From assembly GCA_002189035.1 (NCBI GenBank), contig NEEC01000023.1, forward strand, positions 496,001 through 560,000: a stretch of DNA of 64,000 nt, given 5' to 3'. Every line of letters begins with the position of its first letter. Position 1 is the first letter of the stretch. Source of the DNA: Utricularia gibba (lineage: Eukaryota > Plantae > Magnoliophyta). Below the pieces are notes generated by a model, which searched no databases, had not been told where the DNA came from, and was given only the letters and a program-made list of their open reading frames with translations. Positions 1 through 64,000 of the stretch are shown in pieces. The position numbers and the translations under genes were made by a program.

Positions 1-86
1 ATATTCACAAGTTCATATGTAAATTATTTTTAAAACAAATTTCATAACCATACGGTAAAGATTTTATTTAAACCTATCAATTGAAA

Positions 87-197
87 TATATTTTATTTTT
101 TATTTTTTTATTTTTTTATTTTTTTATTTTTTTATTTTTTTATTTTTTATTTTTTTATTTTTTTATTTTTTTATTTTTTTATTTTTTTATTTTTTTA
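87..197. repeat. T-rich simple repeat, roughly (TTTTTTA)n / (TTTTTTTA)n
   Basis: Directly visible tandem 7-8 nt units; explains the spurious F/Y/I/L-rich ORF 81-278. Confidence 0.9.
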
Positions 198-239
198 TTA
201 ATTAATATTATAAAAATATCAAATCATCTCCCATTATTC

Positions 240-1847
240 TTACCCCTTTTTGTCAATGGGTCTTTGAAGAAAACTTGATCTGCGGAAGTAGTGATCCCAT
301 TTATGGGGCTGAGTCGTCCCAAAGGTGTAGTACTTCCAGCTGCTTTCCGGGTCAAATTCTTCACTTTCTCTCCTTCCTTCCGCCATCTCCTTCTTCAAGC
401 CTTGCACTCTCTCGATCACCCCACGTACGGATACATCAAATGCATCCTCTGTCTTCCTGGATCCACCCCGGGAATCGCCATAAGTCACCTTGGGTATCAG
501 CTTGATCACTTGCTCTCTCATGGACGCCACTCTCCCTTTGGGGATCTCAGAGAGGAATCTCTCGATGCTGACATTCTTGTGCTTCACATCTCCTTCGGGG
601 ATGAGCACTGAATAGGAGGAGAACTCCTTGGGTAAATGCCATGTGTACTGAACATACGCAGAGCCGGGAGTGAAGAAAACGGGGATGCAACCGGACACTA
701 TGGAATCGAAGGTTGATCGTCGGGTGAAGGAGTCCCCGGGAGGTTGAAGGCAGAAAATGGAGCCTAGAAACATCTTCATCACATTCCCTGGCTTCAAGCA
801 GTTTTCTCTGTTATCTATGCATTCGATCATCTTGCAGTTTTGTCTAGATTTTCGGCATTGCTCCATGATCTCGCTGCGTATGGAAGTGTCTATTTGGGGA
901 CGAGGGGCTCCGACGAAGCAGAAGAGTGTCTTCCTTCTCTGGTTTCTCACTCTCTTCTGCCATTCCTCAACTTGGTTATCTGTAGAGGGATGAAAGTAAG
1001 TAGGATAGGGAATGGCGAAATCGTTCTTATCCCAAGGGCTGGATTCGATTGTGAGAATCGTCATGTTCTTCGTCTCCATCATTACCATGAACTTGTTCCC
1101 CCAACCAGAATCCTCATCCACAACTCTACGGAAATCCCAGGTTATCCTTCCGGCTACAGAGAAATGATCTTTACCCCCCATCCGTTTCCATTCACTTGTT
1201 TCTTTAATCATCTCGAACAAATCCTTGGAATCCGAATCCCTAACAGAGATATTGTAGGAATTGAAAAGGTACCTTGAAACATCAAGCCCCGGATAGTAAG
1301 GAACATAGAACGCCACCGCCATTGATGCATTCTTCGTCAAACAGGGGTATCTCTTCATCCTGTTATGAAAGATCACCTCTAGAGAAAACTGATGGGTAAC
1401 GAACCACCCAGAATTCATCAACAACTTACTGGGATGCCCGATCGGCATCCCGAGTCCTTCGTTTACAAAGTACCGACACATATCATGCCATTTATTCAGC
1501 GACTTGCAGTTCCTGATGTAATCTTGATTAAATCGAGTAGGAATTTCATGGATGTAGATGTATTTCCCAACGCAATTGTCGATTGAGGGAGAATTCTGGG
1601 GAGTCGAATCAGTGAGATTAGGGTTAGGGCTGTGGAAACGGGAGAGGGAGGAGGCAACGGTGGGAGGATAGGGCGGCGACTTGAAATTGTAGATGATGAG
1701 GAGGAACCAGAAAATGACCCAAACATGGCACAGGGAGGAGGAGAAGGAGCAGAAGCAGCATTTTCTGTTCTTGTTCGATGCTTCGGCGATCGATGATGAG
1801 GAATGGCGATGCCTTCTTCGTGACGAATGGTTGCAGAGGTTCATCAC
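240..1847 (-). CDS. Exostosin/GT47 family glycosyltransferase (xyloglucan galactosyltransferase, KATAMARI1/MUR3-like clade), intronless
   Basis: 535-aa ORF with an N-terminal type II membrane anchor. Typical GT47 motifs: YIYIHEIPTRFN, THQFSLEVIFHNRM, FYVPYYPGLD, GGKDHFSVAGRITWDFRR, FAIPYPTYFHP, FCLQPPGDSFTRRSTFDS, GCIPVFF, QYTWHLP. Confidence 0.95.
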   Translation of the reverse strand: MMNLCNHSSRRRHRHSSSSIAEASNKNRKCCFCSFSSSLCHVWVIFWFLLIIYNFKSPPYPPTVASSLSRFHSPNPNLTDSTPQNSPSIDNCVGKYIYIHEIPTRFNQDYIRNCKSLNKWHDMCRYFVNEGLGMPIGHPSKLLMNSGWFVTHQFSLEVIFHNRMKRYPCLTKNASMAVAFYVPYYPGLDVSRYLFNSYNISVRDSDSKDLFEMIKETSEWKRMGGKDHFSVAGRITWDFRRVVDEDSGWGNKFMVMMETKNMTILTIESSPWDKNDFAIPYPTYFHPSTDNQVEEWQKRVRNQRRKTLFCFVGAPRPQIDTSIRSEIMEQCRKSRQNCKMIECIDNRENCLKPGNVMKMFLGSIFCLQPPGDSFTRRSTFDSIVSGCIPVFFTPGSAYVQYTWHLPKEFSSYSVLIPEGDVKHKNVSIERFLSEIPKGRVASMREQVIKLIPKVTYGDSRGGSRKTEDAFDVSVRGVIERVQGLKKEMAEGRRESEEFDPESSWKYYTFGTTQPHKWDHYFRRSSFLQRPIDKKG

Positions 1848-2119
1848 AACTCTTCAGCATGATTCGGTCGAAACTAATCCGACGTCGTTTCGCCTAGTAA
1901 CTGCTGCATTTCTTTTTGTATGTTCACCATCATGTGGTGTGTGTGCATGGGCCGGGGTTAGACCGGGTTTAAAAATGTATCCGGTTCAAAATACACGAGA
2001 ATGGAAGTGGATGGCAATTAAAGAGCTCAAAAGATGACCACGAAACCAAAGTACTCTTCCATACATTACCACCCCACAAAATCAACCTACGTTGTGCCTT
2101 CTTGTTTGCATTTCCACCC

Positions 2120-3631
2120 ATGGGAAGGACTCCGATCGCCTCCTTGCCGGAGTCTACCCGTCGAACCACCGCCGATCCACACAGACGCCCTCCTCCGCCG
2201 CCGCCGCCCCATTTTCATTACTACAAGAAATGGTACCCATGGCTGGTCCCTTTCATCATCGTCGTCAACATAGTCCTCTTCATGTCTACGATGTACATCA
2301 ACGATTGCCCGTTGCGTTCCAACGACTGCATCGGCACATCCTTCCTCGGCCCCTTCGCCTTTCAGAGCACCCGTGAAAATCCCCTGCTCGGCCCCTCCGC
2401 CGCCACGTGAGTGAGTTCTTTGCAAACCGCAAGAGGAACATTCTGTCTGTGTTTGAAAAATTGAAATGAATCATCATCCAGGCTTCTTGAATTAGGCGCT
2501 TTGCAAGTGAGCAGAGTTGTTGAGGATCATCAAGTTTGGAGATTGCTCTCCTGTATGTGGTTACACGCCGGAGCTTTTCATCTTCTCGCGAATATGCTCA
2601 GTCTCCTCTTCGTCGGAATCCGCCTGGAACAAGAATTCGGATTTAGTATGAATTCCATTGCGTTTCCCTCATTTCCAATTTTAATCAGCACCAGAATCAG
2701 CCTCCCTTGTTTCTTCAATTCTCAACAGTTCGAATCGGGTTGCTATACGTTATTGCCGGCGTTGGCGGTAGCCTATCATCGGCATTGTTCGTACGCACCA
2801 CCATCTCCGTCGGTGCTTCCGGTGCATTGTTCGGTCTCCTCGGCGCCATGCTCTCCGAACTCCTCATCAACTGGACCATATACGAGAAGAAGGTAAATGA
2901 ATCCATCACCCCCAATTCCGAACCCTAGAAATTCATCGATGATTGAAATGTCTGATTCTTCCCACAGCTAGAATCGCTATCAAGCCTGATATTCATCATC
3001 ATCATGAACCTGGCGGTGGGGATCCTCCCCCACGTCGACAATTTCGCCCATCTCGGTGGATTCATAACCGGATTCCTTCTAGGGTTCATACTTCTGATTC
3101 GCCCGCAATACAGCTATATCAAGAACAAGACTTCCCCATATCGCTACTCAAATTCATCGAAATCCAAGTACAAAACTTACCAATACATTCTCCTCATGCT
3201 CTCCCTTACAGCGTTGATCTTAGGGTAAGAGCAAAAACAACATCCTTTCTTCTACTTCTCACATAACTTTCATCGAACACCTAGTGTTTCTCTTCCCATC
3301 GCGATAGGTTGGCCACCGGCCTTACCCTTCTCCTAGATGGCGTCAACGGCAACGATCACTGCTCTTGGTGCCATTACCTCAGTTGTGTTCCCACACCACT
3401 TTGGAGCTGTCAATCACGATGCACTGTAAGAAAAAACCGCATATTTTTTTCAAGATTTTGAGCTATGGCTGCCATGGTGATGATGCTTTGTGCCTGCAGT
3501 CAAGCCAATACGAGAATCAATTGAACTTGACGTGCCTCGACAACAACAGGACAAAGTTTTACTTGCTGAGCAATCAAACCACCATCCCTCAGATTCAGAG
3601 AATGTGCGCGGAGCTCTGCGGACGGGCATAA
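2120..3631 (+). CDS. RBL: Rhomboid-like intramembrane serine protease, 6 exons
   Basis: Exons 2120-2406, 2482-2645, 2729-2892, 2968-3224, 3308-3425, 3499-3631, all GT-AG and in frame. Motifs [21 protein letters not shown], catalytic GASG and [11 protein letters not shown]-terminal [12 protein letters not shown]. Confidence 0.95.
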
Positions 3632-3994
3632 CAAACAACATGTGCTGGATTATATTTGTACTGCACAATGCACTTCATCATATCATATATACGCATGCAT
3701 ACATCTGTATATGATATGGTCTTAATTGAAACTCGTCGTGACATGTGTATTGTACTATGTTTTAAAATCAAATTTGAAATGTATCAAACATACATTTCGT
3801 ATATTGTAACAATAAATATTCTTTTTATAGAATATTATTCGTTTCAAATATTCAAATTTCATAATTTTATGTGTTTACCCAAATCCTTTTTAGAGAAAAA
3901 AACATCTCTATAAAAATTAGAAATATATCTCTATTTAAATATCTTATCTCTTGAATCCATAATTAATATAAAATATTGTTACTAAATTCTTGAT

Positions 3995-3996
<2 letters not shown>

Positions 3997-4062
<66 letters not shown>
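3997..4062. repeat. (TA)n microsatellite
   Basis: About 33 perfect TA units. Confidence 0.97.
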
Positions 4063-4067
<5 letters not shown>

Positions 4068-4183
4068 TATTCAACTTTTTCGTTGAATGTCTTTTTATTC
4101 CATTATTAGTTTACACCTGAGTTTAATTTTAATACCAAATATTATAATTCATATTACTTTGTTACGATCTTATCCATTTTATT

Positions 4184-4187
<4 letters not shown>

Positions 4188-4232
<45 letters not shown>
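4188..4232. repeat. (TA)n microsatellite
   Basis: About 22 perfect TA units. Confidence 0.97.
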
Positions 4233-4235
<3 letters not shown>

Positions 4236-4685
4236 AATGAAATGATTTCTTAAAAAATAAAAATATTTGGGCTGGATCTTGTTTTCGGCTCAAATGGATA
4301 CATCTGGGCTGTTAAGTCATTGATTACAACCCATTACTTTGGGCCTTGGATCTCACAGTTTCTAATAGATGTAATTAATTATTTAATTTTAAGTATAATT
4401 TTTTCTCAATATAAAAATTCTTTATGGAAAATTATTTTTATATGTACCTACTCGAAATTCTTTTGATGGGAAAAAATAATACTATATTAATATATTGATA
4501 ATATTATTACAAAATTCGCACAAAGTACAAGACGATCGCAATCCGCATGGGGGATTCGACACGTTAGAATAATGATTGCACGTGGTCTGTGGGGTCCATC
4601 GGCATGATCCAAGACTCCACGTACTCAAAATTCATTGTATTTTCCGAGGGCAGATATTATTTGTTATTACAGAATAAATCAAGCC

Positions 4686-5350
4686 ATGACTCTTGCCGGT
4701 GCACGGCCTCTGCTCAATTATTCTGCCCACGATCGGCTCTTAGCTGGCAGGGAAGTGAAGACCGAACGGCGGCCCCTGTTCCTCCAAAAGGTTAAAAAAA
4801 ACCAGCCCATTTCCAGTTGTCAAGGTTCCTCTCCTCCACGTGTCCGATCCGTGCCACGCGGTTCGGAATCGTAGGGTGGGAGGCTGGTTTCCCAACTGGA
4901 GATGAAAAGGAGGATCAATTATTGATGAGCAGCAACTGTAATCTGGTTATGGATTTTATTGTTCATGTTTACACTTTCCACAGTCCCAACTGTACCTTTC
5001 CATTTCTGCGTTGCATTGCTGCCAGAGGATCAAGATGGGGACATTGAAAATGATGTTTTTCGAGTTAGGGGATTTTGAAATGGGGAGAAGATGTAGGGAA
5101 TGTTCAGGTTCAGAGATAATGCACAAGATGAAGGTTAAATCACACATTGCTGACGTTTCCTGGTGATTTCTAGATTTGGGTAGCTGTTTGGTAATGGCTT
5201 TTAGAAGCTGAATGGTTCATGCATCAAAAGCACAACCCAACTTCTCGATATTCACTGAAGGAGGTCTGTTCCACCAACCTGAAAAATTACCGAAGCACGT
5301 GTCGTCTATCGAATGGAATTGCCTTTGGAGTTGTTGTACATTGAACAGTG
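4686..5350 (+). pseudogene. Probable decayed multi-exon gene of an uncharacterised plant family
   Basis: ATG 4686 opens MTLAGARPLLNYSAHDRLLAGREV up to a GT donor at 4791. Downstream fragments WEAGF, CVALLPEDQDGDIENDVFR and EVCSTNLKNYRSTCRLSNGIAFG lie in different frames with stops. Family resemblance is from memory only. Confidence 0.3.
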
Positions 5351-5543
5351 AAGGTTTGGAGTTTGGACCACTAGTTCTGCAAGCTATCACTCTCCAGCCA
5401 GATCACTGGGGTAGGGGTGGGTCAAAGTTCCCACTATTTATATGCAGGAGATGATGGAAGGAGCTATTCGTACCTTGTGATCCAACACAAGAAAGAAGGC
5501 GTTGCTGTGTATTCCTCCACGGTGGCATTCCATCCAACATCTG

Positions 5544-5888
5544 ATGGGGTGTAAGCTTGGGAACTTTCTCGTGACGTTCAGTACCCTGTTGTTGATTATC
5601 CACGCCTTTGAAGGGGAATCATATTCTGGGCCAAGGGATCTTCTTCAGGAATCGTTTATTGAGAATTTGGCGGAATCTCCGGCGGGAAAGGAGCGGACTT
5701 TCCCCGGAGAAGTGGTATCGGAAGCTCCGGCAGCGTCGGAGAGTAGGAAGATGGGGAAACATCATATGGAGGACAAGTCCGCCGCCGGCGGTGGGGTCAT
5801 CATCGGCGGCCTCGTCACTGCCATATTCGCGGCGGTGTATTGCTACATTCGCGTCACGAGGAGGCAGCCGTCTCGGCCCGAGATTTAG
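5544..5888 (+). CDS. Small single-pass membrane protein (signal peptide, short ectodomain, C-terminal TM, basic tail), uncharacterised plant family
   Basis: First ATG at 5544 (MGCKLGNFLVTFSTLLLIIHA, signal-like). C-terminal DKSAAGGGVIIGGLVTAIFAAVYCYIRVTRR is a TM helix followed by a basic stop-transfer. Confidence 0.8.
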   Translation: MGCKLGNFLVTFSTLLLIIHAFEGESYSGPRDLLQESFIENLAESPAGKERTFPGEVVSEAPAASESRKMGKHHMEDKSAAGGGVIIGGLVTAIFAAVYCYIRVTRRQPSRPEI

Positions 5889-6015
5889 GTTTAGAAATTT
5901 GAATCTCAACGGTTATGAAGCTGTATACACCACTCCCAATTCTTACATTATGTAAAGTAATTCTTTTTGATCAGCAATCTCGAGTTTCCCACAACTGAAT
6001 TCCTCCTCAAAACTA

Positions 6016-7426
6016 TCAAAATGTGATCACCCCCTTTTCCCTTTTGAGAAACCTGTCCAAGGTTGAAATGCTCTCCTCGGAGGAGCTCAATGCTGTCACA
6101 TGGTTAAAAAATTCACGATCTGGGTTGTCTTTGGCTGTTCCGCATTCAAGATGTATGCACAGGCTACAGCTAGCTCCGCATTTGCTGGAGCCTACATCTA
6201 GACATGGGCTTGGGTTTGATCCCCGTTGGTCATTGTTCGACCCTGACCCGGGCTTTTCGTTTTGGATCGCTTCATTGCGCTCAAGATCGTGTCTTGCCAG
6301 GAAAAACCATGGAGGTCGATGAAAAGGGCACTTCTCCAAGTTGGCATGAATATCGGACTTCGAGGTCACTTGAAATGAATGGATGAAAGCACAAAACTTT
6401 CATTGATATGCTGGCAGCTCTTCAACCGTTCACAATAACAATAGTTAAGTCGCGCCTTCCCATTTAGCTTTTGTGAGGACGCTTATTTAGTTTCAGGGTA
6501 TCCAATCCCCTTCTTGGCAACGGGAAGGGATCGGGTGTTTCCCAGATTCCTGGTATCTGGGTTCCTCCCATTCTATAGTTCTGTTCCATAGGCTCTCCTT
6601 TTGTTGTTTCCGCATGAAAGTCGTTCCTTTTTACACTCCTGATAATCGAATTTGTGGGCAAACATTTTTGTTCATGGTTTGTCTTGGGTTTGTAAAAAGG
6701 TGAAGTTTCTTCATCTTGCAGAGAAAGAAGAGGTAGATTGTGCCAGGAAATGACCACAAAACGCTGCGGGGCATGATGATTTCTGCAGTATAGGGACTAG
6801 ACAACCGAGTTTTTCTTTTCTTCACTTCTGGCTTTGCAGTTGAGAACTGAACCGCATCAACGGAACTCGTGATATCTGCATTGTGGTTATGTAGTTGGAT
6901 TCAGAAATGGCAAGTTTGGATCTTGATGACGAGGAATTCAAGAAGTTTCGCATTACCAGGATATATACTCGAGCGAGGCTCTGCCGTTGAGCATTTGGCT
7001 TCTGAACATGAATCCTCTGTTTTAGTGTTCAACTCCAGAAGTGGAGGCCAGTTTGGTGGAGAGCTTCTCCTCACTTATCAGTCCTTTCTAAACCAGAATC
7101 AGGTCTCCATTTTATGGAGAATGAAGCATCGATTTTTAAAACCATGAACCGTGAGTTGAAAAGCTTTTGATGATCAGAGATTAGACTGTGCCTGAGAAGA
7201 AATGCTCTGCTTTTCTGCTGTTTTTTTTAAAGAATCAAACTTTTATTACCAGAAAGAACATCCTGGGTGCTGTTTTTGCTCTCGTGATTTGATTCTATTG
7301 AGCAGAAGGGAGACAACAGAACATCGATGTGTTGAACGTCGCCTTGAGGTGTTGTCAAGTAAGCAAGAACCGCAGCTGTCTACGGTGAAGGATGATGCTG
7401 GTTCTGTGGTGAAAAAATGAAGCCAT
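6016..7426 (-). pseudogene. Candidate fragmented or decayed gene, unidentified
   Basis: Protein-like hydrophilic fragments in several frames with GT/AG sites. Site II motifs (GGCCCA, AGCCCA) lie just upstream of ATG 7426. The 3' ORF 6016-6369 ends CGASCSLCIHLECG...SEESISTLDRFLKREKGVITF. No continuous model could be built. Confidence 0.3.
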
Positions 7427-8317
7427 GGGCTTTATCAATTGGGCCGTTTTGTTCTCATGAACTCTTAGATATAAATAGAAATTATCTCATGTAATATTTT
7501 AACTTTTTCTTTTTTGCGGCAATGAATAGTGTTTCCCTATCTTGTGCTCTCTGTTCTGTAAACGTATGAACTTCTTCACAATGTACTTCTTGAAATGATT
7601 CATGTGAATCTTCATTGAATGTAAAGGATATTAAGAGAGATATGAAGGCATGATGGATCCAAATGGAGGAGTTTTATTACCTGCCACAGCTAAAGCATGT
7701 ACCATAATGAAACCTCGGCTTCCATCCATATCGTCTCTTCGAGATTGGTCCCAAGATAAGTAGTTGATACACAAGCTCATCCTTCGCCTTCCTCCTCCTC
7801 GCTGTTGTTGTTCTGCACGTTCTTAACCTTCTTTGCATCCTCACCACCATATGGGATGGAAATGGAGCCAGAGCCAGAACTGGAACCATGCTGATTCATC
7901 TCCATCCCACACTCTGACTTGGGTATCTCCTGAACCTGCTGCTTCAGACTGGTGCTACCCATATATATCAAAACATTCACTTGCGATTTTCTGGATCCTC
8001 ACAATCTTCACGAACACCGGCCTCGCCCAACTACATTACTGACTCTGTGTGTTGTTTAACACTGTTTGTGTCCACCGTCCATAGTGAAAAAGTTTAGAAC
8101 TTTTCGAGAGTATGGTTCCAAAACCGTCGCCATTGGAGTGGTTAAGAGCGTCTGGCTCCTGTGAATGGAGGCTTCAAGCCCCATTGATTTTCAAGGAATG
8201 ATGAACAGCAAGTGTTATAAAGGAAACTTTGAAGTACATAGCTTTTTTTTGTCTGTAGTAACTGAGAAACCACTATATATAGAGTGTGTACAGCAAATGT
8301 TGAATGCTGAGCCAAGT

Positions 8318-10118
8318 ATGCGAGTGACCTGCAGAGTGATTCCGGAACAGGGGACTCTGCGAGGCGTACTTCTTCGGACTCTTCGCATATCTGGATTTCC
8401 CGGCGACAATTTTAATTTTGCTGCTTACTTTTGCTCTCTGATATCTTCGGGTCCTCCGCAGCCTCGGGAGTGGATTCATTGGAATCACATGTAAGAGCTA
8501 ACGCAAGGGAAGAATGTAAGAGCTTAAGCTGGAGAATTGAGAAACTGCGCAGAGGGGAATTCGTCGCATGCGCATTCCGGAGCTGGATGGGTGATGGCCT
8601 ACCCGTTCAAAGAAGCGATATTTTTCACGCTATTAACCGTTTGCGTAGGTTGAAATCCACCAAGCGAGGACTGGAGGTTGGTATCAGAGTTGTGCCCACT
8701 ATGTGTTCGACGTTAGTTCTGCAATAAATTTATTCTATAATTTGGCGAACAATGGCTAGTGATTGGAACTTGTAGTGAAGCTTTCAACGAAAGAATTTTC
8801 TTTTTCCCAGATATGAATGAAGAGAACAGGCTAACTGTCTTTCCCGTTTCTGTCTACTTGCTCAGGTGATGGAATGGGTGATAAGGGAGAAACCCTACAT
8901 GCTGAGAGAACTCGATTACTCCTATTTACTGGAATTTACAATCAAGCTTCATGGCGTGGAACAGGGTGAAAAGCTTTTCTCTAGGATCCCACCCGAGTTC
9001 AAGAAGGAGCTGCTGTACAATAATCTTGTCATTGGCTGCTTGGAGAAGGGCCTGATAAGACTCTCGTTGGAATACATGAAAAAAATGAGGGAATTTGGTC
9101 ATGGGATATCATACTTAGTCTTCAACCGTTTGATTATACTTCATTCGTCCCCGTTCGCAAGAAGGTGATTCCAAAAATTCTAACTCAGATGAAAGCTGAT
9201 AGAGTGATTCCTCATGTGTCCACATACAATATCTTACTGAAGATCGAGGCTAATGAACACAATATTGATGGCCTGATCAAAGTGTTCACTGATATGAAGC
9301 ATAGGAAGGTTCAACCCAATGAGATAACATTCTGTGTTTTGGCTATGGCACATGCTGTGGCCAGACTCTACACTGCCTGCGGTGCATATGCAGAGTCTAT
9401 TGAAAAATCAATGACGGGAGTTAACTGGTCGACTTTAGACATTCTTTTGATATTGTATGGAAGTATGAGGAAACAGAAGGAGTTGGAAAGAACTTGGAGA
9501 ACTATTCAACAGCTACCCCATATAAGGGTTAAAAGTTTTGTGCTGGCTGTTGAAGCTTTTGGAAAGTTGGGAAATCTTGAACGAGCAGAGGAGCTGTGGG
9601 TTCAAATGAAATCTGAAAAGGGATTAAAATCAGTTGATGAGTTTAATTCCATGATAAGTGTGTACTGCTATAATGGCCTCATTACCAAAGCCACTGCTCT
9701 GTATAAGGACATGGAAAAAAATGGATGCAAGCCAAATGCCATAACTTTCCGTCATCTTGCACTTGGTTGTTTGAAAGCAGGATTAGTTAAAGAAGCTATT
9801 AAAACTATTGATCTTAGATTGGATTTTCCTGCAACTTCCAAGATCACAAAGTCAACTCCATGGTTAGAAACAACTCTATCGATAATAGAGATCTTTGCTG
9901 AGAGGGGTGATGTAGAAAATGTTGAGAGGTTGTTTGAGGAACTAAAGAGGTCAAATTACACTAGATATGCCTTTGTATACAACGTGTTGATCAAGGCCTA
10001 TGTGAAGGCAAAGGTATACAAGCCTAATCTTCTGCGTAGGATTATTTTGGGTGGATGTCGGCCGGATCCTGAAACATATAGCCTAGTAAAGCTCATTGAG
10101 CAGTTTCGCTCGGAATAG
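8318..10118 (+). CDS. P-class pentatricopeptide repeat protein, At1g07590-like (mitochondrial), with two apparent -1 frameshifts
   Basis: Recognisable family stretches SLSWRIEKL..FRSWMGDG..DIFHAINRLR, MEWVIREKPY..ELDYSYLLEFTIKLHG, HVSTYNILLKIEANEHNIDG, NWSTLDILLILYG, TPWLETTLSIIE, GGCRPDPETYSL. Intron 8677-8865. Frame breaks at ~8435 and ~9150. Confidence 0.9.
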
Positions 10119-10642
10119 CATATTCAACTTGTGACTGAAGTTGCTAGATTTTAATTATTTCTGCTTCAGCACTAGTTTTGATGCTTGCTATTTGTTATTT
10201 ATGACATCCGGACCGGAAGCACAGCCGGATTCAAGGAAAACAAATTCATAGGATGGCGTATAGAAGCTCATTTGACCAGTAGATCCACCTCATGGGATCC
10301 TGCATCATTCCACATGTCTGGATGCACAGATAATTATAAAGCTGGTATGTAAGACTTTTTCATCATATTTTGTTTTGATCTTCGTGCAATTCCTGTTATT
10401 CAAACCATGAACACAGATGTTTCCGATGATGTGCAAATGTTCCTTGCTAGAAGTCTATATTAGGAGTCTGTCTCGGAGAGATTTGCTTGAACCTTAGCAT
10501 TGACATGGATGTGGAAATCTTATCTGCTGGACATGCAGAACACAGATTGAGAAATAACCTGAGTTTTATGACAGATCAGCAGCGGAATACAACCAAATTA
10601 CAGAAGGCAACCTTATAGTCAATGAGGTTGCATATTCCAAAT

Positions 10643-10945
10643 TCATTTCTTTGCAAAGAATCCACCGAAGCCTAAGCCACCGTCTTTTTTCTGGGCCGGT
10701 GGCGCAGCTCCCAAGTTCTTCTTGATTATGGTGGTGCTGCCTCCGTTCTTGTTTTCCACCTTCTTCAAAATGGGATCAGTTTCATAGATCTGTTCCTGCT
10801 TCTGAAGGCCTCCAAGGATGAAGTCCAACAGACTCTTCTCCCCGCTGCTTCCGCCTGAAGAGGCCTTCGCTGCCGTGGCAGCAGCTCTTACTACCCTTTT
10901 CTGAGGTGCAACCACTGGAGGAATGAACATATTCAGGGAAGCCAT
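10643..10945 (-). CDS. TSP9: Thylakoid soluble phosphoprotein TSP9
   Basis: Transit peptide followed by EKSLLDFILGGLQKQEQIYETDPILKKVE and C-terminal GFGGFFAKK, characteristic of TSP9. Confidence 0.93.
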   Translation of the reverse strand: MASLNMFIPPVVAPQKRVVRAAATAAKASSGGSSGEKSLLDFILGGLQKQEQIYETDPILKKVENKNGGSTTIIKKNLGAAPPAQKKDGGLGFGGFFAKK

Positions 10946-11406
10946 TGTTGTGCCTCTTTGCTGTGTGTTTCTTTCAGTTCATCCAATGAAGAAATAGAAG
11001 GCCACGCTGTTTATCAAGGGAATTTTGCCCATTCCCGTTTCCGCCACAAGCTCTCCCACAAGTGGCTTATCCTCATTCCCTGTGTTTCATTTTCTCTTTC
11101 TTTTTCTTTTTTTTTTTGTTGGGTGGGATGGGGGATGGGGGGAACCTGATCCTTGAGAGTTGAGACAATGGATCATATCTTTGTGGACCGCATGCAATAT
11201 GTTCACATTATTAAACCAGGATTACTTCACTAGTACATCTCTTGAAAGAGAGGATCGAGTGGCTTTCTTTAATACACGTCCAGGAAATACTTGTGAAGGA
11301 TTAAGATCCCGGTCAATGCATTCCTCTCCACCATAACATGTATCAAGATCCATGTCACAATGTAATCAACCATGAACATTTGCAAAATACTTCTGTCATG
11401 GGGTAA

Positions 11407-13941
11407 CTAGAGACGATAATCTCGCAGGTAACTTGCTCGTGGAGGATGGCACTCTGCAGAATAAAGAAGGTCAGCACTAGGTACGTGCTCTCTGTGTTGA
11501 TTATAAGAATCCCGAACAAAGAAGGCATCTGGACGCGTAGACAACAAGGCTGATGGTTGGCGATCACGATGATCCAACACTCGTGGCCTATATGAAGCAT
11601 GAAAAGCATCTGATAGAGGAAAGTCCTTGATGTAGGAGGTGTATGGATTTGAAACTGCTCTGTCTTGAAAAGGAGGGTTTGGCTGCAGATACAAGTGTTG
11701 CCACTCTCTCTGGGAATCATTTTTAACTCCACGGCCAATTTGAACATCTCTGTCTCTGTATCGATTGAGATGCTCAGTGTATCCATCTCTCAGTTCTCTA
11801 TATGGAACAATGGGTTCTGATACAACTCGATAAGGTTCAGGCTCGATAAAAAAATCTCGAGCACCTCTGGGATAATATTCGCCCTCAGGAGAATGTTCCA
11901 ACACCCCAGATTCATAAGGATCCCGACTTGTCCTGTAAGGACTTAGATGCCTCAGATAGGTTTCTTGCCTGTATGTGGCCATATTGGAGGGCCATTCATA
12001 CTCATACTGAGGGGCACCACGTGGAAGAGTTGGAGATAGGGGATGATGATATGCTTCTACTGGGGTTACAGCTCTCCTCGAACGCTTACAAATATCTACA
12101 GGATGCTGGGACTCAATAGCCAAAGAATTACCTCTCTCATAATCCGCCCTTCTTCTCCTAGGTCTATCATGCCATTTCAACTGATTTGTATGCAGCTTAC
12201 TGCTCCTTAATGGCACAGATGGCAGCACATTGCCTGAGGAGTTGAAGAGTTCACACAATTCGCGTACCTGAAGGAAAAATCAAATGATGTATGGCTGGAA
12301 CCATAAGTGATAGAATAAAAGGGCAATAATTTTGTCCCCAAGAACTGCATAAGATAGAGTGGTACATGGTTTATACCTGCTGCAAATTTAATCTGCCGTC
12401 AAACTTGAATTTTGTGAAGTAGTTGTTCTTGATAACCTTTCTAAACATCTCCTCAGGTAATGGCATGCAATCTTTAAGAACCTTAAATCGAACCTGAAGA
12501 ATCCATTCCTCTTCATCAATATTTCACATAGCAGTCCGAGTGAAACACGGAATATGATTAAAACGAAGTACTGATGAGTATGAGAGAAAAGTCAACATCA
12601 AATACACATCTAATTTAAAAGTAGGATGTGTAGATCCTCAGGGAGAAGAATTGTGAAAGATGTGCCTAAGAATCAGGTGAAATGCCACCATTACAATGCA
12701 TGAAACCCTTAATAATAACTTAACTCTGTTTCACACACAAAGGTGAAAAGAAAATCAAGCATAACAAGGAACAAATTGTTCGGTTTAATGCAGCCAAACA
12801 TTTCAAATACTCAGCCTTTAAACATCTGCAGCTACCTTGCTAGGCTTATGGGTAGCTGTTGAACGTGAACTTGTAGGTATATACTTCTTGCATGAGTTAT
12901 ATACTAGATAAGACAATGATCCTTCGCACTAACCTAACATGCTCAAGTACCGTGAACTTGACGATAAAATTTTTCACCTATTAACAAATGTGGAAAACAG
13001 AAAGCAAAACCCATAGTTATGATCACAAGAAAAACAAACCTGAGACGGAAACTGGGAGTTGAAGGCCATGGGTTCAATGTTATAACCTCCGATTCCTGCA
13101 GCTTTATAAATGCCATACATCAATTTTGAGCTGACGTCATACAAAAACAATCGCATACCAACATAAATTTGCTTCACAACATCTTTCTTGCTTTCAGGAA
13201 GCCCAAAAATCCGGTAATGATAACAGTCATTTTTGGTCTCAGAACTGCACATGAAAATCATCCCCTTGCTCTCAGCATTTCTATTTTCCTTTCTTTTACT
13301 GGATAAGTTTTTCTCGTCTCTGGATTCCACTTTGCTTTCCCTTCTTTTGCTAGGTGATGCTGGATTATTGCTGAATTCCAATTTGCTTTCCCTTTTGCTC
13401 GATGATTCTGGATTATCTTCGGATTCAGCTTTGTTTGCCCTCAAAATTTCCACCCACCCCCTCCTTGTCTCTTCTTGTCTTCAGGAGCTGGTTTCATTAC
13501 ATCACCATTTCGTTCACTAGCTTGTCTTACTCTTTTTATTCGCACAGAGATTGGACGCCCTTCTACAGCCCTCCCATCATCAGGCTTTTTTCCTTTTACT
13601 GCATCAGTTACTCCACCTTTACCAATTTTCTCTTCTTCCACACCATCACCTTCATCTTCGGAGTTTTCTCCAGCGTCATCATTCCCTCTAATATTTACTG
13701 CATTTTCTTGCTCAAAAGGCTCTTCATTATCGTCACTTTCAGTCTCTTCTTCATCCTCTTCGCAAGATCTTTTACCCAATGTGGCTCCATTACCGTTGTG
13801 ACTGTCAACTACTTGATCATCTATACTAGTAAAAACTATATTTCCATCTTTGGCTTCTTCGAGGGTTGCTTTCAATGTTTCAGATGTTTGTTTCTTACCT
13901 TTGCCCATCTGAGTTGAAATGTTCTCCTGACGAGCATCCAT
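11407..13941 (-). CDS. DCD (development and cell death) domain protein, B2-like; one apparent -1 frameshift near 13460
   Basis: DCD motif GMIFMCSSETKNDCYHYRIFGLP..GMRLFLYD..KLMYGIYKAAGIGGYNIEPMAF..SQFPSQV. Next exon 12493-12377 (VRFKVLKDCMPLPEEMFRKVIKNNY..KFKF); last exon from 12267. Acidic N-terminus; the start could be 13941 or 13908 (MGKGKK). Confidence 0.88.
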
Positions 13942-14965
13942 ACAATTAGGGGAACCTTCCACACCCGTGCCAATTATCACTGAAGTTCTGGAATTTTCAC
14001 GAACGCATTAGAACTTGCCTCACTACATGAAAACGGAAGAACTACAAAAATATGAGCATCGCTGACGAAAATAAATTCAAAGATGAGGGCTAAAAAGCCA
14101 GCCTTTCCCCCAAGATGCAGATAAATCCAAATTCAAAGCATCGGCAAAAACAAGAAAACGAGAATACTAATTTACCATATCTGTCACATCCACAATTCAA
14201 CATCGCCCATAAAAATAAAAACCCAAATCAAAAGAACACCGATCACAGTTAAGAGCAAGCTTTTCCAAATCAAACATCAGCAACCTAATGATCTGGAATA
14301 AGTCAGCAACGAACTCAAAGGATCCTTAGACTATAGTGTGCAGTCTATTCATTCAATCAAAGAAAAAAGAATACAAAGAAACAAAAACCTCAATCCACGT
14401 TTGTAGATCCGATCCTTTAAGAAAGGCTCTGCGAGAGTCTGGTAAGCGGTAGGAAACAGAGAACTGGAAACCAAACAAAATCCCTAGGCAGTCAAATTGA
14501 CACATAAATTATAAAAAATAAAAAAAATAATGTTCAGTTCAGATTAAATTTCAAATAGAAACTATATCCTACGAGTTCGTTGTTAGAAGACAATATTTCA
14601 ATAAATCTTCGGTAAAATCAAATATGAGAATTAATTTTATCAAATTATAAAACAATGAATATTAAATATGTTTATTTTTAAAATATTGAGAATCAATTTT
14701 AATTGATATTTAAATAATATACCCTAATGTTAAAATGATGAATTATGCATTATTTAATAATTTTGATGAATTCAATTAATTTAAATGAATTGATATTTCT
14801 TTAACCTTAAATAACCTAAAATATAACCAATGAAAAAATCTTTATAATCTTTTTCACTTTCAATGACATGGCTTTTATAAGAAGCTGTGATGATATTATT
14901 TTTGCAGTTTAAATTAAGCATTATATTCTTTGTAAATGAAATGCACTAAAATTATGAGCAGCCTT

Positions 14966-16954
14966 TTAGGTACAGAGCTTTGCCTTCATCACAGTAGCCA
15001 TTTGCATTCCCAGTTCATTGCACACCTTCTCCAACTCCATTGCTCTCCACTGCATCCCCTGCAGCTGCGATCTCACCTCAAAGACATCGGCTTCCCTCTT
15101 CCACTTGCACCTCCCCAATCCCGACCGAATCGCCGTCTTTTCGTCGTCGGAGATATCGGGGTGCACCTGCAGATTGGATGGTGTTAGAGAAGAGAAGCAT
15201 TCAGAGGTGCACTTCAATCTTCTTGAACAAGATGGATACCTTAAGATACAGCTTCACTGCATCACATACACCGTCTAGTGATTCTCTTGCAGAGTCTGGG
15301 AGTGCATCCACAAGAGCTGTGAAGATGGCTGGTTTTAAGTGAGGATCAGGGGCTACTTCCATCATGTACATATCGATCAAGCTTGCCACTTTCTTCATCT
15401 GATTGGATGGTGTGGATTTGGATAGAAAGGAGTTCAGTAATCTCAAAACAAGCTTCACATCATAGAGGTGATCTGCTCCCAGAGGAGCAGGAACCAGCAG
15501 ACTGTCCAATGAAGCATTGTCTAGTCTTGAACCGATCATGTGTTCGAGGCTGGATCGACATCTCTGGGTAATGTTTGTGCTCGATCCGAGTTGCAGTAAT
15601 CGGAACAGGCTCTTGTGGGATAATGTGCTCACATCTAAACGGCTCAGCATCTCAACTACTGTTTCAATGCTGCTGATTTTTTCTTCTTCTGTTGAGGCAG
15701 AGGAGCACCTTGATCTTTGATAGTAGAAGAGAAAACGAGCCACGATGGCATTGTCTAAGTTCTTGAGTATCATCAAATCAACAAGAATTTTTATCAGTTC
15801 TTCGGGTTGGAGCACAGCAACAACATCTTCAAACCACCATGTTGACTTCTTGAAGCTGCTCTCTGTGCTTCGAGTATCACTTGAAAATCTGCATCCGGAG
15901 GAGCTGTCTGATGATGAAACAGATGAAGATGGGCTAATTTGAATGGAAAGAGCAATCCTGCAGACGATGGAGTCCAACAGCTTGTGCATTAGACCTGCGG
16001 AGATGGCTAAATTTAAGAAACTTCTGCATTCATTCAAAGCTCCTATAACTTCACCCCAACTCCAGTACTGAATGTCTTCGAGTGATCTCTCAGTTTTCTC
16101 ACACAGATTCTCAATTCCAAGAACGTCCCTTTTCATTTCCATGAAGAATGCAGCGCATGAGAGACTAGTAACGTTGGGAAAAGCAATCCTTATTCTTCCG
16201 CCATTGTAGCAGAATCTCAGAATTTGCTCGAAAATGGCAGCTCCTCCAGGGAACTCATTCAGTATCACCTTCAAACTCCCCTTTACATCTTCTGATTTCT
16301 TCATCAGCTTCCTTATTTTCCCCGAGTAAGAAGCTAATACCCTCTACAGGAATCAAACAACACAACTTGAAATAAGGAAAGCATTTTTTAAGGATCCAGT
16401 TTTTGAATTCGAACAACAAAAATAAATAAGAGAAGCCTTGTTAGGGAGACAAGCTCAGAAGTTTATGTTTTTTTATTAGAGGCCCACAGACAACATGAAA
16501 GCATTGAATGCAAGAACGGTACTATAAAGACTGCTCGCCTGCACGACGAGAGAAAATTTAGCGGTGAAATGAAAAAACAGATGCAAAGATGAGAAGTCGT
16601 TATACGATGATTAATGATCCCCTAGTGAGACAAATGAAGAGGCAGCATTCCCTATAAAGAAGGGAAGCAGAATTCCAACTGGTAATTGACAGACCACCCT
16701 TTAATCAGCATATTAATGCATCAGTTCAAGCCACTACCAGGAATTAATCATAAGCTCATTATGTATGATAATACAGGAATCAAGTTCACAATGAGAAAAA
16801 GGGTAAAATTAACTTGGAGTGAACCAGTAGAATCCAAGCTTCACCAAAGCGGAAAGAAAAACATATGCAAGAGGACAAGAACCTTCACCTTATTAACCAA
16901 AAAAATCTCTTCTCCATTGACATCAACTTCAAGATCAGGAATACTACTTCCCAT
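14966..16954 (-). CDS. BTB/POZ NPH3-family protein (At3g22104-like)
   Basis: Exons 16954-16889 (MGSSIPDLEVDVNGEEIFLVNK), 16343-15240 and 15166-14966. Motifs FPGGAAIFEQILRFCYNGG, TWWFEDV, SRLDNASLDSLLVP, LYDVKLVLRLL, LQGMQWRAMELEKVC. Confidence 0.92.
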
Positions 16955-17728
16955 AGTCAGAGCACACAGAACTGCTAGATTTCAGATCCCCCACCTCAAA
17001 AAATGGGTTCTTTTTGGAATTTTCTCATCCTAGTCGAGATTTCAGTGGCTGAGAACGGGAAGAGACTTATCTGAGACAGATGGGGAGGAGAAACAGGACA
17101 AACAGCAAAGTGGGTTTTCATAAAAACCAGACAAGAATGGATATGGCGAAGCAACTCGCACTCGGCGTCCGCAAAATTCGGCCCCAAATTCCAAACTCAA
17201 AGACACCATGGAGATGAACGATCAAGCCACACCCAGCGGGTGATACAGATTCGTGGGTTGAAGTTCCCGAGGGAAGCGATCAAACTAACAAAATGATCTT
17301 GAAAACTGAACAAAAGAAAAAACAGAAAAGGAAAAAACAGGGAACCGTTCCACCGCAGAGGAATCGCGATCACTTGGGCCCTGGCTGTTCCTTTCTGTGC
17401 TGCAGCGTCGCGCCTTGGTTGGACCACCGGCTTTATGCAGAATCAGAGAGTACACATGAGCTTTTACTCGACCATCCTCCACCTCACCCCCAACTCAAAT
17501 TCAATATTCATTTCAAATATTTTCTTTTAAAAATACATTTATTTCACATATAAAACATTTTTCCAATATTTGGAAACAAAATTTAACCTAAAAAGTGAAA
17601 GTATGAAATATATTTGTATATAGAGAGACATTTTCTAATTTTGTATAACTTTTTTTTAGAAGGGAAAACGAACGCTGATGATTGTGTATCAAAAAGGAGA
17701 ATTGAGGGTATTTGAAAATAAAAAGTAA

Positions 17729-18045
17729 AGGTATGTTCTAAAAAATTTTTAGAACTTATTTTTATTTTTGAAAAAGTAAAAAGTAAAAATAGAAATAGTT
17801 TTTAAAAATAAAATTAAAAATGGATGTTCTAGAAAAGTGTAAATTTTTTTATGAATTTATGTTGAAAAATAGAAATACAATACAAAAGTAGCTCATCCCT
17901 ACTTTTTTAAAAACTATTTTTGAAGTGTAATACCAAAAGTATTTTTAGTAAAAGTAGAAGTAAAAATAAGTAGTATTCTGGATTAAAATTATTTTTACTT
18001 TTTCAAAAATAAAAATAAGTTGTAAAAATTTTATAGAACACACTT
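17729..18045. mobile_element. MITE with ~54-bp terminal inverted repeats and TAA target-site duplication (Tourist / PIF-Harbinger-like)
   Basis: Left end AGGTATGTTCTAAAAAATTTTTAGAACTTATTTTTATTTTTGAAAAAGTAAAAA matches the reverse complement of the right end with 4 mismatches. TAA at 17726-17728 and 18046-18048. AT-rich non-coding interior. Confidence 0.85.
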
Positions 18046-18406
18046 TAAATTCTAATTTTCTGTTTGATTTTATTTTTAAAAAATATTTGTGATAAAACAT
18101 AATATTAATTTCTTTGTCAACTAGAATACTAATGGGCTAAAACCAATAGGCCAACTGAAGCCCAATGGTATAAAGCTCGGCCCAAATAATTGGATGGATG
18201 CCCACACTGATGCTTGTGAATTGCAGATAGAATATGTTTTATTATTATTATTATTATTAGTTTTTTTATTTTTAAAAAAGTATTAAAATAAAACCTCTTA
18301 GAAAAAGTATTGCATCAAATGCAATACAAATGAAATGAAAATGCAGGAACATGAATGAGAGATCCAAATGATAACTGGTGCGCTCTTCTTGATCAGGCAC
18401 CATCTG

Positions 18407-20224
18407 CTACGATGCGCTCTGGCGGTGCGCCGAACGGGGCACGAATTCCTACCAGAAGGGGCATAGAGTGTAAGCGGGAGAAGGGGAAGGTTAGGAGTGT
18501 GGAAGGATGCAGAAATGTCGGTACCTGTGAAAATCGCCTGTGTTGATTTCCCACATTCGAGCATTTCACAAGACTCTCCCAGGAGGGATCCACGGACCGG
18601 GTTCTCAAAAGCTGCTGCTGCTTCGTCTGGAGATGCCCATCATGGAGTCGCTGATGGGGAGGAGGAATGGATGGCAGAGTCTTCCATAGCCACGATTCAG
18701 AGGGCGAATTTGGTAATGGGGGTGACAAGGGAGATTTCACATGCTCTGTTCTAACAGTGGGTATGGATTTCTGAACTTGTGTCGGGGCCGAAGAGAGTTT
18801 GGCATCAGAATCCTGGAATCCGTCACCTGATCCGTACTTGAAACGCGGAGCTTTTATAGCAGCTGTCGTCTTTCTGTATGATGATTTGTCTATGTAGACT
18901 GTTCTCTCCACTGTCTCCGAGGTTGATCGCCTCTCATCTCTGTGGTTCTTCGATGATGAGTGGTGCAGGGCGTTGAATATCTTGCGAGAAGACGCAATCT
19001 TGTTAGTGTTTGAGATGTCAAGTTCCCCCGGCGGGCCAGGAAACGCAACCCTATCACGGAAAGGAGACATTGGTGATTCATTTCTGTAAGGAGATAGGCT
19101 GCCACTTCTGTAACGCCTCAGCTGGGAGAGCTCTGGTTTGTAGGAGTACTGAGAAGTCGAATCCCGGGATAGCAACCCGGAGTAGAATTTCCTCATTGGA
19201 GGTTCGGGTGCAGGCGATCCACTCTGCACAATCCAAGAGCGGATGAGACAACAGATTCACCATTAAAATGCAGAGAAGAAAAAGGGACAGAGACTACAAT
19301 TACCCTGTCAAGAGGTCCGCTCATTGTATTCCTGGGAAAGCTCCCAACAGAGATGGCTTTGGGAACTGATGCTGTCGTCTTCTTAGGTTTCCGGGCTGGA
19401 AGAGGATTCAAGAGGCTTAGAGTGTTCTTAACAGAGAACCGGGGAAGTGGCCACCAAGATACCCTCCCTGATCTTTTAACAGGCTTTCTACTCTCAAGTT
19501 CATCTTCACTTTCTCCATTCTCTGCAAGGTGATGATCATATGGAAAAGGAATTGAGGTTTTTGCTATTTGCCCGGAAACCGTCTTCTTCACCGTGGCTTT
19601 CGGCATCCCATTCACAGCCAGCGGCTTCTTCACATCATAATTAGGCGTCTCGATTACAGCAGCCTTGGCTGCCTGAAGGAACCTCTCCATCATGAAGTCT
19701 CTGGTTTGTGATTCAACACTACACGACTTTGATGACTTCAAGTATGAGCGCTGATCACCAGCTCCACGCAAACGGTTGTTCACGGCCCCCAGTTCTTTAG
19801 ACGAAGGCATGGATAGTGCATCATGTCCATTTTCAGAGGGATTCCTTTCATCACATTTCAAACTCTCTGTCAGCTTCTCCAAAAGAAGAGCATGATCATT
19901 GAAGACAAAGGCCTCAACTTGGGGTCTATATATTTTGTGATCGCTGATAATTTCCCCAGAAGTGAGCATTGAGGCCCCTCCCGGAGGAGCCCTGGGAAGT
20001 TCGCCGGAACGGTAACGCCGAAAGGAATCCAGACGAATCCTCGAAGTATCATCTTTGGGTCTCCCAGGGCTTTGCTCCCATTGAAATGGGATTCCAGTGG
20101 GTGCCAAAAGCTCAGAGTCCCATTGGCTAGGCTGCACAGTCACGATCTCAGAAGACTTCAATGGCGATGAGTATCTCCTTGCAGACAACAATGGGGCATT
20201 GAGATTCAGTTGTCGTTTTTCCAT
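18407..20224 (-). CDS. DUF688 family protein
   Basis: N-terminus MEKRQLNLNAPLLSARRYSS and GIPFQWEQSPGRPKD; also TRDFMMERFLQAAKA and SPPLPNSPSESWLWKTLPS. Exons 20224-19304, 19223-18525, 18448-18407. Confidence 0.92.
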
Positions 20225-21360
20225 TTGAGATTCAGGGTATCAAATTTCCTGCTACCCTGATGAATAAAATGAGATTCAGATGAAAAATGAGTTCTTTTCA
20301 TGATCAGGACAAGCAATACACACACCATCTGATCACCTCAATCAAAGGTTTGAGAGAAACAGAGGTGCAAAGATTGAGAAGAAAAATCACATTGCACTAC
20401 GAATTACTAAGTGAATCATCAACTAACATAATGTACTTACACCCAAGAGAGCAGAAAGCAGAAATTTTCCTGAGCACAGAACACAAAACAGTTAGAAAAA
20501 AAATCAAAAGATGCATCGGAGGAAGAACAGAGTAAAGAAGAAAAGCAACCCAAGAAACCAGAAAAAGCTCACACCTTTACAATGGGTATTCCTGAGTAAA
20601 GAAGAAAAAGACTGTTTCTTTGACCTTTACTGCCGCTAATCCTGGCAAAAGAGTCGGAGAAAAGAGCCAAAAGAAAAGACAACAGACACCAGACGAAGCA
20701 ATCACGAAGAGATACCTAGTCTACAGTCTAGTCTTGATGGTGCAAAGCGGGGGTTGTTTATGAGGCGGCGTAGCGACAACTACCGAAGCAAAGGGGAACG
20801 TGGTGGGGCCCAAAAAGTGAAACCGGCCATGGCTGGATGCGGAGCTTCCAAAAAACGGTCAGTGTCGTTTGGCAATAAAAGGAAAATGGAAAATCATTAG
20901 AACGAAGAAGACCACACAGTCACCGGAAACAGCAGACGGTTGGGCTAATTCCAAGGGCAGTTTAGGCCTAAAACGGCGTTCATTGCAGGAGCCCTTTTTC
21001 GTCATTTCGCAACGTTATCTAATTAATGGCCCCACCTAACAATAGGTTGGCCGTTGAGGACGCAATAATTACTTTTTTTTCGCACGAAAATATTCCATAC
21101 ACACTTAACGGACATTATCTCTATATTTAAGGAAATAAAATTCAAAATAATCGACAGCCATGTTGAGTCAAGACAATTGACACGTGGCAAAACGCCACTG
21201 GATAAAAAGAGTACTCAATGCTACTTACAATAACTCCCATGAATCAGTCCAAACTAATTTACTAAAAACGTGTTTATTACAAAAAAAAGTTCCAAAAATA
21301 GAAATTTAAAAATACTTATTATTTTAAAAATCACTGTTTTGGGACCCTTAAATTAAGAAC

Positions 21361-21510
21361 ATTAAATGCTAAATCCTAATGTCTTAAATCTACAAATCTA
21401 AACCCTATATTCTAATGCTCTAAACCCTAAATTTGAAATTCTAATATTATAATGTTCGAAGCCCTTAATCCCAAATTTTAAACCCTAAATGTTAAATTCT
21501 AATGTTCTGG
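21361..21510. repeat. Degenerate interstitial telomere-like array, ~7-nt period, (CCCTAAA)-derived
   Basis: About 20 units such as TAAATCC, TAAACCC (x3), TAAATTT, GAAATTC, TAAATGT, TAAATTC. Three AAACCCTA telo-box cores, two of them a full AAACCCTAA. Confidence 0.7.
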
Positions 21511-21777
21511 ATCTTCAACTTAAATTAACATGATGTTTTTTATTTTTTTATTTATTTGTTTGATATTGGGCCGTGACCCAATAAGGATGATATAACTACC
21601 TGGGCTGTAATGGACATGGAAAAGAAGGGGATTCGTTGGGCCAGTTAAATGAAACCGTAAAACGTTGGTTCATAATGCAGCGTTTTGCTTATATTGCAGT
21701 CTGCAGTTGTGGCCAGTTTCTAGGGCTTCGAAACTTCGATTCTTCTCGGGTTTTCTTCTCTCGCTTATATTCCGACC

Positions 21778-22977
21778 ATGGATCTTACCAAGAAGCGTAA
21801 GGCGGACAATAACGGCGCCGCTTTTCCGTTCACGGGGAATCCCAACGACATCTCCGGAGTCGTGGCACCAGTGGCTGGGGGGTCTTTATCTCCCGAAGAT
21901 GCCGAAAAGATTCTTGAACCCTTGACGAAGGAGCAGATTCTCCAGATATTACGCGCCGCGATACTTCGTCATCCAGATGTGTTAGAGGCGGTGCGAACAG
22001 TGGCCGATGCCAATCCTGTCCAGAGAAAACTTTTCGTTCGTGGCCTCGGCTGGGAGACGACTACTGAAAAACTTCGGCAGGTTTTTTCCGAGTACGGGGA
22101 GCTAGATGAAGCCAACACAATCGTTATAACAGATAAGAACACTGGGAAATCTAAAGGGTATGGTTTTGTAACGTTTAAGCACATTGACGCTGCAATAATG
22201 TCCTTAAAAGAGCCCAATAAGAAGATCGACGGACGTATGACGGTGACGCAGCTCGCGGCAGCGGGCAATTCAGGTAACTCGCAGTCTGCCGATGTGGCTT
22301 TGAGGAAAATTTATGTGGGTAATATTCCATTTGAGATCTCGTCCGAGAGGCTGTTAGCTCGCTTTTCAATGTATGGTGAGATTGAGGAAGGGCCATTGGG
22401 TTTTGATAAGCAGACAGGAAAAGCTAAGGGCTTTGCGTTTTTTGTGTATAAAACCGAAGAAGGCGCGAAAGCGTCTCTTGTTGATCCTCTGAAAACGATT
22501 GATGGGCATCAGGTGGTTTGCAAGTTAGCCACGGACAACAAGAAACAAAAGCCTATGATGGGTCCACCTGGCGGAATGCTTCATGGCATGCCAAATTCAG
22601 GGCCTATGGGAATTCCGGGGCCTAATTATGGAGGATACATGGGATATGCACCTAATATGCCACCAGCACCGCAGTCTGGAATGATGCATCAGAGTGCTAA
22701 CTATAATGCACCAATGGGTGGCAATGTCGGGCCAGGGGCACAAGGTTATGGTGGTGGATACGGGAGTGCTCCAATTTACGATGGTGTAGGTGGAGCTTTG
22801 GATTATGGTGGTGGATTGGGTTACAGGGTGCCACCTACTAACATTGGGGTACAGAGCTCAGGAGGCTTCCCGGATTCTGGGAACTATGTGCATCCTACTA
22901 CGTACGCTTCACAACCAAACCGTCCTTCTGCTCCTGGGCCCAGACTTCCTGCTTATCAGGGCATGCATCCTTATTAA
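21778..22977 (+). CDS. UBA2C: UBP1-associated protein 2C-like hnRNP (two RRMs, Gly/Pro-rich tail), intronless CDS
   Basis: MDLTKKRK start; RRM1 [23 protein letters not shown]; RRM2 [38 protein letters not shown]; ends YQGMHPY. Confidence 0.93.
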
Positions 22978-25527
22978 GGTGACTCAGAATTGGAATTCAT
23001 GTCCTTTTGGTGTGCCATCCATTTTTCATTCCATGTTTTTTGTTTCTAACCTTTTATTGTAGAAAACTAGGGCACCGATGTTGTGGCTTTGACTATTACA
23101 TGTCGTATTTAGACTTGGGGGTTGCTGAAATTCAATTTTTTTTTATGTTTTTACCTCATGCGTTTCACTTATTTTGCATCTCACTTTATGAATGATTGAT
23201 TGAACTTTGCAAATTTATGTGTTCAGGTATTTTGACAGCTTATTGGCGCAAATGTTATAAATGGTTGTGGGTGATTATGTGATTGACGACTGTGAAATCT
23301 TTGGTTGATTAATGGACTGCTGTTGATCTTTCGCTGTTTCCTGCTCTATCTGCGTCTTTGAGTTGTGGAATGATGAGCAATCTGTACTAGAATGACCCAG
23401 AGTTGCTATTTGAAGATGTTGCTGTGTTATGTGATCGTTTATCATCTCTCGGTTTGAGATTTTTTCGGTAGCTTACTTCATGGTTATTGTAACATTTTGC
23501 TTCTAAGCATTCTCATTAGCTTTTTAGAGGTTTCTAGCCTATGTAGTATGTTTTAGCTGGGATTAAGCACGCACTCTCTGAAACAATAATGTGGCTTCTA
23601 ATGATTTTAAGATGGGGACACTCCTTGATATGTTTGCTTTCCTATCACGCACCGTATCTTTCTGATACTAATACTAATGGCTTGCTTTCAAATCGGGAAT
23701 GGCTATCATTCTAGTTTTGATTACTGCTCGTGCCTCACTATGAATTTATGTATAATAGGACCTGCTGTCTCAATTCATTTAGTTGGTGCTAATCCCTTGA
23801 AATAGTCGCTACACGAGAATTTTTCCGTGGTTGCTCAATTGCTTCATTTATATGGCCACCGAGCCTTATGTGTTACAGTTCTTATGTCGCACATTCATAG
23901 TTCTGAAATCACATTCGTGGGAAAGCAGATGTGTTTCATTAGTCTCTTTTTAGTGTATAATGAGAAACAAAAATACAGACGCATTGTTCTGTAAAGCTAA
24001 GTGCCGGTGTGATACTTCAGGTTGCAACTTATTTTTTCTTCGTCCTCGAATCTGTAGACTCATCTCCTCCTATATTTTAAGACTTCAATTACAGACTGCA
24101 TTGATGTTTCCACAATTATGATCTGATGGTGAAGATTCTGGTCCCGAGTCTGATGTTGTTTTTGTTTTGTCTCTTGCCTGCTGCTCATGAGGTTCTGGCT
24201 GTAAGCCCTTTATGCATTTGCGTGTTTCCTTATGCCTAATTGATACAAAGATGGGCTTACTTGGATCTGTTCATCCAACATTATTTTGTAAGTTGTATGG
24301 AACCCATGGTGGCAAGTCTTCTACGCTGTTGCAAGGTGTCTTTCCTGCGTAGACCATGTAACCATGATGGGGAAGAGTTTGCTCCAAGTGAAACAGACCG
24401 GGAAAATGCATGAATGCACGAGTTTGTAGCCATGGCCAAGCTTTGTGTATCTTCTGACCCTAGAGGGAATCTAGATCCACGATGGAGGGATCAGTTGCCT
24501 TCTTCAGAAGGGACGATGGAACATCCTTGCAAGTCAACCGCCGAGGTGACATAATCGTGTGGGCTTATCCAGAAAAAGTAAGATGAGCAGACAGATAATG
24601 GTAGATAACTCTTCTTCTTTTTACTGGCAGATGAGTGGCTTCGCATCGACCCGGCCAGTAAATGCACTCTGCCCCAACAGCATCCTCCCATGACCTGCCC
24701 CGCATGCTCATTCCCGTCCCTGTTCTGTTGCAGCTCACAGCATGCTTTCTCAAGGAGATCGGTTCTGCTATCTCCCTGTTCTGTTTTGTGTAACCCCACT
24801 AGAGAAGAGGCTCTGAAAAGTGTGTTGTCAGACTGGTTCGAGTATTCAATGTTGGAATTGATTAGCATCCAGAGGAAAACGGTAGGTTGCGCTTCAGTAA
24901 TGGAATTCACATGACACATGAGCCTCATCATCCACCTTCATTATTGAACCAGGCTCGCCGCCATGCAGACAAGCAAGGAAGGAACCGTTGCTTGACCTGA
25001 AAGTGCTGGATATGTCATGTCATCCAGGTAAGATTTTACTTCCGTTGTTAGTCTCAATAATTAATTTATTTTTTAAAGATATTGTTTCCCTATTTTCACC
25101 CGAAATGTTTTACCTTCAAATGGAAAGAAACCAGTTATCGTTCCGGAATTCATTTTTAATGCGTTCGGACCGTTTTCTCCCTAACCGGGCTGTTGAAACA
25201 ATCATTACAGTTGTCTCTGTTTTCTAAGAATTTCGTATTCTGGAATATTTTATTTCATAAAAAATCATCAATTTTGAAAAACTTAAAACTACGATTTATT
25301 TATGAATTTTTTGTATTAAATTGAATTATGTAAATATATAATAAAAAATTGAATGTTTTTAAATTTGACAAAAATTATTGAATGTGATTTTAGAAATTCA
25401 CGGGTTAACATTAGGATCGAATATTTTATTTGAAAAAAATATAAAATTGTGCGGGCCGGGGGTTGGACCGTGCAGCACATGGGGGTTGCGTTGCTTGTGA
25501 CGGCCGCCATATGCAAATAATGGGGTC

Positions 25528-25537
25528 GCCACGTGGC
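25528..25537. promoter_or_regulatory. Perfect palindromic G-box GCCACGTGGC in a GC-rich island
   Basis: Exact motif inside a ~130-nt GC-rich block embedded in very AT-rich DNA, 1.3 kb upstream of the TBL gene. Confidence 0.45.
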
Positions 25538-26876
25538 TGAATACTGTGTGTGTCTGTCTGTCTGTCGATAAAAGCTCATCCCTACGATCTAATTAGACCC
25601 ATTTTTTTATTTTTAAAACAACCCAGATCACGAATATTAAATATATATTTTTAAGATAAATGGAATATCCGATACTTGCAAACCCAGGCATTGCTGGAGC
25701 TTGTTTTCTTTTTCGTGTCTGTTGGTTGGTTCATGGGTTGCTTTCGAGATAGAATATTGTTAGTTGTTTGGTTTGTAGCTTTCCATGCACAAATTTGTTT
25801 TGCTTTGGCACCTCTCATTGATGGTAATATCAACATCTCCTTCCATACAACAAAAATAAAAACCCTAATTTCATCATTATTACGTCACAAGCTTGTCATT
25901 CATTCATTGTGACAGGAGTGAGTGGTGTCTGTTCATGACACGTCGTCCGCTGAAATTACAGAAGCGTGAGAGCGTTTTTAATGCACAAGTGTTGGGAGGG
26001 AAGACATGTGGGCAACTGCTCCATGCATTCGTTAGGTGCAATACAATACAATACTACGCATGTGTGTGGTGAGATGCCTGCGTTTTAGAAAGGTACAATG
26101 CGCAAGAATTTGAATCAACATTGTGATACTGTAATGTTATGCGTGAAAAAAATATAAAAAGATGCAAGGAATGAATTTACGTATGTTACAAAAATAAAAA
26201 AATTTATATAAATGTATTGAACAATTAATATTACATTGAAAAATAAAAATGAAATAATCAAGTATATAAACATTTGAGTCTAATTTTTTTAGTATAACTT
26301 ATATTTTTTATGTAACTGAATTTAACAAATGTTCTCCCAGTTCATCGGCTATAAAAAAATTTCAGCATAAAGTCATATGATATGTTGTGGTACATTGGGC
26401 TATTTGGAATTGAAAAAAATATCAAACGGTACAAACAAGTTAAATAATTATTGTTGGAATTATTGAAGAATTTGTAATATATGAGTTGTCAAAGTGTATA
26501 TAAAAGTCAAGTATCAATATATTTGATGGTTTAAATTGATACGAGTGAATAGTTTATTCATTCAATTATTGGAATAATTATATAACTATATGTTATTTAA
26601 ATTGTGTATTTAAAATTAAATATTCTTACTATTTTTACCGTATTAAATAAATTTTACCATGGCATCCACCTTGGATCCTACTATTTATCTTACTATAAAT
26701 AATATAATTATTCGATTTAATTTCGTATTTATATTGAAATGGATGTAATCGGGATGATTTTAAAATGAATTAAAAGCTTACTAAGGACAAAACGGAAGGA
26801 CAAGGATAAAAGGCCACCCACACGGCAGACAACGCAGCTGCGCCTCCACAGTCTACAGAAATCCTCTCCAGGTCAC

Positions 26877-28748
26877 ATGGCGCCCTCCGCCCTCCGCCTC
26901 CTGCTCACCAACCCCGCCGCCGCCGCCGTGTTGCTGTTGCTGTGCTTCTGCACGGTGGCGGCGGCGGAGGAAGGGTACCATTACAATCCGAGCAGCAGCC
27001 TCGCCGGTTGCAATCTGTTCGAAGGGAGATGGGCTGTGGATCCATCGTATCCTCTGTACAAATCCTCAAGCTGCCCCTTCATCGACCCCGAGTTCGACTG
27101 CATCAAGTACGGCCGCCCCGATACCCAATTCCTGAAATACTCCTGGAACCCCGCCGCCTGCCGCCTCCCCAGGTATGAAATGGAGGACTGACGCGCTGCG
27201 CTGCGCTCACTCTTATTGTGAAACAGAGAGGTAACTGGGGCTGGGTGTGGTGTGCTTTTGGGTGAATCAGGTTCGACGGGGCGGACTTGCTGAGGAGATG
27301 GGCGGGGAAGAAGGTCATGTTCGTGGGTGATTCCCTGAGTCTGAATCAATGGGAGTCGCTGGCGTGTATGATTCATGCTGCCGCACCCGACACGGCTTTC
27401 GCCTTCCGCAGACACGAGTCGCTGTCATCCGTCTTCTTCCAGGTTGGCCGAGCTTCCCTCCTTCCTTCCTTCTTCCCCTCCCCTTCTTCTCCCCCGTTCG
27501 TTCTTACAATCAATCAGTGAACATGAATGTCTGATCCGAATCGCCATCATTCACTGCATCTGCTGTCTTGGAAATTGGGTGTCTAGTGGCCAACCCTTTT
27601 TTTTTTAAAACAAAAAATACCCATTTTAAAATGGGATTAGGTTAAAACGCGACGGGTAGGAATATAATATAGAGAAAATATTATTTTATTTATCGAAATT
27701 CGGTACGGCGGTACGTGTCATAAATTCAATTTAAGGCGTAGGGTGCGGTTCAATCAATAATTAGGGCACTTCTCAATGATGCATGGCGATTGGGGGGAAG
27801 GGTATTTAATGGGTAGTTTTAACGTAACGGCTAGTGGTAAGAGTTGTGCGTCAACTGAATCCTGGCCGTTGAAAGTTTACCTGGCTGGTTGGTTACGGAC
27901 GGTGATGATTGTATTTACCTTGTACTTGGGGAAATGAGATCTGAGTTTTGGCGCAGGAGTACGGAGTCACGCTGTATCTCTACAGGTCTACCTACTTGGT
28001 GGATGTGAAGAGGGAGAGCATCGGCAGAGTGCTGGATCTCAACTCCATCGATCAGGGGAGCGCATGGTTGGGGATGGACGTGCTGATCTTCAATACTTGG
28101 CATTGGTGGACGCACACTGGAAGGGCTCAAGCGTAAGCAGGGTTTCTGGGTTGCGGACACCGCCTGGGTGCTGAGTGTTTCTGTTGTTTCACTGTGTGTC
28201 TGTGTGCAGGTGGGATTACATTCGAGATGGGGCGACGGTAGCGAGGGACATGAACCGGCTGGTTGCGTTTTACAAGGGATTGAGCACCTGGGCTCGATGG
28301 GTTGATGAGAATGTGGATCCTTCGAAGACCAGAGTGTTCTTCCAGGGGATATCTCCAACTCACTATCAGTAAGCATGAGCGCTTGGGTTTCATGAACTGG
28401 GTTCTGGGTCATGAGCAGACAGGATGATGAGGTTTGTTTTGATGTCTGTGGTGAAGGGGGAAGGATTGGTCGGCTGGTTCCAAGAACTGCAATGGAGAAC
28501 AAGAGCCGTTGACGGGTTCGACGTACCCGGGAGGGAAGCCACCGGAGGTGGAGATTGTGAACAAAGTGTTGAGCAAGATGACGAAGCCAGTGTTTCTACT
28601 GGATATAACTACACTGTCCCAGCTGAGAAAAGATGCGCATCCGTCGGCATACAGTGGCGATCATTCCGGCATCGACTGCAGCCATTGGTGCCTTCCTGGT
28701 TTGCCGGATACCTGGAACCAACTGCTGTATGCAGCTCTTGTGATGTGA
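26877..28748 (+). CDS. TBL: TRICHOME BIREFRINGENCE-LIKE polysaccharide O-acetyltransferase (TBL37-43 clade)
   Basis: Exons 26877-27172, 27271-27442, 27957-28132, 28210-28368, 28457-28748. Motifs [64 protein letters not shown]. Confidence 0.96.
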
Positions 28749-28985
28749 ATGATACACCAGTAGATACAAGAAATAGTTGTGGCATTGTTCTGGTTTGATC
28801 TGCAAAATCAACCTGTAAGCAAAAGAATAATCAGTCTATCTCAAGTTGTATCTGTTTTTACATCATTCCTTGTAGTTGTCTGTTCTGGTAAGCTAAGCAC
28901 AACAAGTGCAGCTTCAAGTTTCATATTATCACAGAGCTCGCATACATAAAGGGAACCATGAGCTCAAGCAAAATTATTACTTTTC

Positions 28986-30676
28986 TCAGCTGAAAACTTC
29001 ATAGAATTTCTCAGTGACAAGCAAACCTGAATCAATGGATTCCAAAGGATCCTTTCTCAGACGGTGCCTCAGGCAGTTGGGGATTACAATGCTAATATCC
29101 TCAGCAGTCACTTTATCCCTTCCCTTGAGAGCAGCTAATGCTCTTGCTGCTCTATTTGTAACTATGTCACCTCTCAGACCATCCACATTCAATTCAGCAC
29201 ACACCTTGGAGATTTTGACTCGAAGCTCGTGATCAACTGTAACGGATGATAAACAACTTCTTGCAGATGATATTTGCTGTTGAAGTTTCTCTTGTTCAGC
29301 CACGTAGGATTCTCGGAACTCCTTCGGGTTTCGGTCGAACCTCGCTCTCTCCTCCACAATCTTCACTCTAAGCTCAGCATCTCTGACAGTTCCTACTTGT
29401 GCGTGCATTCCGAAGCGATCGAGAAGCTGCGGCCTGAGCTCTCCCTCTTCCGGGTTCCCTGAGCCTATGAGAATGAACCGTGCTGGGTGGGAAATCGAGA
29501 TACCTTCCCTTTCAACTGCATTCCAGCCTGAGGCAGCTGAATCAAGCAGCACATCTACCAAGTGATCATCTAAGAGATTCACTTCATCCACGTAGAGAAT
29601 TCCTCTGTTGGCCTTTGCCAGGAGGCCAGGCTCGAATGCCTTCACGCCCTCCGTGAGAGCCTTTTCGATATCTATTGTACCGCACACACGATCCTCAGTA
29701 GCACCCAGAGGCAAGTCGACCATGTTAATTTTTGTCAAAACAACAGGAAGCTCTTCACCCTTCAAAAACTTGTCTCTGACTTCTGGCCCCTGCAGCTCTG
29801 GATCATCCGGGTCGGAATTGAAAGCATCCCCACCTACGACTTGGATTTCAGGAAGTAAATCCACTAAAGACCTTACAGTCGTGGATTTTCCAGTTCCCCT
29901 GTCCCCCATGATCATCACACCTCCGATCTTAGGGTCGATCACATTCAATAGGAGGCAGAGTTTCATCTCCTCTTGACCAACTATGGCTGCAAAAGGGTAT
30001 ACTGGCCTCTGGTTATCCTTCGAGGCGGCAGACTTCGTGACCTGAAACTCATTCGCCACAAGTATGTCAGCAATATAAGGACGATAACTTGTTCACCCTT
30101 GTCCCCTACAGAAAAAGCAAAACTTGATACTTGTAATAAGCAACCGATAATCGACACAAACAGGCAGAAAGAAAAACTAGATCCATCGCAGATAAATACA
30201 CCCATTGAAACTAAAGTACCACAAAAAACTAAGCAAGCATTATACTTGTTCTTGAGCGGTGGTGGCAACATTAGAAACTGATAAGCGGAATGGAAATCGC
30301 CTTTTCTTAATAGGCACTCCAATGTCGCCATTGAATTTCCCATCCGTGCTCAGCCCTGAAGCAAATAATGAAGACCCATCAAAAGTGCGTCATCCGTCTT
30401 CAAAATCCAAGCCCAACAAAAGAAAAGCATAGTCGAATACAGCAGCCTCACAACAAATCATCAAGAACAACACTAAATGTGTAACATTGTGAGTCTCGAT
30501 AAACAAATTAGAAACAAACTGACAAAGGGTTGCGGAAACACGCTAAGGTAACACAATGCTGCAAAGCAATATCTGGTACCTAGAGCTGAGCCCAGAAACA
30601 AAGACGACGTCTTTGAATAGAAAGGCTTGTGAGCCAGAATCGCCGTAGACGAGGGAATCCCCTGTACTCCTGCCAT
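28986..30676 (-). CDS. CHLI: Magnesium chelatase subunit I (chlorophyll biosynthesis), 3 exons
   Basis: Exons 30676-30580, 30355-30246, 30041-28986. Motifs [17 protein letters not shown], Walker [41 protein letters not shown]. Confidence 0.98.
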
Positions 30677-30991
30677 GATCAGTGTTGCTACGGTGAAGCG
30701 CTGGTGCTTCGATATGGATAAGATATTATGAATGATCAGATTTCCGATGGGCCATTCATCACAAGACCCAGTGCAGTATTCCAAAATCCGGTTAGGCCGG
30801 TCCAAATGTCGACGGTTCGAGCCGCCGTTGAATTTCATTGTGGAATAAAAAAAACCAATTTAGCTAATAATTTGAATTTAATTAAGGGATTAAAAAGGCA
30901 AATAATTATTTAATCATACATTTAATTATGGAATTATGGAGAGATTCAATTTCACGCACGTGTGATATTTGAAAGAAAGCGATGTAAACCG

Positions 30992-32424
30992 TTAAACCGG
31001 TCCGAGGACACAGAAATTGGAAACACAAACACTGTTGGATGATGGTGGGCGGTTGCAGACAGGGTGGCGGCATCGGACTCTAGATCTGTTGCAGACATTT
31101 GAGACGATCAGAAAGAGATATGCTTCCCTTGATTGACAAGAAAATTCGTACCAAACCGAAAGGCCGGTGGCCGGAGACGGCGGCGCGAACGGCCGGAGAA
31201 GATAGTAGGAGCCGCCGTGCTGTAACGGCTGCAGCGTGACGCCCCATTCGTCCGTTAAGACCGGATGCCCCGTCGAGTGGATGAGCACGGCGTCGTCCCC
31301 GAAGGCTTCCATCACGTTGAACGGCCCGGATCCGATCTCGAAGCACACGTCGTTGATGAAGACCGTCGATGTCGTGGATCCCACGTCCCCACCACCTTCT
31401 CAGAAATAGAAGAAGTTGCAGAGTTAAGTTGTGGGAAATGACTGTCGATGGGAATTCCAGAGACAAACAACAAAGCGGTGTGAAATCTTGTCTTTTTTTT
31501 TTCCCTAATATGACATGGATGGTTTTACCGCATTCGGGTGATGCGAAAGAATTGAAGAACAGTTAGGTTTCAGTCGTTCTAGTGTCAGTTAGCTTCTTAA
31601 GTTTCGACATGAATTCTTTCTTTCCACTTCACAGTCATGTGTTTCCCGAAAGAATTTATTGCTTCTGTTACCTGGAACGAGAGTTTGAGCGTTGGGAGGA
31701 GGAGGAAGAGCGGGCGAATGTGGAAAAGGGTGGCAATGGCACTGGCTCATGACCATCACTTCACTGATTGGTAAACCAGGGCAGCTACGATCAGGTGAGC
31801 AATACCCACTCCCATACGTTGATTTCGGTTGGAAAAGGAATGTGGGTTGGGACAGGAAGTCGCTGGGGACCGTCGGCTTAGTGGTACGAGGAGTGGGTTG
31901 TGGATCAGGGGTTTTCGCACGCATATTGCTCGACGGTATGTCACAATGAGGGACGGCGGCCGGAGGAGGACGAGGAGTGGTTTGTGGAGCAGGAGCCGGA
32001 CAGTTGACGGCGGCGACGTTATGCTGTTGCTGGCGTTGCTTGTTTTTACTCCTGGATTTACGATTCTGAAACCAGTAGAACACATTGGCATCCCCAACTT
32101 GTCCATATTCCTGCAACTGAATCCTGATTTTTGTTATCTCATCTCTCGTTGGATTCATAGTTCCAGAGTTGAAAATCGCTTCCAGAATCCGAATTTGTTC
32201 CGGTCTCGGATTCCATCTGGGTTTCGGCTCCGGGGTCCTCTCTGATTCAAATCATTCCATCATCAGAAAAGGAATCACCAACACAGAGTACAGATATATA
32301 TCTATATGCTACCTGATGAACATTGAGTTCTGTGGCAGTTATTGGAGATGTTGATTTCGTGGTTGCCTTGTGGATGACGCTTGGTTTTGAACATGCTTGG
32401 CCAGTGCCTATTGGAAGAAGCCAT
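30992..32424 (-). CDS. WOX9: WUSCHEL-related homeobox, WOX8/WOX9 (STIMPY) clade
   Basis: N-terminal [13 protein letters not shown]; homeodomain [45 protein letters not shown]; C-terminal [44 protein letters not shown]. Exons 32424-32313, 32241-31672, 31398-30992 (3' end uncertain). Confidence 0.95.
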
Positions 32425-33879
32425 GAGTGACGATTGAAAATTGAAAACTGGGAGATTTGGAACCACCAGCAGCAGCAGCAGAAGTGGAGTAGTTAATAGA
32501 GACAGAGAAATCACCTACTGCTTGCTGCTTTGAGTTCATGGGGAAGTAATAAATAATGGGAAGGGGTGAATACTGATACTCTCCTTCGAAGACATGCCAA
32601 AAGCAAAGCAAAGGTGTGTAGTAATGGAACAAGAAAAAGTTCCAAAGGTATGGCACATGGCAGGAACAAAAAGGACAAAACCCCAAACAAGAACTGTCTG
32701 CAAGTTTTGACACAGAAAGGGAAGAGCATTCATTGCAATGGGAGATGAACAGTGGGGGAGGTGACCTCCATCCTTTTTCCTTCCACAACTCAACACACAC
32801 TTGGAAGCCAGGAGTGTGAGTTTTAAGCCACAGGCACGAATGCATGAGGGACCGTTGGAACTCCAGAACAACCAATCGAATTCCTCTGCCTATAATCCAA
32901 CTAGTAGCACTCTGTCATAATGAATGTGATGGATACATGAAGGGGTTTTCGTTTCGTCTCTAGGAAGGTAATCATTTGGGAACTTGACTAGACTGTGGAA
33001 GTTGAAAGGGCTTCATCATCCTTACATGCTTGATGTGAAACATCTATTGAGAGTAGTTGAGATGGTTTCTTTCATGTTTTCAAAGACAGCCAGAGGCATC
33101 CCATTCCATGCCTAAGATTGATGTGCTTCTGGTCAAAAGGAATATGAATCAATATATTCACATCACATGAGCACATCTCTCACTGTCTAGATGATGGACA
33201 GTTTTCTTGTTCCCATTTGTTCTGTACAGAAAAGGCATTGAAGGAGTGTGTCTCTAGGTGAGGGGACCTCTCCTACAAAACAAAAACAAAGCCCCATGTT
33301 CCAAAAAGTTTTCTGAACACATACACCACCTAAACCTACAGCCTGCAACTCCTTAAAATCACCATGAAGGACAGTTACATCAAGGCAGAACTCCTTGGAC
33401 TATAGAGCCATTCCGCAGATTATGTTTCATAGGATCCTCTTGTCTTCAACAGGTCTTTGTAGGGTGTTGTAGACATGGTGTTGGGGCAGAGGAAATTTAT
33501 GTGAAGAGAAACAAAAGGGGAAGCACATGGGAATGCAGTAAATGTAGGGGTTGTAGTAGTGTTACTTTTTGACACCAGACTTCACTTAATGCACATGTTC
33601 GGTTTCCTGCGGCTACACAGTTCGTGTATGCCATTGATTCAGTGCTCCTGGAGGACGAAAATCTACGAGCCATGTCCCATTTCATGACTGTTGCATCAAA
33701 TTTCAGATTACTCTAAAAATGGATCTTCTTCATTGATTCAATGGTGTAAAGAAATCTGCTTGAGAAGAAACACTGAACGGGAGGGAAAGAGAAAAGTAGT
33801 CCTCACAAACAAGAACAGTATATGATATGTATGGGAAGGGGATGACTAGTCGAAGAGGTTTCTTGTAGTGGTTCAATGG

Positions 33880-33935
33880 ACTTCATCCGAAGAACAGTAT
33901 GGGAAATGGGCCCATAATACTAAACTGGGCTCCAT
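33880..33935. promoter_or_regulatory. Site II (TGGGCY) cluster, probable bidirectional promoter
   Basis: TGGGCCCA and TGGGCT within 30 nt, immediately upstream of a GC-rich first-exon-like block with a GT donor at 34043. Confidence 0.4.
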
Positions 33936-33945
33936 AAACATAAAA

Positions 33946-35790
33946 AATGCAGCGCCGGCGGCAGCCGGAGGTTGCGATAACTGCGTGGGACATGGATGCG
34001 GCGTATTCCTTGCTCCGGCGAGGTGTTTCCAAATTGAGAAAGGTACATTTTCCGTCTCCAGAGCTTTGATTTGAATTGTGCCCTCGTTGCCTGAAGGAGA
34101 GGCGATTCTGGAGGATATATGCTTCTCCCTTGTTGGGAGTTATGTATCTGAGTAAGTGCAGCTATTTTCTTGCTGTTTTTATTTTGTTGCTATTTTGTTT
34201 TTATTTTCTAGAGAAGAAGGATGCGTAGTATCTCAGTTTTTTGAGAGATGGTTGATTGCAAGGGGAACTTACTTCTTTGTCATGGTAATTGTCAGGTGCG
34301 AAATTTGTGCCTGTTTAGCATTCCAAACTCAACCGCATCAGAAGTGGGAACGATGATGGTGCCTCTAAATATAGTGGATTAGAAGTTGAAATTCAATAAA
34401 CAAATTTCAGGGCTTCTATGGGATATGAAGAGAAACATTTATCTTCGACTGTAAGAGGTTTGGCATTCTGCATCTTCTACATTCTGCTTTTTCTTTGATG
34501 ATTCCTAATGAAAGTTTAGTCCCCTTGTAGCAGGGCTTTTGTTATTATCACTTGGGTGGCTGTTTCTGGTGCCCCTTGAATTGTTATTCTGTTCCAAACT
34601 TCCTACCTATCTGCATCAGCTTTGATGAAACCTAGCTTTGGAAATATCCATGTTCCTTTTATCAGTACTCAGTGGAACTTGAAATGCTAACGTGATGCTC
34701 TTTCAATAATCTATGGCTGAGGTCAGTTAGTGCATTCATACACTTACTGCACGATGACTTCTCAGTATGCAAGATTGCAAGTCAAACTTGCATTGGTAGT
34801 CTGTTGTTTTGGTGGGCTGTTATGGTGGACGAGCTTTTCTTTTTCTTGGCCCATTTAACTCGTAAAGTTCAGTTTTCGGTTTTGAATGTGATCCATTTGA
34901 GCCTTCGGCAGTCAACTTCGATTTTCATCTTCAAGGCCACTGTTCTAGAACTGCATTGACTCAACACCCAGGGTTCACTCAGTATGGCGCCTGCAGAAGA
35001 TGAAATCAAAGCCATGTTAATGTAAACTGAAACTGAGAATCTTAGATAAAAGGTAAAGGATTGTCTACCCTAAAAATCTACCAAATCAGGAGTAAACCTA
35101 CGTTTGTTATTTTTTACTGGCAGTCATCTTTAAGCCTGGAGAACACATTGCTACAAAAGTTCCGTATGAGTTTGTTTGAATTCCTTTGTATATTCACCAG
35201 AAAATGGTATATAGCGAAGGAGACACCACACCTGGAGCATGCGTAAATGTTGAACATGTCTTGATGCATTTATGTCCCATGTATTGGTATGGATTGTGGA
35301 CCACCGTCATGTACAGGCTTCTTTACAGGTTTTCATGTGTTTCTCATAAGTGACAAAAATGAAATGAAAGGTCACTTCGGTAGCCTCAGGCTATCCTGAG
35401 CCTCTTTCTGACATGAGTCAGAACATTCACACAGTGAGATTCTGTACACATGTTGAGGAAAAACAGGCCAAAACTCCATTTGGATTACTCATTCTTGTTG
35501 ATATTCAAGCATGGCTCTTCCGGGAAGAAGCAATACAAAAAAGGGTATTCATTCAGTTACAGCCACTGTCAAATTTACTAAGATAGGAAGTGTTTTATTA
35601 GTGATACATTTTTTTTTCTCTACAGGCTCAATTCATTTCGATCAGCAGCAATACTACACAAGCTAACATTCTGCTGATGATGACTTGAAAAAATGCATCT
35701 TCTTCCATCTCCACTTCTGTACAGTCATTCCTGGGACAAGCTCCTCAAGGCCTCACCTCCATCCACTCATACCGACCACCTGGCATCGGT
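33946..35790 (+). other. Spliced-looking transcription unit (lncRNA or decayed gene) with no continuous ORF
   Basis: Series of donors (34043, 34285, 34451, 34722) and pyrimidine-rich acceptors (34211, 34619, 34911, 35625). Every frame is interrupted by stops. Confidence 0.35.
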
Positions 35791-36706
35791 ATCCCTTTCC
35801 TGAAATCAAAATTGTACCTGCATGCACATAATACAGGCTAATGGTGGTGCACCATTGCATTATACAGATAACTTATATCAAATCATGTTACTTGTCTGAG
35901 TGATGGCAGTGCAGTAACTCCTCGGCATAGGTTAAGAACTCTTCCACTTCAACATCAACATCATGAGGTAATGTTACATTCATGGGAAGGCAAGTTGAGA
36001 TGGTATGATTCTTGGTTGAAAGTGAGCTTGAACTGCAAGGTCTGGTTTCTGTTGTGTTCGTCTTCCTGCAGTTCACATGCAGGTGAATTGAACTGAAACC
36101 GCCTACCAATTTATGTTGAGGGTGAGCTAAAAGCTAAAAACATTAATGACTTGGGGACACGGCTAGGTCCACAGCTACTGTTGATGAAATCAAGCAGCCA
36201 CTCAACCTCGCATGTGGGACGAGGCGTTGGCTTCATCTACTGCTGGGTACCTGCCCTACTTTTGATCTAGATGAAAACAAAAAGGAGAATGTGCGCAATG
36301 GAGGATGAATCTCAAACTCCAAGCATGGCTACGTGCAAGGTAAAAGGACAGCTCTGTGAACGTGTCGCCTAATAACAGGAAAGGAAAGTAGGAGGCGGGT
36401 CAACCCGTCATCCCATAAAAACACAGACTTGGTGAAAAAGAAGTGAGGCTAGCACAAAGTAGAAGACAGGAAAATTGGAGTTCGCAAGCACCTTTCTAAA
36501 TCATTTTCCGAAGCACTAGAAGGAAGGAGGTCCATCCCCGATGCGGCCGGAGTCCTGCGGCGTGCGCTGGGCCGGTATGCAGTTTTTTGAAGTCGGCGGG
36601 AACGGAGTTGAAGGTATTCACCGTCGGTGTCGGTTGCGGAGCGGGTTCGTGGTTGAGAAGCGACGGCGGCGTTGATTCTGGGCTTCTTGTTAGTGTATTT
36701 CCCCAT
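35745..36706 (-). CDS. KRP: ICK/KRP cyclin-dependent kinase inhibitor, 3 exons
   Basis: Exons 36706-36492 (MGKY..RTR..YLQLRSRRLQK), 36065-35892 (..VEVEEFLTYAEE..DK) and 35817-35745 (YNFDFRKGIPMPGGRYEWMEVRP), phase-compatible. The ORF track missed the last exon. Confidence 0.93.
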
Positions 36707-37697
36707 TCGTTTCCGCAAGTAGTGGGGGAATCAGAGAATCCTAGGGAAGGGAAGGGGGTGGTGAAGAAGAAGAGCTGGGAATCGAGGGAAAGCGGGGGGG
36801 AATTTGGGGTTTTCCTTTTTCACTTGCGTCGGCAGCAGCGACCCCGCAGGCGGTGGATCCCTTTTTCCTCTCCCCTCCTGGATATGATTTGTCGGCTCCC
36901 CTCCCCATTTATCCATCTGTAAAAAGCACCCTTCCCTTCCTTGCCGTGCGTGCAGTAAATAATTTTAACTTTTAATACTAATTTAAGAATATTAAATAAT
37001 ATATATATTCATCAGATAAAAACAATCATAAGATTGATCATCAACTTTGATGATAAACAATTATTCTTAAAAAATATTTATTGCAATATCTACTTATTTT
37101 TTAAATCACGCAGTTCAATGTAAATTAATAATAATTATATTTAATATATTATAAATTAAAATATTTTACTAAATTGTATTTGATAGTTATTCATTAATTA
37201 GCATGTGTATATCAACTTTATATAATTTTATTATTCATATACTAATTTTTTTAAGTGTATGAGTGATATACACAAATGAATGAAGAGTTTAATGATATCA
37301 ATATTAACTATATATTCAAATTTACATTTTTGAATATCAAACAGTGATATATATATATATTCAATTATAATGTATTTAATTATACTAATACCCTACTATC
37401 AAACCATTTCTTTGAACTAGTAAACCATGGATATGTTCTTATAATTCAACTATAATTTTGTAAATAATGATCTTTAACATAAAACCACATAAAATGGATT
37501 AAAAGTGGTTGTGTTTTGGATTTAAATATTTATACCGGTCCAAGTCGTCGAAGCGAGTGCAGTGCACACAGAGAGACAGAGAAGAGCATGGGTAAATAAA
37601 TGGTGGGTATACTTCAGCCATCCCATCAACTTCCTTCGTTTTCAGGCAGCGATGCAACAGGGACAAGCTCTTCGAGCTACGCAGCCCAACGGGTTAC

Positions 37698-38756
37698 TCA
37701 GTCACGAACTTCATCGGACCGATTGTGGTTGTGCGAAAACCTCGGCCGCCTTCTCCGGCGATAACCGAGGTCTCTGGGGACGTTGAGGTCTTGCTCATCG
37801 TCCTCTGCACCATCTTCTTCGGCTTCATCGTCTTCTTCCATCACCTCCCCTTCAAGTCCCAACAGACTGCTCTCTCCCCAGAGGTACTGACGGGTGCGCC
37901 TCAATCCAGGAATCGCATTGCGATGCCCCAGGACTCCTCTGGACCTCCCGCCCCTCCTTGGAGCTCCGTCTTCCAAAGAACCGATCATCTGGAACAAGAA
38001 AAGGGTGCTCAGCCATCTCCCACGGTCGGCACGGCTTCCACTTCTAATCCGGTCACTGAAGGGTCTGTCCCCACTGTCAACAGCATAGTCGCCGACTAAA
38101 ATGGCACCAGGCATCGCTGATCGGATTGCGCTGACAATGTCATTCAGCTCTCTCTGGTCCTCCAGGCGATGCCACTCCCTCTGTCTAGATGGATCGACAT
38201 CGGCTGGACGTACCATGGGGTGATCTTTTCTGGCATGCCTCCGCAACTCACCGTAGTTTCCAGTGAAAGAACAGGATTCGTGGGAGCAGCTACGGGGTTT
38301 CAGGTTGAGGTACTTTCTTGTATCTTCCACAACCTTCCAGCCTATTACTGCTCCACGGCATAGAGGGCATTTCAGGGAGGTCATCTGTTCCACTGGCTCC
38401 TCAGCAATATTGGGTTGCCCGGAATTGAGCTGTAATGTTCCTCCTCGTCCTTCAAACTCCAAATTCCTGCTTGTTGAATCAAGAGAATCATGATCATTTC
38501 CTACCATGGAACTACTTACTGCAGACAAGGTCTCTGCAGTCTCTTGCTTTAATTTTTTAAAGCGATCCAAACAATTCGAGTGCCTGTAGCTTGTGTCACA
38601 AATGAACGAGCGGCATCCCATTTCATGAGAGCTGCAAATGATTAGAACAGCATTGTGAGGGTGATCCATGCATATCGGGCACAAAGCTTCATCCCACTCT
38701 TTATGTACGGAAGGCATATCTGCATCATTTGGTAAGCTTCTTTTTCTACTAGCCAT
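37698..38756 (-). CDS. DUF1644 family putative zinc-binding protein, intronless CDS
   Basis: Motifs EWDEALCPICMDHPHNAVLIICSSHEMGCRSFICDTSYRHSNCLDRFKK, LKCPLCRG, PRSCSHESCSFTGNYGELRRHAR, RQREWHRLE. Confidence 0.94.
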   Translation of the reverse strand: MASRKRSLPNDADMPSVHKEWDEALCPICMDHPHNAVLIICSSHEMGCRSFICDTSYRHSNCLDRFKKLKQETAETLSAVSSSMVGNDHDSLDSTSRNLEFEGRGGTLQLNSGQPNIAEEPVEQMTSLKCPLCRGAVIGWKVVEDTRKYLNLKPRSCSHESCSFTGNYGELRRHARKDHPMVRPADVDPSRQREWHRLEDQRELNDIVSAIRSAMPGAILVGDYAVDSGDRPFSDRIRSGSRADRGRWLSTLFLFQMIGSLEDGAPRRGGRSRGVLGHRNAIPGLRRTRQYLWGESSLLGLEGEVMEEDDEAEEDGAEDDEQDLNVPRDLGYRRRRRPRFSHNHNRSDEVRD

Positions 38757-40726
38757 CTACTTGCACTGCGATAAGTTGCTAACAACCAACAGATTAGGAC
38801 AACATTTTTCATTGAAAAAAAAAAACTAGAAATAAGATAACAAATCCAACAGCATATATTCGACACAATACACGAACAAGATAACAATTCCAACAGCTTA
38901 TACAATGATCTGCGCCACAAAAAGTGATACCCAGCTAAAAAAACAACCAGAAGCGGCAACTCTGGAGGGTGAACACCTTCTGCAAGTTCACTTACCAGTA
39001 TAAGGCGTGGCAACCTTTCGTCTTTCTGGTACCTTGAGGAGCTTTACAACGAAGGATTTGAAATCTTAAAATTCTTGAATCAGCTATAATATGATACAGT
39101 ATCTAGTTAAATTCATGCAAAAGATAGCCAGAACTAAGAAAAAAACCGAACCCAGAAAAATCCCAAGCACAAGTAAACGTTCGTATGCTGCGTCAAAGAG
39201 GTATATCAAAAAAGCATATCCCTCGTAAGAAGCGTACCGAAAGAAAAAAACCCGTTTTAAATCGGCACAGATTCTTTTTTTTAAAAAAAAAGAAACTGAA
39301 GAATCAAGAACCAAAAAATTTCCAAGACAATCCTGCACTCTGCTCCTCATATTTATTCGGCTAAACACAACCAGAAGACCGAGTTATCCTAACAAAAAAT
39401 CCGTAAATAACAGGAAGCGCGAGCAAAATCGAGCAAAGAAAGATCTTATTTCAGATCAGTCCAGAGCAAACAAATCGAAAAGTCCGAAGGCGCAAATTTA
39501 CACTTTCGAGAAATCAGAAATCGTTCAGAATTCTCCGACCGATCCAGCTGTTCGATGAGCCAAATTCTTGGGCAAGATTGAGGAGGAAACTTTGACAGAA
39601 ATCGAGTTTCGGTAAATTCAAAACGGAAGAACAGGTTCCGTGACCAGTTTTTAAGGTATTCGTCCTCCACCTGTAACCCAAAAATGGAGGAAACATAGAA
39701 GCGACAATGAATATGCAGATGCGGTCGAGTGGGCCAATGCTAGGCCCAACTATTCGGCGTGAAGCCCATTTACAACGGCCCATAATACATATTTAAATAG
39801 TCCATGAATCTGGCCCATTAAGTTTATGGGCTGACGGGAGGGCACGTCCCAATTTAACGTCCATATCTGCTCCATTCTGTCGGGCCCCACCCCAGCCCGC
39901 AAGAAGTATAGCCGAGTACGGCCCTTGATAGGGATCGCTTCTTTTGTCAGAAAAATTAATTGGTTTTAAGAATCGTTTTTTTCAAATATTTATCCAATTT
40001 TTTTTATATAAAATTGTTTTTGAGAATTGATTCTGATATTCAAATATGCAATTATACCTATATTTTTTTTATAAAAAATTATGATTATTACCCTTCTTTA
40101 AAAAAATTCTTTTGTTTCATTTTTTTATAATAATTATTATAATATAAAATATAACGTATAGAATTTACGTTTCTTTATAATATAAATAATATATAAAATA
40201 TAAATATAAAATAAATGCATCATTTATTTATAAAATTGTTTTATTACTTTTTATACTATAAACAAGAATTAATTCTATAATAATATTTTTCATTCTATTA
40301 AAATTATTTATAAAGACCATTTTCATATTTATTCCTTCTGCCTTAGCGGCCGGTCGGTATCCTTTCGTAGGGGATGGATCGTCGGCCATTAGTAAAAAGA
40401 GGGGCGAAGGACACATATCCGGCCCCCTCCCACCAACTGCCTCTCCATATATTCTGAGGGGGATGGATGAACAAACACACCATTTCATTTCAACAAACAA
40501 TGTCCGATACAGTAGTAGACAAACTCCAGAATCAACATGCTGTTGCATTTTCGGGAGCTTCAGGGGACCAAACACAACAAAATGACATGGGGATGGAAGG
40601 TAGTAGTAATGGTAGGAATCATTCCAAGAGGCACTTTGCACAGATATGCACAAGCTATAAAAGAATGATTAATATCAGGGGCGAGTATACAGGCTTGAGG
40701 GCGTACCATAAAATGAGAGAACCGAA

Positions 40727-43700
40727 TCAGTGATTTGCATCCACATTTCGGGCTTGAGATATCCTGTTCGCATATATTGTCACCAGCCGCAGCTGAGTGC
40801 TGCTAAGGCCCTCCAAGTACGGCAGGAATGCTTTGCCGAGCATGATGTAAATGTCAACCAGGCAGAAGACAACAGTCTGCAACAAAATTGGAAAATATGA
40901 GGGAGGATCGGACGAGTTTGGCAAGCTGATATCAAATGGATCTCATTTCAGGGATTAACTAACTCCATGCACTCCTTTTTCGAAGGAAACCGGTAGAAGA
41001 TTGATTACCTTTCGAACATCTGCACTCTGATTCCCGAAAGCATCAAAAAGTGCAGGCAAAAATGAGGGCAGCTGAGCCATCAGTTCTTCTTGAGAGAGCC
41101 TGCCGACCAACTATATACACAGAGGGAAGGCACATTTTTATCTTCACAAATATTTCCGAGGGAATGAAATGGCTTTCGTTTATTTGACATGCGACATCAT
41201 TAAAAGGATACCTTTGTCAGACAGTTGATGCATGTAACAAGGGTTTTCTCATCTTCAGCCACAAGCAACGGGACAATAACCTAAATCGTTGCATGAGTAA
41301 AATGGTTGGGTGAGATTGAATCAAGAAGAAAAATGAAAACCAAGATTACTGACATCTGGACATGATTACAATTCAACATATTGCTTACACTTAGACATCT
41401 AAATGGGTCGTACAGTGACAAGATTGTAGTTAAGCAATTTCCAGAATCATTTGCAACCTGAATCCCATGGAAGAAATCATTAGAAAGTGAAAATATAGAA
41501 GTATGTCATCGTCATTCAGGAATGGCCACTCACTTTTGGAACACTGTCCTTGGTCACGTGAAGCAACTTCTCAATGACAATTTCGAAAGAATCCTCCATG
41601 AAATTCTTCTGGATAATATCAATCAAGGCACATTACCATCAAGGTAATACTGGCAATAATCTTACTTAAGATAAAATCATAGTTATATATATAAAAAACC
41701 TGATTTTTCAACATTTCCAGGATCAATGTAAGGGCTAGCTCTCGGATTGATGAATCAGTATCATCCAACACCTCCAGTACAGCCGTCAAGATCTGATTAA
41801 AATACTGAAATACACAACACCAGTTATTAACAATGAAAGACACAATGAACACTGTTGGGGATCCCGAAGGAAGAAAAAATCACACAGGTTTTACAGAAAG
41901 AAAAGTCACAAGTATCTTGAACCTTTTTCCAAACAGAGTGATCACCAGATGTAGATACATCAACCAACTTCTGAAGTGCAGTGTATTTGTTCTCCATCGC
42001 ACCTTCATCTTCACCGTTGCATATCTACAAAAAACAAAAAAAAAAAAAAAGAATTCAAAAAGGTGGATATACAACAAATTAGAAGAAAAACGGCAACACT
42101 CCCACCTACCAACCAAAACGAAGGACATTCCTCAAATTAAAAGAAAACGGTGCTCACCAAATGAAGAATCTGGGGAATACTTGACTCTGCTTCTACTGTC
42201 GCATTCAGTTTCAAAGCTGAAAGTTTTGGATAATCCAGAACTAGTTCAGATGAATGCTCCTTTTCATCTCCAAGTTCGACTGACTTCTGTACGTGATCAG
42301 ATCCAACCAACACACTGATATCCAACTTTGGAGTGGATGATGGTTCATTATTTGGCTGGTCTGCTTCCCAAGCTCCATTAGCATTGCCAGTCATGCTATG
42401 TGCATATTTCGCAACATCATAACTGGGCCTGAGAGTATCCAGGCTCAACTGAGGATCCACTACTTGAAGTTGCAGATTCTGCCGACCATCATCAGGTTTC
42501 AATATTCCAACTGAACCATGAAGGGGTGGATCCTGAAGTGAGCTCCACTTTCTGGAACTCTCCACATCAGCACAACCAGATGAATACCTCCCAACTGAAT
42601 GGCTCTTCTTTGAGGAGCCAATGCAGCCATCGTCCGACAGGGTTCCAATTGAATCAGAAGGATCATAGGCAGACTTGCCACGCCTCTTGTTTTGAAGAAA
42701 GTTCATCAAGTCAACCTCAATGCGAGGAGTATACTGCTTGAGGACACGCCTCAATGTGTTCTGTTCTTCAATAGATAAGCTAAGTATGTAATTCAACACA
42801 GCAGCAGAATCAAAACGAGTGTAGACTGATATTATGCATGTCACAGCAGCTTCTTTCAGCTTTATATTTTTATCATGCACAAGTGGGGTTAATTTTGCAA
42901 GCCATAGCTTAAGGATGCCAATATTTGTAGAACCTTCAGAACTTGGTACATGCTTGTTAAAGGATCCAATAGCAAATTCAATCACAGCCAGTTTAGCTTT
43001 TGGAGATCGCTGTTCATCCAGTGATCGCAGCAAAGCTGGCAGAAGAGAGTCTGCTGCATATGTTTTGCCTACAACTTTCAATGTAGTTGAACAAGGCTGC
43101 CTTACTAATTCCTTTGGATCTATTAGTCGAGAAAATACATGAGGGAGGATTCTCTCCATGTAACTTTCAAATGGCTTTCTGCAAGCTGGAATAAGATCCG
43201 AGAGTGTTGACAAGGCTGCCTGAGCAACCTTGTGATGTGGATCATCCAAATGCTGAAAAAATAGCTTCATGACCTTCTCAAAGCTCTGTACTATTTCTTG
43301 AACCCCTCTTGTACCTTGCTGAAGCAATGAATGTATATAGCCAAATACAGCTACACGAGCATTCCAATCTGAACTAGAACTGAGACCCTCATTTAAAGCC
43401 TCATTAAGAGAAGTAGGAGTATATGAATTACTAGATAAATCTCCCAATGGAAGTTGACTTTCATCAAAGCTCCGCCTTCTTCCTGCAGACATTCGTCCTA
43501 CCGCATTTTTTCTCAGAAGAGGGCGCTGAAAATTTGGTACATCCCTAGAGTTCCCATCTTTGAAACTTATGTCCATGATTTGTCTCTCCACGTGAGTGTT
43601 TGTATGTTGCCGCGCTTCCCTAAAATCAGCATTTTCTTCACCTAACCCCCTATCTTGTAATTTTTCAGAAATTCTTTTAGTGGAGAAAGAAGAATGCCCC

Positions 43701-46700
43701 GGCATAAGCTCACTTCCCATATTACTCTGGAAAGGCAGAAGACTGGACTCTCTGGAAGCGTGAATTTGTGCCATTATGTCAGATAGGACTAAGCTTCCAT
43801 TTCGATTATTGTCTTTTGATTTGGAAATACCGGAAACTGAATCCAAAAGAGAACTTGTGATGCTGTTTGAAGCTGGAACTGCAAGGGGAAATGGTGGATC
43901 ACGCGCAGAGGGAGGATCAACCCCTGCACAAAAAAGAAAAAAGAAATATATAACTGCCTTTGGAGTGAGATTCAAAGTATTTAGATTGGCGTGTAAGAAA
44001 GTCCATATCCTCCCAAGTACCTAAATCCAAACTGGAAGAACGATTTTTCTCTGGAATATTTAAGCCTCTAAGCATACTTTCTATGGCTGAAACCTTTTGT
44101 TTGCTAGAGTGAAGAACACTTTCCAAACTGCGGTCTGTATCTTTTGCAGAAGATTTTGCTTGTGCAAGTAGAAGTCCGGAGGTCAGAGATGTTCCTGAAC
44201 TCACACTAGAAGTCTTATCCATTGCTACTATTGCAGAGGTTCCATAACCAGGAATATGAGAATTCAAAGATGGATTTGAGCTTCTTTCACGTATGGAAGG
44301 AGAAGTATGCCTTCTGTGCATTCCTCCGTCTTCATCATTTATTACCTAGAAAAAGAATCTCTCAACCTATTGATCTACCAAGGAGAATTATGCATACAAG
44401 ATCAGAAATATATGGTACCCTCTGAACAACGTGATCAAATGATGAAAACAAACGCCGTGAGCGGTCTGGCCAGGTTTTTGCAAACATCCTATAACAAGTT
44501 CTTGCAGTAGAACGTACCTGTCACGTTCAATCCCAAAATTCAGGGTTCGTGCCATTAGATGATACAGATTCAGGCCCGACATAAATGAGCATAAAATGCA
44601 TGGCCAAAGAGTAGAAACCATACATAATCCAAAAGGATACAAGAGACACACTTAGGAAACAATTCTCATACCTCGCTCATTGCATCTGCCACGCAGCATC
44701 CAATAAGATCTTCGTAAAGGTCAGCTGATCGTTGTATTTCAGGTGCATCAGCCCAATATTCAAGGATTAGAAGTGCATACTCACAACACCTAGAGCATAA
44801 GCATAGGAATGCATAAAGAAATTAAAAAATGAATTTCATGGAGCAACAAAATAATGTTTTACGCATCAAAGAACAATGCAGCTCATGAATGAGAAATAGC
44901 ACCTAGCACGAAGCACTGCATTGCGGTCATTCTTCGCACAATCAACAATCCTAGGAAGTGAGCGGGAAACCTTGCAGTTTCGCAGCATCTAAACGAAGAA
45001 TAAAAAGGAGGAGTTGCATACCGTAGACGAAAAAGCCTCTTGATCAGGATAAAAAAAAATCTTACCGTCTTTATGCAGTTATCTGCAGATTCTGCAATTA
45101 CAAGGACTGTTATCACAACAAGCTTGAAGAGGACCTAAATTGACAGGAAAACCATGTGACTCGATATATAATAATAGCAGGTGATGCACCTACAAAAAAA
45201 GTTCTCACCGGAATAAACATTTCTGCGCATGCCTCAAAGTCCCCCAATAGGTCCTTTGATAAGAAGCACAGCAAATGACATGCCTTGTAGATTGAGTGAA
45301 GAGAATAAGTGAAGATACTTGAATATAAAAGTATGGAAATTTACTTGCCAGATGAGATTTTTTCATGAGATGCATTTTAGCATCCCATATTCACATGAAA
45401 AAGCAGTTGTATTTCTCATTATTCAAACCTGTTTAACAATGCTAGATCGTCGATCAGATAGCTGTGTGCTCAAGGGACCAACAAGCTGCTTTAGGAGTCC
45501 TCTAAAACTGGGGTAATCAGTAGCACCTAGACGATGGTAAAAATTATAAGACATACTTGAGCTGGCACCCAAAAGAATCATTGTACAAGAAACCATTTTT
45601 TATGACTATTCAACAGACCTCCAACAACAAGTCCTTCAACTCTCTGCATGGCTGCAATCCGTATTGACCAATCTTTATCAGGCACAAGGGTGGAAGCAAT
45701 CTTCTCAAACTCTCTCGTAAGCTCTTTCTCTGAGTATACCTTAACTGCTTCAATGGGTTTTTCTGTGATATCTCCCTCTGCTGCTCATAGAAAAAAAGTG
45801 AAGTAAAAATTAAACCTCTAAAAATACAGATATAACACCTAAATAGGCACAACCTCCAAACAATGAAACCTCTCGCGCATTGCTCTTAGACTTCGGGCTA
45901 CTTTTCTTGGGATTCATCAAAGCAGATTTTGCCTCAAAAGATGAATGGCTGCCCAACATTGCACCAGAAGATTGAACTTTTGGCTCGATTTTTTCTAATC
46001 TAGTTTTAATATCTTTCATCTGCAGAGAAAAATAGCCATCCAAATTTATCATGTTCAAAACGCGAAAAAAAAGAATAAGAATACACGAAACCTTCATAAA
46101 TCTAGTTCATTGAATGCGCTATTATTACCAGTGGCATGGCTATACTATGTTGGTTCAGTTCTTCAAGAAACTGAGGACCGGCCTGAGAGAACATCTCCTG
46201 CAGCACAGAAAAACATCAGAGAATGACTGACATTTTGCGGCCAACCAACCAGAAATGCAAAAAAACATCTGATTCTACTATCCAATTTACTAATAATCCA
46301 TTGCCATAATCCTTCACACAATCACATTGTATCTCGTTCCATTTCTTTCTCAGAAGCAAAAAATGCTATCACTCCCGATCCTTTTCAATTCTACTGCTCG
46401 AGCCTTGTGTTGACAATTCAATATCTATCAAGGTTTTGGTTGTATTCAATCACTGTTCCTTTCAATGATGCAGCCCCAGTGTTCCTCTAAAATTCTTCGT
46501 TTTATCTTATCCATGGGGCCAAATTCAATAATTTTGATATACTAACAGCAATCCGGACCCCAAGTGAAGAAAAAAGTAAGACTACTAGTGGCATGTAATG
46601 ATAATTAGAAAGACAATGGTGAATCCCAGAACTAAAGGAAAGTTTATGATGGGTTTATTCTGACCTCAATACAAGAAGTTGCTGCATCCCTCACAGCAGG

Positions 46701-47614
46701 ATTTGGATCGGTTAGCATGTGCAAAATCTGATTCATGATCAAAACACATGAGGCCTTAAACTAGTAGAAACAATCAATATGGCTTGCAAGTTCATCAAAA
46801 GAACAGGAGATCAAAATCCATTTCGAGGAATAAAACTTCAACATACAGGCGGAAGAATGGCTCGTTGAAGGGGTAGTTCTGTAGATGCAAACAAACCAAT
46901 AGCTGATGTAACAGTGCGAGCAAACTCCTCACGGACTCTCCAACTTCTGTGTGCCCAAGCGTATGATCCTGCTCTTTCAACTATTATCGTAGGGGAAGAC
47001 ACCTGCAGCCACAGACGAAGGAAAACTGAACACGTAAGCTTGCATCACATCTAATGGGGTTGAGGCAGCAGATCAACATCTGCCTCCCAAAAACCACCAA
47101 AAGTGTCGGTGGAGAGGAAACTAAAAGACAAAAAAAAAAAGCATACTCTGACCACGAATCCACCCGCACGACGAAATCAAGAACTGAAATTAAAACCCTA
47201 GACTACCGCAATCGGTTCATTCATCGCAACGGTCGATTGAGAGCCATCAAAATTCACATCAACTGAATGCCTAAAACAGTACCTCCATAAGCGTGAGCAA
47301 AAACCTCCTGGCAGCATCCCTAACCGGCTGCTTAGCATCACCCAATCTCTCAACCACCGGGGGACAAGCCCATTCAAGTGAAGCTTAAAATGTTCACCAG
47401 ACAGCACAGCAGCCGAAGCCAGCGCCTGCAGCGCCCCTTGCGACACGCGAAAGTTATTGTCCTTCAGAAGATCCAAACACACATCTACGAGTGCAGTAAC
47501 CTCCGACGTAGACAACGGCTTCCTGGATCCCTCAAGCAGTTCATGGAGGCGTTCAACTCCAGCCATCCGCTCCTTGGTGTCCTTGGCACGCGCGAGCTCC
47601 AGCGCCTCTTCCAT
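40727..47614 (-). CDS. CLASP: CLIP-associated protein CLASP (microtubule regulator), 21 exons traced, one apparent -1 frameshift in exon 1
   Basis: Start MEEALELARAKDTKERMAGVERL. All internal exons read open with GT-AG ends (e.g. VSSPTIIVERAGSYAW, KDWSIRIAAMQRVEG, DRNAVLRARCCEY, DEQRSPKAKLAVIEFA). Last exon TVVFCLVDIYIMLGKAFLPYLEGL. Confidence 0.97.
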
Positions 47615-49384
47615 GGCGGAATGCCGCAGAATCGGATCTGCAGAGAAGTGAGACGTGCTGCGATTTGGTTGGGGATCGAGAATGGGGAAAGGAAAAGGAA
47701 AGCGTTAGGGTGGAACTGGAGGTGGATGAAGGCGTTTAAGTTTGAAGGGACCGGTGAAAACTGCTACATATTTACTGCAGTTAATAATTGTTTTACTCCT
47801 ATTTACCACAACAAATATACTTCCACCAAGCTTTTGTTCCCTTTCTTTTTGTTTTTGTTTTTTTAAGGAGGCCATACAATCAATCACCCATCAACTAATT
47901 ATTTCTGTGTGTGTGTGTTTTAATTTCGAACCGGCCGGTCGGATAATGTTCCATAAAAACCAAACGAAAATCGGTTCGGTTTCCTTTCATAAATCTAGAT
48001 TAAACGTCAAAGAAATAATATTTTTATTTACTAGATTTATTCTTTAATTTCTATGTTCCGAATTTCCATTGAAATCATTAACTAAATGACTACTAATATT
48101 TATCTTAAATTAAAAGTTATATGAATATCATTTGATGTCTCACCCCAATGAAGGATGAAAGGGTATTAAATGAATCGGAAATTGATTATGTACAAAAAAA
48201 AAGAGGATAATATTAAGTATAATGAATATATAAATCTTACATGAAAAGTCATTTAACAAGAACTCCAAATTAAGCATGCTTAAGTTCAAGTAATGTGTGG
48301 ATGAATAATCTTTTGAAAATTAGACCAAATATACGGAAAACATAAAACTATAAAAATTAGATTTTCAAAACATATAATATTATCCAAAATAGATGTAGAT
48401 TTTTACATTTTTATATAATATTTAGCCATCTTCACTTCTATGTTTTTCCAAACAAGATATTATTTTTATTTCAAATAGCAAATTATTGATGGATAATTTT
48501 CAATCAATCATCCATCAACTAACTAATTATTAAGCCTTGTGTTGAATTTGGTTCCATAGATTAGGTACAAATTTGGTGATGTTTACTTGAGACAAGTGGG
48601 GAATAGGTGAGTAGTGTGTTTCAATTTTGTACTAATAATAATAATAATCAAAGTTGAAAAAACAGGATGAAAAAAATACTACAAAACTCTTATTTTTTTA
48701 CACACACGTAGTTCTACAACTAATTTTTGAGAATAGAAATGAGTATTTTGTAAAAGAAAAAAGATATTTCAAATAATTAAAATACAAAAGATATTTTGTA
48801 ATTAATGTTCACTCAAAGCCTAGTAGCTGACTAATATTTAATTCTTGATCATGAGGATTTATTTGTATAAAAATATTTTCTGAAAAATGACTCAAATAAA
48901 ATGAAGATTGAGGGGTTTATTATTTCAAAAATAAAAAATAGTTTCAAATTTTTATTCTTTTTTTAATTTAGAATTCGTTCATTGATAGCAAAATTATATT
49001 TTTTTAAAAGCAGAAAATGTATTAAAAATAAAAAGAAATGATTTTTCATAAATGTGTTGTAAAAAAATTGAAATCAAACATGGCTTGCGAACCAGAGATG
49101 AATCCAGCAGGTTAACCCGTGCTACAGATGTGCCGATAGTGTTCATACTGAAGAGTGAAGAGATGGAGCAACCACCCACTGTATAGTGAGCGCGACTTAG
49201 ATGAATCATCATCTTATCCATATTTGGTGGGCTTTCTTGTCATCAATAATCCAACCGATTCGATCGCAATCCTCTCCCTGTTTTGAGAAAAGTTTTGATT
49301 GTGTGGCAAGTTTCTAGTTAAAGTTACTATTTTGGTGTTTTGCTAGACTAGATCGGTGGTCGATCGAAGAACAGAACGGGGAGA

Positions 49385-50950
49385 ATGTCTACGCAGAGCG
49401 CTGGTGGAAGAGAGGGATCAGCCAAGACAGCAGTGGCGGATCAAATTTCTCAATCCGTGCAGTCCACGTCTAATCTCCTCCGTATGTTGGATTCATCCCC
49501 CTCCCAAGTACGTCTTCTCTTTCTCAGACAATTTTTGCTCGTGTTGGCGATTCCTTATTTTTGCCTATCGCATTTTTTTCTTTTGTTTTCTTGGGTGGCA
49601 TGGGCATCAGCCTAACTGTGTTATTTGGAAGTTTACATTTCGTTGCGTCTTTCGTTGGATCCGTTTGGTTTGGTTTGCCCGGTATGCGTAATCTTGAAGG
49701 TTTTGTCTTCTTGAGTAATGACTGGAAACTATGCTGAGAAATTTTTAAAGATCATGCTAACGAGTTTCAGTTATGATTTTTATCCATTTTCCATTCCACC
49801 ACTAGGGATTCTATAAAATGAGAAGTTTTCAGATTTTGTATGGAAACTAGACGAGGGGTTACCCCGACTACCTTACAGGAGGGGTATAAGTCATTTGCAA
49901 CGATATGCGTGTTTTTTTGCTCAAAAAGTGTGTGGTTTCACATAAAGACAATTCCTGGAACAATGAATGAGCATATGATGACCAGAGGTGTCTTCTTTAG
50001 TTTTAACAAAGGTCTCTGTTTCTTTTCAGTAATTTTGTGCTATCCAGATGCGGTTCTTTTGTATTTTGAGAGTTTATTATTTCAGGAATGAAGGGTGCAT
50101 CTTTGTTTTTAAATCGTTGCAGGCTCAACTTAGTAAGCTTCCTAGAAACCTCCTAACGATGTGCTCAACAATAAAAAATACACAAATGGTATGCGTGTAT
50201 ATTCATCTGCCCGAGGTTCACACTGCAGACCTTTTAATAGTGGGCTTATCTGATTATGTATGATGAAGGTCTTGGAGCAGTTACCTCAAGCAATTTCATC
50301 ACTTGATACGCAGGTGGACAGAGGACTAGAAAGGTTTACTCTCTCTAACCTTGTTTTCGTAGTTTACCGAAACAATTGAAATGATAATACTGGTTCTGTC
50401 CATTGTGAGTGGTTAGACCAAAATCCTATAAACGTTTTTTATAACACCAGTTTTTGTAGCAAAGGTCATATCCTGTGATATTCTGTTGTACAAAGCAGAT
50501 GCAAGAGAGGCCTTACATGAAATTCAGAAAAAAATAAACTTGATCGAAATGGGATATGAGAACAAGCTTGCGCTACTCTTTGTTCCAATTTGTGTCTGTG
50601 TTACGATGCCTACTAATTTAGTTCCCCGGCCTGTACTCACAACCTCGATTCTTAGAATGCATTCTGTATCACATGAAAGATTAGTCTCTTGGTTATCTAT
50701 TTTTGCAGTGTACCTCATTTGGATACTGTAATCCAGTTGCTTTCAAATGTGCAAAGCACTCAGCTCATGTCTTTGTCGAAATCCCACCTCCCCCAACAGG
50801 TATATTTAATCTTTCTGTGATTTTTTAGACTGTCTAATAAACCGAGAGGGGAAATTTTTTTTTTCATCAGTGATCCCGCTCAATCAACAGCAGCAAGTAG
50901 ACCATTTCCTAACAAGACAGACATCAATGAAGCAAGGCCCGTGTCAATAA
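49385..50950 (+). CDS. TOM2B: Tobamovirus multiplication protein 2B-like
   Basis: Exons 49385-49507 (SAKTAVADQISQSVQSTSNLL), 50123-50188 (AQLSKLPRNLL), 50269-50333 (VLEQLPQAISSLD), 50709-50799 (SVPHLDTVIQLL). The final exon is ambiguous, so the end coordinate is approximate. Confidence 0.85.
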
Positions 50951-50959
50951 AGGATGATA

Positions 50960-51600
50960 ATGAGTTTCTCTATCTCAAAGTCATCACGAAAGTAGAGGCG
51001 AAAACAGGTCCCAGAAACTGAAAAAGAACAAGCATATGCATGGTAACACAACGATCATCATTCGGGAGGCAAGAATGGAGACCATGAGGTAGTTCTTTGG
51101 TGAGACTTTGATATGCATGCATCCTGCGTGCATTAGCACTAAAAATCTGTGTACCAATACCTGTTTTGAACTGACAAAGAACAGGATCATTGTTAAATCT
51201 GTGAGGGCATACCGAATTACTAGGGGCAACTTGCTGAAAATTCTACAGGAAAGAACTACATCTGCAAATAGAAGACAATTAAAGAGGCAAAGCATTATAT
51301 ATATTCCTCAAGAAGATCCCATCTTGCTTCAAATTACCAATGTTCTATCTATCTACTGCTGCTGTGGTAGAAGGCAACTTCTCACGTTTACAGATAATGA
51401 TTCCCATGGAAGAAAGGGTGTTTGGTTTGGAGAAGTTCAATACTTACAAAGCAATGAAAAACATACCAATGATTCGGAGCATCCACGGCACATATGAACC
51501 TACAATTATGGAATGCTAAAAGTGCGTGCAGAAGAAAAAGAAGAAGATTGTGACGAGAAGCCGGGCAAGGAACCCTGGCGTAATACCTTCCGTTCTTCCA
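50960..51600 (-). other. Candidate small spliced transcript divergent from RPL14 (small protein or lncRNA)
   Basis: ATG GAA GAA CGG AAG followed by a GT donor; short exon VHMCRGCSESL; further AG/GT-bounded blocks that can join in phase 0. No family recognised. Confidence 0.3.
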
Positions 51601-51689
51601 TTTTCCTATCAGATTTCGGTACGGTTTTGACCGTACGCTGATCTCTGTCTCGTATCAACGGCTAGGGATCATCCTGGGGCCCACAAAAT

Positions 51690-51848
51690 TTGCAAAAGTA
51701 CTGTACATGGGCCCCCACCAATCATCTAGGACCACGTGTATCAAGCCCATGCTGCTGTAACACATACAGACGTGATTGGGCCGATAGCCCAAGTAATGTG
51801 TCACGTTAGGCTGAAGTATCACGGATTAGGCCCATAAGAAAACCCTAG
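51690..51848. promoter_or_regulatory. Ribosomal-protein-type promoter: multiple Site II elements plus telo-box
   Basis: GGGCCCA, TGGGCC, AGCCCA and GGCCCA repeats at 51690-51835, and AAACCCTAG at 51840, about 90 nt before the RPL14 ATG. Confidence 0.75.
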
Positions 51849-51935
51849 ATTCTAATATTATACAGCTTTCTGTTTTTAACTTCCGTCTGTTCCCTTGCGT
51901 CGTCTCCAACTCACGCCGCTTCGTCTGCCGCGGAA

Positions 51936-52949
51936 ATGGTGAGCCTGGATGAGTGGATCTGGATTCCGATGTGCTCATGAACTGTTGTTTTCTGCAGCTT
52001 AGATTTAGGGGATCCGATGATTAAATATTTTGTGTTTTGGTTTCAATTTGCAGCCGTTCAAGAGGTACGTTGAGATCGGTCGTGTTGCCCTCGTGAACTA
52101 CGGAAAGGAGTATGGCAGGCTTGTGGTCATCGTCGACGTCATTGATCAGAACAGGGTGCGTGCCTTATTCTTTGCTCGCTTTTGTTTCTTTTTTTTTTCC
52201 GGTTAGATTCAAGGTGGTAGATTTGCTCCTGATTTGGTTATACGCTCACCGCGAAATGTAAGTTGAAGTTCTTTTCATTCCCTTCTTGGGTAATGGATTA
52301 TGGGTTTCTCTGAAAACGAGATTGGTTCTTGTTGTGGTTGAAACTTGGACTAGTGGGCTCGTTATTTTTCGGTTTTGGCTAAATCCAGAAGAATAAGCAT
52401 CACATGTCCCCAGCTTTCCTTTGTTGATTTTAAAATATTGAAGAGTTTATGATATTAGGCACTTGTGGATGCGCCTGACATGGTGAGGAGTCAAATGAAC
52501 TTCAAGAGGCTTTCCCTTACCGACATTAAGATCGACATCAAAAGGGTCCCAAAGAAGAAGGCCCTTGTAGATGCCATGGAGGCCGCTGGTGTGTCTCCGT
52601 ATATAGTTTAGGATAAAACATAAGTTAAACTTCGTTACGCGTCATTGAACCTCGTACACTATGCAGATGTGAAGGGCAAATGGGAAAAGAGTTCATGGGG
52701 CCGGAAGCTCATAGTGCAGAAGAGGAGAGCTTCCCTGAATGATTTCGACCGGTTCAAGCTAATGCTCGCCAAGATCAAGGTATTGAAAGTTGTACAAAAG
52801 AAGTTTTCCTCCAGCTTGGTTTTGTATGTGTCCGATTGGTGTTTGCTTTCTTTATGCTTTCCTTGACATGAGCTAGTCTGTTGACATTGCAGAAAGCTGG
52901 AGTTGTTAGACGGGAGCTTGCTAGTCTCAAGAAGAAACAGCTTGAGTAG
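51936..52949 (+). CDS. RPL14: 60S ribosomal protein L14 (eL14), 5 exons
   Basis: Exons 51936-51938, 52054-52155, 52459-52588, 52667-52779, 52893-52949. Translation [68 protein letters not shown]. Confidence 0.98.
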
Positions 52950-53328
52950 TGCTTCATTTGGTTACTGCCTCCATGTGCCCACATAAAGTTCCTTGTTTGT
53001 TCCTGATCTTTCTTATGAATAGAAGTTGATCGATTTTTGAGTTATTTGGAGTAGGTGCCAAGACAATATATCCGACATCAATTTGCTTTTTCCGCTTCCC
53101 ATGCGCTTTTAACTGCACTTGCTGCTACATTATGTGAAGAAAGTCATAAGATGAGAAGTAAATGTGATGAAGTCCTGATAGACGCACCATGAAGCTACAC
53201 AGTGAAAATGAAAAACTGTTGCAAGTACAGCTCTAGGAGTATACACAGAAAGTCACGTTACACATTTACAATGAGATCAACAATAGTACAAATTATTTAA
53301 ACAAGGGGTTTGTATGAGTTCTTACCTG

Positions 53329-56621
<3,293 letters not shown>

Positions 56622-58063
56622 ATCCACCAATTGGAGCAAAATTTCTCAATCCCAAACCACTCCCCAAAACACCTGAATCTCAAAGCTCATTTCATCTCCA
56701 TCCCAGTGGAAAAGATGCCATAAAATCGTCGGATCCGCAAGAAAAAAACAGAATGCGGATCGACAATCTAGCCACGATGAGGCAAAAGCATCGCCCACAA
56801 GACGCGAAAATCAAAACCCTAATTGGGGCCGTAAATTGACAAATTCATGGCAGCGACAACATCGATCTGGTTGCGGAGAGATCCACAAATGAAATGCTCG
56901 CTCAAAGACGAAATCGAAAAGATGGACCGGCAGCTAGCGAAAGATGAGGGGGAACAAAAGGAAACGACAGAAACAAATATCGAAGCACATTTTATGTTAT
57001 TATTTAACAAATATAAAATATAACAAACAAATAAAAATAATTATCTAAATCAATCATTTTTTTTAATTTTTTCATAAAAATCACTTTAAAAATCATAAAT
57101 TTGAATTGAATGTAATATGATTTCACAAACATGTTTCCATGCATGCATACACACATTCCTTGAGACCCAAACATGTGTGCGTCTTGTCCTTTAGATAGCA
57201 TGTTGAATGGTGTGTCACGATGATCATTGGGGACAATGTGCTCTACTTATCTTATACTATTTATTATTTTCCGTATCAGGTTACATGAAAACTTTAGTTT
57301 TGAATTCATACATCCAATCTAGTATTTCAATCAATATTCGAGTTTTAAAAAAAAATTAGACTTAGAATTTGATCGAACAAAATTTCGGATAAATTTCAAA
57401 ATGGGGTCAAATGTATGCATCCTATTTTATGTTATGTGTTTGGGGCCATAATTTTCAATTCCTTTGTCCAACCATACAAGTCACCCTTTCATTCTTTGAG
57501 CATCAAAGAAGGAGGTTTCTTATTATATGAAAATTTATTTTCGTATCAAATAAATTTCGCCACATTTATATCAAGTAAATTAAAATTTAACTTAAGAAGG
57601 TGTAGTAAGACTACCTCAAAGTGTAGCGAACCGTGTTATCTTGTTGAGGATTCTCTAAAAACCACATGGTGCTAGGGTTTTGATTTTCAATACCACTTAA
57701 TTTTCATCCTAAAACTACTCTCGTCTAAACATGGTTAACTTTTCAATAAGATCAAGTTAAGATGTTAAGTTATATTAACAGAAGCTACGGAATGGATATG
57801 TTTCAAGGATAAGTGGGAAAAAAAACGAGTCTAGTTTAAAAATCGAGTGTATGAAATCCAAAATAGTGGCATGGGAGGTTAGTAATTGTATAAGCAAAGC
57901 GAGAGAAGTTGGATGAAATGAAACTGCGGCCTAGGAACCATCTCAAGTTCGCCATCACATCAAGATCAACCCAATGCAAACTAGGGTTTTCTGACAAATA
58001 TAGAACAACCCTAAACCCTAAACAGACCCGAGACACTTGCAGGAATTGAGCTCCAAACTTGTT

Positions 58064-59134
58064 CTACTTCCTATTGGTAGTAGAGGGAGAGGGGAAATCA
58101 GTCCATGGAGAAGCTGCATTGCTCCAATGATCATTTCGCAGCAGCTTTGCTCCTGTGAATTGTCTTGGTAGATCCATTTCGGGGTTTTCTTCAGGTTTCA
58201 CTGGTTCAGATTGAGAGAAGAGTGGCTCCGAGTGCTTAGGCTGCAGCATATCGGAGACAATGAACGGCGACTCGCCGTGTTGAAACCCCGGAGACGGGTC
58301 CATGAAACCCAGCTGCGGCGCGTGGTGAAACCGCCACGCCTCGAGGCTACTGTCACTACACGAGAAAAGTGGCGCCAATGCACCGCCGGTAAGCAAATCA
58401 CCTCCCACTAGTTCAGGGGCGGTGTTGAAGTTTCCGCCTAGCTGCGGGATAAAGCGTAGAGGGGGCGGGATGAGGCCACCGTTGCCGGTTGTCGGAATAC
58501 CGAGGGTCCCGGGGGCGGTGGTGGTGGTTTGCCGGTCGCTTCTTGTCTGGGACTTGGAGGCGTTTGACTTGCTTCTTTTGTTTCTGCGACAACCACCGCC
58601 TACCGGGACGTTCCTCAACGCGCCACCCCTGGTCCAATACCTGTCCGAATATTACCATTATTATTATTTATGGAATAAACCCCTAAAGACTAATATTCCA
58701 ACAATACCTTCTGCAAGCCTTGCAGAAGTGACGCGGCTGAGAAAGGCTGTAGTTATTGAAGTAGCAAAACTTGGTGTTGGTGGAATCGCATCGGGGGCAT
58801 CGGAGAGCCGATTCCGGCATCGGAACATTAACAAGACGGGCACGCTCCGCCATAGATCCCGGCCGGATAGCTGCAGAGTCACCGCCCCCATGCGGCTGCG
58901 GCGGGATCAAACTACTGCCGCCGCTACTCCCAATCACCTGATGACTCCGAAGCTCAAGAAATCAAACAACAACAACAACAACAAAAGATAAAGAGAAAGA
59001 GAGAATATCTTCTTTATCTTTTTGCTTTAACCATGGAAGACTAAGGAAAGCAAAAGCAAGGAAAGGGAAGAAGCCCCGACCTGGTTCCAATTCGATGCAG
59101 TATCAAGATACGCAGGAAGAGAGGAGAAAGCCAT
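58064..59134 (-). CDS. DOF: Dof C2C2 zinc-finger transcription factor (OBP3/DOF5.1/DOF2.2-like clade), 3 exons
   Basis: Exons 59134-59081 ([18 protein letters not shown]), 58937-58708 ([43 protein letters not shown]) and 58640-58064 ([22 protein letters not shown]..). The Dof domain is split by intron 58641-58707. Confidence 0.95.
58642..58703. mobile_element. 62-bp TIR-bounded insertion forming an intron (introner/MITE-like)
   Basis: Begins TGTCCGAATATTA and ends TAATATTCCAACA (11/13 inverted match, TG...CA ends). Flanked on both sides by ATACC (58637-58641 and 58704-58708). Confidence 0.6.
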
Positions 59135-60010
59135 GGCTGCGGATCTTTAAAAATTCCGTGCTTTGTAAAGAGCATGTGGGTTCTTGAGATGGTAGTGGAG
59201 GATCAAAAGTGGAGCTGGAGGTGGGAATATGGAACCAGAGAAATAAAGCAAGGGGCTGCTTTATGCTGTGTATATTATATACACACACAACTCAGACGGG
59301 GAATACTACTGATCTAGATATGTTCCCACTCTGACTGGCTTCCATTCGTTGCTTTTTCTTGTTTTAAGCGTTCAAGGGACATACGCCATGTTTCAGCTTC
59401 CTTACTCCTTAGGTGTTCCCTAACATCTCATGTTTGAAACTGGGTGGGGCTTAGCTTTGCTCAGTTTCATAGGCGTTGCAGAACTAAAAAAAATCGATAC
59501 AAGCTGCCTAAAATTCATTCATCATCGTCTTCTTGGTATTTTACAGCACTGGTTCATGGCTGATCCAATTTGATCCGGGTTCAAAGTCGGGTCAAGATTT
59601 GGGTATAGGAGAGTAGCCTGGTCACCGGTCTAACTTGTGGTATGTGGTGAGGAATGTTCATCAGTGGACGCAAAACTACAAGAGACTTGTTACCAAATCA
59701 TCAAGTAGAATCGGATACGAAGAATGATTCGAAGAGATCGCGTTGAACACAATAGGTATAGATGTGGTGGTGTATGGTGCACATCTTGATTCAAGAAATG
59801 TCCATGGTTTTAGCTTCTTCTGGTCAGCAAAGGAGAGTACAAATGTATCAACAAAATCGTAGATACTTAGAAGTTTAAAATCATACCGACACCGGATTGC
59901 GGAAAAGTTTCCTTTGGTAAGCACCAAATTCCTTCTTTGGGGTTCAGCAAGCATGAGGCAGTTCCAACAGGGATTTTTCGAAGACGGACAACCCCATCTC
60001 AGAATGAGCA

Positions 60011-61234
60011 TCACCAGAACCTACCTCTGATCCAGAAAAGAAGGAAGACCACCCCTAGAACCACAGCAACCGGAGCCCATTTCCGAATCAATGCCTGCAG
60101 CAATATTACAGGTTGCATCATTAAGATAATTTAGACAGGAAAAAGAAAGCATTTTAAGGGATGTGAGGATGGTCCATTTGACTAACTGTAAGACACTTTA
60201 TTGGTCGTGGATCAAGGGATGCGATGAACAGAAAACACAATACCTATCACTTTATCTTGATCTCTTTTACAAGAAGAGAGACAGACTAACCTGATTATTT
60301 AAATCTTTGGCTTTCATGGCATAGATGCGAGATTCGGATGTCAAGCGACTGGACATCTCACTCACCTCTGCAAAATACAATCGAGGAAGGGGGTCAAGAC
60401 ACTCATCCACCAAACAAAAACTGGGCAGAAGCAAGGCCATGCACTAAAACTGAACTCTATAAATAAATATGTCAATCATGCATATTTAAAGATGCCATCA
60501 GAGAGAAACTTACGATCCAACTTTTCACCAACACCAAGTACTTCTTGGACATTGCGAGCCATTATCTGGTGAACTTCATATAGTTCATCATTTAACTTTG
60601 CAATATTCCTTTGGGATCTTGTATCTTGATACAACTTCTTTGTTTTTTGTATAAATGTGTCTGAAAATAAAAAGGCGAAAGTGGTGGTAAATCCATGTTT
60701 TCAGAACCCAGAACAAAGGGATAACAAAATTTACCAAATTTGATGAAAGCATACGGCCGTGCAGCTGTTTCAATCTGATTGCCGTATGCATTTTCAAATT
60801 CATTCTTCAGGTCTTCCAGATACTGGAACACTAGTTTCTTAGGATAAGCACGGTCACACATAGACAAATAGCAAACTCGACCTTCAATGAGATAACTGCA
60901 CATGCGAGTTAAGGACAGATTTACAGAAATCGTGGATATAAGATCCAGAATAGATTTGTGTACACTAGCATTATCATGAACTATTGGTAAGTAACTAACC
61001 GAAGATCCATAAAAATGAATTCAGGTATGAAATGGATAAAGGATACTGAAACACATAAGGCCCTGTTTCGATCGACATTCTTGATGGCTCATTCTGCCCA
61101 ACACACAACTTCTTAAACAAAGACTTAACTTGCTGCTTGTAAAATTCAGCATCTGGGACATCACGGGCATCATCTAATCCCTCGGCTAGTGGAAGGCCAT
61201 CAGTAATGCGTGCAATCATAGTAAGCTTCACCAT
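60011..61234 (-). CDS. SEC22: SEC22 R-SNARE (longin domain + synaptobrevin + TM), 5 exons
   Basis: MVKLTMIARITDGLPLAEGLDD; CDRAYPKKLVFQYLEDLKNEF; ETAARPYAFIKFD; KLNDELYEVHQIM; last exon 60094-60011 ALIRKWAPVAVVLGVVFLLFW. Confidence 0.97.
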
Positions 61235-61804
61235 TTCCTCACAAGCTCACACCTAAATCACAATCATGTGAAGAAGGATCTCGCGCAATTCCAAAATATT
61301 AAACATTCATGAACTCTGCATTCCCTCATTAACTCACAAAAATCAAAATTCATATGCAGATCAACAAATACCCTAATTCTCTTTCCAAAAACACAAAGCA
61401 AGCATTCGCAACCCAAATTCAGCTCCCCGAAAACGCTCGATTCAGATCGAACCTACCCTCCACTTTTGATCCATCACCAAAACCAAAAACCAAGTTTTGG
61501 AAAACAGCAAGCAAGCAGAAGCAACCTCATATACCTTTCGCATACGTATGCGATCTCCTTCGTTACGCACACTCTCCTCGGGAGACAGCTCGCCGATCTT
61601 GAATTCTGCAGTTGGAAAACAACCACCGAAACTATGCTACTTTCAAAATTTGCAGAATGCTACAATCGCCCTGCCGCAGCCTGCCGGCTCAATCCCCCGT
61701 TCCCAATTTTATTTCCAACTCCGGGTAATCGATCAGCAATTATCGCAAATGGTGCCAAAGACAAATTTTCAATGTTTCAATTTCGTATTTCTAATGTTAC
61801 CTAA

Positions 61805-61912
61805 AAAACGAAATTTCGTAAAAAAAATTAACAAAATTTCGAAGTATTACTTATAAAAAGAAATTTAAAATTTCGATAAATTTTAACAAAATTTCATCGA
61901 AATTTAAAATAT
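61805..61912. repeat. Short clustered AAATTTC(G) repeats in both orientations
   Basis: Four AAATTTC(G) copies plus inverted GAAATTT copies within ~110 nt upstream of SEC22; possibly a transposon subterminal relic. Confidence 0.4.
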
Positions 61913-62267
61913 CTTGCATTACAAACTTCAATTTTCATCATAATCCGAAAAAATAGGAACGAAAAACGGAAAAAGTAATAATTTCTGAAATTTTATTATT
62001 ATTTTTATGACAACAAATTAAATGAGCGATGTACGGGCCTAGAGCGCGAGTCCGGCGCAGCCCTACTCTGGGCCTTGAAATATCATGCACGGTCCAAAAC
62101 GAAGCCCACTAAGAGTTCCGTCCAAGTTTAATGGTCTGGACCAGTTCCCAGGTAAAGCCCATTGTACTCTTTTTGTTTCAGGTCTGGCCCAAAACCTCCA
62201 TGCATTTTAAATACGGAATATTTCAAATTCTATTATTTTTGAAAATCTTCCAACATTAGCCGACTCT

Positions 62268-62308
62268 GACACGTGTTGACCCGCATGTGCCTGGATCCCC
62301 CACGTGTC
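62268..62308. promoter_or_regulatory. Paired ABRE/G-box elements upstream of oleosin
   Basis: GACACGTG at 62268 and CACGTGTC at 62301, 70-110 nt before the ATG. This is the usual architecture of ABA/seed-maturation promoters. Confidence 0.65.
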
Positions 62309-62380
62309 TAATAATTCTCCCCCAAGCCCCTTGATATCACGCCCCGGCGGGCTCCCGCCCTCCCTCAGCCACTCTAAAAC

Positions 62381-62785
62381 ATGGAGTTCCCGGCTGAGAG
62401 GCCCTCCACGGTGTCCTCCATTCTGCTAAAGCTTAAAGAGCACTCTCCCCACTCCGGAGAGCTCCTGGGTCTCTCCGCCCTCGTCATCTCCGGCGCCGTT
62501 CTCCTCCTCTTATCCGGAACCACCCTCACCGCCGCTGCAATCGCTCTAATCATCTTCGTGCCGTTGAGTATCATTACAAGCCCTGTGTGGCTCCCTGTCG
62601 GTGCTCTCGTCTTCATCTTAGGCGGAGCGGGTCTTTCGGTTCTCGGGTTCGCGGCGGCGACTGCCAAGACGGTTTCGTGGATTAACCGGTTCTTTCAGAG
62701 TGGGAATCCGGTTGGACAGACCCCGTTCGATGATCCGAGAACCCTGGCTTTCGATACGGCAGAGTATGTGACGGATGCTGCTTGA
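62381..62785 (+). CDS. OLE: Oleosin (lipid droplet protein), intronless
   Basis: About 70-aa hydrophobic hairpin with proline knot P-X5-S-P-X3-P (PLSIITSPVWLP) and short amphipathic termini. Confidence 0.93.
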   Translation: MEFPAERPSTVSSILLKLKEHSPHSGELLGLSALVISGAVLLLLSGTTLTAAAIALIIFVPLSIITSPVWLPVGALVFILGGAGLSVLGFAAATAKTVSWINRFFQSGNPVGQTPFDDPRTLAFDTAEYVTDAA

Positions 62786-63034
62786 ATGTTTAGTAAAATT
62801 GTTGCGTGGTCTATTTCTTCTTAATATTTTCATTTTATCCCTGGAAAACTTACAAATTACCTGTTCAGTGAAATCAATTTCCCTATACATTTTTTAAATT
62901 AATTAATGAAATTTCCTTCGTTTTGTGATGGGCTCCGGAAGGTCCATGGGCTTTTACAAAACGGATTTCTCTCCTTTGGGCTTTAACCTATAGAATTTAT
63001 CAGTTCCCCTCTTCTTTTCACAATTCTCTCCCGC

Positions 63035-63364
63035 GTGCGCTACAGAGACGTCCACCGCAAGCCCCCCGGTGACGCCGGCGGTGAGTCAGAAGGTGGCGAC
63101 GAGGAAGTCTCCGCATTTGCCGACAGTTCAAGTGCCGGCGTCGAGTCCAGCTCTCTTGAGTTCCGCAGAAAGCTCTACAAAGACTCTGATGAAGCCTCCA
63201 CGAGCTCAGCGACGTCTTCTGCAAGCACGCCGATTTCCGCGGTCTCGCCTCCGGTGAGCCGTCGCCGCCTCCCACGACCATGGAAACTTAGTCGGTTCCT
63301 ACGGCCCGATAGAGTCTCCAACAAGTCCAAGCAATCTTCACACTCAAAAAGGTACAAGGATTAG
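63035..63364 (+). other. ATG-less GC-rich open frame (orphan exon or gene fragment)
   Basis: At least 109 open codons, Ser/acidic then basic (SSATSSASTPISAVSPPVSRRRLPRPWKLSRFLRP). No in-frame ATG back to the stop at 62984; possible acceptor TTTATCAG at 63003. Confidence 0.35.
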
Positions 63365-64000
63365 TATAGAAAGACGGGTTACTTTAACATCTGAAGGTCA
63401 CATGCATCCCACGTGATATGGTCAATCAGGCCCGCTGGATTTAATAATTTTTAATTATATTCCAACAAAATAAAAATAAAAATAAATAAATAATTTGAAT
63501 TCATTCTTTAGAAATTGAACCTCTATTTTCAAATATACGGAATTTTAATTTGAAGGCAAGCGTCAGCAATGTGGATTAATTTGATTGATAATTGCATGAG
63601 GCCCCCGTTGGTCAATTGTTGAAAGGGATAGGTCACGATAGGGGAGGGGCATCGAGGATTGCGAAATTGGTCCACGTCCGAATCCGATGCGGGACGCTGA
63701 GAGACGAGCCGGTCGCTGACTCACTGTTCACCATCATCTTCAACACCTCCCTCAATCGTGCGACTAATCAATTATTTAATTAGGGTTTTAGGACAGAGAG
63801 GAGATTAGGTTCCTCAGCTCGCAACTGGGGAACGTCGATGTCATCGTCCATTGAGGGAATTCTGCTGCATTATCTATCATTTATAAAAACACCCACAAAG
63901 TTGAATACATAGGGGACCATGGTTCCCCCACCTCCCTTTCGCCATAAATATGTATCACATCACATATTCAAGTCGAGGGTGGGTTTTCTTGGGGGGCAAT

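What the first reader, a model, noticed from the sequence alone, without database searches (positions are those of the whole stretch)
58637..58708. Introner-like intron gain inside a Dof DNA-binding domain: 62-bp TIR element with 5-bp TSD supplying the splice sites
Seen: on the minus strand the Dof codons AGA AGG TAT TGG (R-R-Y-W) are interrupted as AGAA-GGTAT-[TGTTGGAATATTA...TAATATTCGGACA]-GGTAT-TGG. The 62-bp insert has TG...CA termini and 13-bp inverted repeats (11/13, with a perfect 8-bp core GAATATTA/TAATATTC), and is flanked by a duplicated GGTAT. The left copy provides the GT donor; the terminal CA plus the first G of the right copy makes the CAG acceptor. Splicing of the 67 nt (58707-58641) therefore restores the exact original codons. 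Unspliced, the frame hits TAG after 8 codons, yet the downstream 191 codons stay open. Known: angiosperm Dof domains are normally encoded without an intron (this clade has only the intron after the LDxxNW exon), and introners are transposons that create introns using TSD and TIR nucleotides. Inference: a recent, lineage-specific intron created by a tiny non-autonomous element or by repair-associated insertion. The longer overlap AGGTATTG also fits an 8-bp duplication or NHEJ-filler model. The insert contains a CCCTAAA telomere-like core.
Basis: partly seen in the sequence, partly recalled or inferred. Interest (0 to 1): 0.88.

Follow-up and report, generated by a model that had tools for sequence, protein, structure and literature searches.

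The report
Lineage-specific intron gained inside Dof domain
A plant Dof transcription-factor gene carries a real, cleanly spliced 67-base intron in the middle of its DNA-binding domain; related plant families lack it, and its ends still show the short duplication and inverted repeats of the insertion that probably created it, but it is not a copy of a mobile "introner" family.

Summary
On the minus strand a 67-nt GT..AG, phase-2 intron (58707-58641) splits the Arg codon of C-R-R|Y-W in the Dof zinc finger (Pfam profile positions 35|37).

- **Structure:** it is bounded by an exact 8-bp direct repeat, AGGTATTG, and has 13-nt terminal inverted repeats (11/13).
- **Splicing:** RNA contigs from three runs skip exactly these 67 nt. 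DNA contigs from two strains keep them.
- **Gain:** five orthologues from five other Lamiales families are uninterrupted. Paulownia and Handroanthus show the exact empty site AGAAGGTATTGGAC. So this is a lineage-specific gain. The host is Lentibulariaceae-like, because a neighbouring gene's best hit is Genlisea.
- **Chance:** the repeat extension has p of about 0.01 and the inverted repeats about 0.005, so both exceed chance.

- **Not shown to be recent:** at least one diverged Dof paralogue in the same genome, and probably two, carries an intron at the same site. The scan also flagged two such Dof introns on other pieces of this genome.
- **Not an introner family:** no other copy exists in the window or in whole-genome DNA contigs at 80% likeness or more.

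The most likely origin is one old insertion of about 60 bp with target duplication, by staggered-break repair or a now-extinct tiny element. The telomere-like 7-mer is at chance frequency.

The parts
59081..59134 (-). Exon 1 coding part: ATG at 59134, 18 codons ending ...S-N-W-N-Q (the LDxxNW-type N-terminal exon).
   Evidence: Sequence. An RNA contig of X5 joins 59081 side to 58937 side at GT..AG (joint 58935->59079, cut +2). Spliced CDS of 861 nt is in frame.
58938..59080 (-). Intron 1: 143 nt, GT..AG, phase 0. This is the conserved intron of the clade.
   Evidence: RNA joint skipping 143 nt. The same two-exon layout, a 16-17 aa first exon followed by one long ORF, is seen in the Sesamum and Salvia orthologues.
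58708..58937 (-). Exon 2: 230 nt encoding the N-terminal region and the first half of the Dof zinc finger (C-x2-C ... C-x2-C-R-R).
   Evidence: Pfam PF02701, E = 4.4e-18, profile positions 2-35 of 59. RNA contigs with 0 differences.
58641..58707 (-). The gained intron: 67 nt, GT..AG, phase 2, 28% G+C against 57-58% in the flanking exons.
   Evidence: Three RNA runs skip exactly 67 nt, with depth 0 inside. Present in DNA contigs of X1 and X2 (0 differences) and X4 (about 1% different). All junction words are held by five DNA runs. Composition.
58702..58709 (-). Left copy of the 8-bp direct repeat AGGTATTG (exon AG plus the intron donor GTATTG).
   Evidence: the repeat finder D2, 100% identity, spacing 67. 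Read laying reports 8 letters that fit either side of the joint.
58635..58642 (-). Right copy of the 8-bp direct repeat AGGTATTG (intron acceptor AG plus exon G-TAT-TG).
   Evidence: the repeat finder D2. The single-copy version sits at the empty site in Paulownia and Handroanthus.
58691..58703 (-). 5' arm of the terminal inverted repeat (TGTTGGAATATTA).
   Evidence: the repeat finder I4, 11/13. Statistics. It forms the base stem of the predicted intron hairpin.
58642..58654 (-). 3' arm of the terminal inverted repeat (TAATATTCGGACA).
   Evidence: the repeat finder I4. RNA fold of the intron gives -13.6 kcal/mol, z = -2.4.
58064..58640 (-). Exon 3 coding part: second half of the Dof domain ([21 protein letters not shown]) plus the C-terminal region, ending at the TAG stop (58066-58064).
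   Evidence: Pfam PF02701 profile positions 37-58. Best relatives are Lamiales DOF2.4/DOF5.1-type proteins, 42% identity. RNA contigs run on to about 57912 as 3' UTR.
58708..58728 (-). Perfect 10+10 palindrome (1-nt centre) formed by the last 21 nt of exon 2. Its right arm ends exactly at the exon-intron boundary.
   Evidence: the repeat finder I7, 100% complementary. It is predicted as a hairpin abutting the donor. The orthologues match only 7-8/10. Whether it played any part in the insertion is inference.

Best explanation
**Shown.** This is an ordinary-working but evolutionarily new spliceosomal intron.
- It is a 67-nt, AT-rich, U2-type GT..AG intron in phase 2.
- It splits the Dof zinc-finger domain of a DOF2.4/DOF5.1/OBP2-clade gene.
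- The site is empty in five other Lamiales families.

**Inferred.**
- The intron arose once in the Lentibulariaceae (bladderwort-like) lineage. That was after the split from those families and before the duplications that produced at least one, and probably two, paralogues with an intron at the same site.
- It arose by insertion of about 59-62 bp of foreign, AT-rich DNA into the codons AGG-TAT-TGG, with duplication of 5-8 bp of the target (AGGTATTG).
- The left copy then supplies the GT donor. The insert's terminal A plus the first G of the right copy supply the AG acceptor. Splicing therefore restores the original codons exactly.
- A duplication of this kind is the footprint of fill-in at a staggered break. 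The break could have been made by general double-strand-break repair that captured filler DNA, or by a transposase acting on a tiny element with inverted-repeat ends.
- No family of copies exists now, so I favour a one-off repair-type event or a long-extinct element over an active introner.
For: **Splicing.** Exact 67-nt GT..AG joints appear in 100%-identical RNA contigs of X5, X7 and X10, with no RNA depth inside the intron. Intron 1 is also spliced.

**Presence in DNA.** The intron is in DNA contigs of two strains and in five DNA runs.

**Intact product.** The spliced CDS is 861 nt and in frame, giving 286 aa. Pfam Dof matches lie on both sides, at profile positions 2-35 and 37-58.

**Empty sites.** Paulownia, Sesamum, Dorcoceras, Handroanthus and Salvia encode C-R-R-Y-W-T-R-G-G without interruption. 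Paulownia and Handroanthus read AGAAGGTATTGGAC.

**Taxon.** The Dof protein's best hits are all Lamiales, at 42% or less. A neighbouring DUF1644 gene is closest to Genlisea aurea (68%, 511 bits, against 430 bits or less for the others).

**Origin signature.**
- Exact 8-bp direct repeat.
- The ATTG extension has a chance of about 0.01.
- The terminal inverted repeat has P = 0.0009 in fixed register and 0.0047 in any register.
- It is the only such structure in the window.

**Age.**
- Paralogue contig X1 record 2 / X2 record 14 aligns from exon 3 through the intron site into exon 2, with 71-85 mismatches and small indels.
- Paralogue contig X4 record 25 / X1 record 4 joins 58643->58705 in DNA but 58637->58705 in RNA.
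- The scan notes s1-253242 and s1-233738 describe 67-nt and 83-nt Dof-domain introns elsewhere in this genome.

**Precedent.** Direct repeats of 4-12 bp of exon ends at the far end of new introns are the described footprint of staggered-break repair in Daphnia (PMC4202315).
Against: - No source of the inserted DNA was found. Matches to 500 nt of flanks, to the adjacent exon in register, and to intron 1 are all at chance.
- If the intron really predates paralogues that differ by about 15-20%, a neutral inverted repeat should have decayed further than 11/13 and the repeat further than 8/8. Either they are constrained (the 5' splice site, the codons, perhaps an RNA stem) or the dating is wrong.
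- I could not read the paralogues' sequences. Their introns are inferred from alignment tables and from unchecked first-stage notes. One of those notes could describe a duplicate assembly piece of this same gene.
- Logan contigs drop rare variants, so low-level intron retention cannot be excluded.
- No Lentibulariaceae orthologue (Genlisea, Pinguicula, other Utricularia) was available, so the time of gain is bracketed only loosely.
Confidence: 0.68

Rival explanations
1. Introner-like or MITE-type transposon. A tiny non-autonomous DNA element (62 bp, 13-bp inverted-repeat ends, 5-bp target duplication) inserted here, and its target duplication supplies the splice sites. It would belong to a family that also created other introns in this genome.
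For: - The direct repeat plus terminal inverted repeats lie in exact terminal register and exceed chance.
- Splicing restores the codons exactly, as described for introners whose target duplication is co-opted as a splice site (PMC9860276).
- The scan holds 27 unchecked notes of candidate gained introns with flanking direct repeats in this genome.
Against: - There is no second copy in 64 kb.
- In whole-genome DNA contig sets laid at 80% likeness or more, the intron bin carries only this locus (X4: 34.6 = one contig), plus one paralogue in X1 and X2. The neighbouring Dof-domain bins, by contrast, attract many paralogues.
- The other noted introns have direct repeats of different lengths and sequences (5, 7, 11 and 12 bp), which does not suggest one transposase.
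- From my knowledge of transposon classification, a 5-bp target duplication fits none of the usual plant DNA-transposon superfamilies. Under the 8-bp (hAT-like) reading the inverted arms are out of register by one base.
- No introner was found in any land plant among 3,325 genomes (PMC9860276).
Confidence: 0.12
2. The intron was gained by another route, such as reverse splicing of an existing intron into an AG|GT proto-splice site or intronization. On this view the 8-bp repeat and the inverted repeats are chance, or later products of selection for splice-site strength or RNA structure.
For: - Four of the eight repeat bases (AG|GT) come free with any intron at a proto-splice site.
- GTAT is a common donor start.
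- The pre-mRNA around the intron is predicted to be unusually structured: z = -3.9 for 120 nt, with 0 of 200 shuffles as stable. Selection for a stem could maintain inverted repeats.
- The repeats look too well preserved for an intron older than the paralogue split.
Against: - If the two features are independent, the joint chance of the ATTG extension (about 0.01) and the terminal inverted repeat (about 0.005) is small.
- There is no similarity to intron 1 of the same gene.
- Intronization of coding sequence is excluded, because the orthologues have no extra codons at the site.
Confidence: 0.15
3. Ancient intron of the Dof family, retained here and lost in the other lineages examined.
For: It is shared by more than one paralogue in this genome.
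Against: - Five orthologues from five Lamiales families lack it.
- Other Dof paralogues in the same DNA runs read straight through R-R-Y-W-T-K-G-G and C-R-R-Y-W-T-H-G-G (loose ends).
- The exact single-copy target at the empty sites fits insertion, not five precise losses.
Confidence: 0.03
4. Pseudogene disrupted by a 62-bp insertion. The apparent splicing would then be a reverse-transcriptase template-switch artefact between the two 8-bp repeats across a hairpin.
For: Direct repeats flanking a hairpin are the classic substrate for template-switching artefacts.
Against: - The joined form is the only form assembled in three runs from two studies, and depth inside the segment is zero. Such artefacts are minority products.
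- The boundaries are canonical GT..AG.
- The 191 downstream codons are open and the Dof domain is fully conserved.
- The site is kept in paralogues.
Confidence: 0.01

Closest known systems
Neointrons formed by repair of staggered double-strand breaks (Daphnia pulex; PMC4202315)
   Same: - A short new intron sits at a site that is empty in relatives.
[quoted passage not shown]
- The inserted DNA has no identifiable source.
   Different: - This one is in an angiosperm.
- It is fixed rather than polymorphic: both strains examined carry it.
- It is apparently older than gene duplications in the lineage.
- It also has terminal inverted repeats, which that model does not predict.
Introners / introner-like elements (Micromonas, Aureococcus, Symbiodinium, fungi; PMC9860276, PMC3609843)
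   Same: - Target-site duplication plus terminal inverted repeats.
- One splice site is carried by the insert and the other is completed by the duplicated target.
- Splicing leaves the mRNA unchanged.
- A stable predicted hairpin.
   Different: - No family of copies exists here, and a multi-copy family is the defining property of introners.
- None has been reported in land plants.
- 62 bp is shorter than described introners.
Introns created by tandem duplication of an AGGT-containing exon segment (Rogers model; recalled from memory)
   Same: A direct repeat containing AGGT lies at both intron ends, so donor and acceptor are copies of one exon motif.
   Different: The interior of the intron is not a copy of the adjacent exon: 21/67 and 20/67 identities in register, and local alignment P = 0.35-0.49.
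Typical angiosperm DOF2.4/DOF5.1/OBP2-clade genes
   Same: The short first exon ends in the NW(Q/H)Q motif, followed by a conserved phase-0 intron. The Dof domain and the C-terminal motifs are conserved.
   Different: The orthologues encode everything after the first intron in one exon. This gene has the extra intron at Dof profile position 36, and its C-terminal region has diverged fast (42% identity).

Membership tests
Spliceosomal U2-type intron | GT..AG boundaries and removal from mature RNA | tested here: met
   Joint skipping 67 nt with CT..AC ends on the + strand in the RNA contigs of three runs, and depth 0 inside. The donor GTATTG is not the U12 consensus (sequence).
Spliceosomal U2-type intron | AT/U-rich relative to the flanking exons (a plant intron property) | tested here: met
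   28% G+C in the intron against 58% and 56% in exons 2 and 3.
Introners / introner-like elements | Many near-identical copies serving as introns in unrelated genes of the same genome | tested here: not met
   No other copy in the window. At 80% likeness or more, whole-genome DNA contigs add no depth on the intron beyond this locus and one Dof paralogue. Limit: a full-genome search at lower identity was not possible.
Introners / introner-like elements | Target-site duplication and/or terminal inverted repeats | tested here: met
   Direct repeat of 8 bp (or 5 bp outside the arms) and inverted repeat of 11/13. P = 0.0009-0.005.
Introners / introner-like elements | Splice sites supplied by the element plus the duplication, so that the mRNA is unchanged | tested here: met
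   The spliced RNA equals the empty-site sequence of Paulownia at the junction, AGAAGGTATTGGACC.
Staggered-break-repair neointron (Daphnia type) | Direct repeat of the exon end at the opposite intron end, longer than the AG|GT expected at a proto-splice site | tested here: met
   8 bp exact. The four extra bases have a chance of about 0.01.
Staggered-break-repair neointron (Daphnia type) | Absence at the orthologous site in relatives | tested here: met
   Five Lamiales orthologues are uninterrupted. The sister genera within Lentibulariaceae could not be examined.
Staggered-break-repair neointron (Daphnia type) | Recent origin or presence/absence polymorphism | tested here: not met
   The intron is present in both strains, and the site is shared with diverged paralogues.
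Tandem-duplication intron | The intron body is homologous to the adjacent exon | tested here: not met
   Identity in register is 21/67 and 20/67. Local alignment scores are at shuffle level.
Dof zinc-finger transcription factor (PF02701) | Dof domain with four Cys and the conserved C-terminal half | tested here: met
   Pfam E = 4.4e-18 for exon 2 (profile 2-35) and 1.3e-07 for exon 3 (profile 37-58). Full spliced translation.
Known plant DNA-transposon superfamilies (hAT, PIF, Tc1/mariner, MULE, CACTA) | Characteristic target-duplication length and terminal motif | tested here: inconclusive
   A 5-bp duplication fits none of them. The 8-bp (hAT-like) reading puts the arms one base out of register, and the termini are not of the hAT type. 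This comparison is from memory, since no repeat library was available.

The most novel reading that the evidence does not exclude
The Dof intron is one visible case of a lineage-wide wave of intron creation in a bladderwort-type compact genome. On this reading, many short introns (about 60-120 nt) were inserted into normally uninterrupted coding regions, each flanked by a direct repeat of 5-12 bp. The process could be Daphnia-like staggered-break repair, or an as yet unrecognised introner-like process. No introner has been found in any land plant so far.
Probability: 0.22. Interest if true: 0.85.

Novelty: new member of a known kind. Interest (0 to 1): 0.5.

Why it matters
Well-documented intron gains in flowering plants are rare. 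Cases that still show how the intron was made are rarer.

This case combines several things:
- a gain in one of the most conserved plant DNA-binding domains;
- RNA proof of splicing;
- an exact empty site in relatives;
- a preserved origin footprint, made of a target duplication plus inverted ends.

It therefore gives a concrete angiosperm test case for two models of intron birth: break repair and transposon insertion.

The scan's many similar, still unchecked, notes for this genome may hold up. If they do, a fast-evolving miniature plant genome would be an unexpected place where intron gain is ongoing alongside genome shrinkage.

Tried and rejected
1. **Other copies of the element.** The arm pattern with up to 2 mismatches gave 7 hits against 3.5 expected, and none was paired. 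blastn-short of the intron against the window gave only 12-mers of low complexity. No family.
2. **Templated filler from the flanks (polymerase-theta style).** The longest shared word with 500 nt either side, on both strands, is 8 nt. That is typical of shuffles.
3. **Tandem duplication of the neighbouring exon, and transposition of intron 1.** Both are at chance.
4. **Telomere-like core as a clue.** It occurs at chance frequency.
5. **Finding the Lentibulariaceae orthologue.**
   - The protein database holds no closer relative than 42%.
   - The exon-2 search found only a Genlisea Dof of another clade.
   - The Genlisea contig carrying the neighbouring DUF1644 gene is not syntenic beyond that gene.
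6. **Fetching the paralogues' DNA.** The window's genome is not in the protein or contig look-ups (no self hits).
7. **Scanning the window for more short GT..AG segments with long junction repeats.** Only this intron stands out. Two weak extras appeared, at 4778-4824 and 63397-63631, both unverified.
8. **Rfam and tRNA scans of the window.** Nothing found.
9. **Literature.** The searched library holds no report of nuclear intron gain in Utricularia, nor of an intron at this Dof position.

Full report
**What is there.**

Read on the minus strand, the gene has this layout:

| Feature | Coordinates | Notes |
|---|---|---|
| Exon 1 | 59134-59081 | 18 codons, ending S-N-W-N-Q |
| Intron 1 | 59080-58938 | 143 nt |
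| Exon 2 | 58937-58708 | |
| Intron 2 (the finding) | 58707-58641 | 67 nt |
| Exon 3 | 58640-58064 | includes the TAG stop |

- Joined, the exons give an 861-nt open frame and a 286-aa protein.
- Pfam places Dof profile positions 2-35 at the end of exon 2 and positions 37-58 at the start of exon 3.
- The intron therefore sits in phase 2 inside the Arg codon of C-R-R|Y-W.
- Left unspliced, the frame stops after Y-C-W-N-I-S-L.

**Is it spliced?**

Yes. Contigs assembled from three RNA runs (X5 and X7 from one study, X10 from another) are identical to the window. They jump from 58634 to 58702, skipping exactly 67 nt.

- Eight letters fit either side of the joint, and the GT..AG reading is available. 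No RNA contig covers the inside of the intron.
- One contig also shows intron 1 spliced at GT..AG.
- DNA contigs keep the 67 nt. X1 and X2 match with no differences, and X4, a strain about 1% different, has no gap.
- All sampled words across the junctions are held by five DNA runs.
- Logan contigs drop rare variants, so a low level of retention cannot be excluded.
- A reverse-transcriptase template-switch artefact would explain a minority product. It would not explain the only assembled product in three runs, with canonical ends and an intact downstream frame.

**Is it more than chance?**

- The 8-bp direct repeat AGGTATTG is exact, and the 13-nt terminal arms match 11/13.
- Four of the eight repeat bases are expected at any AG|GT proto-splice site. 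The other four (ATTG) have a chance of about 0.01 from intron composition.
- With the repeat and splice sites held fixed and the inner 59 nt shuffled with dinucleotides preserved, an 11/13 arm pair occurs at P = 0.0009 in the observed register. It occurs at P = 0.0047 in any register within 8 nt of the ends.
- AT-rich 62-mers of the window give about 0.001. This is the only 5-bp direct repeat plus 11/13 inverted-repeat structure with a 40-150 nt insert in the 64 kb.
- The intron RNA folds into a hairpin closed by the arms: -13.6 kcal/mol, z = -2.4.
- The telomere-like 7-mer is at chance frequency, 9 found against 9.15 expected.

**Is it a gain?**

- The C-terminal part finds only Lamiales DOF2.4/DOF5.1-type proteins as best relatives, at 42% identity or less.
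- I fetched the genomic loci of five of them: Paulownia, Sesamum, Dorcoceras, Handroanthus and Salvia, from five families.
- All five encode ...F-C-K-T-C-R-R-Y-W-T-R-G-G... without interruption.
- Paulownia and Handroanthus read AGAAGGTATTGGAC, which is the window's sequence with the 67 nt and one repeat copy removed.
- Sesamum and Salvia have the expected two-exon structure, a 16-17 aa first exon followed by one ORF.
- Other Dof paralogues in the same DNA runs also read straight through R-R-Y-W (loose ends).

A lineage-specific gain is therefore far more economical than repeated precise loss.

**Which lineage?**

- A neighbouring single-exon DUF1644 gene is closest to Genlisea aurea: 68% identity and 511 bits, against 430 bits or less for every other plant.
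- The window is gene-dense and its proteins are fast-evolving.
- This points to Lentibulariaceae. The run history (a 2013 genome, a 2021 bisulfite-type run) suggests a bladderwort, but that is my inference.

**How old?**

It is not demonstrably recent.

- **First paralogue.** In the DNA runs of the window's own strain, a second contig (X1 record 2, X2 record 14) has similar depth, 71-85 mismatches and 25 gap letters. It aligns from exon 3 through the intron site into exon 2, with only small deletions inside the intron. A diverged paralogue therefore has an intervening sequence of about the same size at the same place.
- **Second paralogue.** Its mRNA joins 58637->58705. Its DNA contigs join 58643->58705 with unknown letters between, so they keep the CAG acceptor. 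This also suggests an intron there.
- **Scan notes.** Independently, the first stage flagged a 67-nt Dof-domain intron with an exact 8-bp repeat and an 83-nt one with a 5-bp repeat, on other pieces of this genome. I could not read those sequences. One of them might be a duplicate assembly piece of this same gene.

Taken together, the gain most likely predates the duplications that produced these paralogues.

**Is it an introner?**

The architecture fits what is described for introners: target duplication, inverted ends, and splice sites completed by the duplication (PMC9860276). The defining property does not fit.

- There is no second copy in the window.
- With whole-genome DNA contigs laid at 80% likeness or more, the intron bin carries only this locus (X4: 34.6 = one contig), plus one paralogue in X1 and X2.
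- The adjacent Dof-domain bins, by contrast, attract many paralogues, with pieces as short as 36 nt.
- That survey found no introners in land plants.

I therefore do not file it as an introner.

**Where did the DNA come from?**

Unknown.

- There is no above-chance match to 500 nt of either flank on either strand, to the adjacent exon in register (21/67 and 20/67), or to intron 1.
- This rejects tandem exon duplication, and it gives no support to local templated filler.
- What remains is an insertion with a 5-8 bp target duplication. That is the footprint of fill-in at a staggered break, as described for new Daphnia introns with 4-12 bp exon-end repeats (PMC4202315).
- The break could have been made by a transposase acting on a tiny element that has left no relatives.

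**Loose ends.**

1. If the intron is older than paralogues 15-20% diverged, the arms (11/13) and the repeat (8/8) are better preserved than neutral decay predicts. Constraint from the donor site, from the R-Y-W codons, and perhaps from an RNA stem may explain this. The 120-nt pre-mRNA segment is predicted to be unusually structured (z = -3.9).
2. The last 21 nt of exon 2 form a perfect 10+10 palindrome that ends exactly at the exon-intron boundary (I7). The orthologues have only 7-8/10 there. This may mark a break-prone site, or it may be coincidence.
3. The scan holds 27 unchecked notes of candidate gained introns in this genome, several with exact 7-12 bp flanking repeats. If they are real, this intron belongs to a wider process. 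I could not test that from this window.

**Verdict.**

The intron is real and spliced, and it is a lineage-specific gain with a genuine insertion footprint. The 'recent' and 'introner-like' labels are not supported. It is a new, well-documented member of a known kind: intron gain by insertion with target duplication.

Noticed in passing
window 58708-58728 (minus strand): The last 21 nt of exon 2 (codons F-C-K-A-C-R-R) form a perfect 10+10 palindrome with a 1-nt centre. It ends exactly at the exon-intron boundary. The intron-less orthologues match only 7-8/10 at the same codons. It may be a break-prone site, or coincidence.
   Followed up: partly
window 58621-58740 (minus strand): The pre-mRNA around the intron is predicted to be unusually structured (-37.8 kcal/mol, z = -3.9, 0 of 200 shuffles as stable). 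It shows an exon-end hairpin, four unpaired donor bases (GUAU), an intron hairpin closed by the inverted arms, and exon 2-exon 3 pairing outside.
   Followed up: partly
window 58009-58022 (minus strand, 3' UTR of the Dof gene): Two tandem telomere-type units (TTTAGGG x2) lie in the 3' UTR, with AAACCCTAG-like motifs further downstream. The window-wide count of the 7-mer is at chance.
   Followed up: partly
other pieces of the same genome (scan notes s1-195052, s1-191016, s1-206364, s1-186830, s1-212875, s1-186784, s1-227942): The scan holds 27 first-stage notes of candidate gained introns in this genome. Several are short (68-116 nt) and flanked by exact direct repeats of 5-12 bp, in normally uninterrupted genes (NGATHA B3 domain, STOP2, PUB22/23, UGT79). 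This may indicate a genome-wide process. The notes are unchecked.
   Followed up: no
window 37701-38756 (minus strand) and locus L006: The DUF1644 gene's closest relative is in Genlisea aurea (68%). The 14-kb Genlisea stretch around it shares no other gene with the window, so local synteny is lost or the regions are paralogous.
   Followed up: yes
window 63397-63631 (+ strand): A 235-nt AT-rich GT..AG segment lies between open, GC-richer flanks and has a 7-bp junction repeat (AG|GTCAC). It contains a 12-nt match to the Dof intron's 5' arm on the opposite strand (63457-63468), which is probably chance. There is no RNA evidence.
   Followed up: no
run X18 laid on window 57900-59300: The differences are almost all C>T (54) and G>A (38), the pattern of a bisulfite-converted library. 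That run is useless for presence/absence calls.
   Followed up: no
window 62381-62785 (+ strand): A 134-aa ORF has a long hydrophobic core and a proline-knot-like motif, so it looks like an oleosin. It appears to be an ordinary gene.
   Followed up: no
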